Positions 1-55,413 of a stretch of 55,413 bases of DNA are shown piece after piece. Position 1 is the stretch's first letter; each line of letters starts with the position of its first letter. The notes beneath the pieces are model-generated. The model searched no databases. It was given only the letters and a program-made list of their open reading frames with translations, and was not told the DNA's origin. The position numbers and the translations under genes are program-made. This DNA comes from Candidatus Levybacteria bacterium GW2011_GWA1_37_16 (GTDB lineage Bacteria; Patescibacteriota; Microgenomatia; Levybacterales; UBA12049): NCBI GenBank assembly GCA_943357985.1, contig CALRGR010000006.1:1-55413 (forward strand), in the 5' to 3' direction.

Positions 1-2
1 GA

Positions 3-1439
3 TCTGACTGTATCCAGCAGCCCGGCTCGGGAACAAGCTGCACAAATCAGCAATGCGTTGACCGCGGCCCTGTCACAATTTCGGGAAACATATTCACGGA
101 TTACAATGCAAATAGAATAAAGGACCCAGCCGAACCTACTTCTTCCTGCACGTATAATATAAGCGCTACTTATTTTAGTGCTCCTGGCGTTACCCCGGCT
201 CCGACCCCGGCCCCAACGGTTGGTCCGGGTTGTTATGGCGGATACCTTAGTGCCTGTCTTTATAATTGCGGCTTAGCAGGATATAACTGCCCAAATGGTG
301 GAAATAATTATTGTCCTTCCGCCTGTGCGCCTCTACCAACACCAATACCAACACCAATACCAACGCCTGCTCCCGTTGCCGTAAATCAAAGCGGAAGCAG
401 TTATTCTATAGCTAGTTCTCTGTACGGAACTTATACAGTTACTGCTTCTACTACATGCGGCACATTTACAGAACCGGCAGGCGGTTCTTTCTCTGTTATT
501 GCCGGCAATCAGCAAGTGTGCAGTACCGGCGGTTCTGCAAACGCATCATGCTATCTTGGCGGAATTAAAAACCTGCATTTTGGAGTAAAAGGCAATAATC
601 CATGGATTCAGTCAATTGGGGCCGACATAAGGCAAGACAGCGGGTTTTCCCAGCAGATTCCGGCAAATGCGTCCTGCGGTTCCTATGCATCTTTGCCAGG
701 CGCCGGCGGTTCTCCTGGGATTATTTATTCGGGAGGGAGTACTTCAAGCTTTGGAAGTGGACAAGCATCATCTACAAATTGGGTTGCAGGAGGAGCCACT
801 TATCCGTCAAACTATACTCCAGCCCGTCCAAATCTTATCCGTACGTCCTACAATTATCTTTTCTCAGTCGCAAAGCTTGCAGCTATTACACCTATTGATA
901 TTGGTATCTACTGTGCGGGCGGACTAAATGATTGTACGCTTCCTTCAAATCTTCCAAATGGTCTTTATATTTCAAATGGAAGCCTCACATTATCAAGCAC
1001 AACGTATACTTTTCCGGCAAACAAAAACTTTGTCATACTGGTAAACGGAAACTTGAATCTAAAAGGTAAAATATTAGTGCCAAGCGGTTCAACTGCCACA
1101 TTTTCATCTTCGGCAGACATAACAGTTGACAGAGGGGTTGGGCAAGCTAGTGTTTCTTCTACCAACTCTGATGTTGAAGGATTTTACTCAGCAGACAAAA
1201 ACTTTATAGCAGACGGGAATAATAACTGCGGAATAGGAACAGATCTTAGACTAAATATTGCAGGAGCAATTGTTGTAAACGCGGCACTGTCCGGCGGAAC
1301 TTTCCAGAATAACAGAAACCTTTGCGGAGGCAATGACAATTGTCCTGCGTTTTCAGTAAAAGAAAGACCGGATTTCGTACTTAATGCTCCTGAGTTTATA
1401 AAGCACCCAAGCTACATCTGGCAGGAATTAGCGCCGTAA
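3..1439 (+). CDS. 5'-truncated Cys-rich surface/pilus-associated protein with an SdrD-B-like motif and Pro/Thr linkers
   Basis: The frame of ORF 516..1439 stays open back to position 3 (SDCIQQPGSGTSC...ISGNIFTDYNANRIKDPAEP...PTPIPTPIPTP). It lies directly upstream of the pilX-pilMNO genes. Confidence 0.7.
   Translation, partial: SDCIQQPGSGTSCTNQQCVDRGPVTISGNIFTDYNANRIKDPAEPTSSCTYNISATYFSAPGVTPAPTPAPTVGPGCYGGYLSACLYNCGLAGYNCPNGGNNYCPSACAPLPTPIPTPIPTPAPVAVNQSGSSYSIASSLYGTYTVTASTTCGTFTEPAGGSFSVIAGNQQVCSTGGSANASCYLGGIKNLHFGVKGNNPWIQSIGADIRQDSGFSQQIPANASCGSYASLPGAGGSPGIIYSGGSTSSFGSGQASSTNWVAGGATYPSNYTPARPNLIRTSYNYLFSVAKLAAITPIDIGIYCAGGLNDCTLPSNLPNGLYISNGSLTLSSTTYTFPANKNFVILVNGNLNLKGKILVPSGSTATFSSSADITVDRGVGQASVSSTNSDVEGFYSADKNFIADGNNNCGIGTDLRLNIAGAIVVNAALSGGTFQNNRNLCGGNDNCPAFSVKERPDFVLNAPEFIKHPSYIWQELAP
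336..365 (+). repeat. CCAACACCAATA tandem repeat encoding a PTPI linker
   Basis: About 2.5 copies of a 12-mer, in frame. Confidence 0.8.
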
Positions 1440-1463
1440 AAAAGGCAGGACCCGTCCAAATGG

Positions 1464-1492
1464 TTGACACACAAGTCCACTCTTGTTACGCT
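1464..1492 (+). promoter_or_regulatory. sigma70 promoter giving a probably leaderless pilX-pilMNO transcript
   Basis: TTGACA-17 nt-(TG.)TACGCT, ATG 6 nt downstream. Confidence 0.6.
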
Positions 1493-1498
1493 AAAAGT

Positions 1499-2284
1499 AT
1501 GATCGGAAAAAGTCAAAATGGTCAAGTTCTCTTAATCATAGTTCTTATTATGGTTGTAGGTCTTACTGTGGGTCTTTCTCTTGCATCAAGGAGTATTGTA
1601 AGTCTTAGAACCTCGGAGGAAGAAATAACTTCTCAGCAAGCTCTTTCAGCAGCCGAAGCAGGCATTGAGCAAGCTTCAAAAACAAATACGGCTATTGCAA
1701 ATGGATCTTTTTTAAACAGTGCAACTTACAATACCTCAATTACTACGGTTTCCGGAAATAGTTTTCTGTTAAATGGAGGTAATTCAGTTTTAAAAGATGA
1801 TGCTGCGGATGTTTGGTTATCTGATTATTCAACAGATTCTGCAAAAATTTATAAGAACCCATGGAGCGGAAATTTGACTATTCTCTGGGGTAAAGGTAGT
1901 GCAGGTTGTACTCAAGCAGCTTTGGAAATTATTGTAATATCGGGAATTAAGGCCGCTCCCATAACACGCAAATATGCATTTGATCCATGCATAACCCGAA
2001 GCAGTACGAATAATTTTACCGCTCCTTCTGCCGGAGGATCATTCGGAGGTAAAAATTTTCCGTTTGGAGCAATAATCCCCATATCTAGTGGGCTAATTGT
2101 CCGCGTTGTTCCTCTTTACTCAGAAGCTTTGGTTGGAGTTTCTGCAGACTCAGTTCTGCCGTCTCAGGGCTTTATTGTTACATCTGTTGGAACTTCCGGA
2201 ACAGCCAGCAGGAAAGTAACCGTATTTCAAGGTTATCCAACTCTTCCCTCCGAGTATTTCCCATATGGTATTTTTTCTCCATAA
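1499..2284 (+). CDS. PilX-like minor pilin / pilus assembly protein
   Basis: GQVLLIIVLIMVVG...ALSAAEAGIE PilX N-terminal motif. Start moved to ATG 1499 on promoter position. Confidence 0.75.
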   Translation: MIGKSQNGQVLLIIVLIMVVGLTVGLSLASRSIVSLRTSEEEITSQQALSAAEAGIEQASKTNTAIANGSFLNSATYNTSITTVSGNSFLLNGGNSVLKDDAADVWLSDYSTDSAKIYKNPWSGNLTILWGKGSAGCTQAALEIIVISGIKAAPITRKYAFDPCITRSSTNNFTAPSAGGSFGGKNFPFGAIIPISSGLIVRVVPLYSEALVGVSADSVLPSQGFIVTSVGTSGTASRKVTVFQGYPTLPSEYFPYGIFSP

Positions 2285-2287
2285 CTA

Positions 2288-3316
2288 ATGAGTAAAAAAT
2301 CTTTCGGACTTGATATTGGGACAAAGACCATTAAGATGGTTTCCTTGTCGCCTAGTAAAGACGGGTTTATTCTTGACGCTTCAATAATTACCCCAATGCC
2401 TGAAAAGGGGATGTTGTCTGAGTCTCCTCTTGATGAAGAAGAAATGGCTACTGCTATAAAAAAAGCCTTAAATGACAGTGGAATCGAGAGTAAATTTGTA
2501 AACATTGCATTACCGGAAACTCAAATATATACAAAGGTCATTGAAATGCCTGCGCTTTCAGATAAAGAGCTGTCGTCTGCTATATATTGGGAGGCAGAGC
2601 AGTATATCCCTATTCCTCTTTCTAGCATAACTTTTGTCTGGAGTATTTTAAAAAGGCCTCAAAAGTTCACGGCCGGAGACAAGATGGAAGTTTTAATGGT
2701 GGGAGCCCCAACTACGCTAGTTAATAAGTATAAGAAGATTATAAGCATGGCGGGTTTAACTGTAGTTTCTATGGAAACACAAATACTTTCTGCAATTAGA
2801 GCTTTGGTTGGTTCTCAATTTCCCCCGTCTCTTCTGGTTGACATAGGTGAAGTAAGTACATGTCTGGCTATAGTTAAAGATGGCATAATGATTTTTACTT
2901 ATTCAACTCCTACTGGCGGAGGTGCAATTAGCAGAGCAATTGCTTCAAGCTTTGGATTTTCAGCAGCCGAAGCTGAACAGTACAAAAAAACCTATGGATT
3001 TGCTGACCGTGTTTTTGGAGGGAAAATAGGTCTTGCAGCGCATCCTATTCTTATGACAATTCTAACAGAAGTAAAAAAGGCGCTCTCTTTTTATGACCAA
3101 AAATACAAAGACGAGCCAATTAAGCAAATTCTTTTATCCGGAGGAACTGCAAAGCTTCCGGGCATTGATGCTTTTTTTGCAAATAATTCGGGCATTGAAA
3201 CTGTTATTGCCACTCCATGGAAGCGCTTGGCAAGTCAGCAAATTCCAAAACAGATTTTAGACAACGGTGCAGAGTACACAATTGCTGCAGGTCTTGCCAT
3301 GAGGGATTATGAATAA
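2288..3316 (+). CDS. pilM: type IV pilus assembly protein PilM
   Basis: GLDIG, WEAEQYIP, LVDIG and LSGGTAKL actin-like motifs. Confidence 0.93.
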   Translation: MSKKSFGLDIGTKTIKMVSLSPSKDGFILDASIITPMPEKGMLSESPLDEEEMATAIKKALNDSGIESKFVNIALPETQIYTKVIEMPALSDKELSSAIYWEAEQYIPIPLSSITFVWSILKRPQKFTAGDKMEVLMVGAPTTLVNKYKKIISMAGLTVVSMETQILSAIRALVGSQFPPSLLVDIGEVSTCLAIVKDGIMIFTYSTPTGGGAISRAIASSFGFSAAEAEQYKKTYGFADRVFGGKIGLAAHPILMTILTEVKKALSFYDQKYKDEPIKQILLSGGTAKLPGIDAFFANNSGIETVIATPWKRLASQQIPKQILDNGAEYTIAAGLAMRDYE

Positions 3317-3845
3317 CGACATAAATCTTATTTCTGGAGATTTGGGTGTCTCACAACGGGCAACATGGAAACTTGATAGAGTCAAGCTTATTGCTAAGGT
3401 TACTGTACTTGGAGTAGGTCTTCTTTCAATACTACTCTTTCTTCTTAGTCGTGTATTTTCTCCTCAATCAATTATAAAACAGCAGAACGAAGTAATTGCG
3501 GGTATTGCCATTCTTGCCGATAAACAAGCAAAATTAATAGTTTTAAATCAGCGGGTAAATGATATTTCAACGATATTTAAAAAAAGAAAAAACTATGATC
3601 TTGTTTTAAGCGCCATTATTGCGGACTTCCCTGCCAATATTTCCATAACATCTCTTTCTGTAGACAAGTCAAAGATATCTGCAATAGTAAGCTCATCCTC
3701 TCTTATTTCTTTGAATGATTTTATAGATTCACTTAAGGGGATGGTTGAAAAGAAGCAATTTCTAAAAAATGTAACTATAAATAACCTTAATTTGAACGGT
3801 AAAACTTCAGGGTATATATTAACTTTAGATATGGATTTACTATGA
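3309..3845 (+). CDS. pilN: PilN-like pilus assembly protein
   Basis: INL motif, one TM helix, coiled coil; follows pilM. Confidence 0.75.
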   Translation: MNNDINLISGDLGVSQRATWKLDRVKLIAKVTVLGVGLLSILLFLLSRVFSPQSIIKQQNEVIAGIAILADKQAKLIVLNQRVNDISTIFKKRKNYDLVLSAIIADFPANISITSLSVDKSKISAIVSSSSLISLNDFIDSLKGMVEKKQFLKNVTINNLNLNGKTSGYILTLDMDLL

Positions 3846-4573
3846 ATAAAGATATAACTTTAGATTCCCAAACTTTAAAATCCTTATACGGAAATAATAA
3901 ACAGTATGTTATGCCGTTTGTTATGTTTTTTGTGTCTCTCATTCTTATTTTTGTTACAATTCTGCCGCAGTTTAATGATTTACTGTCTACTTTATCACAG
4001 CGGGAGGATGAAACTGCAAAGCTGCAAATTCTAAAAAATAATCTTATTTTTTTGACAAACACAGATGAAACCACTCTCAATTTTGAACTTGAGACTTCTT
4101 TGAAAGCCCTGCCGCAGACTAAGGATTTTGAAAGTGTTTTAAAATCCATATCCTTGGCGGCAAGTAAAGCAGGTGTGGGCTTGGGAAATTTTGAATTTAA
4201 AGTTGGAAATATTTTAAAAACTGAGTCAGGTAATGATCAACTTCCATCTCTTGCGGTTAAGATTATCATAAATGATGGAGTGGGCGGCGCTGCCCGTTTT
4301 ATGACTAATCTTGCAACGTTGCTTCCAATATCCGAGGTGAAATCCGTGGATATAAATGGAAATTATACAAACCTCAATCTTGTATTCTATTATAAAAATT
4401 TACCCTCTATAAAGGTAGCGCCTGATGTTAAACTTGTTCCTTTGTCATCTAAACAAACGCAGCTTCTAAAAGAAATTTCGTCTTGGGACAGTGGATCTAC
4501 TCCTTTTTTAGCCGTGCCAGAGCTTGAGTCTCCCACTGCTTCGCCTGCCTCAAATTCTAGTGTGCCTTTTTAA
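3842..4573 (+). CDS. pilO: PilO-like pilus assembly protein
   Basis: N-terminal TM, coiled coil, ALP motif; ATGA overlap with pilN. Confidence 0.7.
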   Translation: MNKDITLDSQTLKSLYGNNKQYVMPFVMFFVSLILIFVTILPQFNDLLSTLSQREDETAKLQILKNNLIFLTNTDETTLNFELETSLKALPQTKDFESVLKSISLAASKAGVGLGNFEFKVGNILKTESGNDQLPSLAVKIIINDGVGGAARFMTNLATLLPISEVKSVDINGNYTNLNLVFYYKNLPSIKVAPDVKLVPLSSKQTQLLKEISSWDSGSTPFLAVPELESPTASPASNSSVPF

Positions 4574-5243
4574 GAAGATCCGGTCTTAATTTGATTGTAA
4601 CTTTTTTTGACTCCTCTTTTTTCCATTGTTTGATTTTTTCATGGTTGCCCGAAATAAGTGTTTTAGGAACGGAAAGGTTATTGTAAATTCCGGGTCTGGT
4701 ATATTGAGGGTATTCAAGCGTTCCTTCAGAAAATGATTCGTCATCTGTTACGCCTTCTGGTAATACTCCTGTTATAAGTCTTACAACGGCATCTGTTACA
4801 AGCATGGCAGGGATTTCTCCTCCTGTTGTTATGAAATCTCCTACGGAAATTTCTTCATCAATAAAATTTTGCGTTCTGGCGTCGATTCCTTCGTAATGTC
4901 CGCAAACAAGTATTAAATGTGAAAGTTTTGAAAATTCTTCCGCTTTTTTTTGTTCAAAAGATTTTCCCTGTGGACCAAGAAAGACAACTCTTTGCTCTTT
5001 CCTGCTAAGGTTTTTGTCTAAGGAATGATTAATTGCTTCTGCCAGCACATCAACCCTAATAACCATTCCTTTTCCGCCTCCATAGGCTTTGTCGTCAACA
5101 GTTTTATGTTTTCCCAGGCCAAAGTCTCTAATGTCTATAGAATTAATTTCTACCAGTTTTTTGTCCCTTGCTCTTTTTACTATCGAATAGTCAAAGGGGC
5201 CTGTAAACATTTGGGGAAATAAAGTGAGAATGGATATTTTCAC
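4557..5243 (-). CDS. trmD: tRNA (guanine37-N1)-methyltransferase
   Basis: ILTLFP, VDDKAYGGG, CGHYEGID, LEYPQYTRP, SGNH. Confidence 0.97.
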   Translation of the reverse strand: MKISILTLFPQMFTGPFDYSIVKRARDKKLVEINSIDIRDFGLGKHKTVDDKAYGGGKGMVIRVDVLAEAINHSLDKNLSRKEQRVVFLGPQGKSFEQKKAEEFSKLSHLILVCGHYEGIDARTQNFIDEEISVGDFITTGGEIPAMLVTDAVVRLITGVLPEGVTDDESFSEGTLEYPQYTRPGIYNNLSVPKTLISGNHEKIKQWKKEESKKVTIKLRPDLLKKAH

Positions 5244-5249
5244 TTGGTC

Positions 5250-5483
5250 TTAAGCGGTTTCTTCTAAGCTTATGTTTATTCTTTTATCAACTCTTATTGC
5301 CGGAATTCTCATTACGTTCCTAATTGCTCTAATTACTTTTCCTTCTTTTCCTATGATTTTTCCCATGTTGTCTTTTACAACATGAACAGTGAAGTTTGTA
5401 ACCCCGTCTTCTTCTGATTCATCTATCTTTATTTCTTCTGTACTAAGAATTGAGGAGATAATATATTCAAGTGTTTGTTTCAT
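5250..5483 (-). CDS. khpA: KH-domain RNA-binding protein KhpA
   Basis: MGKIIGKEGKVIRAIR; lies between rpsP and trmD. Confidence 0.88.
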   Translation of the reverse strand: MKQTLEYIISSILSTEEIKIDESEEDGVTNFTVHVVKDNMGKIIGKEGKVIRAIRNVMRIPAIRVDKRINISLEETA

Positions 5484-5710
5484 TATTTAGCTAATCTTGC
5501 GACCGTGTCTGAAGGTTTAGCGCCTACTGAAATCCAGTATTTAAATCTATCCATATCAATGGATTTTGATTCTTCTTTGCCCCTTTTTTCATACCAGCCT
5601 AAGGTTTCAATTGCGCGCCCATCCCGGTCGGAGCGTTTTTCTTTAACTACGATTCTGTACTTTTTTTCTCCCTTCCGGCCTGTTTTTGTAAGTCTAATTG
5701 TTACTGCCAT
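5483..5710 (-). CDS. rpsP: 30S ribosomal protein S16
   Basis: IRL...YRIVV...RDGRAIETLGWY...GAKPSDTV. Confidence 0.97.
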   Translation of the reverse strand: MAVTIRLTKTGRKGEKKYRIVVKEKRSDRDGRAIETLGWYEKRGKEESKSIDMDRFKYWISVGAKPSDTVARLAK

Positions 5711-5725
5711 GGGTGTATTTTATCA

Positions 5726-6397
5726 TTATTTTGTTTTTTCCTCAAGTCCTTCGTTTGATAGTGCATTCTCCGCAGCATCTTTTTCTGCATCTTGCTTTGA
5801 GCGGCCCTTACCTATTCCTAAAACTCTATCATCTATTGTTACTTTTACTGTAAATACTTTATTGTGGGCTGGGCCTTGCTCATCTACAACTTTATACAAA
5901 AGATGAGATTGTCCTTTTGATTGAACAAATTCCTGAAGCAGGCTTTTTGCATCTTTTAAAGTTTTATCCGCCAGTGTTTCTGCCTTAGGAAGTAAAACTT
6001 CATTTAAGAATTGCGAAACTGCAGTAATTCCCTGGTCTATAAATAACGCTCCAACATATGCCTCAAAACTATCTGCCAGAAGGCTTTTGTTTTCTCTTCC
6101 TTTTAGTTGTTCTTCTCCCTTGGAAAGCCTCAAAAGACTTCCGAATTCAAGATTTCTTCCGACTTGCGCAAGGCTTTCGGTGTTTACCATTAGAGACCGC
6201 ATATTTGTGAGCTCTCCTTCATTGAAATTGGGATACTTTCTATATAAAAACTCAGAAACTACAAATGAGATTATGCTGTCTCCTAAAAACTCCATTCTTT
6301 CATTTGAAGAAATATCTTCTTTTGTTTCATTAAGATATGATCTGTGAGTAAATGCCTGAGTAAATAAATTTTTATTTTTGAGTTTTGGTAATGCCAT
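5726..6397 (-). CDS. rnc: ribonuclease III
   Basis: [24 protein letters not shown]-terminal dsRBD. Confidence 0.97.
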
Positions 6398-6740
6398 CTT
6401 TTATAATATTTCCAAGCGCGCCGTTTATAAACGCCGGGCTTGTTTCTCCTCCGTACTCTTTAGAAAGTTCTACTGCTTCATCAATTATAACTTTTGGCGG
6501 CTGACTTTTCTCTATTAGAAGTTCATATGTGGCAAGACGCAAAATTGCCAAGTCAATTTTGTTTATTTTATCAATTGGAAATTCCGGAGCAGCTTTTTCA
6601 ATATAAGCATTAATAAAATCTTTATTTTCAATTATGGTTTTTGCATCATTGATTACTGGTTGTTTATGAAAATCAAACTTAAATAAAGCTTCAACTATTT
6701 TTTGTCGTTTTTTGTGCCTTGGGTCAAGAGCGGTTTTCAT
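6372..6740 (-). CDS. nusB: transcription antitermination factor NusB
   Basis: [34 protein letters not shown]. Confidence 0.93.
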
Positions 6741-6952
6741 TAGACTGTGGGCTTCGGTTCGATTTCTTTTTTAACTGTCTTTGCAAAAACGGAAGTCCCC
6801 TTGTAGTATCCGCAGTTTTTACAAACTTTATGAGGGCTTGCGGAAGCTTTACAATTTGGGCATGTAATTACATGAGAAGCCTTAAGCACTATAGATGCTC
6901 TTCTCTTCCCTTTTCTTTGAGTTGAATGTCTGCGTTTCGGTTCGTGTGGCAC
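6740..6952 (-). CDS. rpmF: 50S ribosomal protein L32
   Basis: PKRRHS...CPNC...PHKVCKNCGYYKG; GTG start. Confidence 0.95.
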   Translation of the reverse strand: MPHEPKRRHSTQRKGKRRASIVLKASHVITCPNCKASASPHKVCKNCGYYKGTSVFAKTVKKEIEPKPTV

Positions 6953-6958
6953 GACTGT

Positions 6959-6987
6959 ATTTTATCTTATTTGAGGGTAGGTTGCAA
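6959..6987 (-). promoter_or_regulatory. sigma70 promoter of rpmF (leaderless)
   Basis: TTGCAA-17 nt-TAAAAT, GTG 6 nt downstream. Confidence 0.65.
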
Positions 6988-7005
6988 TAACTAGGTTTTT
7001 TATTT

Positions 7006-7743
7006 TTAAGTAGAATTTGAAGGTAGAGTTGAAAGTTTATTAAAATAAGGTTTAATTTCCGCGGGCCTGTAGCCAAAAGTGTGGAAATTCTCAAGCTCCC
7101 ATTTTGCAAATTGTCTAATTTCCTCTTTTGCATATGGAGATTGAAGTGCCTGGATTAATGCTTCTGTTGGTTTCACAATTACACTGAATGAATGAGCTAA
7201 TTGGGTGCGTCTTTTTGCTGGTGTAAGATCATCCCCGTTAAATACATGGCTTAGGCCAAATCTCGAAGCTTGAATTTTATCTATTAAATCGGTAAGCTGC
7301 ACTTCTTTATCATTTTTCCCCTTCTCTACATAGCGACTATAAAGGTTCATAGTCAATTCTCTTAGGGGTTGGTTTTTGATTCTTTTTGCTATTGCTAGTC
7401 TAAAACTTAAACGTTCTCTTCTTTTTACAGGTCCTCTAAGGGAGTCATAGTTTGGATTAAGATGAGAAAGATCTCCAGCTAAAATTTCTCCTGCGTCATG
7501 AATATAAATCATGTGGGCAACTGTTGTAGCGTTAATCTCATTAAACATATGAGGAAAACGTTCTTGCATTTCTTCTAGTATCAAAAGCATTCCGTTAACA
7601 TGTTGAAGATCGGACTCTTCTCTGTCTGAAGATATTGATCCGTCTTTCCAACGTTGCACTTGTGAGAGTTGTCCTTCGTATTCTTGTTTTAATTCTTCAG
7701 GAATTGGGGGCCTGTATGTATGTTTTCTCTCTGCATTTGTCAT
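7006..7743 (-). CDS. HD-domain phosphohydrolase (YfbR/HDDC2-like)
   Basis: QRW...ESDLQH...IHDAGEILAGD...DLIDK. Confidence 0.75.
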   Translation of the reverse strand: MTNAERKHTYRPPIPEELKQEYEGQLSQVQRWKDGSISSDREESDLQHVNGMLLILEEMQERFPHMFNEINATTVAHMIYIHDAGEILAGDLSHLNPNYDSLRGPVKRRERLSFRLAIAKRIKNQPLRELTMNLYSRYVEKGKNDKEVQLTDLIDKIQASRFGLSHVFNGDDLTPAKRRTQLAHSFSVIVKPTEALIQALQSPYAKEEIRQFAKWELENFHTFGYRPAEIKPYFNKLSTLPSNST

Positions 7744-7750
7744 GGACTAC

Positions 7751-7779
7751 ATATTAATTAGCAGGATAAATTGTGTCAA
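7751..7779 (-). promoter_or_regulatory. sigma70 promoter of the HD gene (leaderless)
   Basis: TTGACA-17 nt-TAATAT, ATG 7 nt downstream. Confidence 0.65.
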
Positions 7780-7782
7780 GAG

Positions 7783-9798
7783 TTAATCTGGGGAGATTTG
7801 GGAGGAGGCAATGTTGTTTAGTTCTCTTTCGAGGGCGGGGAATTTTGATAATCTCGGCAAGATTTTTTCTGCTTCAGCGTTTGCCCGTTGGATTAAGGAA
7901 GTATCGGAAAAGCTTGCGACTTTTAATTTTGGCATTCCATGTTGCATGGTTCCAAAGATATCTCCGGGGCCTCTTAGCTTTAAATCAAGCTCGGCAAGCT
8001 CTGCGCCGTTTTGAATGCTTTCCATTCCCTTAAGACGTACCGATGCTTGCGGACTTTTAGATTCTGTAAAAAGCAAACAATATGATTGCATGTCTGACCT
8101 CCCTACCCTACCCCTTAATTGATGAAGTTGAGATAGTCCAAACCTTTCTGCTGCTTCAATTACAATTATGGTAGCATTTGGAATATCAATTCCTACTTCT
8201 ACCAAAGGCGTTGCAACTAAAATATCAAATTTCTTATTTTTAAAGTCTTCCATAATTTTTTGTTTTTCCTTTGATTTCATCTTCCCGTGTAGGAGCTCGA
8301 GCTTCAGGTTTTTAAGTGAATCTTTTTTGAGCTTTTCAAATTCTACTGTTGCAGCTTTAATTGTCTGCATTGTTTCAGATTCTTCTATGAAAGGACAAAT
8401 AATAAATGCCTGAGTTTTATTTGTTTTAATTTCTTTTTCAATCCATTTATATGCATCTTCTCTTTTTAAATTTGGAGTAAGCCAGGTTTTTATAACTTTT
8501 CTGCCGTGCGGCATATCACGCAAATATGAAACATCCAAATCCCCATAAATAGTAAGCGCAACAGTTCTGGGAATTGGAGTTGCCGTCATTGTTAAAAAGT
8601 GCGGATTGTTTCCCTTCAATCTTGCGATACTTCTTTGCTCCACTCCAAACCTTTGTTGTTCATCAATAACAACTAGCCCCAATTCCGACGGATCTATCTT
8701 TTTAAATAATACCGAATGAGTTCCTACTAAAATATCAAAGTCTCCTTTTAATTTTGAAGAACTTGTTGCAAGCCCCACCTTAAGTCCAGTTTTGTCAAAG
8801 AGATTCGATATGGTTTTGTAATGTTGTTGTGCCAGAATTTCCGTTGGAGCCATTAGTACCGATTTATATCCATTGAGATGGGATATGTACATGGAGACCA
8901 TTGCAACAACTGTCTTGCCACTCCCAACGTCTCCCTGAAGAAGTCTATTCATTGGTTTGTCTTGGTTCAAATCTTTTAATATTTCCTCAATAGCTTTTTC
9001 TTGAGAATTCGTCAGATTGAACGGAAGAGATTTGTAGAATGCTGATAATTCTTTCTCGAACTGTTTAATACCAAGCGGTATTCCTTTTACTTCTTCAATC
9101 CATTCTTCTCTTTTTGTTTTAGCTTTAAGTTGTAAAAGAAATAATTCGTCAAAAGCTAACCTTTCTCTTGCCTTATTTGCTTCATCTAAGTTTTTTGGAA
9201 AGTGAATTTGGGAAAGTGCATTTCTGAGTGGAAGTAATTTCTCGTTGGAAATAATCTCGCTTGGCAAAAAATCCGGAAAGTTGTCAGGAATTTCGTCCAG
9301 GAATTTCCTAACTTGGCGTCTTATCCATTTAGAACTTATTCCACGGGTCTCGGGATAAATCGGAACAAGTCTTCCCGTATGAATCGGTTCTTTCTCGGTC
9401 AAGAGTTCATAGTCAGGAGCAACCATCATAATCGAATTTTTGTCCGTACTTACCTTTCCAGATAGTGCAATTTTGTCCCCGACGCTTATGGTTTTGGCAA
9501 GATAGGATTGGTTAAACCATAGAATATCTATTACTCCGGTTGAGTCTTTTACTTTTGCTCTTTGAAGATTTTTCCATCGTTTAGTATATTGATTTTTCAT
9601 TTCCAACACTTCCCCATTTATAGTTACAGTTTCTCCGGGTTGGACATCCGAAATTTTTGAGATGAGTGAGAAGTCGTCATATCTAAAAGGGATATGGAGC
9701 AAAAAATCCCAAGGAGTTCTAATTTCCAGTTTCTCAAGCCTTCCGGCAAGCATTTTAAAATTTCTGCCGGTATCTTTTATGGGAGCATGAAGATCCAT
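7783..9798 (-). CDS. recG: ATP-dependent DNA helicase RecG
   Basis: RLLQGDVGSGKT, DEQQRFG, MTATPIPRT, QLHQLRGRVGR; start taken as ATG 9798 (MDLHAP). Confidence 0.96.
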   Translation of the reverse strand: MDLHAPIKDTGRNFKMLAGRLEKLEIRTPWDFLLHIPFRYDDFSLISKISDVQPGETVTINGEVLEMKNQYTKRWKNLQRAKVKDSTGVIDILWFNQSYLAKTISVGDKIALSGKVSTDKNSIMMVAPDYELLTEKEPIHTGRLVPIYPETRGISSKWIRRQVRKFLDEIPDNFPDFLPSEIISNEKLLPLRNALSQIHFPKNLDEANKARERLAFDELFLLQLKAKTKREEWIEEVKGIPLGIKQFEKELSAFYKSLPFNLTNSQEKAIEEILKDLNQDKPMNRLLQGDVGSGKTVVAMVSMYISHLNGYKSVLMAPTEILAQQHYKTISNLFDKTGLKVGLATSSSKLKGDFDILVGTHSVLFKKIDPSELGLVVIDEQQRFGVEQRSIARLKGNNPHFLTMTATPIPRTVALTIYGDLDVSYLRDMPHGRKVIKTWLTPNLKREDAYKWIEKEIKTNKTQAFIICPFIEESETMQTIKAATVEFEKLKKDSLKNLKLELLHGKMKSKEKQKIMEDFKNKKFDILVATPLVEVGIDIPNATIIVIEAAERFGLSQLHQLRGRVGRSDMQSYCLLFTESKSPQASVRLKGMESIQNGAELAELDLKLRGPGDIFGTMQHGMPKLKVASFSDTSLIQRANAEAEKILPRLSKFPALERELNNIASSQISPD

Positions 9799-9800
9799 AG

Positions 9801-9908
9801 TTACTGAAGTAAGATGAGAAAAGGCAGGAATGAAGTAGCAATTAGCGCAAGAGTTACAGTTATTATTATAGCTTTCCCAATCCAAGTATGTTTTCTGAAA
9901 AACTCCAT
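9801..9908 (-). CDS. 35-aa single-TM small protein, not in the ORF track
   Basis: MEFFRKHTWIGKAIIITVTLALIATSFLPFLILLQ*; fills the tyrS-recG gap with 1-nt and 2-nt spacers. Confidence 0.7.
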   Translation of the reverse strand: MEFFRKHTWIGKAIIITVTLALIATSFLPFLILLQ

Positions 9909-9909
9909 A

Positions 9910-11076
9910 TTATTCTATTTTTATTTTAACAAATCTTCTCTTTCCTACCTTAAGAATTCCTTCTTCAATTTTTTCATCAGGATTTGTTATTTTCTTATCG
10001 TTTAATATTACTCCGCCTTGTTCTATGAGCCTTTTTGCTTCTGATTTGCTTTCAGCCAGATTTCCAACGATTAAAGTTTCAGAAGCTGTGATATTACTGT
10101 TTACTGTTAGTTCGAGAATGTTTGCCGGAACTTCTTTTTGCTGGACTGTACTTTTAAAATTCTTTTCTGCTTCTTCTGCTTTTGTATCTCCATGAAGTTC
10201 TTTGACTATTTGTCTTGCCAAATCTTTTTTTGCAAGCATTGGGTTCTTGTCTTTTTTAAGTTCTTCTTCAATATTCTTGACTGCTTGTATTGGAAGATTT
10301 GTACTAAGTAAAAAATAGGATACTACTAAGTCGTCATTAATGCTCATGACCTTTGCGTACATATCATTTGGATTATCATTTAGCCAAATTGCGTTACCCC
10401 AAGTTTTACTCATTTTTCTTCCGTCTGTTCCCATAAGGAATTCTGTGGATAGCACAAAGCTTTCTTTATTTCTCCATTTCTTCTGAAGAGTTCTGCCTGC
10501 CTGCATGTTGAATGTTTGATCCGTTCCACCAATTTGTAAATCGGTGTCTAAGAAATAACTATCATAAGCTTGCATCATTGGATATTGAGTTTCAGCAATT
10601 CCTATATTCTTTTTTTCATCTAATCTTTTGCGGATTAACTCGCGGCTTATGAAATCATTTAAAGAAAATGCATGAGAAAGTTTTACTATCTCTTTGTAAG
10701 TTAATTTTCTTAACCATTCACTATTGTGTACAACTTTTACTTTTGAAAAATCTAGAATCTTTTCTGCTTGTTTTTTGTATGTTTGAAAATTTTCTTCAAT
10801 TTGTTCAGAAGTTAGTAGCGGCCTTTCAGAATCTTTATCTGAAGTGTCTCCTATTAAAGCAGTGAAATCTCCAATAAGAAAAGTTACATTGTGCTCCATC
10901 TCTGCAAATTTTTGAAGTTTTCGTAAGGCAACAGTGTGGCCTAGGTGAATTTGTGGAGCAGTTGGGTCAATTCCAAAGTAGATATTAAGTTTTCCTGATT
11001 CGAGTTTCTGCTTAAGTTCTTCCTTGTTGGGTATTATATTTACCACTCCTCTAGTAAGTAACCCTTGGTCATTCAT
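9910..11076 (-). CDS. tyrS: tyrosine--tRNA ligase
   Basis: GIDPTAPQIHLGH, GGTDQ, KMSKT, C-terminal S4 domain. Confidence 0.97.
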   Translation of the reverse strand: MNDQGLLTRGVVNIIPNKEELKQKLESGKLNIYFGIDPTAPQIHLGHTVALRKLQKFAEMEHNVTFLIGDFTALIGDTSDKDSERPLLTSEQIEENFQTYKKQAEKILDFSKVKVVHNSEWLRKLTYKEIVKLSHAFSLNDFISRELIRKRLDEKKNIGIAETQYPMMQAYDSYFLDTDLQIGGTDQTFNMQAGRTLQKKWRNKESFVLSTEFLMGTDGRKMSKTWGNAIWLNDNPNDMYAKVMSINDDLVVSYFLLSTNLPIQAVKNIEEELKKDKNPMLAKKDLARQIVKELHGDTKAEEAEKNFKSTVQQKEVPANILELTVNSNITASETLIVGNLAESKSEAKRLIEQGGVILNDKKITNPDEKIEEGILKVGKRRFVKIKIE

Positions 11077-11082
11077 AGCAAA

Positions 11083-11116
11083 AGTATAGCATGAATACTA
11101 AAATATTTGCTATACT
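11083..11116. promoter_or_regulatory. back-to-back extended -10 elements for tyrS and PBP1A
   Basis: TGcTATACT on each strand, 6 nt before the tyrS ATG and 10 nt before the PBP ATG. Confidence 0.6.
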
Positions 11117-11126
11117 TAACTATAGT

Positions 11127-13445
11127 ATGGTTGATTATAGAAGCCGTCGCAGGCGAGGACTTTTTGGAAACCGCAAGATAGACATCTTTACTCTTAGTAA
11201 GCTCGCAAAATATGCCCTTTTTGGCCTAATAGGACTGGTGCCATTAATGGTTATTCTGTTTATCTGGTATGGACGAGATTTGCCTACTCCGGGAAAACTC
11301 GTAAATTCAGGTCTTGAAGAGTCCACTAGAATCTATGATAGAACAGGAATACTTCTTTACTCTGTTTATCAAAATGAAAATAGAACTTACGTAAAACTTA
11401 CAGATATCCCCAAGCAAGTTCAACAGGCAACAATTGCCATTGAGGATAAAGATTTTTATACTAATCAGGGATTTTCCGTGACAGGTTTTGTAAGAGGACT
11501 GCTCATAGACCCAATTTTGAGAAGACGAATCACTGGAGGTTCTGGTATTACTCAACAGCTAGTTAAGAATGTTCTTCTTACCTCAGAGAGGTCGCTTCCA
11601 AGAAAAATAAAAGAGCTAATGCTTGCCATTCAGGTTGATAGAAAGTATACAAAAGACCAGATTCTGGAGATGTATCTAAATGATGTTCCTTATGGCGGAG
11701 CAAATATTGGAGTTGAAGCGGCAGCCGAGAGTTACTTTGGTAAAAAAGTAAAAGAACTAAATTTGAGCGAATCTGCATTTTTGGCAGGACTTCCCCAGTC
11801 TCCAAGTATTTATTCTCCTTTTACCGGTCAAAAATATTACATAGAAAGAACTAAGCAGGTACTTACGCAAATGGAGAACGTTGGATACATAAATCAAAAA
11901 CAAGCAGACATTGCGCTTGAGGAAATAAAAAAGAAACAGTTTTCGTCCGCAGAAGATAGGGGCATAAAAGCACCCCATTTTGTTATGTATGTAAAGCAGC
12001 TTTTGGGTGAACAGTTTGGGGAAGCAATAGTTGAAAACGGAGGACTAACTGTTACAACAACGCTTGATTACAAAATAGAAAAAGAGGCAGAGGCAATTGT
12101 AAAGTCAGAACTTGATAAATTAAAGGGGATTAATGTAGGAAATGGTGCTGCTGTAGTTATGGATCCTAAGACAGGAGAAATTCTGGTAATGGTTGGAAGT
12201 AAGGACTATTTTGATACAGAAAATGACGGCAACTTCAACGCCGCCTTAGGAAGCCGTCAGCCCGGTTCTTCACTAAAACCCATCATGTACGCAACAGCTT
12301 TTGAAAAAGGATACACACCCGCGACTATGGTGATGGATGTCAAAACAGAATTCCCTTCGGGGGATCCTAAGAATCCCATTTATGCTCCGGTAAATTATGA
12401 CGGTAAATATAATGGGCCAATGCAGCTAAGATTTGCTTTGGGAAATTCTATAAATGTGCCCGCAGTCAAAATGCTTGCAAGAGTTGGAATAAAAGATGTT
12501 ATGCAAAATGCTTACGACATGGGAATTGAGAATTGGGAACCAACTCAAAAGAATATAGAAAATGTAGGACTCTCTTTGGTTCTTGGGGGGCGTGAAGCAA
12601 CACTTCTTCAGGAAGTAACTGCTTTTTCGGTTCTGGCAAATGGAGGAGTAAAACAAGATACTATTGCAATTTTAAAGGTAGTTGATTCTAAGGGGAAGAC
12701 TATATATGAAAATAAAAAAAGAAATGGAAATAGAGTGCTTCCTGCAAATGTGGCTTATCTTGTCTCTCACATCTTGCTGGATAATGTTGCTAGAGCGCTT
12801 GTGTTTGGACCAACTTCATACCTTAATATTCCAGGCAAGACTGTTTCTGTAAAAACAGGAACAACGGATGACAAGCGGGACAACTGGACTCTTGGATACA
12901 CGCCTTCTTTTGCTGCTGGAGTTTGGGTTGGAAACAATGATAATAGCCCTATGAACTCGGCAATCGCCTCAGGAGCTACTGGAGCATCTCCAATATGGTA
13001 TAGGATTATGAACTTTATTTTAAAAGGAAAAGCAGACGAACAGCCCGTTAAGCCTACTGATATAATTGCTTTGCAAGTTGACGCTGTTGGCGGTGGCCTT
13101 CCTGTTGACGGACACGCTACGCGCTCTGAGTATTTCATAAAAGGAACAGAGCCAACTAGTACTGCTATTTATCAAAAGATTCCTGTATCAAGAAAGCAAA
13201 ATGGTAAGAAGGCAAATCAAGCCGAAATAGATCGTGGCGACTATGACAATAGGGATTTCATAATATTCCGTGAAAACGATCCTTTTTCAAATGACGGACA
13301 AAATATGTGGCAAAAAGCAATTGACGGATGGATTGAGCAATATCACAAAGACGATCAGCTTTATCATCCGCCAACAGAGACTTCGGATTTTAAGTATGAG
13401 TCTCCTACTCCATCGGCAACATCTTCGGCAACGCCTGCTCCTTAA
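11127..13445 (+). CDS. class A penicillin-binding protein (PBP1A family)
   Basis: EDKDF, GSGITQQLVKN, RKIKE (transglycosylase); SSLK, SIN, KTGT (transpeptidase); start at MVDYRSRR. Confidence 0.95.
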   Translation: MVDYRSRRRRGLFGNRKIDIFTLSKLAKYALFGLIGLVPLMVILFIWYGRDLPTPGKLVNSGLEESTRIYDRTGILLYSVYQNENRTYVKLTDIPKQVQQATIAIEDKDFYTNQGFSVTGFVRGLLIDPILRRRITGGSGITQQLVKNVLLTSERSLPRKIKELMLAIQVDRKYTKDQILEMYLNDVPYGGANIGVEAAAESYFGKKVKELNLSESAFLAGLPQSPSIYSPFTGQKYYIERTKQVLTQMENVGYINQKQADIALEEIKKKQFSSAEDRGIKAPHFVMYVKQLLGEQFGEAIVENGGLTVTTTLDYKIEKEAEAIVKSELDKLKGINVGNGAAVVMDPKTGEILVMVGSKDYFDTENDGNFNAALGSRQPGSSLKPIMYATAFEKGYTPATMVMDVKTEFPSGDPKNPIYAPVNYDGKYNGPMQLRFALGNSINVPAVKMLARVGIKDVMQNAYDMGIENWEPTQKNIENVGLSLVLGGREATLLQEVTAFSVLANGGVKQDTIAILKVVDSKGKTIYENKKRNGNRVLPANVAYLVSHILLDNVARALVFGPTSYLNIPGKTVSVKTGTTDDKRDNWTLGYTPSFAAGVWVGNNDNSPMNSAIASGATGASPIWYRIMNFILKGKADEQPVKPTDIIALQVDAVGGGLPVDGHATRSEYFIKGTEPTSTAIYQKIPVSRKQNGKKANQAEIDRGDYDNRDFIIFRENDPFSNDGQNMWQKAIDGWIEQYHKDDQLYHPPTETSDFKYESPTPSATSSATPAP

Positions 13446-15313
13446 TTCTGTGTGGCGCCAAATTTTTCCTTGAGAGATTTAACTATTTTTTCGTGTATGA
13501 CTGCGACTTCCTCTTTTGTCAGATTTTTTTCTTTGTCCTGATAGATAATATGAAATGTTTTTGAGTCTTCAAATTCATCAATTAGAGTTACGCTGTAAAT
13601 TATGGAATTTTGATTTTTTATTGTTTCAATAATATCTTCTGTTTTAACTCTTTCCGACACTTTGATTGAAAGGTCTTCAATAACCGGTGGATATTTTGGA
13701 ATTGACTTGTAAATTTTCTGCGTATTTGCTTTTTCTTCAATCTCAGAAAAGTTAATTTCAAAAAATAATCCGTTGTCTATAATTTCTATCATGGAGGAAG
13801 GATCTTTTTTAATTCCAAATTCTCTAAATAATTTTTGAAGAACTCCTTTAATTTGTGCAAAGCTTAAATTACTTGAAATACCGGACAGAAAGTATTCCTC
13901 AACTGCTTTTCTATCAATTTTTCTGTAAACTTTACCAAGTTCAAAAAGGCTTATATCATTTCTAAATTTCTTATTTTCCATAAGACCTTTTATTAAGCCA
14001 ATTTTGAGTCCCGGTCTTAAATATTCAAACTCCCGGCTCACGGGATTATCTACCCGTAACACGTTTTTTCCAACAAGTCCGAATTTATCTAAGTCAACTT
14101 CAGATACTAGACTGTAGCTCTTTATTTCTGAAAAGCCAGCCGCAATAAGAATTTCTTTTGCTTTTAACTGTAAGGAATAGTCTTTGAAATAATCAATTCT
14201 GCTTACGGGTATTTCTCCGCTGGGTAATTTTCTTTCAATTTTATTGTATCCATAAAGCCTTGCGACTTCCTCAATAATATCTTCATCAATTTTTAGGTCA
14301 TTTCTATATGTTGGAATTTTTGTCTCCAGCACTCCCCCCTTTATTACCGGTTGTAAATTAAGTCTTTGTAAAATGTCGATAACGTCTTTATCTAAAATTG
14401 TAAATCCTAAATATCTTTTTATTTTTTCTAGATTTACCTTAACGCTCCAAGGTAAAAATTCCTTTGCCTTTAAATCATATAGATCACTTGCTATTTCCCC
14501 ACCTGCTATTTCAAGTATTAAATCAACGCATCTCTTAAGTGTAAATATGGTAACTCCGGCATCAACTGCTTTCTCAAAAATAGATGACGCATCGGATCTA
14601 AGTCCTAGTTTCGTAGAGGTGCTTCTAATAAGATTTGGTAGCTCAACGGGGACTCTTATAAAAACTGTTTTGGTATCATTGTAGGTTCCTGAATTCTTAC
14701 CGCCTTTTATTCCACAAAGATCTATAATTTTTCTGCTGTCTCTTATAACAACTGCGCCTTTTGGCAAGTGGTAAGAAATGCCGTCAACGCTTTCGAAAAG
14801 TTCCCCTTCCAAGGATTGGCCAACAGTCATTTCATGTCCTTCTATTTTGTCATAGTCAAAAGCGTGTAGTGGATTTCCCAATTCATACATGACAAAATTA
14901 GTAATATCAACAATATTATTTATGGAACGCATTCCAATTTGATCAAGCCTTTTTTTGAGCCAATCCGGCGACTCCCCTACCTTTACTCCCGTTATTATTA
15001 TTCCTGTAAATCTTGGATTGATAGCATAATCAGTTTTAATTTTAAGAGGAAGAATTTTAGTAGGTTTTTTCAATTCCTTTACTTTAGGAAGTTTTAATTT
15101 TTCATTCTCAAGACTTGCAATTTCCCGGGCTACTCCAACAATAGATAGCCAGTCGGGCCTATTGGGAGTTACTTCCAAATCCAATATTGAGCCCCCTTCT
15201 TTCTTCTTAATATTTTCAACTCCAAGACCTACTTCTGTTAATCTTTCAGCAAGATTTGCCTCGGATAAGGTAATTTTTACATAGTCTTTGATAAGTGAAA
15301 GCGGTGCTAACAT
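13442..15313 (-). CDS. pheT: phenylalanine--tRNA ligase beta subunit (short form)
   Basis: VTPNRPD, INNIVDITN, DIIEEVARLYGY, C-terminal FDX-ACB. Confidence 0.95.
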   Translation of the reverse strand: MLAPLSLIKDYVKITLSEANLAERLTEVGLGVENIKKKEGGSILDLEVTPNRPDWLSIVGVAREIASLENEKLKLPKVKELKKPTKILPLKIKTDYAINPRFTGIIITGVKVGESPDWLKKRLDQIGMRSINNIVDITNFVMYELGNPLHAFDYDKIEGHEMTVGQSLEGELFESVDGISYHLPKGAVVIRDSRKIIDLCGIKGGKNSGTYNDTKTVFIRVPVELPNLIRSTSTKLGLRSDASSIFEKAVDAGVTIFTLKRCVDLILEIAGGEIASDLYDLKAKEFLPWSVKVNLEKIKRYLGFTILDKDVIDILQRLNLQPVIKGGVLETKIPTYRNDLKIDEDIIEEVARLYGYNKIERKLPSGEIPVSRIDYFKDYSLQLKAKEILIAAGFSEIKSYSLVSEVDLDKFGLVGKNVLRVDNPVSREFEYLRPGLKIGLIKGLMENKKFRNDISLFELGKVYRKIDRKAVEEYFLSGISSNLSFAQIKGVLQKLFREFGIKKDPSSMIEIIDNGLFFEINFSEIEEKANTQKIYKSIPKYPPVIEDLSIKVSERVKTEDIIETIKNQNSIIYSVTLIDEFEDSKTFHIIYQDKEKNLTKEEVAVIHEKIVKSLKEKFGATQN

Positions 15314-15315
15314 AG

Positions 15316-16374
15316 TTAAAATTGTTCTAAAATTCTTAGATCCGGATTAGTTAAAAGTCTTAAGTCGTCCATTCCAAATTTAAGCGTTGCCATTCTTGAA
15401 AGTCCTGTCCCAAAAGCAAAGCCTGACCATATATCTGGATTTATTCCAACTGCTCTTAGTACGTTTGGATGAATCATTCCCGCTCCTAAAATTTCTACCC
15501 AGCCTGTTCTTTTACAAAAACTGCATCCCTGTCCGTCTGGCAGGCGGGCTTTTCCCTTACATACAACGCAGCTTATATAAGCTTCTGCTCCGGGTTCTAC
15601 AAATGGAAAATTATGACAGACAAATTTTACTTTAGTGTCTCTGCCAAAAAATTGTTTGAAAAAATAATCAAGAGTTGCGAATAGATTAGACATTGATAAA
15701 TTTTTATCCACCATAAATCCTTCTACCTGCCAAAATTCAAATCCATGAGATGCATCAACCTCCTCATATCTAAATACTTTTCCTGGGACCAAAACTCTGA
15801 AGGGTGGTTTTGTCTTTTCCATTATCCTGCCCTGCATATTTGAAGTTTGAGTTCTAAGAAGCATTTCTCCAGGAGAATAAAGCGTGTCGGTAGTATCTAG
15901 AAATAAAGTTTGCTGTGTGTCACGGCTAGGATGATCTTTTGGGATATTTAAAACCTCAAAATTATAGTGGTCTGTTTCTATTTCTGGGCCATCTGCAACT
16001 TGAAACCCAAGTGACTTAAAAATTTCAATTGTTTCATGCAGAACCTGACTAATTGGATGCATGTGTCCAATTTTTGGTTCGATTCCCGGAGCCGTAACGT
16101 CAATGGACTGCTTTATCTTGCTTGTTTTCTCGCTGGTTAGATCTAACTGCTTTTGCTCAAGCGCATTTTCAATTGTTATTTTTATTTCGTTAGCAAGTCT
16201 GCCTACTTCTGTTCTTCTTTCAATCGGCAATTTTGGTAATTCTTTCATTGCCAGAGTTAGCTTGCCGCTTCTTCCCAAGAATTGAAGCTTTGTCTCTTCA
16301 AGAGATTTCTTGTCTTCTGCTTCCCAAATAAAGGAAAGTGCAGTAGTCTTAATATTTATAAGTTCATCTTCCAT
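15316..16374 (-). CDS. pheS: phenylalanine--tRNA ligase alpha subunit
   Basis: HPSRD, LLRTQTS, FPFVEPG, GWVEILGAGMIHP, GFAFG. Confidence 0.97.
   Translation of the reverse strand: MEDELINIKTTALSFIWEAEDKKSLEETKLQFLGRSGKLTLAMKELPKLPIERRTEVGRLANEIKITIENALEQKQLDLTSEKTSKIKQSIDVTAPGIEPKIGHMHPISQVLHETIEIFKSLGFQVADGPEIETDHYNFEVLNIPKDHPSRDTQQTLFLDTTDTLYSPGEMLLRTQTSNMQGRIMEKTKPPFRVLVPGKVFRYEEVDASHGFEFWQVEGFMVDKNLSMSNLFATLDYFFKQFFGRDTKVKFVCHNFPFVEPGAEAYISCVVCKGKARLPDGQGCSFCKRTGWVEILGAGMIHPNVLRAVGINPDIWSGFAFGTGLSRMATLKFGMDDLRLLTNPDLRILEQF
15528..15548. repeat. REP-like imperfect palindrome inside pheS
   Basis: CCTGTCCGTCTGGCAGGCGGG resembles the perfect palindrome at 21907 and encodes an extra ARLPDGQ. 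Confidence 0.7.
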
Positions 16375-16435
16375 ACGGTATTTAGCATATCACAAAGTTA
16401 GGCACAAAAAAATACATTCGATTCGCACTCAGTAC

Positions 16436-16470
16436 AAAAAAAACCCCACGTCGCTAAAGATATGCGGGGC
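16436..16470 (-). terminator. intrinsic terminator after rplT
   Basis: GCCCCGCAT...ACGTGGGGT followed by a T run on the minus strand. Confidence 0.75.
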
Positions 16471-16490
16471 TCTACGGATGTAACTAGCTA

Positions 16491-16841
16491 CTAATTATTT
16501 TTGACAGAGCTAACTATTTTTTTAAATGTTTCAATGTCATTTACAATTAGGTCGCTTAGAATTTTTCTATCAATTTCTACATTTGCTTTTTTTAGCTTAT
16601 CTATAAGTTGGCTGTATGAAACACCGATTGCTTTTGAAGCTTCGCCAATTCTTATAATCCATAAGGCTCTCATATCTCTTTTTCTGAGTTTCCTCCCGTG
16701 ATATGCGTAAGATCCAGCATGAAGCGCTGCTTCATGAGCACTTCTAATAAGTCTATTTTTGCTTCCTAGGAAGCCTTTTGTAAGACCCAATAATTTTTTA
16801 TGTTTTCTTCTTGAAACTACTCCTCTTTTAACTCTTGCCAT
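16491..16841 (-). CDS. rplT: 50S ribosomal protein L20
   Basis: MARVKRG...RKRDMRALWIIRI...IDRKILSDL. Confidence 0.97.
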   Translation of the reverse strand: MARVKRGVVSRRKHKKLLGLTKGFLGSKNRLIRSAHEAALHAGSYAYHGRKLRKRDMRALWIIRIGEASKAIGVSYSQLIDKLKKANVEIDRKILSDLIVNDIETFKKIVSSVKNN

Positions 16842-16860
16842 ATTTGTTTACTTTCTCTAA

Positions 16861-17058
16861 TTATTTTGTTCCAAGCAATCTTCTAATTTTATTCGCAAAA
16901 GCACCTTTTAAGACGCCGGGTTCATTTTGTCTTCTTATCCTACTTTTTGATTTTATAAGTTTGTGGTGGCCTGCGTATTGATGGGAAAACAAAACCTTAC
17001 CGGTTTTAGTTACCTTGAATCTGCGGCTCACTGATCTCTTGATTTTTATTTTTGGCAT
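16861..17058 (-). CDS. rpmI: 50S ribosomal protein L35
   Basis: MPKIKIKRSVSRRFKVTKTGK; lies between infC and rplT. Confidence 0.93.
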   Translation of the reverse strand: MPKIKIKRSVSRRFKVTKTGKVLFSHQYAGHHKLIKSKSRIRRQNEPGVLKGAFANKIRRLLGTK

Positions 17059-17605
17059 TTTTTCCTTTCTTGTCTGGTGAGAGAAGACATATTAACTGTT
17101 TTCCCTCAAAGTGCATATCTCTGTCTATTTTTGATACATCTTCTATTTGTACAATTGTCTTTTTTAAAGTTTCCTGTCCAAATTCCGGATGTGTAATTTG
17201 TCTTCCTCTAAATCTTACAACCAGTCTTACTTTATTTCCGTCTTCTAGAAATCTTCTTGCACGTCTTACTACAACTTCTAAATCGTGGTCGTTAATAAAA
17301 GGACCAACCCTAACTTCTTTTGTTTCTGTTGTTTTGGTCTTTTTCTTTTCCTCTTGCTTCTTTTTTTCTTGTTGATATAGGAATTTTTTAAAATCTACAA
17401 TTTTTGCAACCGGCGGAGTAGCATTTTCTGCTATTTCTACCAAATCCAATTCTTGTTCTCTTGCTAATGTTAATGCTGCGGTTTTAGTTAAAATTCCTAT
17501 CTGCTTGTTTTCGCTGTCTAAGACCCTTAAGCTTTGGGCAAATATCCTATCGTTAGTTCTGTAAAACTTCCTGTTGTCTTGTCTTCTTTTAAAATTTCTG
17601 CTCAA
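17006..17605 (-). CDS. infC: translation initiation factor IF-3
   Basis: NDRI, LDLVEI, PPVAKIVDF, KEVR, FRGRQ; non-ATG (TTG) start, exact codon uncertain. Confidence 0.93.
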   Translation of the reverse strand: MSRNFKRRQDNRKFYRTNDRIFAQSLRVLDSENKQIGILTKTAALTLAREQELDLVEIAENATPPVAKIVDFKKFLYQQEKKKQEEKKKTKTTETKEVRVGPFINDHDLEVVVRRARRFLEDGNKVRLVVRFRGRQITHPEFGQETLKKTIVQIEDVSKIDRDMHFEGKQLICLLSPDKKGKNAKNKNQEISEPQIQGN

Positions 17606-18821
17606 TTTCTTTTTTTAGGACACTTTGGAACTTAGAAAGTTCCATTGTTTTTGAGTCGCCTTTCTTGTCTCTTATAGACATTAAATTACCTCCTGCGACT
17701 TCTTTCTCCCCTATTATACCTAAATAAGGCACTTTTTGTAAAGTGGCTGTCCTAATTTTGGCTTGAAGTGTTTCTGACCTGCTATTTACCTCTACTTTAA
17801 TGCCGGCACCGGCAAGCTCAGAGGCCAGTTTTTCGGCGTGCTCCTTTTGGTTATCTGTAATCGGCAAAATTGTAACTTGAACAGGGGCAAGCCATAATGG
17901 GAAAGCTCCCTGATAATGTTCTGTCAAAATTCCAATAAATCTTTCTAAGCTTCCTGTAATTGCTCTGTGGATTATAACTGGTCTTTTCCCTTTTCCGTCT
18001 TCTGCTATGTATTTAAGACCCATCTTTTCCGGGATTTGAAAATCAAGCTGTATTGTTGCTAATTGCCAATCTCTTTTTTGCGAGTCTTTAATGTGAATGT
18101 CAATTTTAGGTCCATAAAAGGCTCCATCTTTTTCTTTTACGCCATACTCGACTTTTGAATTATTCAGAGCAGTTTTAAGTGCTTCCTCTGCCTGCCCCCA
18201 AAGCTTTTCATCCCCCATTGCTTTATCTGGCTTGGTTGATAGAAAAAATTCAGGCTTGAAATCAAATATTTTATAAAACTCAACAACCAATTTCAAAAGA
18301 TTTTGTATTTCTTCTTGAATTTGGTCTGGTCTTACGTAAATATGTGCATCGTCAATAGTAAATTGTCTTACTCTAAAAAGTCCGCCCAAAACTCCGGATA
18401 ATTCATTCCTGTGTAAAGTTCCAAAATCGCTGTATCTTATTGGTAAGTCATGATAGCTTCTTATTGTGTTTGAAAATATAAGAGCGGATTCGGGACAATT
18501 CATTGGTTTTAGAGAATAGCTTTCGCTTTCTACATCCAGGCTAAACATATTCTCTTTGTAGTGATCCCAGTGTCCTGATGTTTTAAATAGCTGACTCTTG
18601 GTCATAACAGGCGTTGAGATTTCTGTATAGCCTTCTTTGGCAAGAAGTTCTCTTATGAAATTCTGAAGTGTTAGATAAATTTTCCAGCCTTTTGGGTGCC
18701 AGAAAACTGCACCTGGGGCAACTTCATGGAAAGAAAACAAGTCTAATTCTTGGCCGATTTGGCGGTGGTCCCGCCTAGATGAGCTTTCGGCGAGGTTGGC
18801 TTTTAAATTTGAATTATCCAT
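17589..18821 (-). CDS. thrS: threonine--tRNA ligase without N-terminal editing domains
   Basis: DHRQIG, SGHW, LKPMNCP, GAFYGPKID, TIQLDF, IHRAITGSLERF. Confidence 0.96.
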   Translation of the reverse strand: MDNSNLKANLAESSSRRDHRQIGQELDLFSFHEVAPGAVFWHPKGWKIYLTLQNFIRELLAKEGYTEISTPVMTKSQLFKTSGHWDHYKENMFSLDVESESYSLKPMNCPESALIFSNTIRSYHDLPIRYSDFGTLHRNELSGVLGGLFRVRQFTIDDAHIYVRPDQIQEEIQNLLKLVVEFYKIFDFKPEFFLSTKPDKAMGDEKLWGQAEEALKTALNNSKVEYGVKEKDGAFYGPKIDIHIKDSQKRDWQLATIQLDFQIPEKMGLKYIAEDGKGKRPVIIHRAITGSLERFIGILTEHYQGAFPLWLAPVQVTILPITDNQKEHAEKLASELAGAGIKVEVNSRSETLQAKIRTATLQKVPYLGIIGEKEVAGGNLMSIRDKKGDSKTMELSKFQSVLKKEIEQKF

Positions 18822-18824
18822 GAG

Positions 18825-19043
18825 TTATTTTAACAATTGGGAGTTACTTTGTACATAGAGGGTTATTTTTGCCACGAATGTTCCTATAACCGGAATTAAG
18901 TCAACTTTACTAAAAAGCATACTAATTATAGCAACAACAATTGTACTGCCTATAAAAACCCCAAGCGCCCACATAATTCCGCCAATAAAATTATTTAGAG
19001 CCATTTGTTTTCTGTTTCTTTCTACTTTCTCGTGTGGTTGCAT
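18825..19043 (-). CDS. small membrane protein (DUF5665-like)
   Basis: NFIGGIMWALGVFIG...IPVIGTF; ATG 19043 lies 6 nt after TATACT. Confidence 0.65.
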   Translation of the reverse strand: MQPHEKVERNRKQMALNNFIGGIMWALGVFIGSTIVVAIISMLFSKVDLIPVIGTFVAKITLYVQSNSQLLK

Positions 19044-19071
19044 GAAACTAGTATAGCTTATTTTTAAACGT

Positions 19072-19170
19072 GAAAAAAGCCCTAGAGATATTGATAATGA
19101 ATGCGCGCGTGCGCGGTGATGACGCAATGTCATCTAAATCCATTATCAAGGAATCTTTCGGGCTTTTTTC
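19072..19170. ncRNA. branched stem-loop (candidate structured RNA or bidirectional terminator)
   Basis: GAAAAAAGCCC/GGGCTTTTTTC and TTGATAATG/CATTATCAA stems, with inner GCGC/GCGC and GATGAC/GTCATC hairpins. Confidence 0.5.
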
Positions 19171-19260
19171 TTGCACGAACATTTTGTTTGCGGAATCGGC
19201 AGAGGTAAACGCTCGCAGGCGTTATTCATGGAATTCTCCATGCTGCTACCACTAAGGCTA

Positions 19261-19587
19261 TCATTCGAGTCCGATCACCGGAGCTTGCCGTTGAGACCTC
19301 TTCTTTTGGTGATGGCGTCGTAGATAAGCGATAATGCCGATGATGGCTACCAATGTGGTAATGACCACATGGATTATCGCTTGCGTGATCAATAGTGGGT
19401 GCTCGATCGAGCTCCACCTGTTCATGGCAATCTTCACGACTGCGATCGTGATAAAGATCAGCAGGCATTCTGCAACGAGTGCAAACTTTTGCATTCGCCC
19501 ATTGGCGCCGTCTGATCCCACTAACTGGTACATGAACGTCGTAATGACGATCATACTAGCGGACCAATATGCCCAAAATAGTAACAC
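19261..19587 (-). CDS. hypothetical 3-TM membrane protein
   Basis: Three hydrophobic segments and a basic tail; AAAGGAG SD before the GTG; visibly GC-richer than the flanks. Confidence 0.65.
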   Translation of the reverse strand: MLLFWAYWSASMIVITTFMYQLVGSDGANGRMQKFALVAECLLIFITIAVVKIAMNRWSSIEHPLLITQAIIHVVITTLVAIIGIIAYLRRHHQKKRSQRQAPVIGLE

Positions 19588-19626
19588 GGAAGTCTCCTTT
19601 CGGGAGATTAACTTAAAATTTACTCA

Positions 19627-19672
19627 CAGTTACCTTACTAAGTACCAAAAAAGATACCTACTAAGGTAACTG
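19627..19672. promoter_or_regulatory. palindromic operator, HxlR-like
   Basis: CAGTTACCTTA...TAAGGTAACTG; shares TACCTTACT and TACCTACTA with 33234-33258. Confidence 0.5.
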
Positions 19673-19782
19673 TCAATTTCCGCAAACAAATTGTTAATGT
19701 GCAAGAAAATAAAAAACTTGCCTAAAGAGACAAAAGATAGGCAGCAAAAAATTGCCAACGCTTATCTCTGAAAGAAGCCTGA

Positions 19783-19820
19783 ATATTAGCAGGTTTGGGG
19801 TGTAAGTCAAACTATAGGTT
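19783..19820 (-). promoter_or_regulatory. sigma70 promoter with an AACCTATAGTT box at the -35
   Basis: TTGACT-16 nt-(TG.)TAATAT. Confidence 0.5.
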
Positions 19821-19842
19821 TTTTAAATCGAGGCTGAAAGTG

Positions 19843-19916
19843 TGGGCCCAAGAGGATTCGAACCTCTGACCTTTGCAATGTCAATGCAACGCTCTAACCA
19901 ACTGAGCTATGAGCCC
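19843..19916 (-). tRNA. tRNA-Val(GAC)
   Basis: Cloverleaf; anticodon arm TTGCA-TTGACAT-TGCAA. Confidence 0.95.
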
Positions 19917-19939
19917 GTTTAACCATTTTACCATAACCA

Positions 19940-20428
19940 CTAGAATCTCTTGAATGGCAATGCCTGTAGGCTCTTGTAAGCCGGTAGGAGATAGGGTTGT
20001 TTGTAGTCCGGTATTCTTCTAAATGATGTTTGCGCTTGTGCATTTTCTCTGTCAAGCATCTCAACTAAATCCCCTACTGAATGATTGTCCGGAAAAGCGT
20101 CTAAAAGTTGACCGGGTAAATAAACAGAGCTTGGTATTTCTCTAATCCCCAAAAGTGGAGCGTATCTGGATCTATGGTGCCCGTCTATTATTAGTAGTTG
20201 AGTTGCGTTTCCTCTAAGCAATGCGCATGCAATAATAGGGTTTTTTGTAAGAAATTGTGTGTCAGCTTCCATTTCCTTTAATACGGATTTTCTCTTGGCT
20301 TTTGTAAACTCGTTTTCACTTTGCCTGCCAAACAGATAAGAAACAGGGATAATCATCCTTTGTCCCGAAATTAATATCTCGCGAAGTTTTAGTTCATCCG
20401 GATAACGTATTCTGGATTCTATAGACAT
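19940..20428 (-). CDS. ParB/Srx-like N-terminal domain protein
   Basis: PII...LIIDGHHR motif. Confidence 0.6.
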   Translation of the reverse strand: MSIESRIRYPDELKLREILISGQRMIIPVSYLFGRQSENEFTKAKRKSVLKEMEADTQFLTKNPIIACALLRGNATQLLIIDGHHRSRYAPLLGIREIPSSVYLPGQLLDAFPDNHSVGDLVEMLDRENAQAQTSFRRIPDYKQPYLLPAYKSLQALPFKRF

Positions 20429-20432
20429 AGAA

Positions 20433-21053
20433 TTATCCTGTTTGGGTGGCTACTGTGCGTTCATTTGAAAGACCAAATGATGTCCCATGTTTTTTAAATT
20501 GTGTCCAGTATTTCTTGTCTTTCTTGCTATGCATTGCAGACATCCAGCCAACCGATTCTTCAATTCTTATCCTTGCGGTCTTAACAAGAGAGTACATCCA
20601 TTCAAGTAAATTCTGGTGATATTTACCTGGTTTTACAATCTGTGTTTCCACTATAACGTCCTTAAATTGTGTCGCAAGCTCTTGGGAAGAGTCAGTCAAG
20701 CGTTTTATTTCAACAAGGATTTCCTCTACTCTTACTCTGATTTCATGGTCTTCTGAGGAAGATGCTTTGTCGGCATGAATTATTTCTCTTCTATAATCTA
20801 TTCCAGGCTCTATTGCAGCATCTTTTATTTTTTTAAGATCCAAGGCTTCTCCTTCATGTAATTCCCCGCCTCCTTTGTGTGGCTGCCTTTTTTGAGGTTC
20901 TATTCCAAACATTTGGCCAAAGAAGTCGGAAGCTCCAGCTCCTGCTAAATCTTTTACTAAAGTAGTACCTGTCCCCTGGATAATATTTCCTAAAGATTCC
21001 AGTGGATTTTGATTAATAAAATTTCTTTGTTGTTTTTTGTCTTGTTTGCTCAT
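20433..21053 (-). CDS. conserved hypothetical protein (DUF5660-like)
   Basis: NPLESL, PGKYH, YWTQFKKHGTSFGLSNER motifs; start at MSKQDKK. Confidence 0.6.
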   Translation of the reverse strand: MSKQDKKQQRNFINQNPLESLGNIIQGTGTTLVKDLAGAGASDFFGQMFGIEPQKRQPHKGGGELHEGEALDLKKIKDAAIEPGIDYRREIIHADKASSSEDHEIRVRVEEILVEIKRLTDSSQELATQFKDVIVETQIVKPGKYHQNLLEWMYSLVKTARIRIEESVGWMSAMHSKKDKKYWTQFKKHGTSFGLSNERTVATQTG

Positions 21054-21069
21054 GTTAGGCCTTAAACTA

Positions 21070-21897
21070 TCACAAACTCTTGAGGAAATCAAGCGTTTTT
21101 TGCTGTCTTAAAATGCTGGCTAGAAGATAGCTGTTTGCTTGCAAGCTTCTTTTTTCATTCTCATCTTTTGCCTTAGCGATGGCCTCATCAACGTCTTTAT
21201 GTTCCACAGTTATGTTTTCTTGCCTAGCAACTTCACCAAGAGCAAATTCAATCTTTATATCATTCTCTGCCTTTTGAGAATAATCATTTCTTAACTGCTC
21301 TGCGGTTTTACCTGTTGAGGCAAGATATTGCTCAAGAGACATTCCGAGTTTTTTTACTTCGTCTAAAGTTTGGGAAAGAAGTCTTTGAGTTTCCGTCTCA
21401 ATTATAAGAGCAGGTACTATTACTTTTGTGTTTTTAATAAGCTCTTCCATAATTTGATCAAAGTTGACTTCTTGTGGTTGTTTTCCAGGAATTACAATTT
21501 TACTTTTTGCTGTGATATTTTTTATTGCAGCTTTATAGTCTCCTAAGTCTATTTTTGGCGATTCGCAAGTCTCGGCAACAAAAGTTAAATCCTTTCCCTC
21601 TTCTAGCTTTTCAATGTGAACTCTTGGATTAACAATCGGGCTTAAGTTATGCTGCTTGACTGCAAAACTGTAGGCTTTCGGCAAAAGGGTTTTTAAAAGT
21701 TCTTCTTCTACTGACTGAGGATCAATTTTGTTCTCGACAAGTTTCTTAGGGGCTTTTCCTTTTCTAAAGCCAGGGACTTGAGTCTGTTTTGAATAGGCTT
21801 CGACAATTTCATCCCGTGTTTTTTTGAGTTCTGTTGCAGGAACGGTAATTGTAAGCGTAATCGTTCCATTTTCTTGTTTTTGAATAGTTGAGTTCAT
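21070..21897 (-). CDS. tig: trigger factor lacking the PPIase domain
   Basis: VPGFRKGKAP signature; only 275 aa. Confidence 0.9.
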   Translation of the reverse strand: MNSTIQKQENGTITLTITVPATELKKTRDEIVEAYSKQTQVPGFRKGKAPKKLVENKIDPQSVEEELLKTLLPKAYSFAVKQHNLSPIVNPRVHIEKLEEGKDLTFVAETCESPKIDLGDYKAAIKNITAKSKIVIPGKQPQEVNFDQIMEELIKNTKVIVPALIIETETQRLLSQTLDEVKKLGMSLEQYLASTGKTAEQLRNDYSQKAENDIKIEFALGEVARQENITVEHKDVDEAIAKAKDENEKRSLQANSYLLASILRQQKTLDFLKSL

Positions 21898-21906
21898 AAT
21901 ATTTGG

Positions 21907-21926
21907 CCTGCCTGCCGGCAGGCAGG
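21907..21926. repeat. perfect 20-bp REP-like palindrome
   Basis: CCTGCCTGCCGGCAGGCAGG abutting the tRNA-Leu 3' end. Confidence 0.85.
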
Positions 21927-22009
21927 TGCCCAGGGGGAGACTTGAACTCCCATAACCTTGCGGTCAATAGGTCCTAAACCTATCGCGTCTGCCATTTCGC
22001 CACCTGGGC
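21927..22009 (-). tRNA. tRNA-Leu(TAG)
   Basis: ATAGG-TTTAGGA-CCTAT arm; long variable arm. Confidence 0.95.
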
Positions 22010-22045
22010 GTAGTGACCCTGATGCAGAAACTCATTATATAGACT

Positions 22046-22600
22046 TTAGATAGAAATGGAAAGCGTATCTTGAGGGTTTCTAAGTCTGTACGCTTCAATT
22101 TGGTTCATGAAAGACTGTACTCTAACTGCCCATGTAGGAGAAGAGGCATATATTGCTCCAATTTCCCAAATATCTTTTGCTCCCCAACCATCTATGTATC
22201 TAACTCTTAGTCCTTGCGAAACAGTATCAATTCCTTGATCCCAAGAAGTAAAGTTTATTACGTTATCTCCATAAACTCCCCATCCCCAACCGTTATATGA
22301 ATTATAAGGGATTTGCTGTCCAAACGTAGATTCTAAGCCTGAAATAGCCGCAACAAATTTCCAGTCAAGGTCATATTTGTCAGCGTTTGCAACAAATGTT
22401 TTAGCATGAGGTGCAAGCGGAGAATTGTATTTTTCAAGATACTTTCTGAGTGTTTTTACACGTGTGTCTTCTGGTGTAGCTTCATTTATGCTTGCAAGCA
22501 CAGCAGAAGTTCCAGCAGCTTTTTCTTTTGCTAAAGCGCTTTTGGGGGAAACGAAAGAAAGAATTAAGACTAAGAGAAAAAACAATATAAGTCTTTTCAT
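22046..22600 (-). CDS. secreted lysozyme-like/glucosaminidase-domain protein
   Basis: Signal peptide; YNSPL, AAISGLESTFG, NGWGWG. Confidence 0.7.
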   Translation of the reverse strand: MKRLILFFLLVLILSFVSPKSALAKEKAAGTSAVLASINEATPEDTRVKTLRKYLEKYNSPLAPHAKTFVANADKYDLDWKFVAAISGLESTFGQQIPYNSYNGWGWGVYGDNVINFTSWDQGIDTVSQGLRVRYIDGWGAKDIWEIGAIYASSPTWAVRVQSFMNQIEAYRLRNPQDTLSISI

Positions 22601-22628
22601 AAATCTGTTGACCTAAATTTAGGCCAAT

Positions 22629-22672
22629 AAAAAATCCTAACGTACGCATGTATAAGACGCATACCTTAGGAT
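22629..22672 (-). terminator. hairpin plus U tract in the 5' leader of the gene starting at 22600
   Basis: ATCCTAA..GTATGC..GCGTAC..TTAGGAT-TTTTT. Confidence 0.55.
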
Positions 22673-22681
22673 CTATTACAG

Positions 22682-22727
22682 ACTATATCAAATAACTATA
22701 GGTTTGTCAAGCCCCTAACTATAGGTT
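22682..22727 (-). promoter_or_regulatory. sigma70 promoter with two AACCTATAGTT boxes flanking the -35
   Basis: TTGACA-17 nt-(TG.)TATAGT; boxes at 22694-22704 and 22717-22727. Confidence 0.65.
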
Positions 22728-22780
22728 AGAAAGATATCCGAACTGGGCTAAATTAAGGCTAAGAAGGGTTTTTGGAAAGA

Positions 22781-23371
22781 TTATAGGGATAAGGAAGATA
22801 GAGACAAGACTCCCATGAAGTGATTTACGGAGTCTGCCCAGTCCCCTTTATTGTAAGGGGTATATTTGGTTTGTATTTGCTCAGGGGTTTCAAGTCCCTT
22901 GCCTATGTATTGTAACGCTAGAGTTTTGCTAACCGAATTAATTGCTTGTCCATAATCATCAAAGGTTGTCATTTTCTTACCATAAATTCCAAATCCCCAG
23001 CAATTATTAGAATCTTTTTTTATTTTTTTACATAGGTTTGATTCTTGCATTGCAATTGCAGGAAGAAGCCTAAAGTCAATATTGTACTTGTCTGCAGCAG
23101 TTACAACATTTTGAGCAAAAGGCCCAAGCGGAGATTTGTATTGGTTGAAAAAATCCTTAACAATTTCAACTCGTGCGTCTTTTTGGTCTATTATTCCAGT
23201 TAGGTTATTTTCGGCTGATGGTAACGCTGCATAGGCTGCAGACTGTGCTGAGGCTGAAAGTGTATTTAGGTGATGGAACTGGTAGGAAATGTAAGAAAGG
23301 TAAAAGGCGCTTGTAAGAAGAAGAATTGGGGGTACGAAAAAGAATATAGTGAGCAGGGCTATCTTTCTCAT
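22781..23371 (-). CDS. membrane-anchored lysozyme-like/glucosaminidase-domain protein, paralog of 22046..22600
   Basis: YKSPL, PAIAMQESNL, NCWGFG. Confidence 0.7.
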   Translation of the reverse strand: MRKIALLTIFFFVPPILLLTSAFYLSYISYQFHHLNTLSASAQSAAYAALPSAENNLTGIIDQKDARVEIVKDFFNQYKSPLGPFAQNVVTAADKYNIDFRLLPAIAMQESNLCKKIKKDSNNCWGFGIYGKKMTTFDDYGQAINSVSKTLALQYIGKGLETPEQIQTKYTPYNKGDWADSVNHFMGVLSLSSLSL

Positions 23372-23439
23372 GTGTAACTAATTATATTGCCATAGAGTGC
23401 TTATGTTGTCAAGTTTTAAGCGTGATATAATCATAAAAC

Positions 23440-23522
23440 GCCCGGGTGATGAAATGGTAGACATGCAACGTTCAGAACGTTGTTCCCGCAAGGGAATGAA
23501 GGTTCAAGTCCTTTCCCGGGCA
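23440..23522 (+). tRNA. tRNA-Leu(CAG)
   Basis: CAACG-TTCAGAA-CGTTG arm; long variable arm. Confidence 0.95.
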
Positions 23523-23541
23523 CTTATGCTACAATAGCGTC

Positions 23542-24345
23542 ATGCCTGAAGCTGGAGAATCGTCTATTGATGTTCTGTCCTCACAAGGAAAATTGGCAAC
23601 TTAATCACAGAAAGCCCAACAGTCGATTCAACTGTTGTCCGAATATATCACAGGACAAAAATTAATACCCGAAGAGTTGAGACCTTTTTTGGGACAAAAC
23701 ATAGAGAAACTGGGTTATTCTTTTACTGATAACACTTTAGGCAAAGTAAGAAAGTTTCATCAAGACTTTCGAAGAAAAGATGGTTTCCCTGTAGAATTCA
23801 CACCTGTTGACGTATTATTCCTAGCAAACCGCGTAGTAGATATGAGCCTTCCGGAAATAGGGAAGGCAGTAGGTGTAGGCAGAGAAACTATACGGAAGAT
23901 TTTTAAATATGCACAGTTGCCTTATGTAAAATCAGAAGAGGCTCATAAGAGAGACCTTAGGATTGGAAATGGCATCTACGCAACTGATCCAGAAACTGGT
24001 TTGACATATGGAGAGATTAATAGGAATAGAGTAGCGCATCTTGGTGGACAGGTAAGTAGTAGTCTCGCAAAGGAAAGGGGCACTGGAATTTTTGCCGTAG
24101 ATCCAGAGACAGCCGAGAAGTGGAATGTAATCAATGGGAGAAAACAAGCTAGGGAAAAATTAGGTATGTATGGAATAGATCCTGAAACAGGAGAAAGATG
24201 GGTTGTTATTGGTTCTCGAAATGGAGCTTCAAGGGGTGGTAGGAGATCATACGAGTTAAGAAAGGGCATACATGCATTATCAAGTGATCAAAAAAAAGAA
24301 GCGGGGAAATTAAGTATCTTAAGTCGTAAACAGAAAAGTGACTGA
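23542..24345 (+). pseudogene. HTH plus repeat protein interrupted by an in-frame TAA at 23602-23604 (or intact from TTG 23635)
   Basis: Leaderless-type ATG 23542 is in frame with ORF 23635..24345; SLPEIGKAVGVGRETI HTH; GIxxxDPET repeats. Confidence 0.55.
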
Positions 24346-24364
24346 GGAAGTTTGCAAATTCTGA

Positions 24365-25306
24365 CTAGCTTTTAGGCTCTTCCAGGATTACTTCTATGTT
24401 TTTGAGGTCAAGTCTTGATTTGTGGAAGAAATATCCAACAGTCCCAAACGTAATTACAGGTGAAAGCCACGCAGGGATATGGAAGCCAAAGCTATCAAAG
24501 ATCATAATTGTACCTAGGAATAAGATAGAATACATTGCTCCATTTTTAAGATATTTATATTTTTTAATTCTATCTATGTTGCTTAATGTAAGCTTTCTAA
24601 GAACAAGCGCTCCTAAGCCGTTTCCTAGAAGAATTAGCGGTATAGAAAATGTAAATGCAAAAGCTCCAATTACACCATCTATGGAAAATGTTGAATCTAA
24701 AACTTCAAGGTAAGCAATTTTGGAAACGTCAGACATTCCTCCACCCAATAGTTTCTTTTCCTGCTGTTCTGCAAAATTACGGAATCCGTGAATTATGAAA
24801 AAAGCTGTAGAGCCAAGAATTGCAGCAAATCCAAGCATCGAATCTTTTTGTAGAGCAAACCAGACAATTATAGTAAGAAGAACCGAAACAATTGCAAAAA
24901 ACCAGGCTCCTTGTGCATGAAAAAACTTTTCTGCTCTAAGACCAAAATTTTTAGGTTCTAAAAAGAGCCAGCTGAAAAATAGAAAAATTAGAAATACTCC
25001 CCCACCAAGAAGAAGCAGAGGAGAAGATTTTTCAATAGCTTCCATTACGTTTGGATCATTTGAAAACGCGGCGGTAATAACTCCCATTGGTCCAAGGCTG
25101 GGGTTTGCAATGAATACTATTAGGAAAGGCAGAAGTCCACGGACAACAAAGACGGCAAATAGGAAGCCCCACAAAAGAAACCAGCGGCGGGCTTTCTTGC
25201 TCATGTTGGATAAGACTTCTGCGTTGATTATGGCGTTATCAACGCTTGTTATGATCTCAAAAAGGGAAAGCCCTAGGACGGTTAATATGATAAAAGCAAT
25301 TTCCAT
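24365..25306 (-). CDS. DUF475 / TerC-family membrane protein
   Basis: EIITSVDNAIINA, YLEVLDSTFSIDGVIGAFA. Confidence 0.85.
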   Translation of the reverse strand: MEIAFIILTVLGLSLFEIITSVDNAIINAEVLSNMSKKARRWFLLWGFLFAVFVVRGLLPFLIVFIANPSLGPMGVITAAFSNDPNVMEAIEKSSPLLLLGGGVFLIFLFFSWLFLEPKNFGLRAEKFFHAQGAWFFAIVSVLLTIIVWFALQKDSMLGFAAILGSTAFFIIHGFRNFAEQQEKKLLGGGMSDVSKIAYLEVLDSTFSIDGVIGAFAFTFSIPLILLGNGLGALVLRKLTLSNIDRIKKYKYLKNGAMYSILFLGTIMIFDSFGFHIPAWLSPVITFGTVGYFFHKSRLDLKNIEVILEEPKS

Positions 25307-25370
25307 AAAAATTGATTATATCAGTTTTCTTGAATTCGAGCCTTTTATCTTGTAGAATAATAACTCACGA

Positions 25371-25453
25371 GCGGACGTGGTGAAATGGTATACACGCAGC
25401 CTTGAGGTGGCTGTGCCTTAAAAAGCGTGAAGGTTCAAGTCCTTTCGTCCGCA
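25371..25453 (+). tRNA. tRNA-Leu(GAG)
   Basis: CAGCC-TTGAGGT-GGCTG arm. Confidence 0.94.
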
Positions 25454-25456
25454 CAT

Positions 25457-25532
25457 GGATCCATGGCTCAGCTGGTAGAGCGTCTCATTTACACTGAGAA
25501 GGTCAGAGGTTCGAATCCTCTTGGGTCCACCA
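25457..25532 (+). tRNA. tRNA-Val(TAC)
   Basis: TCTCA-TTTACAC-TGAGA arm; encoded CCA. Confidence 0.95.
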
Positions 25533-25558
25533 AATTATTATTGTATAATAGGTTTCTT

Positions 25559-25631
25559 GCCGAAGTTGCCAATGTGGTCAAGGCGCGTGTCTGAAGAACA
25601 CGTTATTGGTGTTCGATTCACCACTTCGGCA
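25559..25631 (+). tRNA. tRNA-Phe(GAA)
   Basis: CGTGT-CTGAAGA-ACACG arm. Confidence 0.92.
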
Positions 25632-25636
25632 CTCAT

Positions 25637-25710
25637 GCGGGTGTAGTACAATGGCAGTACACCTGGTTGCCAATCAGGTTACGAGGGTTCGATTCCCTTC
25701 ACCCGCTCCA
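25637..25710 (+). tRNA. tRNA-Gly(GCC)
   Basis: CCTGG-TTGCCAA-TCAGG arm; encoded CCA. Confidence 0.95.
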
Positions 25711-25727
25711 GAGTCAACCTAATATCT

Positions 25728-25798
25728 TGGGAGATCGTCTAATGGTAGGACAACAGACTTTGGATCTGTTTATCATGGTTCGAATCCATGTCTCCCAG
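25728..25798 (+). tRNA. tRNA-Gln(TTG)
   Basis: ACAGA-CTTTGGA-TCTGT arm. Confidence 0.94.
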
Positions 25799-25799
25799 C

Positions 25800-25875
25800 T
25801 CTTCGTCGTTTCACTCCTCAGAGTCTTCGACTCAATAAATAACGACGAAGACATTGAGGAACGCAGTGACGAAAT
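25800..25875. repeat. nested REP-like inverted repeats
   Basis: TCTTCGTCGTT/AACGACGAAGA, GAGTC-TTC-GACTC, and TTCGTC..TCCTCA/TGAGGA..GACGAA. Confidence 0.65.
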
Positions 25876-25888
25876 GATAAATTAATCT

Positions 25889-26137
25889 ATGGCTTTCTTT
25901 GTATATATTCTCCAGTGCGTAGATAAAACATACTATGTTGGTTGTACAAACAATCTTGAGAAGAGATTTATCGAGCATAACACATCTAAGAAAGGCTCTC
26001 ATTATACAAAGATTCGAAGGCCGGTTGCATTAAAGCATTCCGAAGAATTTACAACTTTAATTGAGGCACGACGTAGGGAGTTAGAAATAACAGGTTGGCG
26101 TAGAGCAAAAAAGGAAAATTTAGTTAAATCTATCTAG
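25889..26137 (+). CDS. small GIY-YIG nuclease (UPF0213-like)
   Basis: FVYIL...YYVG.TNNLEKR..EHN...YTK.RRP...ARRRE. Confidence 0.9.
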   Translation: MAFFVYILQCVDKTYYVGCTNNLEKRFIEHNTSKKGSHYTKIRRPVALKHSEEFTTLIEARRRELEITGWRRAKKENLVKSI

Positions 26138-27320
26138 TGCTCCAGCCGTTTTCTTTAAGAGTTGACAATGCGTAAAAACGCGAAGGCATTAAAAATATTA
26201 CATGTATAAAACCATAAATTAGAAAAAGAAAAAATCCTAAGTCTCCGGTTCTGTATATTCCATAAAGCAATCTTGTTGTTGAAATTAAAAAGAGCAAGGT
26301 TATGTAAATAATGGCAGTGTTAACACTAGCAAAGAAAGCCGTATAAATTATTGCAGCCATAACAACAAGAGACATATATGGGAGTACTAACTGCATTAAC
26401 ATGTCATATACCATATAGAAATGTCTTGTTGGAACATTTTTTAGAGTCCATAATAGTTCTCTGTAAAAACTTTTATTCCATCTAATTTGTTGTTTTATGT
26501 ACCCTCTCATAGTACTTGGCACATGAGTATATGCAATCGCATTTTTTTCAAAACGTACAATATGTCCATCTTGCAAAACCAGATTTGTTAAATGTCTGTC
26601 GTCTCCGTAAGTGGAAACATGTCCAAGAAATGTTTGGGTAACATATTGTTCTTTTATTTTTTTAATAATTGATGCTCTGTAAGCAGAAAATGGTCCAGAG
26701 CAACACATTACAGCATTGAAATTACTCTGAGCAGCTCTCTCTTGATTAAAAGCTATCCAATATCTATAGAGAATGAGTTTTGTAAGTAGATTCTCGTCTT
26801 TATTAAGTACTTTTACATCTCCCGTAGCAGCGCCAACATTAGGATTTCTAAATTGTTTGATAATAGTATTTATTCCGTTTATTGGATCTATAACAGTATC
26901 TGAATCAATTGTAACAATTATATCTCCTGTAGATTTATCAAATCCTAATTTTTGAGCAAATCTTTTCCCTTTATTTTTTTCAAAAATAAAAACATCAAAA
27001 TTAGGCATTTTTTTGTATTTATTTAAAACTGGAAGAAGTTCTTTTATGTTTTTTGATCCGTCGTCTATAACTATTGTATTCAACTTGCCTAAAATTTGTT
27101 GATTGGTAATAGACTTAAGACAGCTTTCAAGTAGTTTGGGGTCTTCATTGTAGCAAGGAATAATTACAGTAACGGATAATTTGCTTTCTGAATTATCATG
27201 GGAAGATTTAAAGGCGTTTTGCTTTCTGCTATTTTTTTGTGCAAAAAACAGTTGCATTGATGTATAAAACAAAACTAGCATTGTATAAAAGCCTATGTAA
27301 AGATATATAAAGTTAATCAT
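26130..27320 (-). CDS. processive GT2 glycosyltransferase, hyaluronan synthase/NodC-like
   Basis: DDGS, GKR, DSDT, ERAAQS, CSGP, GDDRHLTN, QQIRWNKSFYRE. Confidence 0.85.
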   Translation of the reverse strand: MINFIYLYIGFYTMLVLFYTSMQLFFAQKNSRKQNAFKSSHDNSESKLSVTVIIPCYNEDPKLLESCLKSITNQQILGKLNTIVIDDGSKNIKELLPVLNKYKKMPNFDVFIFEKNKGKRFAQKLGFDKSTGDIIVTIDSDTVIDPINGINTIIKQFRNPNVGAATGDVKVLNKDENLLTKLILYRYWIAFNQERAAQSNFNAVMCCSGPFSAYRASIIKKIKEQYVTQTFLGHVSTYGDDRHLTNLVLQDGHIVRFEKNAIAYTHVPSTMRGYIKQQIRWNKSFYRELLWTLKNVPTRHFYMVYDMLMQLVLPYMSLVVMAAIIYTAFFASVNTAIIYITLLFLISTTRLLYGIYRTGDLGFFLFLIYGFIHVIFLMPSRFYALSTLKENGWSTR

Positions 27321-27465
27321 TTTAATTTTTATAGATAGTCCAGGTGGTGAATAAGATATTCAAATCCTGGAAAAAAAGATGGGAAGAATGAAGTGCGGAT
27401 TAAAATCGGAACTACACAATTACTATCTCTAGTCTTATTATACCCTTTTGGCCTAAAATTAGATA

Positions 27466-27792
27466 CTATGAGTTTTGTTTCTTCAAGCTTCTAAGAAGAG
27501 ATAGCACTTTTCCTTTTTTTATCTTCAATCTTCTTATTTCTCCACCTGGTAGTTCAATAACTTTATTATAGATAGGGTTCCATAGGAAAATTCTGTTTTG
27601 TTTTAGGTTCGTCTTGATTTTAACTACTTTTTTCGAATTGTCCAAAACTAAAACATCTATTGGAAATCTTAATCCAAATGTATGAATTCCAAATCTTGTT
27701 TCAATTAAAACCGGAGATGCATATTTTTCAAACAGGAGCCCCAGCGATTTTTCTTTAAAGCCATTGAGGATCTTAAGTTTAATTTGAATCAT
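27466..27792 (-). CDS. DUF192 family protein
   Basis: LGLL...GIHTFGLRFPIDVL...VIELP. Confidence 0.8.
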   Translation of the reverse strand: MIQIKLKILNGFKEKSLGLLFEKYASPVLIETRFGIHTFGLRFPIDVLVLDNSKKVVKIKTNLKQNRIFLWNPIYNKVIELPGGEIRRLKIKKGKVLSLLRSLKKQNS

Positions 27793-28238
27793 TAAGATAT
27801 TTTGGTTATAACGTAAGACACTATTCCTGTGGGGATTTCTATTGCTACCTTGTCTCCTGTTTTTCTGCCGGAGATTGCTCTTCCTAATGGAGAAAGTAGT
27901 GAAATTTTCTTTTCTTTTGGGTCTGCTTCTAAATCACCCACTACGTAGTAGGTTACTTCCCCGCTTTTACTTACTAAAGTAACTGTATTTCCAATGTTAA
28001 CAGATTCCTTATCTGTTTTTTCAATGATAATGGATTTTTTTATATCAAGAGAAAGCTTCTTGATTAAATAGTCAATGTGAGAAAGCTTAAATCTTGCAGC
28101 TTTATAGTATCCGTTTTCGGAAAGATCACCCATATCTCTGGCTTTTTTCAAATCTGCCACAGCAATAGGACGCTGCGCAACTGCATTTTTGTAATCTTTT
28201 TTAAGCTTATCAAAGCCTTTCTTTGTAGACCTAATCAC
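27792..28238 (-). CDS. greA: transcription elongation factor GreA (short)
   Basis: ARDMGDLSEN..Y, EADP...ISLLSPLGRAI. Confidence 0.9.
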   Translation of the reverse strand: MIRSTKKGFDKLKKDYKNAVAQRPIAVADLKKARDMGDLSENGYYKAARFKLSHIDYLIKKLSLDIKKSIIIEKTDKESVNIGNTVTLVSKSGEVTYYVVGDLEADPKEKKISLLSPLGRAISGRKTGDKVAIEIPTGIVSYVITKIS

Positions 28239-28253
28239 CGTCTTATTGTAGCA

Positions 28254-29999
28254 TTAGTTAGTGGTTATAAAGGTTTGGCAAAAAACTTCACTACTTAGTT
28301 TTTCTATCCGCAGGTCAGAAAAGCGGATTCCAAAAGGGTAAAGATGCAGGGAATAATTTCCACATGTTCTATCGTTTGCTATAGAGTAAATTGCCCCACT
28401 GTCACTTAGTTGAGCAATTGTTAAAGGCTTGCCTTTATATCTAATGTCTCTTTTGCATTTAATCCCGGACTCAAAAATTACCACGCTGTCCTTTGGTATG
28501 TTCCTTGTTTCTTGACAGGTAATAAAATGTATATTATTGAAAGTGTATTTTTGAGACTTAAATATTTTCGCGACTTCATCCTGGCTTGTACGATTGTACG
28601 AGTTGGTGTAAAACAGGTAATGTTTCAAGGGAGTTTTTGGATCTCCAGTAACCACAAAAATGCTGCTATTTCCATCCTGCAAGGATAAATATTTAGACAG
28701 TACCCTTGCGCTTAGATTGAAAGCTTCGGAATTGTAGATGGGGTTTCTGAAGAAATATATATTTGCAAAATTAATAAAGTGCGCAGCGTAAAGCAAAATT
28801 GTCACGGTTATAATAAGTTTTTTATAAAAACTATTTTTAACTAAAGAGATGATGTAGTAAATACCAAAGCCTATAAACAAGAGCAATATAAGACTAAGGA
28901 GTTGAGATCTAATTGCATAGGAAACCCCAACGTTACTTACTACTGATGGTATCGGGGAAACTGCGACAAGACCTGTTAGAAACAGCCACAGTTTCATATT
29001 TTTCTTAAATAATGCACACAGGCCAACAATAAGGAAAATAGCGTCTATGTAATAAAATGTTCCATGATTCCAAAGACTAAATAGATATTTTGCATCACCG
29101 TGTAAAAAAAGAAAGTTTGGGGAGAAGGCGTTAAAGTATTTGTCTATAGAGTCTTTTAGAAATAGCACTACTTTGTTAGAAAGAACATTGGTTAATGGTG
29201 TCTGAATAGACAATCTCCTCTCGCTATTTGTTGCTTCTATAATAGAAGGTAAGTTGGGAGTTGAAATCTCATTGGTTCGGACTTGAGAAGATGTAAAAAT
29301 GCTAAACGCAAAATACAGCAACATTACAAGACAGAAAGAGAAAAGAGTTAGATATTGTTTAAAAAATCTTCTCTTGTTTACCACAACCCATACGTATAAC
29401 AAAACAATTAATAAAAAGGGCATAAGGATTAATTTTGTCCCAATGTAGCTGTAGAATGCGATAAGAAGAAAAGGAAAGGAAAAAAGAATTTTCCACCCTT
29501 TGGCAATAAGAAGAATATATAAGGCTACTGCAAATCCACATATTGCAAGGGGTGTATCATATGCAGTTCTTCCAAAATAAATAAGCCAAGGATTAATGCT
29601 TGCAATAAGACCAACGATTAATCCTTCTTTTTCCCCAAACAGTTTTCTTGCTATGGCATATATTGTGGCAACGGTTACGGTTCCTATAATTGCATATATC
29701 AGTTTTGATGTAAAAAGAGAGAGTGGTAAAATGCCTACGAATAGTGCGGCTACAATCGAAGGAATTTCTGCTTGAGGAAAGCTGCTTGCGGGAGGAGTCA
29801 AAGATAGCGGGCTCCATGTCCCGCTTATGTCGCTCCCATTTAAAAATAATGCCTTTGCGTTAAGTAGATAATCTAGCTCATCATTGCTTATTCCGACCGG
29901 AATTCTATCTAGCCAGAGCGTCCTTATAAACAGAGAAAATAAGACAACAAAAAGTAACGGAAGTAATGAATGAAAACTTTTCTTCCAGGATTTAAACAT
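28254..29999 (-). CDS. GT-C (ArnT/PMT-like) glycosyltransferase
   Basis: Multi-TM; DE motif after TM1; FLFLHGD. Confidence 0.75.
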   Translation of the reverse strand: MFKSWKKSFHSLLPLLFVVLFSLFIRTLWLDRIPVGISNDELDYLLNAKALFLNGSDISGTWSPLSLTPPASSFPQAEIPSIVAALFVGILPLSLFTSKLIYAIIGTVTVATIYAIARKLFGEKEGLIVGLIASINPWLIYFGRTAYDTPLAICGFAVALYILLIAKGWKILFSFPFLLIAFYSYIGTKLILMPFLLIVLLYVWVVVNKRRFFKQYLTLFSFCLVMLLYFAFSIFTSSQVRTNEISTPNLPSIIEATNSERRLSIQTPLTNVLSNKVVLFLKDSIDKYFNAFSPNFLFLHGDAKYLFSLWNHGTFYYIDAIFLIVGLCALFKKNMKLWLFLTGLVAVSPIPSVVSNVGVSYAIRSQLLSLILLLFIGFGIYYIISLVKNSFYKKLIITVTILLYAAHFINFANIYFFRNPIYNSEAFNLSARVLSKYLSLQDGNSSIFVVTGDPKTPLKHYLFYTNSYNRTSQDEVAKIFKSQKYTFNNIHFITCQETRNIPKDSVVIFESGIKCKRDIRYKGKPLTIAQLSDSGAIYSIANDRTCGNYSLHLYPFGIRFSDLRIEKLSSEVFCQTFITTN

Positions 30000-30032
30000 A
30001 AAAGTCTAGACCAAGCATATTATATAGAAAGC

Positions 30033-31541
30033 TCACTGGAGGTCAATATTAAAATCTTGTTTTAGTTTTTCAATTCTAATTTTCGGAATACTTTTTATCT
30101 TGTCTTTTCTTACATATAAGCAGGTAGGTTTTCTTTCTGATGTAAAGTTTTTATATTGACTTTTATACTGCTTTGGGATTAATCTCTCTAAGTTTTTCTC
30201 TTTTGGGCAAGAACCATAGTAAAAAACTGGCGGATTTTCCTCAAACATTGTAAGTCTTGCATTAGAGTAGTTTTCAAATCTTGGCATAAAGGAGGTATAC
30301 CACGAATACTTATAAGGAGAAGGAAGATCTACTTGCCAGTGAGTCAGTTCATCAAAGCCGTCGGCAAAATAAGTGTCATTCTCATTTTTTAAGACACTTA
30401 TTACATTTCCCGCCTCAAGTATTTTCCCGTAGTTTGTGATAAATTCTTCGTGTGGGCTTATCTTTTCCACAAGAAAAGAGCGAGGCACATACAAAACAAA
30501 TGCCAAAGCTAAAAACAGTAATGTAGGAGCAAAGTATTTTTTGGCATAACTGCAAATAAGCAAGAACGTAAAGGATACTAGCAGTCCGTACCAAGGAAGA
30601 AGATGAAATGCTGCATAGAATATTTTTCCAGCCTCCGTACTCCTTATATTTGCCAGTCCTAAAATCAGGAATATAACAAAAAATAATTTATATTTTTTAA
30701 GCCTTATTAAATTTATTGCATGCAGAATAAATAATAAATTTATGGAAGACAAAAGTAGCATAAGGGCATTTCTTTCACTACTTAAGATTATATAAAATGG
30801 GTAAAAAAATGATCTTAAGAGATCAAGTATCTCCAACTGTCCTTTAAACATGATTGAGTTATAAACAAATACATTTTGAAAATATTCCCTAAGGGGTATT
30901 AGCAAGAGCGTGGTTGCAAAGAGGAGAAAAAAGACAAAAATAGGATAAATTTTAATTCTTTCACGATTTCCGTAAAAAATTAATACAAAAAGAAAGAGCG
31001 CAACGGGAATATATGGTTCTCTCATAAAAATGACAAACCAGGTAAAGACCGAAGCTAAAAAATAGTCTATGGGTAATATTTTTTTCTTTGAGAATTTATA
31101 AAAAACAATAACGGAAAGATAGACCAGCGGATAGACTATTAAGCCTTCGGCAAGAAATCTGTCCCCAAATAAATAAAACTTGCTAAATTCATAAATTATT
31201 GCAAAAAAGACCATGGGTAACCCAAACCTGAGGATTAACATAAAGTTGAAAATAAAACCAAAAAATAAAACAAATTGCCTGTGTTTTAAAATTAGGTCAT
31301 ATACATTTGTAGGATTTATCTGCTGAATAAAAGCGCTTATATGCGGCATTAGCATTTGATGGTTAAAGAAAATATCCGAGTAAAGAGTTTTGCCTTCATT
31401 TATGAAGTATCCTGCGGCTATATTAAAACAATCATCAAAGCATCCAAAGGCACTAACCCGGGGCATGTAAATTTTATATAAAATAAAATAAGCAACAAGA
31501 AGAAAGAATAAGATAGAAAGAGTTTTAGAAATTTTTATCAC
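30033..31541 (-). CDS. multi-TM GT-C-like membrane protein
   Basis: DD motif, GKTLYSDIFFNH, many TM helices. Confidence 0.6.
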   Translation of the reverse strand: MIKISKTLSILFFLLVAYFILYKIYMPRVSAFGCFDDCFNIAAGYFINEGKTLYSDIFFNHQMLMPHISAFIQQINPTNVYDLILKHRQFVLFFGFIFNFMLILRFGLPMVFFAIIYEFSKFYLFGDRFLAEGLIVYPLVYLSVIVFYKFSKKKILPIDYFLASVFTWFVIFMREPYIPVALFLFVLIFYGNRERIKIYPIFVFFLLFATTLLLIPLREYFQNVFVYNSIMFKGQLEILDLLRSFFYPFYIILSSERNALMLLLSSINLLFILHAINLIRLKKYKLFFVIFLILGLANIRSTEAGKIFYAAFHLLPWYGLLVSFTFLLICSYAKKYFAPTLLFLALAFVLYVPRSFLVEKISPHEEFITNYGKILEAGNVISVLKNENDTYFADGFDELTHWQVDLPSPYKYSWYTSFMPRFENYSNARLTMFEENPPVFYYGSCPKEKNLERLIPKQYKSQYKNFTSERKPTCLYVRKDKIKSIPKIRIEKLKQDFNIDLQ

Positions 31542-31557
31542 TAACTTAATATAGCTT

Positions 31558-31587
31558 AAAAAGGATTGTTTTTCTACAATCCTTTTT
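31558..31587. terminator. bidirectional-type intrinsic terminator
   Basis: AAAAAGGATTG-N8-CAATCCTTTTT. Confidence 0.7.
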
Positions 31588-31631
31588 AAGCTTACTAAAA
31601 CCTGCCCTAGTAAACAGTAAAGTTTTACTTT

Positions 31632-31835
31632 TTAACTGCAGATTTTGCAATCTTTCTTGTGCCCTATCCCTACATAAACAGCTGATAAACCGATTAAGGT
31701 ATAAACAACGGTTTCTGCTCCTGGCATTGTGCCAAGAAGAGTTGTTACGAGATTTAGGTTAAAAAGACCAACTAGTCCCCAATTAAGGGCACCAACTAAA
31801 ACAAGAAGAATCGCTACCATGTGAAGATTTTTCAT
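31632..31835 (-). CDS. DUF378 family small membrane protein
   Basis: VGALNWGLVGLF.LNLV...YTLIGLS; GGAGGTG SD. Confidence 0.9.
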   Translation of the reverse strand: MKNLHMVAILLVLVGALNWGLVGLFNLNLVTTLLGTMPGAETVVYTLIGLSAVYVGIGHKKDCKICS

Positions 31836-31938
31836 TTAATTCACCTCCTTTCAAATTAATACTAATTTAATGTAGACATAAAAAAACTTCTAAGTCAAGG
31901 ATTTTAAGTTAGGTTTTAAGATGATAGAATATAAATTC

Positions 31939-32886
31939 ATGAGAAAGGCTTGGATATTTCTAATAGTTGCTGTAGTTGTTGCTATTTTTGCGTATGGATT
32001 GAGCCTAAAGATTCTTGATAGGGAGTATGGTGTTACGTCTCCCCTGCCTTCATTCTTAAGCATAATAGAGAACAGCGAAGTCTCAACTTTAGACATTTGG
32101 ACGCCCGTTATAGGGGCTCTATTTACAAGTTCCGGCGTTCCTGAAATTTCCGCTAAATCGGCTCTTATTTATGACACAACTACCAAGAAGACGCTTTACT
32201 CTAAAAATGCTCTTGAGAGGCTTCCTATGGCTTCTCTCACCAAGATAATGACTGCCGTAGTAGCACTAGAAAACAGCAAAAAAGATAACTATATTGTTAA
32301 AGAGAGAGATTTGGTTGGAGAAGATAGCATGGGATTATCCAGGGGAGAAGTTATGAGCCTAAATGAGCTTTTGTATGGACTTATGCTTTACTCTGGAAAT
32401 GATGCCGCCGAGACAATTGCAAGCAACTACACAAAAGGACGTGAAGGATTTATTAAGGCCATGAATGATAAGGCAAACTCTTTGGGTCTTAAGGACACGC
32501 ATTTTACAAATCCAACAGGACTTGAAGGAGATGGCAATCAATACACAACTGTTCATGATTTACTTGTAATTACAGACTACGCAATGCGTTTTGAGCAGTT
32601 TGCAAAGGTAGTTGAAACTTTTCAACATCATATTCCATACACATTAGATCACAAAGAGTTTTTTCTGGAAAACACTACAAATCTTTTGACAAGTTACCCG
32701 GGAATCAAAGGTGTGAAGATAGGTTACACGCCGGAAGCCGGAGAGTGTTTGGTCACTTATCTTGATTACAAAGGCCACAAAATTATAGGAATTATTTTGG
32801 GGAGTGATAACAGAAGACAGGAAATGAAAGATCTTTTAGATTTTGCCTTAGAATCGGAAGGTGTTCCTCCCCCTCCCCACGGTTAA
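31939..32886 (+). CDS. dacA: D-alanyl-D-alanine carboxypeptidase (peptidase S11)
   Basis: ASLTK, SGN, FTNPTGL, KIG (variant of KTG). Confidence 0.9.
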   Translation: MRKAWIFLIVAVVVAIFAYGLSLKILDREYGVTSPLPSFLSIIENSEVSTLDIWTPVIGALFTSSGVPEISAKSALIYDTTTKKTLYSKNALERLPMASLTKIMTAVVALENSKKDNYIVKERDLVGEDSMGLSRGEVMSLNELLYGLMLYSGNDAAETIASNYTKGREGFIKAMNDKANSLGLKDTHFTNPTGLEGDGNQYTTVHDLLVITDYAMRFEQFAKVVETFQHHIPYTLDHKEFFLENTTNLLTSYPGIKGVKIGYTPEAGECLVTYLDYKGHKIIGIILGSDNRRQEMKDLLDFALESEGVPPPPHG

Positions 32887-33218
32887 TTTAGAGATTTTTG
32901 CCTTTTTAACTTATGAACGTCTCCCCATTCCTGCATTAGTTTCATGATTGGAAGCAACGTCTTGCCATAGTCTGTAAGGGAATATTCAACATGAGGTGGA
33001 ATAACAGGGAATACTTTTCTCTTAATAATTCCATCATTTTCAAGCTCACGCAATTGTTGAACCAACATTTTCTGCGTGATACCTGAAATTCCTCTTTCCA
33101 ACTCGTTAGTTCTTAAGGAATTTGTCTTAACCATAAAAAGAATAAGAGGTTTCCATTTCCCACCTATGATATGTAGAGTTTCTTTTACCGATGAACATTC
33201 TATCGTTATTGTCTTCAT
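32883..33218 (-). CDS. HxlR-family winged-helix regulator
   Basis: IGGKWK, ITQKMLVQQLRELE.DGII.R...PPHVEYSLT..G. Confidence 0.93.
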   Translation of the reverse strand: MKTITIECSSVKETLHIIGGKWKPLILFMVKTNSLRTNELERGISGITQKMLVQQLRELENDGIIKRKVFPVIPPHVEYSLTDYGKTLLPIMKLMQEWGDVHKLKRQKSLN

Positions 33219-33233
33219 GCTTACTTTTTTATT

Positions 33234-33258
33234 AGTACCTTACTTTATAGTAGGTACT
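33234..33258. promoter_or_regulatory. palindromic operator between hxlR and the divergent gene
   Basis: AGTACCT-TACTTTATAGT-AGGTACT. Confidence 0.6.
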
Positions 33259-33293
33259 TGTACTTTAAGACATTATAGCATATAAATCAAGCC

Positions 33294-33956
33294 ATGGAAA
33301 GAGAAAAGCAAAATAGGTCTCCGCAGGAGTTAAATGCGGAATTTGGGAAAATTCTTGGTGCATTGCCCGGGCCAACTTCACAAGACTTTGAGGATAATTT
33401 TGAGATAAGCGAAGAAGCGCAGGCTGTTCTTGATGGTTTAATACCACGAGATTGGTTAGATGATGATCCTACAGGAACTGTGCGAGAGATATGGACTGAT
33501 TTAGCAAAAGTTGAAGCGTCTAAGAATAGACGTGAGAATAGCTTGTATGGAGGAATATTGATGTCTAAATTCCAAGAATTAAGGCCTTTTGTACAAGGAA
33601 CAGAAGCTTTTAGGGAACATTTACCAGAGGAGTTAAGATTATTTATTAAGATTGGGGGTGCTTGGGGAGAATATTTGCACGGCGATGACCAGGGAGGTAT
33701 TTTCCATTCGGAATCAGTAAGGCCAATTGAAGAAAGAAGTTATCAAGAGCTTTATCAGCGTGTTCGTTGGTTTGGTAAGGGTATATTTCCTGATCCATGG
33801 TGGAAAGAGCCGGACTATGCTAACGAACCTGCTTATCAAGAAATGGTGTCTTTGGGAAAAAGATGGAAAAATGAATTTGTGCAAAAGTATGGATATTCTC
33901 CGCTTGATGGATTTGGAAGAGAAATCGAATTCAGAGGCGACGGTAAAGAACTTTAA
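33294..33956 (+). CDS. hypothetical protein
   Basis: 220-aa acidic ORF with no recognised motif. Confidence 0.7.
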   Translation: MEREKQNRSPQELNAEFGKILGALPGPTSQDFEDNFEISEEAQAVLDGLIPRDWLDDDPTGTVREIWTDLAKVEASKNRRENSLYGGILMSKFQELRPFVQGTEAFREHLPEELRLFIKIGGAWGEYLHGDDQGGIFHSESVRPIEERSYQELYQRVRWFGKGIFPDPWWKEPDYANEPAYQEMVSLGKRWKNEFVQKYGYSPLDGFGREIEFRGDGKEL

Positions 33957-33982
33957 AAGTTAGAAGGTGTCCCTCCCCACGG

Positions 33983-34528
33983 TTAAACACTTAGTGGAAA
34001 TTTTCTAAAAACAGTGTAGGTTTGAGAAATAAGAGGAATATCTACTTCTCCAATCTTGGGATTTTTTCTAAAGTCGTCTAATTGCATTCCCTCTCTTAAA
34101 CCACAGCTAACGCTGCTATATATTAGACATCCATTGGGCTTAAGCGTTCTCATTACATCGTCAAACTCTTCTTCTGAAAGGTGAACGTCTTGAATGAAGG
34201 CCGCATCGAAGGCCTCGTCTACAAAAGGAGAGTGTTCAATTTTTCCGTATAGTGCGTTTTTATTTTGGGAATGTGCCGTTTCCAGATTGGTCACTTTGCC
34301 GCTGTCCAGATTGACAATTTCTTCCGGGGTAAAAACAATACTTAGAGACAAGGTGTCATTCCCACTGCCCGGATAGTAGATTCTGGATATGGGAAATTTA
34401 TCCCTAATTCTTTGTAAATCTATTAGTCTTTGTAATCCTGTTGGTGCTACATCTTTTCTGGGAGCAAACTTATCTACCAAAAAGGTTGCTACTTTTTCTG
34501 CGGTTCTATTGCCAAGTCTTTCAAACAT
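33983..34528 (-). CDS. class I SAM-dependent methyltransferase-like protein
   Basis: YYPGSG, NLD, PF.DEAFD, RTLKPNG. Confidence 0.75.
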   Translation of the reverse strand: MFERLGNRTAEKVATFLVDKFAPRKDVAPTGLQRLIDLQRIRDKFPISRIYYPGSGNDTLSLSIVFTPEEIVNLDSGKVTNLETAHSQNKNALYGKIEHSPFVDEAFDAAFIQDVHLSEEEFDDVMRTLKPNGCLIYSSVSCGLREGMQLDDFRKNPKIGEVDIPLISQTYTVFRKFPLSV

Positions 34529-34619
34529 TTTTGGATTATATCAAAATTAGAGTCTGAAGGCATTACTCTCCCACAGCACGGTTGATTGAACCACTGATTT
34601 AAGTTAGAATATAGACTCA

Positions 34620-34702
34620 GCCGTGGTGGTGGAATGGCATACACGGAGGCCTTAAGAGCCTTTGTCAGCAATGGCATGAGAGTTCGACTCTCTCCCGCGG
34701 CA
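34620..34702 (+). tRNA. tRNA-Leu(TAA)
   Basis: GAGGC-CTTAAGA-GCCTT arm; promoter TTGATT-17-TAGAAT upstream. Confidence 0.92.
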
Positions 34703-34719
34703 CATTATGAGTTAGATTT

Positions 34720-34795
<76 letters not shown>

Positions 34796-34830
34796 ATAAC
34801 TAGATCAGTGCAGATAGGTATTGTATAATA

Positions 34831-34930
34831 GTTGCGCGACAGCGTCGGCTCGTTACGGATTTTACCCGAGCAGCGCAACCTTAAAGAGAAATCGTGTGGG
34901 AAAAACCGCGAGGTTTGTCCCAACAGAGTC
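34831..34930 (+). ncRNA. unassigned structured RNA candidate between tRNA-Pro and tRNA-Gly
   Basis: GTTGCGC/GCGCAAC and GCTCG/CGAGC stems; GGGA.AAACC-GCGA-GGTTT.TCCC GNRA hairpin; TATAAT upstream. Confidence 0.45.
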
Positions 34931-35001
34931 GCGGGTGTAGTTCAATGGTAGAACGCAACTTTTCCAAAGTTGTCACGAGAGTTCGATTCTCTTCACCCGC
35001 T
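34931..35001 (+). tRNA. tRNA-Gly(TCC)
   Basis: CAACT-TTTCCAA-AGTTG arm. Confidence 0.94.
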
Positions 35002-35031
35002 CACATTTCGATAAGGCTCAAATATGAATAT

Positions 35032-35104
35032 GTGCTCGTAGCTCAATGGATAGAGCACCTCCCTTCTAAGGAGGTGGTTGGTGGTTCGATCCCACTCGGG
35101 CACA
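35032..35104 (+). tRNA. tRNA-Arg(TCT)
   Basis: CCTCC-CTTCTAA-GGAGG arm. Confidence 0.94.
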
Positions 35105-35123
35105 CAATATTTATAAGCGAAAT

Positions 35124-35196
35124 GGTGGATGTAGTTCAACAGTAGAACGCCTGCTTGTGGAGCAGGAGGTCGCGGGGGCGGCACCCGTCATCCACC
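35124..35196 (+). tRNA. tRNA-His(GTG) with non-canonical D and T loops
   Basis: CCTGC-TTGTGGA-GCAGG arm; G-1/C73; T-loop GGCGGCA. Confidence 0.85.
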
Positions 35197-35198
35197 CA

Positions 35199-35531
35199 CT
35201 ATTTTTTGGCTTTGGTTTCCTCTATGTCTTTGAGGAGTTCTGCTTTTAAAGCTTCCGCAGTTTTCCTAATCTTGTTCTCTATGTTTTCAGCTTTAGTCTT
35301 AAGTAAATCCCAAATCTTGTCATGATTATCATCTCTTACGTGTCTAAGAAATTCTTTTTTATCTTCCTGTGGAAGCTCGGATAAGACTGTATCTAAAACT
35401 GCATGGTGAATGTTGCTTTCGGCAAGAGACAGAAGATGTACTCTTTCATCCTGGGTTAAATCCATATCCGCAATTTCAATAGAAATTGACGTTGTGTCAA
35501 CTACGTGGCTATAAAAATGTTTATTTTTCAT
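35199..35531 (-). CDS. conserved hypothetical helical protein
   Basis: 110-aa ORF coupled to the upstream gene; HHAVLDTVLSEL. Confidence 0.7.
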   Translation of the reverse strand: MKNKHFYSHVVDTTSISIEIADMDLTQDERVHLLSLAESNIHHAVLDTVLSELPQEDKKEFLRHVRDDNHDKIWDLLKTKAENIENKIRKTAEALKAELLKDIEETKAKK

Positions 35532-35536
35532 TGTAC

Positions 35537-36412
35537 TTATTGTACTACGTTAATTGGCCCCAATGGAATTTTATCTTCCGGATCGTCAATAAAGAAATAA
35601 ACAACAGAGCCTACTTGTGATCCGTCTACTCTTTCTAGGTAATGCATTACTTCGGGTGACCCTCCAAGATGCTTTTTCGTCCATTGGGCAGGTCCTGCAT
35701 CTCCAATAACTACAACCATTGCCTTGCCATTGTCGGGATTTACTATCAGCATTTTTTTGAATCTAAAAAATTCGGAAAATTTCCTAACATTTTCATTGTA
35801 TCCAGGAGCAAGAAAAGTTTGAATTGCCAGATAGTATTTTTCCCTCATGTTATCCTGTTGAGTCATTTGAGATGAAGAGGGGGCAAAATACCTCCATGCT
35901 CCAAGCCCAGGAGCCATTCCAGAACTCCAGTATTGTCTTGCGTCATTTTCGTTGTCAAAATGAGTTGACATAGTATCTCCCGAATATCTTGCTAAATGCT
36001 GCTCTGCGCCAATTCTTCCATAATTTCTCTCAAGTCTTATTCCATTTTCCTCTGCGCTAATAGCTAATCCATAATTCCGTTTTAAAATTTCTATGGTTTT
36101 GTTTTCCTGGTCTTTTGTCAATGGTTGGGCTTGTTCCGGCAAGGCGGACAAAAGGTCTGATATTAAAAAAACTTTTTTATCTATCGTTGCCGCAAGTTCC
36201 TGACCTGATGCAACAGGAATGTGGTTTACAAGAAGCGGTTTTCCCGGAGATGCAAGAATCAATAAGCCCCCAAGAGAACTTACCATTATTTGCTTGGAAT
36301 TTTTGCTTAACCACTCAAGGGAGTCTTTGTGCTTTTCAATAAGAGTTTTTTGTAAGTTTTTGTGACGGGCTGTCCACTTTTCTTTTAGATTGCGATAATG
36401 AGAATTAGGCAT
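35537..36412 (-). CDS. hypothetical protein with an RlpA-like (DPBB) C-terminal motif
   Basis: IVNPDNGKAMVVVIGDAGP resembles the DPBB N..NG..V.V.I.D.GP motif; hydrophobic anchor near the N-terminus. Confidence 0.55.
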   Translation of the reverse strand: MPNSHYRNLKEKWTARHKNLQKTLIEKHKDSLEWLSKNSKQIMVSSLGGLLILASPGKPLLVNHIPVASGQELAATIDKKVFLISDLLSALPEQAQPLTKDQENKTIEILKRNYGLAISAEENGIRLERNYGRIGAEQHLARYSGDTMSTHFDNENDARQYWSSGMAPGLGAWRYFAPSSSQMTQQDNMREKYYLAIQTFLAPGYNENVRKFSEFFRFKKMLIVNPDNGKAMVVVIGDAGPAQWTKKHLGGSPEVMHYLERVDGSQVGSVVYFFIDDPEDKIPLGPINVVQ

Positions 36413-36449
36413 TACTTAAACTATATCACAGAGGATTGGCGTCAATCTA

Positions 36450-36677
36450 CTATGCTCCTTTTGGAGGTTGCGGTTCATCGTTGCTGTCAGGCCTGGGGCG
36501 GGGAATTCTGGTCACGTTTGTTCCCTGAAAAGGTCTTTGTAAGTCTGCTTGTTCGGTCTGCCACGTTCTGTCTATAACTTCCTGGTCACTGAGATTTTGA
36601 GTAATTAATGCTGGAGTGACGTTTGGTATCTCTTCTGCTTGTGATGACTTTCTACTAAATTTAAATATTTCCCACAT
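36450..36677 (-). CDS. hypothetical protein; an upstream in-frame ATG at 36713 is cut off by TAA
   Basis: 75-aa ORF; promoter TTGACA-17-TACATT upstream. Confidence 0.5.
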   Translation of the reverse strand: MWEIFKFSRKSSQAEEIPNVTPALITQNLSDQEVIDRTWQTEQADLQRPFQGTNVTRIPRPRPDSNDEPQPPKGA

Positions 36678-36745
36678 TTTCTTTAATGGATTAGGTTAGC
36701 CTATGTTATCCATAATATGTAATGTACAGTTTAAACATCCTTGTG

Positions 36746-36771
36746 TCAATCCCGATTCAATCGGGATCAAT
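36746..36771. repeat. REP-like palindrome flanked by TCAAT direct repeats
   Basis: TCAAT-CCCGATTCAATCGGGA-TCAAT. Confidence 0.65.
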
Positions 36772-36841
36772 GGGAAATTTGATAGCAAGAGTATTATTTT
36801 GTTCTATTGTTTTTCGCCTATAATTCGAATATTATTTAATT

Positions 36842-38122
36842 ATGCATACTGCTCGTGTTGCCCGTCTTGACTCGCTTCAGCCGAGGCAGATTATGCATAT
36901 AGACTTTGATTCTTTCTTTGCAAGTGTAGAACAGCAATATAATCCCCTGCTTCGCGGAAAACCAATTGGCGTGACTGCTGCAAATGGAACGCCAAATGGC
37001 GCTTGCATTATTGCTTCAAGCAGAGAAGCAAAGAAACTTGGGATTCAAACCGGAACCAGAGTTTGGGAAGCTATTAACATTTGTCCTTCAATAACATTTG
37101 TTAAGTCAGATTTTTTAAAATACTTGGAGATAAGCAAAGTTTTTCTTAAAATTTGCTCAGACTACTCCCCTTTTGTAGAGCTTTTTTCTTTGGATGAGGT
37201 TTTTATAGACATAACTCCAACTATTCATTTGTTTGGTAGTCCCGAAAATATAGTCAGGCTCATAAAGACAAGAATTAGAGATGAGATTGGAGAGTATATA
37301 ACTGTTTCTGTTGGGGTTTCTCATAATAAACTTCTTGCAAAACTTGCCTCTTCTAGAAATAAACCAAATGGTTTTGGAAAAATTGAAGAAAATGACATTG
37401 ATAGTATTTACTCAACAATAGAACCAACAGATTTATGCGGAATAGGCAGAGCAATGGGTTCACGCCTTAATAAGATAGGAATCAAAAATCTTCTACAAAT
37501 TAGAAATTATTCTAAGGAAAAATTAGTCTTGGAGTTTGGTCCGGCCTACGCGGATGTTTTGGAAAATATGGCTTGGGGTAGAGACGACCGTCCTGTTGTC
37601 CCCTATTATTTGCTAAATGAAACAAAATCTGTAGGGCGCAGCTACTGTCTGCATCAAAATGAGTATGACAAGAGAATTGTTATGCAGAATTTATATGAGT
37701 TATGTGAAGAAGTAGGGATTAAGCTTAGACGGCTAAATAAGAAAGCAAGGGGTGTTTCCGTTTCGCTTGCCGGAACATGTGACATTCATGGACGGAAGAC
37801 TTATGGGGATTATTTTGACACTGGCGCCGAGATTTTTAAAAGACTTAAACCGATTCTTGAGAAACATACTTGCTCAGTCTCAAGAGAGTACGTCAGGCAA
37901 ATTAGTATCTCAGTTCATAATTTGAAGGATAACGGAGACTTGCTTCTTTCCTTATTCGACAATCCCAAAAAAGACAAAGTTCAAGCTACGATTGATAGGA
38001 TAAATGATAGGTTTGGCGATCATACAATAAGAAATGGTTTTCTTCTCTACTCCGACAAGCTTACAACTATGCCAAACGGTTACATGGCAGATAGGTTTGA
38101 GAGGGCAAATCTTGCTACCTAA
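36842..38122 (+). CDS. dinB: DNA polymerase IV (Y family)
   Basis: HIDFDSFFASVEQ, SLDEVFID, NKLLAKLAS, KPNG. Confidence 0.93.
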   Translation: MHTARVARLDSLQPRQIMHIDFDSFFASVEQQYNPLLRGKPIGVTAANGTPNGACIIASSREAKKLGIQTGTRVWEAINICPSITFVKSDFLKYLEISKVFLKICSDYSPFVELFSLDEVFIDITPTIHLFGSPENIVRLIKTRIRDEIGEYITVSVGVSHNKLLAKLASSRNKPNGFGKIEENDIDSIYSTIEPTDLCGIGRAMGSRLNKIGIKNLLQIRNYSKEKLVLEFGPAYADVLENMAWGRDDRPVVPYYLLNETKSVGRSYCLHQNEYDKRIVMQNLYELCEEVGIKLRRLNKKARGVSVSLAGTCDIHGRKTYGDYFDTGAEIFKRLKPILEKHTCSVSREYVRQISISVHNLKDNGDLLLSLFDNPKKDKVQATIDRINDRFGDHTIRNGFLLYSDKLTTMPNGYMADRFERANLAT

Positions 38123-38936
38123 TTTTATCGGCTTCCATTACAAATTTTATTTCGGATAGAACTTTTTCTTTTTTGTCATTTGTAAGTCCAAGCATTTGTA
38201 AAGATTTTGGATTTTGATAAATAGTTTTACAAAGGATAATCCCCTGGTCTAAAAGTTTTTGTTTTTCAAAAGAAGATAGAGAAGAAAGAACGGTTATTGG
38301 ATGAAGTCTTGATTTTTCAATTAAATCCCTAAGTCCTGCATTTTTCGGATAGTCCCAGCTTAATATTTTCATCCCGGCGCACAAAGCATAGCTTAAAGCA
38401 TCTGATGTGACTTTTGTATTTGTAGCAATCCAAGCTTCTCTTAAGTCATATTTTTCTTTTACGTCATCAAATCTTGCTTTTGTATAAAGAGAAACTTTGA
38501 CATCGGAGCGGGCTCCAGGCGTATTATGGAATTTTGCTTCTATCATAAATTTTGTTTCATTTTTTTCTGCTATAACATCCACTTCATGAGAAACGCATTT
38601 GCCAGAAAGAACTTGCCGTGTTTGAGTTTTGTAGCCATCGGTTTTTAGAAGTTCGGAAACATAATCTTCAAATGGATATCCAGTTGGGCCAAAATCCATA
38701 ATTGCGTGCTTTAGAGCATAAATTGCCCTGCTAAAAGGATGGGAAGATGTTTTTAAAAATTCTGTTATATGGCTGTATATTTCAGATGTTGGAATATTTT
38801 CATAAAGCTTTGATTTGACGTGCTGCAAAACCTGTTGGTGTATTGAATTGGGAATGCCTGCTCTTTTTATGGAGTTATTAATTTTCTCCTCATTAAACGG
38901 TTCTTTTTCTCCGTTTGCCTTTATAACAGTTATCAC
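38115..38936 (-). CDS. ATP-cone plus PD-(D/E)xK (Mrr-like) domain protein
   Basis: VIKANGEKEPF..EKI ATP cone; FEDYV, EVDVIA, IEAK. Confidence 0.8.
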   Translation of the reverse strand: MITVIKANGEKEPFNEEKINNSIKRAGIPNSIHQQVLQHVKSKLYENIPTSEIYSHITEFLKTSSHPFSRAIYALKHAIMDFGPTGYPFEDYVSELLKTDGYKTQTRQVLSGKCVSHEVDVIAEKNETKFMIEAKFHNTPGARSDVKVSLYTKARFDDVKEKYDLREAWIATNTKVTSDALSYALCAGMKILSWDYPKNAGLRDLIEKSRLHPITVLSSLSSFEKQKLLDQGIILCKTIYQNPKSLQMLGLTNDKKEKVLSEIKFVMEADKIR

Positions 38937-39027
38937 AAATATATAGTATTGTTTCTTAAAATTTTCTGCAACCCCAATACTTCAGATAAGATTATCGAAT
39001 TTTTGGTATTGTTTGGGACAGTGTATC

Positions 39028-39084
39028 TTGAAACGTTTAGTCAAAGACGCTATACTGGAAATATAAAGGCATGGGCCTTTTTTT
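39028..39084 (+). promoter_or_regulatory. promoter plus leader hairpin and U tract before the MFS gene
   Basis: TTGAAA-17-TATACT; AAAGGC-ATGG-GCCTTT-TTTT. Confidence 0.55.
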
Positions 39085-39092
39085 ATTGCAAA

Positions 39093-40256
39093 ATGGACAA
39101 AAGAATACCTCTCCTATATGTAACAGTTTTTATTAATATTTTAGGATTTGGAATGGTATTTCCTCTTTTCCCTCTTTTTGCTGAAACCCTTAAGGCATCG
39201 GTTTTGGATATTGGCCTTTTGGCAGCTTCCTTTTCGTTTGCACAATTTCTTACCTCACCACTCTTAGGCCGGATGTCAGATAGATTTGGCAGAAAGCCCA
39301 TTATCATCTTTTCAATAATAGCCTCTACAATATCTTTTTTTATTGCAGCTTTTGCGCCAAGCCTGACTATTCTATATGTCTCTAGGATAATTCATGGAGT
39401 TGCTTCCGCAGGGATTTTTCCCATAGCGTCTGCTTATATTGCCGATATTACCTCACCTGTAGACAGAGCCAAGTATCTGGGTAAAATTGCAGGAGTGTTC
39501 TCTCTAGGATTTATGTTTGGTCCTGTAATTGGCGGATTTTTGGGAAGCAGCGGCTTCACATTGCCATTTCTTGTAGCTGCTATTGTTTCCTTGCTAAATC
39601 TTGCGTTTATATCTGTAATGTTGCCAGAATCTTTAACTAAGAAAGCAGAAAAAATGGTTTTGAGGGAAGGCCTTTTCAATTTTACACAAGTTTACCATGG
39701 GTTAAGAGGAGATTTTGGAGTTTTATTTTTCCTGCTTTTTTCTTGGGCTTTTTATATTGGAAATTTTCAAGTTGCAATACCTCTTTACATGCAAAAACTT
39801 TTTTCTGCAGGAACCGTAGAAAACGGCATATTTTTTTCCGTAACCGGTGCCGCTGCAACAATTGCACAATGGTTTTTTCTTCCCCTTGTAATTAAAAGGA
39901 TTGGAGAGCTTATGACGATATTAATAGGCATTGGGCTTATGATAGTGGGGCAATTTTTTGCGACTATTTGGGCATCACAAATTCTTTTCTATTCCTTCTT
40001 TATTGTATCTATAATTGGAAGCGGGCTTAGCCGTCCAACAGTGAATGCGGTGTTATCCAAAGCAACACGCACAGGGCAAGGAGCTACAATGGGACTTGCT
40101 TTTTCATTTGAAAGCTTGGGCAGGGTTGTTGGACCACTTATTGCAGGAGTTACAATATCTTCATTTGGACTCCGCTTCCCCTTTTGGGCAACAGTAGTAG
40201 TCCTTACTGTTGGTCTGATTCTCTTCTGGAAAATTGAGATGAAGAAAGACAAATAA
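39093..40256 (+). CDS. MFS efflux transporter (TetA/DHA1-like)
   Basis: GRMSDRFGRKP, AYIADIT, GPVIGG; start at MDKRIP. Confidence 0.9.
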   Translation: MDKRIPLLYVTVFINILGFGMVFPLFPLFAETLKASVLDIGLLAASFSFAQFLTSPLLGRMSDRFGRKPIIIFSIIASTISFFIAAFAPSLTILYVSRIIHGVASAGIFPIASAYIADITSPVDRAKYLGKIAGVFSLGFMFGPVIGGFLGSSGFTLPFLVAAIVSLLNLAFISVMLPESLTKKAEKMVLREGLFNFTQVYHGLRGDFGVLFFLLFSWAFYIGNFQVAIPLYMQKLFSAGTVENGIFFSVTGAAATIAQWFFLPLVIKRIGELMTILIGIGLMIVGQFFATIWASQILFYSFFIVSIIGSGLSRPTVNAVLSKATRTGQGATMGLAFSFESLGRVVGPLIAGVTISSFGLRFPFWATVVVLTVGLILFWKIEMKKDK

Positions 40257-40258
40257 TG

Positions 40259-42703
40259 CTAATTTCTCTTCTGAAAAACCACAAAGTCTCCCCTGCTAAT
40301 TAGCAGTTTGTATCTGCCGTCTTTTTTAAGTTGTTCTACTATTTCTTTTTGAGATGCCAGCGAAGGCTGGGCAAATGGATCATTTAAGAGAAATGCTACT
40401 ATATCGGCGTTCTCAATGCCCTGTGGAATCGTAAAAATATACTGTCTTTTTGATAAATGTGAACCAAGATTATTAGTTGCTGCAACTTTGTATTCTTGCG
40501 GTATCTTTTTTATAAAAGACTGAATTAGCTTTCTGTCAGGAAGTTGTTTCGTAAACATGTCAATGTTTGGGTTTTTAGCTCCAGGCAAAGGTCCAAAGTT
40601 GTGAACAGATATTAAAGTTGAAAAAATGACCAAAAACAAAACTATATTTAACGTCTCTTTCTTAGGAAGCCATTTTGTTAAATTTTTTGCTCCAAATATT
40701 GCGGCAATAAAAACAAAGGGTGTAATAACAGCAGTATATTGATAATAAATTTGATGCAGATTTGTATTATTGCTTAAAAGATTAATACCTAAATCGGGAA
40801 CTGCAAAAATTAAAGCTAGCGGAGATAGAAATGAAATAAATCCAAGAGGAAGAAACGTGTGTAAAAGATATGCAGGCCTATCCCCCGTAGCTATTATTTC
40901 AATAATTTTTCCGGGGGAAAATAAGATGTTTCTTATTACATTAAATGGAGAGTCTCCAAAGTCGGAATAGTAAGAAAGAGCAAAATGGCTCCCTTCCCGA
41001 GCTTGCGGTATTGCTATCCAAATAAGGTAATAGAAAATAAAAAAAGAGACACCCGATACTCCTAGCCCAAACAAAAAATTAAATAGTGTAGTCTTTAATC
41101 TTAGGGGAAATTTTTTCCTTGCAATACCTACTGCTTGGAAAAATAGAATATAGAGTCCAAATACTGCTATAACAAGCCAAACTTGTTCTTTTGTAAGTCC
41201 AGCAAGGATTGCAAAAAATAAAAAATGTAAATATTTTTTTTGAATAAAATAGTAAAAAGCGCCAAGCAATAAAGTGGTGGCAAGAGTTACTGGGTGGAAG
41301 TCATACAAATTTGTAAATTGAAGAGATGGGTTAAGAAGGTATGCAAGAGAAAAAAATGCTGCCGCATTTTTACTATTCAAAATCATTTTGGCAATTTTAA
41401 AAACAAAAACTGCTCCTAGTGCCAGCACTATTGTCTGAAGTCCCAACAGTACTTGCGGATCTGCCCAAATGAGATAAAGTGGTGCTGTAAAGATTAAGAT
41501 GAAGTCTGCGTGTCCGGAAAGCCTTGAAACTATGTTTACGCCGTCGGTTGTTTGGAAAATTCTTCCATTGGCTGTATTCCACACAGTTTGGTCCATATTT
41601 CCAAGATCGAACCTCCCTGTATGAAAATTATCGTAACGCAATAAAGTTGCTGTCGTGAAATAAATTATGTAAATAATAATTGCCACCCCTGTTAAAATTT
41701 CTTGTTTGTGGGTTGAGATAAAGCTTTCCGTCTTTAGGACTAATTCACTTTTAGTTTTATTCAATATGAATGTAAAACCCAGAAAAACAAGTTCGGAAAT
41801 AATAAAAGTTACTCTGGCAAGAATTGCGGAAGCAGAAGCGAGTGGAAGAGGCATAAAAGTTGTAAGTCCATAAATTATTACGCCCTCCCTAACTCCAAGT
41901 CCAATTGGTACCAGAAATGAAAGATAGCCAACAAGGAGGGATAGGACAAAAAAGCCGACAAGCTGCCAAATTAGAACGGGCGTCAGGAAGCTAATGGAAA
42001 TAATTGTTAAGTATGTTCCTAAACCAAAAAAGAAAATACCTATGGAGCTCATTGCTAGAAGATGTAAATTTATAATCGGAGGAAATATTGGTAAGGAATT
42101 TGTTGCATGTTCTAGCACGGATTTTTTAAGAAACGGAATTTTAGTCTTCTCTATGTAAGCCGCCAAGCGTTTTGCAAAAGTAAATATTACGGAAGATATT
42201 ATTGCACCTACAACTAAAATAACAAGAATCAGATTTTTGACCAGAGGATCCATAGAAAAATGATTAATTATAAGGGGTATTGTCAAAAGAGATACTATGA
42301 AACATCCTACCAAAAATGCCTCCGCCTCTATGGCTAAAGAATATGCAACTGCCTTTTTCTTTAGACCATCCTTTGAAAAAGATAGAGTTTTTGATATTAG
42401 TGGCCAGATAAATCCTGGGGCAAATCTTTTTATTTCCGCCATCTCCCAAAGAAAAACTGTTTTTCTAAAAGGTGCCCTGTGTCCCTTTTCTTCAATAATT
42501 TTGTGCCAAAGATATGCGCGGCAAAAAAAATAAATAAGAAAAGAAACGATTGAAAAAAACAATAGTGCAGGATTGATGTGCTCAAAACGGGAGATAATTG
42601 ATTTGTTTTGGATTACAATTCTTCCAATAAACAATACCGCAAGAAGGGAGATTGGCCAGCCTATGAAAAATTTAAAAAATTGAAAAAACTTTTTAAGTGA
42701 CAT
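40259..42703 (-). CDS. fusion of a UPF0104/flippase-like TM domain and a DUF2079 (GT-C-like) domain
   Basis: PIGLGVREG in the N-terminal part; FDLGNMDQ, YDFHP, LTKE, YQYTA in the C-terminal part. Confidence 0.75.
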   Translation of the reverse strand: MSLKKFFQFFKFFIGWPISLLAVLFIGRIVIQNKSIISRFEHINPALLFFSIVSFLIYFFCRAYLWHKIIEEKGHRAPFRKTVFLWEMAEIKRFAPGFIWPLISKTLSFSKDGLKKKAVAYSLAIEAEAFLVGCFIVSLLTIPLIINHFSMDPLVKNLILVILVVGAIISSVIFTFAKRLAAYIEKTKIPFLKKSVLEHATNSLPIFPPIINLHLLAMSSIGIFFFGLGTYLTIISISFLTPVLIWQLVGFFVLSLLVGYLSFLVPIGLGVREGVIIYGLTTFMPLPLASASAILARVTFIISELVFLGFTFILNKTKSELVLKTESFISTHKQEILTGVAIIIYIIYFTTATLLRYDNFHTGRFDLGNMDQTVWNTANGRIFQTTDGVNIVSRLSGHADFILIFTAPLYLIWADPQVLLGLQTIVLALGAVFVFKIAKMILNSKNAAAFFSLAYLLNPSLQFTNLYDFHPVTLATTLLLGAFYYFIQKKYLHFLFFAILAGLTKEQVWLVIAVFGLYILFFQAVGIARKKFPLRLKTTLFNFLFGLGVSGVSFFIFYYLIWIAIPQAREGSHFALSYYSDFGDSPFNVIRNILFSPGKIIEIIATGDRPAYLLHTFLPLGFISFLSPLALIFAVPDLGINLLSNNTNLHQIYYQYTAVITPFVFIAAIFGAKNLTKWLPKKETLNIVLFLVIFSTLISVHNFGPLPGAKNPNIDMFTKQLPDRKLIQSFIKKIPQEYKVAATNNLGSHLSKRQYIFTIPQGIENADIVAFLLNDPFAQPSLASQKEIVEQLKKDGRYKLLISRGDFVVFQKRN

Positions 42704-42711
42704 TGGAGATA

Positions 42712-43902
42712 TTATTCATATCTTAGTGCTTCAATTGGCGAAAGTCGAGATGCTCTTATTGCTGGAGCCATTCCAAATACCACACCCACTAATACAGAAA
42801 ATCCAAAAGCAATAAATATTGACCAGGGAGTAACTTGAGAAACAAAAAAGTTAGATAAAATTAAGGATGCTCCTACTCCAAGAGCTATTCCCAAAGAGCC
42901 TCCAGTAAGCGAAAGTATTACAGACTCAAGCAGAAACTGTCTTAATATGTCTGATCTTTTAGCTCCAATTGCTTTCCTAAGTCCTATTTCTTTCGTGCGT
43001 TCTGTTACCGATACAAGCATTATATTCATAATGCCAATGCCGCCAACCAGAAGTGAGATTGCTGCAATTCCCCCAAGAGCAATTGATAAAATATTTGTTA
43101 TATTGTTAATTGTTGAAAGAGTAGATTCTTGAGTTTCAAGCGTAAAGTCATCCTCTGTTAATCTTTTAAGGAGAATTTTGCTAACGTCATTTTTAACAGT
43201 TGCAACTAGTGTAGATTTTTTTGCAGAAACATATATGGTATTCACGTTTGTTATTCCAAATTGTCTTTGGGCAGCAGTAATTGGAATTATAATTGTATTG
43301 TCTTGATCTATTCCAAAAAGTGCTCCTTTTTTAGCAAGAGTTCCAATAATTGTATATTTTTCTCCCGCCACTGAAATTTTTTGTCCTATTGGATTTGTTC
43401 CATTAAATAGATTTGTTACAATAGTTTGTCCTGCAATTGCTACTTTTTCTCCGGAACGCTCTTGGCCTAAAGAAAAAAATATGCCCTTTACTATGTCTGT
43501 TTTTACAACTTGTGGATAATTTGCCGTAGCTCCTAAAATTGAAACTCCTTTATCTGTTTTATTTTTATATTTCAATGCTGCTAATTGTTGTACAACGGCT
43601 CCAATGTCTGCGGAATTTTTAAGTCTTTGTTGTAAGAGCCTTGAGTCTGATAGAAGAAGTTTATTTGAGACAACTCCTCCTGGAGTTCTTGCTCCTCCAA
43701 CTCTTCCTGGAATTACAAAAATTAAATTTGATCCAAGACTTGAAATTTCAGAAGTAATATATGCTTGAAGTCCAGAACCAATTGAGACTAAAAGGATAAC
43801 TGCAAAAACTCCAATTACAATTCCAAGCGTTGTTAGGATAGTTCTTAATTTATTTGCAACGAGTGACCTAAATGATATTTGTATTATTTCTCTTAGATTC
43901 AT
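42712..43902 (-). CDS. MacB-like ABC transporter permease
   Basis: [41 protein letters not shown]. Confidence 0.95.
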
Positions 43903-43904
43903 AG

Positions 43905-44585
43905 TTATTTAACTATTTCTCCATCTCTTATTTTTATTATTTTGTTTGCAGTTTTTGCTATATCTATTTCATGAGTAATTAAAATTATTGTTTTGCCTTG
44001 TCTATTTAGTTCTTTGAAGATTTTCATGACTTCTTCTCCTGACTTTGTGTCTAGATTTCCTGTTGGTTCATCAGCAAGTATTATTTTGGGGCCGTTCATA
44101 AGAGCTCTTGCTATAGCAACACGTTGTTGTTCTCCTCCTGATAATTGATTTGGTCTATTTCCCATTATATTCTCAAGCCCCAATCTCACAAGCAGTTCCT
44201 TTGCTTTGGTTTCTCTTTTACCTGTTTCCATTCCTGCGTACATTCCAGGAAGCATTACATTTTCAAGCGTTGAAAGTCTTGGAAGAAGATTAAATTGCTG
44301 GAAAACAAATCCAATTTCCTCGCTTCTTAGTTTTGCTAAGCTATCCTCCGATAATCCGCTTGTTTGTTTTTCATTTATTTCATAGGTGCCGCTTGTAGGG
44401 GTATCTAAGAGCCCAATAATGTTCATGAGCGTTGATTTGCCGGAGCCTGATGGACCTGTTATTGCATAAAAATCGCCCTCTGCAATTTTTAGTGTAATTC
44501 CTTTTAAAACCGGAGTTACAACATCAATGGTCTTATATTCCTTTTTAATGTGGGCAAGATTAATTACCGCTTTTTGCGTTTTCAT
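43905..44585 (-). CDS. ABC transporter ATP-binding protein (MacB/LolD-like)
   Basis: [27 protein letters not shown]. Confidence 0.95.
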
Positions 44586-44588
44586 TTA

Positions 44589-45632
44589 TTACTTTTTTGG
44601 TAATTGTGAGGGTTGAAGTATTACGATGTCCCCTTCTGATAATCCACTTACTATCTGACTGTCTGAATCATTTTTAAATCCTAGCTTTACAGTTTTTTTA
44701 ACTATGCCAGAAGAAGTTTTTACATAAACGCTGTTTCCATCTATTGCAAAATTTGAAACAGTTAATATATTTTTCTTTTCCGCAAGAATAATTTCTGCGT
44801 CTGCATTCATGCCAATTCTGTATAGCTTGTCTGCATTGTCTAATAAATCTGTTTTGATTGTATATGCATTTCCGCCTGTTGATGTTGTATGGCTTGAGAA
44901 ATCAATACTTGAAACAGTTAGGGTGATAGTATCGTTTGGGAAAGAATCCAAAACGATTCTTACTTGTTGTCCTATTTTAATTTTAGATACGTCTGCTTCA
45001 TCTACATCCATTTTAAATAACAAATTTTTGCTATCTGCAACTTGATATGTTGTGGTAGTTGAAACATCAGCTCCCGGAATTATTGCGTCCGCTCTTATTA
45101 TGGAGCCGTTTAATGGGCTTACTAGGCTTGAGTCTGCAAGTTGCTTTCTAGCTATTATATAATCGTCGTAAGCGTTGTTTTGAGTTGCTTCTGCGGCGGT
45201 TTGTGTTACTTTTTGAGCAAAAGTTAAATCGGTTGCTCTTTTTGTTTGATCATAGACTTGCTCAACAACTGCTTTTGCTGCATTAAAATCTTGCCATGCT
45301 TGTCTAAGATTTGCCTGGAGTTTTGTTGAATCAATAGATGCAATTATTTGTCCCTTGTAAACGCTCTCGCCAACCCTTGCTCCAACATATGTTAGCTGTC
45401 CTAACGTTTGGAAAGTTAAGCTAGCAGAACTTGTTGAATCAACACTCCCTGTTACGGAAACGCTTTGAATAATATCTGAATATTTAATGGTTTGAGTTTC
45501 TAGAACTGCGGCTGGTTTTGGTTTTATAACAAACCCAATAACAACAATAACAATAATTAAAACCGCAGAAATTATTTTGTGATCCTTAATAAAGGAAAGT
45601 GGTTTTTTAAATAAGTTTTTTATTTTTTTCAT
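44589..45632 (-). CDS. MacA-like periplasmic adaptor subunit
   Basis: N-terminal TM, lipoyl/hairpin pattern, VDEAD, GMNA; start at MKKIKNLF. Confidence 0.88.
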   Translation of the reverse strand: MKKIKNLFKKPLSFIKDHKIISAVLIIVIVVIGFVIKPKPAAVLETQTIKYSDIIQSVSVTGSVDSTSSASLTFQTLGQLTYVGARVGESVYKGQIIASIDSTKLQANLRQAWQDFNAAKAVVEQVYDQTKRATDLTFAQKVTQTAAEATQNNAYDDYIIARKQLADSSLVSPLNGSIIRADAIIPGADVSTTTTYQVADSKNLLFKMDVDEADVSKIKIGQQVRIVLDSFPNDTITLTVSSIDFSSHTTSTGGNAYTIKTDLLDNADKLYRIGMNADAEIILAEKKNILTVSNFAIDGNSVYVKTSSGIVKKTVKLGFKNDSDSQIVSGLSEGDIVILQPSQLPKK

Positions 45633-45639
45633 TTTGTTT

Positions 45640-47162
45640 GTGCGCCTGAAGGGAATCGAACCCCTGCCTGCAATTTTAAGTTTGGACATTGGGGTCAATA
45701 GGTCTACCCTTAATGAAGGTGATAGTTTTAGCTCCAGGGAATTTTACTTTAAAAAATAATTTGCCACCTTCTTCAGTTATTTTGAACGATGAACTACCGG
45801 CAGTATCTTCACTTGGAGCGATAATTGTCCCATAGCTTTCAGATATGAGACTGGCAATTCCTTTTTCGCTTTTTCCCGTACTGCATGAAATCAAAACAAT
45901 AGTGGGGTTATCAGTGAAATAACCAGAGTACTTTGCCATACGTTCTCTTTTAAAAACACTGTCAATAAAAAATTCAGGGTAGCTTAATCTTTGTTCGGAA
46001 GAGTCGTCCTTACCAAATTCTATAGTGTTTTTATCTCCATGTCCTCCTACAATTGCAAATGAAATTTTATGACTGTCTCCATATTTCCTAGACAATTTAT
46101 GTAGTCGTTTAACAATATCTAACTTACCATTTGTTTCAACCACCCGTAGCGAATACTTCCCTTTTAATTGTTTCCGCAGACTATTCAGTCCTTTTCTGGT
46201 CTCATAAAATGCTCCGTTATGATCAAAAGAGTTAAATAGAATTACTCCGTATGGGAGATCTGTTTTGTCTACTTCATCGTACTGGGCTATCAGCATTTCT
46301 TCAGGATAACGTGCAAAGTTGCATATTCCAAATTGTTTATTTAAAAGAGTGCCAATTCCTGGCCTTTTTTTTTCAAGACTAACCAAAGCATTAAGATTTT
46401 CACTCACAACGAATACACCAGGAGAAGAGTCAAGCCATCTATCAATCAACTCGCTAGAATCAATGCCTAAATTATTTAGCTTATCTCTAATAAATCTAAT
46501 GGCTATCTCCTGTCCATGTCCTTTATGGTAAAAAGCAACACTTAGATAGTGATCCATCATTTGAGTTAATGCTTCGTCTGCTTTTCCTGCAGTATCTTTA
46601 TCATCCGATGAACCTGCCATTTCCAAAGCAGCAAAAGTAACAATTGGACTCACGCCAGATTCCAAATAATTAAGTTTTAGAAGATTAAGATTCCGTACGA
46701 AAATTTCGGTTGCTTTTCTTTTATCCCTACCTTGTCCAAATGCTACGATAGCTTCGGCACACTGGTTTCGTGTTTTCAAAGTGTCCTTACCTACGGGATT
46801 AGATAAATGCGATTCAATTACATCTAGATTTTCTTCTACTAAATCCAACCCTAATAGGACTGAAGATTCCATTTTTGAATTTCTTTCTAAAATGTTAATA
46901 ACCTCAATGGCAGAATTAAAGTAATCATCTGTTCTCAAAGCTTGCGACAATAAACTTTTCTTGGAAGAGAAAGCAATATAAAGCCTTTCCGGATCCGGAC
47001 TACGGAGTGCGTTGCTGTGTAACTCGCTACTGAGTTCTTCAAATTCTGCTTCTGTAAAATTACTTACTGGTCCTTGCTGACCTGGAATACCATTTCCTTC
47101 ACCTTTAATCTCTGTCATATATAATTTTCCTATTCTAGTGCGCCTGAAGGGATTTGAACCCC
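45640..47162. mobile_element. single-gene islet at the tRNA-Arg 3' end, bounded by an att-like direct repeat
   Basis: GTGCGCCTGAAGGGA(ATC/TTT)GAACCCC at 45640-45664 and 47138-47162, 23/25 identical. Confidence 0.75.
45676..47118 (-). CDS. hypothetical protein with a putative clan CD (caspase/CPD-like) His-Cys C-terminal domain
   Basis: FAIVGGHG and TIVLISCSTG motifs after hydrophobic strands; helical N-terminal half. Confidence 0.55.
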   Translation of the reverse strand: MTEIKGEGNGIPGQQGPVSNFTEAEFEELSSELHSNALRSPDPERLYIAFSSKKSLLSQALRTDDYFNSAIEVINILERNSKMESSVLLGLDLVEENLDVIESHLSNPVGKDTLKTRNQCAEAIVAFGQGRDKRKATEIFVRNLNLLKLNYLESGVSPIVTFAALEMAGSSDDKDTAGKADEALTQMMDHYLSVAFYHKGHGQEIAIRFIRDKLNNLGIDSSELIDRWLDSSPGVFVVSENLNALVSLEKKRPGIGTLLNKQFGICNFARYPEEMLIAQYDEVDKTDLPYGVILFNSFDHNGAFYETRKGLNSLRKQLKGKYSLRVVETNGKLDIVKRLHKLSRKYGDSHKISFAIVGGHGDKNTIEFGKDDSSEQRLSYPEFFIDSVFKRERMAKYSGYFTDNPTIVLISCSTGKSEKGIASLISESYGTIIAPSEDTAGSSSFKITEEGGKLFFKVKFPGAKTITFIKGRPIDPNVQT

Positions 47163-47211
47163 CAACCCCTTCGTCCGAAGCGAAGTGCTCTATCCATTGA
47201 GCTACAGGCGC
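47139..47211 (-). tRNA. tRNA-Arg(TCG)
   Basis: CTTCG-CTTCGGA-CGAAG arm. Confidence 0.93.
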
Positions 47212-47264
47212 AAGCGAAGCTTATTGCCTCGATTTACTACTTATAGTATACTAAATTTCATAAT

Positions 47265-47337
47265 GGGCCGCTAGCTCAACTGGCAGAGCAATTCCCTCTT
47301 AAGGAATCGGTTCGGGGTCCGACTCCCCGGCGGCTCA
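47265..47337 (+). tRNA. tRNA-Lys(CTT)
   Basis: ATTCC-CTCTTAA-GGAAT arm; T-loop TCCGACT. Confidence 0.92.
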
Positions 47338-47343
47338 CAGGAA

Positions 47344-48384
47344 TTAGCTGGTTATTTTGGAGAGATAGGGAATTTTGTGAACGACGTAGGCAATAATAAA
47401 GGATACTCCAGCAACAGACAAAAAGAATATAGGGTCAAACCATACCTGCCTGATTATCTGAGGGTCTGCTTGAAAAAAATGCACTCCAAATTTATACCAA
47501 ATAAATTCAAGCACTATTACGTGTATAAAGAAAACGAAAAATGATAATCTGGCCACAGTTTTAATTAAATTTAAATGCGGTAGGGCTTTATTAAATAAAT
47601 AATAAAGAATACTTCCTAAAACCGCCGTATATAAAAGTACGCTTGGCCTCCATTGAGAATAGAATTTTAAATAGTTGCTCGTTTTTAAATATCCACTTTG
47701 TCCCTCCATAAAGACGTATCCTGCAAGAAGGAAAGTAATAGCCAATAGCATAATCTTCCATTTTTTAATAAAGACAAGAATTATGTTCTGATGGTGCGAA
47801 GCTAAAGCTCCTAAGAGAAATATGTAAAAGTTAAGCATGGCGATAGTTACGGGATAAAAAAATGGAAGGGAATGAATGTAATAGTCTTGGTACAGAATGT
47901 AGACCTGAATTACGCCAAGAAGAAGTAGCACCCACTTGTCTGTAAGTATTTTGTAAAAAATATGGAAAAGCGGAAAGGCTATGTATAAAACTAGAAGTGA
48001 TGGGATAAAATATAATTGGTAAGACGCGCTCCCAAGACCCAGAGTAGTAAGGAAGTTTATATTGTGCTTGGTATATACAAAAAAATAATAAATAAAGCTC
48101 CAGAAAACATAAGGAATTAAAATTCTACCTAATCTCTTTTTAAGATACACAAAGTAGCTTATGTTGGCGGAGTAGTTTAGCTCAAGAACAAATCCTGAAA
48201 TCATAAAAAATAAAGGAACAGCAAAGCGACTAATTTGGTTTAGAAAAAGTGTCCATGGTACTTTTGTTATATCAAGGTGATTTGCCTCAAGAGTTCTGGT
48301 AGTCGTATGAATAAGAACAACTGCCAAAATTGAAATAAAACGTAAAATATCAATTGCTGGATTATATTGTTTTTGCTCCATCAT
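47344..48384 (-). CDS. acyltransferase family 3 membrane protein
   Basis: IDILR..SILAVVLIH, RFAVPLFFMISG, KKRLGRILIPY, YQLYF. Confidence 0.9.
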   Translation of the reverse strand: MMEQKQYNPAIDILRFISILAVVLIHTTTRTLEANHLDITKVPWTLFLNQISRFAVPLFFMISGFVLELNYSANISYFVYLKKRLGRILIPYVFWSFIYYFFVYTKHNINFLTTLGLGSASYQLYFIPSLLVLYIAFPLFHIFYKILTDKWVLLLLGVIQVYILYQDYYIHSLPFFYPVTIAMLNFYIFLLGALASHHQNIILVFIKKWKIMLLAITFLLAGYVFMEGQSGYLKTSNYLKFYSQWRPSVLLYTAVLGSILYYLFNKALPHLNLIKTVARLSFFVFFIHVIVLEFIWYKFGVHFFQADPQIIRQVWFDPIFFLSVAGVSFIIAYVVHKIPYLSKITS

Positions 48385-48416
48385 TAAATTCTATCAGGTA
48401 GTAATTTAAAAATAAA

Positions 48417-49100
48417 TTAGGTAAATTTTGTAAGGTTGAAGGATTTTCTATGAAGCTTAGATAGGCCATGTTTTTTAATCGCTGCTTGATGAGCCTTAGT
48501 TCCATAGCCTTTATGCTTTCCGAATCCGTACTGAGGGTATCTTTTCGATAGTTTTCTCATAAGCTCATCTCTTTCAACTTTTGCAATAATTGAAGCTGCT
48601 GCTATTGAAATACTAATTCTGTCCCCTTTTATAATTGCTTTTTGATTTTTAAGCCCTATTCTTTTTACATATTTAATATGAAAGCCATCGACCAATAAAT
48701 AGTATTTAGTATTAGATAGTATGTATTTTGTATCTTTGTCTTTTTTATACTTACTACTTTCTACTTTATACATAATACTTGCGATAGCTTTTCTGAAAGC
48801 TATCCGAGTTGCTTTGCCTATGCCGACTCGATTTATAATCGGAACTCCAACTGTCGCGATTGAGTACGACGCGCAGGTGTTTTTAATTAATTCCGAAAGT
48901 TTTTCTCGAGCACTTGGCTTCAAAAGCTTTGAATCATTAATTCCAAAACCATTTATCTCACCCGTCTCAGACTTAAAAACAACTGCTGCTACTGTTACAG
49001 GGCCTGCAAATGCGCCCCTGCCAACTTCATCTACGCCAATGATATATTTATTCCCCTTATTCCATAATTTGGTTTCTTCGGAGAAATTTGGTAAAATCAC
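48417..49100 (-). CDS. rnhB: ribonuclease HII with a low-complexity insertion
   Basis: GVDEVGRG, DSK, KGD, AAASIIAKV.RD, HKGYGT; start taken as GTG 49100 after TATAAT. Confidence 0.93.
   Translation of the reverse strand: MILPNFSEETKLWNKGNKYIIGVDEVGRGAFAGPVTVAAVVFKSETGEINGFGINDSKLLKPSAREKLSELIKNTCASYSIATVGVPIINRVGIGKATRIAFRKAIASIMYKVESSKYKKDKDTKYILSNTKYYLLVDGFHIKYVKRIGLKNQKAIIKGDRISISIAAASIIAKVERDELMRKLSKRYPQYGFGKHKGYGTKAHQAAIKKHGLSKLHRKSFNLTKFT
48699..48781. repeat. inverted heptamer array inside rnhB
   Basis: Minus strand AAGTATT ATGTATA AAGTAGA AAGTAGT AAGTATA ... followed by complementary ATACT units. Confidence 0.6.
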
Positions 49101-49162
49101 AAACCTATTATACAGATTTGATTTGACAGCTATATGCTTATTTGCTAGCATTTTATTTATCT

Positions 49163-49567
49163 ATGAAAACAATCTTAAGAAATACAGCAACTTATGGCCT
49201 TGGTCTTTTCTTTCTAGGTTTGATTGACGAAGGTTTAGTAATCCAAGGAGGAGTAGGTACTTATGTGGTAGGCGGGCTTGCTCTATGTCTGCTTTTTATG
49301 ATTGTGAAACCAATTCTTAACATTTTATCCCTGCCGCTTAATCTTATTACTCTTGGCCTTTTCTCTTTTCTGACAAATACTATAATTTTATATCTGGCTA
49401 CGGTATTTGTGCCTCAAATAAGAATTATGGCCTTTACTTTTTCAGGGGCTAGTTTTTCAGGTTTTATAATTCCTTCACTTTCCTTCAATACATTCTTTGC
49501 TTTTGTTGTATCAGCAGGGCTTTTGGCTCTTATTGTAGGATTTATATCATGGTTAACAAAAAGGTAG
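49163..49567 (+). CDS. 4-TM phage holin family / YvlD-like membrane protein
   Basis: VKPILNILSLPLNLITLGLF. Confidence 0.85.
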   Translation: MKTILRNTATYGLGLFFLGLIDEGLVIQGGVGTYVVGGLALCLLFMIVKPILNILSLPLNLITLGLFSFLTNTIILYLATVFVPQIRIMAFTFSGASFSGFIIPSLSFNTFFAFVVSAGLLALIVGFISWLTKR

Positions 49568-50499
49568 TTTGTTTAGGAGGCGGCGTAGGGACCGCAAATT
49601 TACTTTCCGGAATAAAAGATGAGTTTTCAGATATTAATGTTGTGGTTTCCGTTGCGGATGACGGAGGTTCTGCCGGAAGGCTTAGGAGATATTACAAGAT
49701 TCCTCCAACAGGAGACATTGTTAACTGTATGATTGCCTTATCGGATGCAGATAAAGTAATGTTGGATCTTTTAAAATTTAGATTCCCCGGAGAAAGATAT
49801 GGCCCTGATAACATTTTGCCGGGTCAAAAAATTGCAAATCTTATGTTTGCCGCTTTGATGCTTAACGCAAATAATATTAGTGAAGCAATTGGCAAGATGA
49901 AGGAAGTTTTCCAAGTTAAAGCAAATATTTATCCGTCCGCTCTTACAAAGATTTCCTTAAGAGCAAAGACTTCAACCGGACATATTGTAAGACGTGAAGA
50001 AAACATAGATATGGGACGCTTCAAAGGCCGGATTAAGAGATTATATATTTATCCTCAAAATCCAAAAGTTGATGTTAGGGCTATTGAAGCAATTAAAGAA
50101 GCAGATGTTATTATTGCAGGCCCCGGTGATTTGTATACTACAATTCTTCCAACAATTATTATTCCAAAAATAGCCGAAGAACTTAAAAAATCAAAAGCAA
50201 AAAAAATATTTGTTGTAAACGTAGCTAACAAATTCTTTGAAACTCCAAATTACTCTGTTTCCGACTTTATTGCCGCTATTAAAAAACACTGTGGATTTCA
50301 GCCCTTTGACACATTTCTTATAAATAACAATGTAGAGTACAAAATTCCTGATGGGTTTAGAAAAGAGTATTCCATAGCACCTTTAAGTAAGGATAAAAAC
50401 ATTGCCGTTGATTGTGTCTACAGAGATTTAATTAACGAAGAGTTTCCTATATACCACAGCTCCAAGAAACTTGCCAAAGCTATAGTTGAATATATATAA
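49549..50499 (+). CDS. yvcK: YvcK/GlmR (CofD-like) family protein
   Basis: GGGVG, DDGGSAGRLR, GD, GPGDLYTTI. Confidence 0.88.
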   Translation: MVNKKVVCLGGGVGTANLLSGIKDEFSDINVVVSVADDGGSAGRLRRYYKIPPTGDIVNCMIALSDADKVMLDLLKFRFPGERYGPDNILPGQKIANLMFAALMLNANNISEAIGKMKEVFQVKANIYPSALTKISLRAKTSTGHIVRREENIDMGRFKGRIKRLYIYPQNPKVDVRAIEAIKEADVIIAGPGDLYTTILPTIIIPKIAEELKKSKAKKIFVVNVANKFFETPNYSVSDFIAAIKKHCGFQPFDTFLINNNVEYKIPDGFRKEYSIAPLSKDKNIAVDCVYRDLINEEFPIYHSSKKLAKAIVEYI

Positions 50500-50507
50500 T
50501 AGAGAAG

Positions 50508-50723
50508 ATGTTGTTTACCATTATATTGCAGATTATAGTTTCCGCCCTTCTCATAGGCGCAGTTTTGCTTCAAAGTCAAAGCGGAGGCTTGTCTACTGCC
50601 TTTGGTGGAGGAGGAGAATTTTATAGAAGCAGAAGAAGTCTGGAAAAGTTTCTGTATGCGGCAACTATAGTTTTGGCTGCGGTTTTTGGACTCTTATCTG
50701 TTATTCTCCTTATCCCCCGATAA
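50508..50723 (+). CDS. secG: preprotein translocase subunit SecG
   Basis: VLLQ...GLS.AFGG; two TM helices. Confidence 0.9.
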   Translation: MLFTIILQIIVSALLIGAVLLQSQSGGLSTAFGGGGEFYRSRRSLEKFLYAATIVLAAVFGLLSVILLIPR

Positions 50724-50733
50724 CCTTGTTTTT

Positions 50734-52101
50734 ATGATTTTCTTTAAAAGAAAAAGACTTATAATTTGGCTGCTTAAGGCATATATTAAAAAGCATGGCA
50801 AGACAATTATTTTCTTTTTTGTGGCAGGGATTTTTGTTTTTTCTTTTCTTTTCTTAACCAAAGATATTTTTATTGGTAAAGTTCCTTTTGTACAAAAACA
50901 AACAGTAGGCCTTGTGGGTTCATATGACATCAATAGTTTGCCTGCCGAAATTCTTCTTAGTGTATCCAAAGGGTTAACTACCGTAGATAATAAGGGAAAT
51001 ATTTCTCCTTCTTTGGCGTCTTTCTGGAAAATTGAAGATAATGGAAGAAAATATACATTTAGACTTATTAAAAATGTTGTTTTTAGCGATGGAGAAAAAT
51101 TTACCTCAAAAAGCATAAATTATGGATTTTCAAATGTTAGCACACAAAGACCCGATGATTATACGATTGTCTTTAGGTTAAAAGATAATTATTCTCCGTT
51201 TCTAGTCACCGTTTCAAGGCCTATATTTAAAAAAGGTTTTGTTGGCATTGGTGATTATAAAATAAAAAACATAAACCTGAATGGAAGTTTTGTGGAAAGC
51301 CTGTCACTTTCTTCAAATAAAGATAAGTATGGAAGCATTTCGTATCAATTTTACCCTACTCAGGCGTCGCTTAAGACAGCGTATGTGCTGGGAGAAGTTT
51401 CTCAGGTAAAAGGGCTTACCGATTTGAAATTTAAAAACTCATCTTTTTCTTCTTTTAAAAGTACAAAGGTAACAAGGGCAATAGACAACACTAAGCTTGT
51501 TTCTCTTTTTTATAATACAAAAGATGGCACACTATCGGATAACAGAGTGAGAAAAGCTCTAACTTACGCTTTGCCGGATTCATTTCCTATGGGTCTTAGG
51601 AATTCAAGTCCCTTTCCGCCAGATTCATGGGCAAGAGCCGAATCTGCGGTTTCGGAAATAAGACAGGATTATAATCATTCCAAACTTCTTTTATCTGAGT
51701 CTCAAACTGCAAGTGATGGTGCTAAGCTTTCTTTTGAAATAAAAACCCTTCCTCAGTATGAAGATGCTGCAAAAATTATCGTTGATTCTTGGAAAAAACT
51801 GGATGTCAACGCAACAGTTAAAGTAGTTGATTCAATTCCATCTTCTTTTCAAATTTTTCTGGGAGATTTTAATCTTTCAAAAGACCCGGATGAATATCCC
51901 CTTTGGCATTCATCTCAACCCAATAATATAACAAGATATAAAAACTTGAGGATAGATAAGCTTTTAGAAGATGGAAGAAAAGAAGTAAGTATAGAAGAAA
52001 GAAAAAAGATTTACTCTAGTTTTGAAAAATATATTCTGGATGACTCCCCTGCTTCATTCCTCTATCTTCCCTACAGCTTTGATGTTGTCCGGTCTAATTA
52101 A
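50734..52101 (+). CDS. family 5 (peptide) ABC substrate-binding protein
   Basis: PSLA..W....GRKYTF...FSDG, VRKAL, WHSSQ..N; start at MIFFKRKR. Confidence 0.8.
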   Translation: MIFFKRKRLIIWLLKAYIKKHGKTIIFFFVAGIFVFSFLFLTKDIFIGKVPFVQKQTVGLVGSYDINSLPAEILLSVSKGLTTVDNKGNISPSLASFWKIEDNGRKYTFRLIKNVVFSDGEKFTSKSINYGFSNVSTQRPDDYTIVFRLKDNYSPFLVTVSRPIFKKGFVGIGDYKIKNINLNGSFVESLSLSSNKDKYGSISYQFYPTQASLKTAYVLGEVSQVKGLTDLKFKNSSFSSFKSTKVTRAIDNTKLVSLFYNTKDGTLSDNRVRKALTYALPDSFPMGLRNSSPFPPDSWARAESAVSEIRQDYNHSKLLLSESQTASDGAKLSFEIKTLPQYEDAAKIIVDSWKKLDVNATVKVVDSIPSSFQIFLGDFNLSKDPDEYPLWHSSQPNNITRYKNLRIDKLLEDGRKEVSIEERKKIYSSFEKYILDDSPASFLYLPYSFDVVRSN

Positions 52102-53380
52102 GGTTACCATTCATTGCCTTGGAGCGGAGTTTTCTATGATATGTTATTGCAAATCTGTGTGCTTCATCTCTAATTTTCATAACTAGGTTTAAAGGGTCGG
52201 ACCCTCTAGGTAAAGAAATTTCCTGTAAGTCTGGGGTAATAATGGTTTCAAGTCTTTTAGCAAGTCCAATAATTGGAACGTCGACGCCCGACTCCTCGAT
52301 TGCCTTTTTTGCGGCAGAAACTTGACCTTTCCCTCCGTCTATAATAATCAGTCCCGGCATTGCCCAGTCTTTTCTCGCAAATCTTCTTTTCAAAACTTCC
52401 TGCATCATTGCAAAATCATTAGGGCCCAGAGTTCTTTTTATTTTAAATCTTCTGTACTCGGAAGTATTTTTTGTGCCGTTTTCAAATACAACCATAGAGC
52501 CTGTTGCCAATTTTCCGGAAATGTTTGATATGTCGTAGCACTCTATTCTCTGAACACTCTTAACTCCCACACCTTTTTCATTTAAGACAGTCCTTAAGGA
52601 GGTCATTTCCTTATTTCTGAGATCTTCTTCAAGGTTAGGATTAATTTCATAGTCAAAAGGTTTATGAGACTCGCTTGTGACAAATTTAATTGCGTCGATT
52701 TTCCGCTGGATCTCACCTGCTTTTTCAAACTCGTCAAGATTGCTTAATCGGTTTCTCTCTTTCTCAAGCCCAGCAATTACTTTCCTTGTGTTTCCTTTTA
52801 AGAAATCTATGATTCTCCTAATATTTTTTTTATATTCATTGAGCTGGAGATCTAAAAGCAACGGAGGACATGGACAAAGACGCAAATGGTTATAAAGACA
52901 CATTTTTTTAGGATGGTTAATAACCGATTGATAAGGAAAAATTTTCCTTATGGTTTTTAATACCAAGCGTACAGATGATGCACTTGGGAAACGGCCAAAG
53001 TAAATAGATTTTTTATCATCCTCTTTTCTTGATATTAAAACAGCAGGATATTTATCTTTAACATTTACTCTAATAAGAGGATAAGTCTTATCATCTAACA
53101 GTTTTATATTATAAAATGGTTTGAACTGTTGAACCATATCTGCTTCAAGCAGGAATGACTCAATTTCCGATTGAGTTTTTATAACCTTAATTTTGCTTAT
53201 TTTTGAAACCAGTTGTTTGGTTTTATATCCTAAATCTGAAGAGTTTGAAAAATAAGAAGAGACTCTGCTTTTAAGATTCTTTGCCTTACCAATATAAAGA
53301 ACATCACTCTTTTTGCTTAAAAAGATGTAAATGCCCGGACTTTGAGGTAATAATAAATATGAAAGTCGTGAATATAACAA
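52094..53380 (-). CDS. uvrC: excinuclease ABC subunit C lacking the C-terminal HhH
   Basis: PGIY, YIGKA.NL..RV.SYF, RIECYDIS, IDGGKGQ, RDEAHRFA; start codon uncertain. Confidence 0.92.
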   Translation of the reverse strand: MLYSRLSYLLLPQSPGIYIFLSKKSDVLYIGKAKNLKSRVSSYFSNSSDLGYKTKQLVSKISKIKVIKTQSEIESFLLEADMVQQFKPFYNIKLLDDKTYPLIRVNVKDKYPAVLISRKEDDKKSIYFGRFPSASSVRLVLKTIRKIFPYQSVINHPKKMCLYNHLRLCPCPPLLLDLQLNEYKKNIRRIIDFLKGNTRKVIAGLEKERNRLSNLDEFEKAGEIQRKIDAIKFVTSESHKPFDYEINPNLEEDLRNKEMTSLRTVLNEKGVGVKSVQRIECYDISNISGKLATGSMVVFENGTKNTSEYRRFKIKRTLGPNDFAMMQEVLKRRFARKDWAMPGLIIIDGGKGQVSAAKKAIEESGVDVPIIGLAKRLETIITPDLQEISLPRGSDPLNLVMKIRDEAHRFAITYHRKLRSKAMNGNLN

Positions 53381-55139
53381 TTAAAGCACCCCCTACGGCC
53401 AAAAGCTGAACTTTTGAGAAATTAAACGGAGATATTAAAATTTTTGCCGTAATGACTTTTTGGCCGATTGTGATTGTAACCTGGTCTTGCCTATTTGTCA
53501 AAAGAGATGGAGTAGTGAATTTAAGAGGTATAGAAATGTTTCCATAAGGAGGGATTGAATCTATGCTAATTTCTTGGTTTTGAGGTTCTAATATATCCGT
53601 CTCTACTTTAATAGTCTGAGGTTGGGATATCTGACCTCCCTCATTTTTTATTATAATTTGTCCGTAAACAGGTGCCCAAGGAAAAGCAGACTTTGTGATC
53701 TCTAAGTCTGTTTTAAAGGTTGAAAGAGTTTCGTCAAGGTGGGTATCAACATTTACCAACACGTCTTTTTTATTTTCTTGTCCGGGTAGTTTATATCCTC
53801 CTGCCGGAACAGGATAACCGCTGTCTTTACCTTTTATAACAAAAGCTAAATGGTCAAAATCCAAAACATTAAAATAGTCAACCCCTCCGGTTGTTTTTCC
53901 CCAAGTGGGATCAACCATAATCCAAGTTTTTCTATCATTATCATAATACTCAGGCCACGCATGCAAGATATCCTTTACAAGCGACAATGGTCTCTCCCGT
54001 GAGTTTTCGGTGAAAGCATATCCATCTACTTCTCTGGCCGGAATTCCTGCTGCACGTGAAAGTGCTATGAAAAGATCATTAAACTCAAGGCAAACAGCAG
54101 ACGTAGGTTCATCCAACACTTTTTGGGCTCCAAGCCTAGGCTTATTAGTTGTTACTCTTGAAAAATCATAGCTTAAAGTTTTTACGACGTAGTTGTAAAT
54201 TGCCTGAGGAGTTTTAAGATTATTTGCCAGTTTTTTTATTTGTATATTGTCTGATTGCCAGAAAGGCTGCGGTTTTAAATATTCTGCTTTTAAGCTTTCA
54301 GATAATTCTTCCGGGCGGGAAATCAAACTTACTTTAGCTTTGCCTTTTACATGTACATCTAATTTCTGAGAAGCTGAGAGTACATACTCTGCTAGCCAAT
54401 TTCCATCCGAATCAACTCTGACGTTTACAGGAGCAGGTATCATCTGATTAATTTCGCTGTCTTGATAATTTGTATTTGGGGGAAGCGCAATTTCTGTTTT
54501 AATTTTAAAAAGATTGTTATTGTATAGATGATAAGTTAGGTCAAAAGAATAAACCTGGTAGTCTCCATATGCAATATAAACTCCTGATTTTCCCAAAGTC
54601 TCTTTAGTAAAGGTTAAGTTACTAGATGTTGAGTTGATAACTGCCGGCTTTATATAAGCTGGTGCTCCAAGCGCTGAGGGAGTAATTACGTTAACGCTAA
54701 AGACAGAAAAATCGTTTTGATTTGAAAGTCCCGGAATGTTTACTTCAAGAATCCTTCCTAGATTTTCAGCAATTCCCTGTGTATCAAAAGATAAATTAAA
54801 AGTTAATTTTTGCTCCAGACCAACAACTCTTTGGTTAAATGGAATGCCAACGGTTGTTCCCCTTGTATCCTTTGTAATGTCTGGTTTTATCTCACCTTCT
54901 GCGTCAGATGCTTTGATGTTTTCTATATCTGTCACGCCAAGTTGGATCTTATAATAAGAGGCGTAGTAGTTAGTGGTTTTGTTTGTTAGGATAACTTTGA
55001 AATTTACGCGAGCATTGCCATTTTGAGAGATGTTATAAGAGATAGAGTAATTGGTTGAGAAATTTTCCTCTGCATAAGCATTGCGGACAGAAAAAAAGAA
55101 AATAATTACAACAAAAAGAAGAAATAATATTTTTTTCAT
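53304..55139 (-). CDS. secreted/membrane-anchored transglutaminase-like protein
   Basis: Signal peptide; CLEF...AAGIPAR, HAWPE, DPTW triad; C-terminal TM. Confidence 0.88.
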   Translation of the reverse strand: MKKILFLLFVVIIFFFSVRNAYAEENFSTNYSISYNISQNGNARVNFKVILTNKTTNYYASYYKIQLGVTDIENIKASDAEGEIKPDITKDTRGTTVGIPFNQRVVGLEQKLTFNLSFDTQGIAENLGRILEVNIPGLSNQNDFSVFSVNVITPSALGAPAYIKPAVINSTSSNLTFTKETLGKSGVYIAYGDYQVYSFDLTYHLYNNNLFKIKTEIALPPNTNYQDSEINQMIPAPVNVRVDSDGNWLAEYVLSASQKLDVHVKGKAKVSLISRPEELSESLKAEYLKPQPFWQSDNIQIKKLANNLKTPQAIYNYVVKTLSYDFSRVTTNKPRLGAQKVLDEPTSAVCLEFNDLFIALSRAAGIPAREVDGYAFTENSRERPLSLVKDILHAWPEYYDNDRKTWIMVDPTWGKTTGGVDYFNVLDFDHLAFVIKGKDSGYPVPAGGYKLPGQENKKDVLVNVDTHLDETLSTFKTDLEITKSAFPWAPVYGQIIIKNEGGQISQPQTIKVETDILEPQNQEISIDSIPPYGNISIPLKFTTPSLLTNRQDQVTITIGQKVITAKILISPFNFSKVQLLAVGGALIVIFTTFIFIITSKSGHLHLFKQKE

Positions 55140-55340
55140 TTATAGCTTATTATACATATCTTATCCGGAGCCCCACAACTTCCCTTTCCGCAGCGGACTT
55201 GTAGAGCATGCGAATGATAGTAATTAAGCCTCTTATAATCCTGAAGTATAGTTTTCTGAAGGGAAAGAAATATAATTTTGATACAAAAATTTTCTAATTT
55301 ATTAGGGCACCTTATCCACAAAAAACTTCCCTACATATAA

Positions 55341-55374
55341 ATATTCCATTTTGGCATATTCCATTGTGGAATAT
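55341..55374. promoter_or_regulatory. tandem palindromic operator overlapping the -10
   Basis: ATATTCCA-TTT-TGGCATAT and ATATTCCA-TTG-TGGAATAT. Confidence 0.55.
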
Positions 55375-55385
55375 AATATTAATTT

Positions 55386-55413
55386 ATGAGTAAAGCAATA
55401 TATTCTCAAGAGC
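55386..55413 (+). CDS. start of a gene running out of the window, possibly an XRE-family HTH regulator
   Basis: ATG 8 nt after TATAAT; MSKAIYSQE (only 9 codons visible). Confidence 0.35.

Follow-up and report, generated by a model that had tools for sequence, protein, structure and literature searches.

Organization of the locus

The window analysed here is a 55,413-nucleotide stretch of DNA from Candidatus Levybacteria bacterium GW2011_GWA1_37_16. Between a tRNA-Val gene and a gene for a DUF5665 membrane protein it holds a compact, structured unit. From the 5′ to the 3′ side of the minus strand, the features are:

19842-19916, minus strand: tRNA-Val(GAC), context, with its 3′ end facing the cassette (ARAGORN; Rfam tRNA, 74.7 bits)
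19710-19790, minus strand: upstream spacer, with a weak hairpin and a T-run abutting the right repeat arm (fold)
19678-19709, minus strand: right arm of the inverted repeat, the 5′ end module, consisting of the family 16-mer (19687-19702) and then the 5′ pairing arm (alignment and order-wide 16-mer search)
19626-19673, minus strand: leader palindrome/hairpin of 48 nt, with 19-nt arms and a 10-nt loop (inverted-pair search and fold)
19593-19609, minus strand: predicted ribosome-binding-site (RBS) hairpin, GGAGA paired with TCTCC, 7 nt ahead of the GTG start (fold)
19261-19587, minus strand: cargo gene with a GTG start, encoding a near-orphan three-helix membrane protein of 108 aa (ORF and structure model)
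19201-19253, minus strand: post-ORF element whose complementary ends are conserved and whose two hairpins vary, in the shape of a three-way junction (alignment and folds)
19166-19195, minus strand: left arm of the inverted repeat, the 3′ pairing arm, which together with a GTGCAAG core forms a small conserved hairpin (‘P0’) ahead of the Y element (alignment)
19072-19170, minus strand: Y-shaped element (Y element) with an A-run/T-run outer stem, an inner stem and two hairpins, its T-run ending just before the promoter of the next gene (folds)
18825-19043, minus strand: DUF5665 membrane-protein gene, the downstream host gene, context (Pfam PF18910, 45.6 bits)

An earlier, sequence-only reading had placed this unit downstream of tRNA-Val, and both tRNA searches agree. 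The start of the DUF5665 gene, picked by alignment with five orthologues, is likely the ATG at 19043 and not the one at 19133.

The cargo gene stands out by its composition. The GC content is 0.47-0.51 inside the repeat vs. 0.32-0.40 in most flanking 150-nt windows, and that of the ORF is 0.486 vs. 0.369 for the window. An AlphaFold2 model of the product has three long helices at a mean pLDDT of 66, which is too weak for a fold search; the GC-richer gene with three transmembrane segments that had been described from the letters is recovered. The protein has no Pfam family above cut-off, no match in a word-based search of 5.8 billion proteins, and a best E of 0.002 against PHROGs. An exhaustive search of 1.84 billion representatives retrieved one homologous cluster (36% identity, E = 8e-13), which is 114 aa long and found on contigs of at most 2977 bp. 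The ESM Atlas returned unnamed clusters only. DUF202 appears there on 28% of the members of one cluster (score 0.89), which we record as a lead only.

Ahead of the start codon, the two hairpins put forward in the sequence-only reading, namely the TCTCC/GGAGA hairpin over the Shine-Dalgarno sequence and the palindrome upstream of the gene, were both found, and fold jointly at −37.2 kcal/mol (z = −7.0). The RBS hairpin has one copy in the window genome and two copies before ORFs in the congener G002 (family D2). Behind the gene, the post-ORF element has three matches in 245 genomes (one in G000, two in G002), and its single folds are weak (z = −1.2 to −2.9).

Structured segments ending in T-tracts and pointing inward had been proposed outside both arms of the repeat, which stands only in part. 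The left structure (19072-19170) is strong, at −44.1 kcal/mol (z = −7.1), but has an A-run and a T-run on opposite sides, and therefore faces both ways and not inward only; the Y element probably serves as a two-way terminator or insulator. For the right structure (19700-19790), the fold is not significant (z = −1.6; 10 of 200 shuffles were equally stable). A promoter-like TTGACT-16-TAATAT lies at 19810-19783.

The Y element has the same architecture in the folds of five genomes, with z values between −4.1 and −7.4; for none of the five did any of 200 shuffles fold as stably. The 3′ module, i.e. the hairpin followed by the Y-shaped T-tailed structure, is present in six genomes. The covariance model R1 built on the Y element missed the divergent G029 copy, at 9.4 bits. 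A scan of positions 18000-21000 against Rfam 15, on both strands and with E up to 1, returned only the tRNA and a sub-threshold match over the tRNA, leaving the Y element, the leader hairpin and the 16-mer region without a match. The exact pattern of the Y element has 0 matches in viral contigs, occurs in genome contigs only in three already-known records, and has four loci in metagenome contigs, two identical to known copies and two that are chance matches in high-GC genes.

The inverted repeat

Alignment reproduced the repeat as the sequence-only reading had described it. The outer arms (19166-19176 and 19699-19709) are identical at 11 of 11 positions, and the inner arms (19178-19195 and 19678-19695), set off by a short indel, at 17 of 18, with 482 nt between them; as a single alignment, 19166-19195 and 19678-19709 agree at 28 of 30 positions with one 2-nt indel. 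The score of 21 was reached by none of 200 shuffles of the downstream 1.5 kb (maximum 12.5). In the 681-kb genome the repeat ranks second or third among inverted pairs at most 1.5 kb apart, and one of five first-order Markov genomes yielded an inverted pair of score 21.5. Taken alone, the repeat is therefore only moderately significant, and the argument for non-randomness rests on the family evidence presented below.

A genome-wide search, suggested in the sequence-only reading, found the 13-nt core of the repeat exactly at the two arms only. A perfect 20-nt inverted repeat on contig C4 was also considered and set aside, as it brackets a YebC-like gene and is unrelated to the cassette. The left arm with P0 is conserved in G002, G050, G029 and G049. 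We propose that the repeat would correspond to the pair of 5′ and 3′ arms of one family copy, which is unusually long here because the 16-mer and the T-run/A-run of both flanking terminators are included in it.

A family of cassettes marked by a 16-mer

The 16-mer of the right arm was searched for in 245 genomes of one order, with one mismatch allowed. It occurs at 74 places in 59 of these genomes (six of the places being exact matches), vs. 19 places for the reversed control. Forty-one copies were scored further, namely those followed by 800 nt or more of sequence and free of N runs over the 150 nt counted from the 16-mer; 29 of them have a leader fold of −30 kcal/mol or lower, a threshold chosen after inspection of the data. 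In these ‘leader-like’ copies, a long hairpin, a ribosome-binding site and GC-rich, mostly orphan genes come after the 16-mer; a long hairpin at the leader position is a feature of the family. Upstream of the 16-mer, a hairpin with a T-run recurs in other copies, and the upstream spacer of the window occupies the place of these insulator hairpins.

In the 17 cassettes that are positive for complementary arms (see below), the GC content is 0.35-0.49 upstream and climbs to 0.47-0.64 inside. Of 15 cargo ORFs tested, picked from 23 listed, 13 lack a Pfam family. Cassettes other than that of the window hold one to six genes, which include soluble proteins, one SPFH/Band 7 protein and one cytidylyltransferase-like protein, and several of them open with small membrane proteins. 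The 5′ border of the G029 cassette and part of L091 are N in the sequence. By these comparisons, positions 19044-19841 of the window appear to hold a member of a family of Levybacteria gene cassettes that are small, self-contained and horizontally acquired. A small search of open-access full texts and the Rfam scan yielded no description of it, and the family is apparently undescribed so far.

Several candidate rules for the family were tried and rejected. The aligned copies have neither a conserved −35 box nor a convincing −10 box alongside the 16-mer, and spacing and flanks do not fit a sigma-70 −35/−10 box or a sigma-54 promoter (partly judged by eye). The pattern GCAC-N9-TTGC is enriched in the genome (32 vs. 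3 in the control), but as most matches lie inside ORFs and lack the 16-mer, the enrichment reflects coding periodicity and not a family signal. Adjacency to a tRNA gene is true of only three of the 18 cassettes examined. In viral contigs, the 16-mer preceded by T was found at 15 loci, which is about background, and only L123 and L124 have an arm-like inverted match; the same contigs contain no relative of the 108-aa protein family (alignment A3) or of the 153-aa ORF of G002.

Complementary arms within cassettes

For each copy, a 25-nt probe was taken from position 10 of the 16-mer onward, and its reverse complement was scored against the downstream sequence. The score reaches at least 10 in 14 of the 29 leader-like copies, compared to 0/29 for the reversed, 1/29 for the complement-only and 3/29 for the direct control. 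In 14 of 29 leader-like vs. 0 of 12 non-leader copies, an arm match (score of at least 9) has a hairpin of −18 kcal/mol or lower in the 70 nt behind it. For most of the 15 leader-like copies that have no arm match, the sequence available downstream was about 1.4 kb long or shorter.

Seventeen cassettes have an arm match of at least 9 (14 of them reach 10), and in these the matched part begins at an offset of 0-5 nt within the probe. By our reading, the arms as listed comprise about 14 distinct sequences among the 17. Since the arms vary between cassettes yet are complementary within each, the pairing itself is what appears to be conserved. Singly, the matches are short (9-19 nt) and weak, being equalled by 0 to 85 of 300 shuffles, and some family copies are orthologues, so that these are not independent. 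In several cassettes, GTGC beyond the 3′ arm mirrors GCAC of the 16-mer. In the full 731-nt fold (z = −9.7) the arm helix closes the structure, and the arms sit inside a segment that has terminator-like structures at both borders. A strand test aimed at RNA-specific G-U pairs left the RNA level unsupported across the 17 cassettes: the sense duplex is more stable than the antisense duplex in only five of them (sums of −422.7 vs. −463.9 kcal/mol).

Occupied, empty and exchanged sites

Comparison with relatives, which the sequence-only reading had asked for, revealed that the context of the locus differs. Among 16 tRNA-Val loci examined, the gap between tRNA-Val and DUF5665 measures 36-57 nt in three relatives and is occupied by other genes, over 619-2564 nt, in nine, while four loci have no DUF5665 within 1.5 kb. 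Elsewhere, the G050 cassette including its Y element is absent at the matching sites of G046 and G025 (100 and 138 nt between the flanks, respectively). The G050 insert extends about 160-200 nt upstream of the 16-mer and, at the other side, beyond the 3′ arm through the Y element; as it overruns both arms, they are not the ends of the inserted segment in this one case, whose boundaries are imprecise. For the G049 locus, no clean empty site was found in 12 congeners, the 3-kb interval being variable in all.

G049 shares its arm sequence and P0 with the window and carries unrelated cargo genes, and the cargo proteins of G000, G002 and G050 show no likeness among them. Cassettes lie at unrelated loci: before DUF5665, before dnaG and elsewhere. 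In the orthologous pair L089/L108, identity reaches 93-98% at the ends vs. 66% in the interior, and G000 and G002 share 81% identity in the 3′ module vs. 67% in the adjacent core genes.

The sequence-only reading had noted that no recombinase or transposase is in the window. Scans for Phage_integrase, Resolvase and Y1_Tnp agree for the whole contig, and no Resolvase or Y1_Tnp match was found in the genome; Phage_integrase detected two Xer-like tyrosine recombinases, both on other contigs. G029 (97% complete) and G050 each have a single Xer-like PF00589 match, which is present in the empty-site genomes as well. Positions 18800-20000 contain no direct repeat of the tRNA-Val end, a general repeat search gave no flanking direct repeats near the arms, and neither a transposase (in the scans just named) nor a target-site duplication nor a second genomic copy nor an excised form was found. 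The proposed non-autonomous, gene-carrying element fares unevenly: shared ends around unrelated cargo and the empty sites speak for it, while the lack of a transposase match in these scans, the single copy and the variable arms speak against it. The comparisons do support a gene-carrying cassette family.

Proposed mechanism and alternative explanations

On the minus strand, a cassette would comprise an upstream hairpin with a T-run, the 16-mer, a short cassette-specific 5′ arm, the long leader hairpin, a ribosome-binding site, one to six GC-rich and mostly orphan genes, a 3′ arm complementary to the 5′ arm, and a strong terminal hairpin, which in one sub-family would be formed by the P0 hairpin and the Y-shaped T-tailed element. 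The 16-mer would serve as the start signal of the cassette. The two arms would form a closing helix (panhandle) in the cassette transcript, linking its 5′ end to the region just ahead of the terminator, and panhandle and RBS hairpin together may control the stability or translation of a foreign membrane-protein mRNA. The anatomy, the family, the cassette-specific complementary arms, the empty sites and the fixed orientation are observed, whereas we infer the start and end of transcription, the pairing at the RNA level, the effect on expression and the route of acquisition. A cassette family with conserved arm pairing, acting as a transcript panhandle, is our best explanation, and we assign it a probability of roughly 0.55; granted the family, the panhandle mechanism is preferred at about even odds. 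Against it are the strand test, in which the sense duplex is stabler in so few cassettes, the lack of promoter boxes with the 16-mer, and the repeat of the window, which covers the whole 16-mer and 7 nt beyond it, i.e. sequence upstream of a start at the 16-mer.

The last of these features, along with the GTGC/GCAC mirror at the two ends, fits better with a site at the DNA level, where the 16-mer with its arm at one end and the arm with GTGC at the other would act as a pair of sites for recombination or transposition, the cassette being a non-autonomous cargo element. This would need an enzyme acting in trans, either the host's single Xer-type tyrosine recombinase or that of an absent phage or plasmid, and the cassette-specific arms would be crossover or overlap regions matching between partner sites. 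Such an element would account for the same ends around different cargo in the distant genomes G000 (family f1) and G049 (family f2), for ends far more conserved than interiors, for the dispersal over unrelated loci and for a duplex test free of strand bias. In addition, a contig of another population, present in runs X1 and X3, shares the Y element and the outer core and diverges at 19177, inside the left arm. In seven of 20 further loci a contig end falls within 1.1 kb downstream, which is what DNA that varies in a population would give. However, the window genome has no second copy, direct repeats near the arms and serine or Y1 enzymes were not found in the searches described above, the sole tyrosine recombinases are Xer-like and occur also where sites are empty, the G050 insert (one case, with imprecise boundaries) runs past the arms at both sides, and contigs from four runs contain no joints. 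Most cassettes repeat only the variable arm at the 3′ end and not the conserved 16-mer, and arms that vary between cassettes are unlike the terminal repeats bound by a transposase. We regard DNA-level ends as possible and clearly less probable than the transcript panhandle. More doubtful still, and bridging the two, is a new cassette vehicle that has no recombinase of its own: the 16-mer and arms would fold the single-stranded cassette, which could be incoming DNA in naturally DNA-importing cells or a transcript, into a panhandle whose stem is the substrate of a host enzyme such as the single Xer-type recombinase. That enzyme would insert the cassette or exchange its cargo, and the terminator modules would shield neighbouring essential genes.

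The remaining explanations appear improbable to different degrees. As a special case of the RNA-level reading, the cassette may resemble a type I toxin-antitoxin module, its mRNA for a toxic membrane protein kept inert by 5′-3′ fold-back and a sequestered RBS as in hok/sok. The small hydrophobic protein, the predicted hairpin over its ribosome-binding site, the 5′-3′ helix closing the full-length predicted fold and the small membrane proteins at the start of several other cassettes are in line with this. Known type I toxins are under about 60 aa, however, and a protein of 108 aa and three helices is about twice their size; furthermore, no antisense RNA gene was identified, and the multi-gene cassettes with soluble, SPFH/Band 7 and cytidylyltransferase-like products fit poorly. 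Such a module is improbable. We give less credence still to an invertible phase-variation switch, in which a site-specific recombinase would flip the 482-bp segment to turn the membrane-protein gene on and off. It draws on the long repeat around the segment, the promoter-like site outside it and the tyrosine recombinases elsewhere in the genome. Yet contigs from X1-X3, three public runs of two studies, span both arms and the cassette in the orientation of the window and have no joint, bearing in mind that DNA contigs can hide rare variants; X4 covers the left arm and part of the cassette only, ending at 19537, and runs X5-X21 contain only small shares of the stretch. Orthologous cassettes of different species have the same orientation to their flanks in four of four pairs. 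With the orientation fixed in both comparisons, the switch, which the sequence-only reading had proposed as one of two options beside the mobile element, is unsupported. Moreover, gene, ribosome-binding site and leader all lie within the repeat, terminator-like structures stand on both flanks, and the genome scans show the Xer-like pair and no Resolvase family match, i.e. no dedicated invertase. The sequence-only reading had itself named a single orientation, a unique repeat and an identical context in relatives as the signs that would count against its proposal; the first two are what we observe, and the third is not. Equally hard to credit is a coincidence of ordinary terminators and a chance repeat around an ordinary accessory gene, with no family behind it. 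The Markov genome with a pair of equal score and the non-significant right-hand hairpin are compatible with chance, but the 16-mer counts (74 vs. 19), the arm complementarity (14/29 vs. 0-3/29 in the controls) and the 3′ module conserved in six genomes are not.

Implications and comparison with known systems

Bacteria of the candidate phyla radiation have tiny genomes, few recognisable mobile elements and many strain-specific orphan genes. What we describe appears to be a recurring, recognisable package for such genes, with a shared 16-mer, varying yet complementary ends, a leader hairpin and terminators on both sides. Roughly one in four genomes of a single order has it, at loci and with cargo that are unrelated. 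Should the family be confirmed, it would provide a searchable signature of foreign gene uptake in Levybacteria, a candidate start signal that has no recognisable −35 or −10 box, and a clean test case for end-to-end pairing in RNA vs. DNA. If true, the panhandle vehicle would give ultra-small genomes a new means of sampling genes from elsewhere.

Mobile insertion cassettes (MICs; compare PMC4337579) and other non-autonomous elements have terminal inverted repeats as their borders and carry passenger genes. The Levybacteria cassettes are similarly small, have inverted ends, carry passenger genes and lack a transposase of their own, and the same ends enclose different cargo. Unlike MICs or MITEs, they vary in the inverted part, and in most copies the 16-mer is conserved at one end only; no target duplication, no multiple copies per genome and, in the Y1_Tnp, Resolvase and integrase scans, no cognate transposase were found for them. 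The tycheposons of Prochlorococcus (bioRxiv 10.1101/2020.12.28.424599) are tRNA-adjacent hypervariable islands in streamlined genomes. In comparison with these, the variable slot beside a tRNA gene, the very small genome and the foreign cargo are alike, whereas our contig has no integrase and no repeat of the tRNA end, and only three of 18 cassettes lie beside a tRNA gene.

Phage morons consist of a promoter, a gene and a terminator inserted between conserved genes, with deviant GC content. The cassettes are likewise self-contained, insulated units between conserved genes, with a GC content unlike that of their surroundings; they differ in lying in cellular genomes with no phage context found, and mutually pairing ends are not known as a feature of morons. 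Integron attC sites have R″/R′ core sites of the form RYYYAAC ... GTTRRRY, and clusters that lack an integrase are known. Small, co-oriented, mostly orphan genes, structured elements with complementary ends between or after the ORFs, and turnover of cargo at a fixed site are common to both systems. In contrast to integron cassettes, each Levybacteria unit has its own start signal, leader and terminator; inspection by eye of the post-ORF elements of G000, G002, G050 and G029 revealed no RYYYAAC or GTTRRRY core sites, and no integron integrase was found, the single Xer-like PF00589 match being the only one in G029 and G050. Finally, hok/sok-type mRNAs are inhibited by fold-back of the 5′ and 3′ ends and have a sequestered ribosome-binding site. 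The 108-aa protein exceeds such toxins in size, many units carry more than one gene, an antisense RNA was not identified, and the pairing is one of sequence and predicted folds, with no support from the strand test. On the side of resemblance, the predicted folds combine a long-range 5′-3′ helix with an RBS hairpin, and the first gene often encodes a small membrane protein.

The cassette in the window

Comparison across the order shows that the DNA at 19166-19709 belongs to a family of insulated cassettes, which have a common 16-mer, complementary but variable ends and foreign-looking cargo, and which are polymorphic for presence and absence. The window, contig C6, comes from a Levybacteria (candidate phyla radiation, CPR) genome of 681 kb (17 contigs, 37% GC), and it does contain the inverted repeat proposed by the sequence-only reading: 19166-19176 and 19699-19709 match at 11/11 positions, 19178-19195 and 19678-19695 at 17/18, and both blocks as one alignment are identical at 28/30 positions with one 2-nt indel. 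Taken alone, the repeat is only moderately unlikely by chance. None of 200 local shuffles reaches its score, an equal score is reached in one of five simulated genomes, and it ranks second or third among inverted pairs genome-wide. Also among the three best pairs is a perfect 20-nt repeat, unrelated in sequence, that brackets a YebC-like gene outside the window (contig C4, 53001-53920; locus L060, 1001-1920). Contig C2 of this 37% GC genome reaches a GC of 0.62 at 75901-79100, likewise outside the window.

The following features lie between the arms:

19261-19587, minus strand: cargo ORF, 108 aa
At the cargo ORF, minus strand: ribosome-site hairpin over GGAGA, from folding
19626-19673: palindrome

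The hairpin on the ribosome-binding site and the palindrome, both described earlier from sequence, fold jointly at -37.2 kcal/mol (z = -7.0), and the interior is indeed GC-richer (0.47-0.51 between the arms vs. 0.32-0.40 in most flanking windows). The predicted structure of the 108-aa protein has three long helices (pLDDT 66), in line with the three transmembrane segments that had been claimed. This protein has no Pfam family and no relative by word-indexed protein search. In an exhaustive search, 1.84 billion representatives yielded a single 114-aa cluster, which matches it over the full length at 36% identity (E = 8e-13); the cargo ORF is thus a genuine, though near-orphan, gene.

Of the symmetric structured flanks that had been described, the left one stands, with a branched fold at 19072-19170 (the Y element, a Y-shaped T-tailed structure; z = -7.1), while the right one is not significant (z = -1.6). 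The left structure is oriented not only inward: with an A-run at one edge and a T-run at the opposite edge, it can, as modelled, serve as a terminator in two directions. Next to it, at 19044-19071, a TATACT box lies ~7 nt before the start codon of the DUF5665 gene and is kept in two relatives, G003 and G030; its position suggests that the DUF5665 mRNA is leaderless or near-leaderless.

A 16-mer at the 5′ end of the cassettes

The right arm includes a 16-mer (19687-19702, minus strand). A search tolerating one mismatch puts it at 74 places, six of them exact, in 59 of 245 genomes of the order; the reversed 16-mer, used as a control, occurs at 19 places by our own tally. We inspected 46 sources (25 loci from the 16-mer search, 20 further loci and the window) and scored the 41 copies whose downstream sequence is 800 nt or longer and which lack an N run within 150 nt from the 16-mer, dropping the others. 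Of the 41, 29 (termed leader-like) have a leader whose fold within 134 nt reaches -30 kcal/mol or below, a cut-off chosen post hoc with the data already seen. In these, the 16-mer is intergenic, often with a hairpin and T-run ahead of it, and a long hairpin, then a ribosome-binding site and then genes come after it. No conserved -35 element was found upstream of the 16-mer across the aligned copies. Fifteen cargo ORFs, out of 23 listed from ten loci, were compared with Pfam: 13 have no family, and the other two are an SPFH/Band 7 and a cytidylyltransferase-like protein.

Assembly breaks tend to fall inside cassettes: 7 of the 20 further loci (L102, L104, L105, L114-L117) end at a contig border within 1.1 kb downstream. 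N runs, withheld or unassembled sequence, lie at about 706-803 of L073, the expected 5′ border of the cassette in genome G029, and after the L091 cassette (reverse-strand orientation). In G059 (L110), ~1.1 kb of extra DNA, which may be a second unit, follows a cassette orthologous to that of G064 (L090) and precedes the common downstream flank.

Complementary arms

The 25 nt from position 10 of the 16-mer were used as a probe, and their reverse complement was sought downstream.

Copies with a downstream match scoring at least 10, by probe (leader-like; other copies)
Reverse complement: 14/29; 1/12
Reversed control: 0/29; 2/12
Complement-only control: 1/29; 1/12
Direct control: 3/29; 3/12

A match scoring at least 9, then a hairpin of -18 kcal/mol or lower within 70 nt, is found in 14/29 leader-like vs. 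0/12 other copies; the individual matches are short, downstream sequence amounts to only 1.4-3 kb at most loci, and some cassettes are orthologous, so that the counts overstate independence. Seventeen cassettes have a score of at least 9 (14 of them at least 10), and in these the matched part starts 0-5 nt into the probe, i.e. at the 3′ edge of the 16-mer. The GC content, 0.35-0.49 upstream, increases to 0.47-0.64 inside, and the 3′ arm match is located where it returns to host level. By our own reading, the 17 carry ~14 distinct arm types, complementary within each cassette. The window repeat is the longest example, extending over the 16-mer and the T-run/A-run of both flanking structures, hence the symmetry noticed by the sequence-only reading. 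Constraint is stronger on cassette ends than on interiors, with 93-98% vs. 66% identity in one orthologous pair.

We infer from these matches that the two ends of a cassette pair with each other. Given the family, an RNA panhandle, in which the 5′ and 3′ arms would form a closing helix in the cassette transcript, has a probability of about one half in our judgement. Both arms lie within the unit delimited by terminator-like structures, the 5′ arm immediately after the sole conserved upstream signal and the 3′ arm at most about 15 nt from the terminal hairpin; the predicted fold of the whole 731-nt RNA closes on the arm helix (z = -9.7); and the inserted DNA in G050, a genome with a related cassette, reaches beyond both arms. 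The arms could also be paired DNA sites, a possibility that we hold more tentatively and that does not exclude the panhandle. It is favoured by the window repeat taking in the 16-mer and the bases upstream of it, by a GTGC past several 3′ arms that mirrors the GCAC of the 16-mer, and by a contig of another population that diverges at 19177, within the left arm. Furthermore, the strand test gave no sense-strand G-U excess, the sense duplex being better in only 5/17.

The 3′ module in other genomes

A covariance model (R1) built on the left arm and Y element, together the 3′ module, has matches in 3 of 151 sampled genomes of the order, namely: G000 (the window genome), G050 and G079. No further copies came from pattern scans, which covered all species genomes as well as metagenomes and viral contigs. 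A divergent copy comes from the homologous site in G029, a congener of G050, and another, judged by eye and not from folding, is present in G049. Five copies fold alone to one plan (z = -4.1 to -7.4), with an outer A/T-run stem, an inner stem of differing sequence and two hairpins. In G050 and G029 the module closes GC-rich orphan cassettes immediately upstream of dnaG. The dnaG site of G046 and G025 measures 100 and 138 nt, respectively, without such an element, so the 3′ module is a component of the inserted DNA. The G079 copy is solo, between divergent genes. In G049, from another family of the order, a Y-like terminator is preceded by the arm sequence and small hairpin of the window, both unchanged, and the cargo is unrelated.

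The cassettes of G050, G029 and G049, with differing genes, have in common a ~60-nt repeated element between ORFs, up to 92% identical:

L031, 1053-1112
L064, 2630-2689
L073, about 140-200
L112 (reverse strand), about +590 to +650 from the 16-mer

This element may be the counterpart of a post-ORF element common to G000 and its congener G002. The G049 cassette is directly bordered on each side by short dispersed repeats (L135, query 2904-2951 and 4616-4693, minus strand), further copies of which are present on other G049, G050 and G025 contigs; ARAGORN found no tRNA at the bordering repeats.

Known mobile elements and the tRNA-Val slot

The invertible switch proposed earlier is not borne out. 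Contigs of three sequencing runs from two studies, which can hide rare variants, contain the cassette together with its two arms in a single orientation and with no joint (the contig of a fourth run ends at 19537, short of the right arm), orientation is unchanged in 4/4 orthologous pairs, and recombinase family scans of the genome found no invertase. A classical transposon or MITE was rejected: each genome has a single copy, neither a direct repeat flanking it nor a Y1 or serine enzyme was found, and the repeated part is the variable, not the conserved, part of the ends. As to an integron, no attC cores are visible by eye and no integron integrase was found; the one Xer-like recombinase that G029 and G050 each carry is also present in genomes with empty sites. 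No phage context was found for the cassettes. Two IMG/VR contigs (L123, L124) carry the 16-mer and, 0.7-0.9 kb downstream, an inverted match of its adjoining bases (equalled in 0 and 1 of 200 shuffles); these may represent cassettes located on phage-like DNA or on CPR DNA that was misfiled.

The gene order tRNA-Val(GAC), DUF5665, thrS at the cassette site is old: at 12 of 16 relatives' loci, a DUF5665 gene follows the tRNA within 1.5 kb and on its strand. The gap between the two is 36-57 nt in G004, G006 and G030, holds a ~190-aa gene bearing an HD-like motif in five genomes, and holds other genes in G003, G001, G036 and G025; the slot is thus variable. In the congener G002 it spans at least 2.3 kb, with six co-oriented orphan ORFs (GC 0.505 vs. 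0.393), and is cut by the contig end. The cargo differs, with none common to G000 and G002. What they do have in common is the Y element, the left arm, the post-ORF element (complementary ends and two variable hairpins) and the hairpin over the ribosome-binding site, at 81% identity vs. 67% in adjacent core genes. In G001, of the same genus, an 80-aa GIY-YIG-like ORF separates tRNA-Val(GAC) from a partial duplicate of the tRNA 3′ part (L027, 3258-3623), an arrangement that looks like a homing-endonuclease-type insertion at a tRNA gene.
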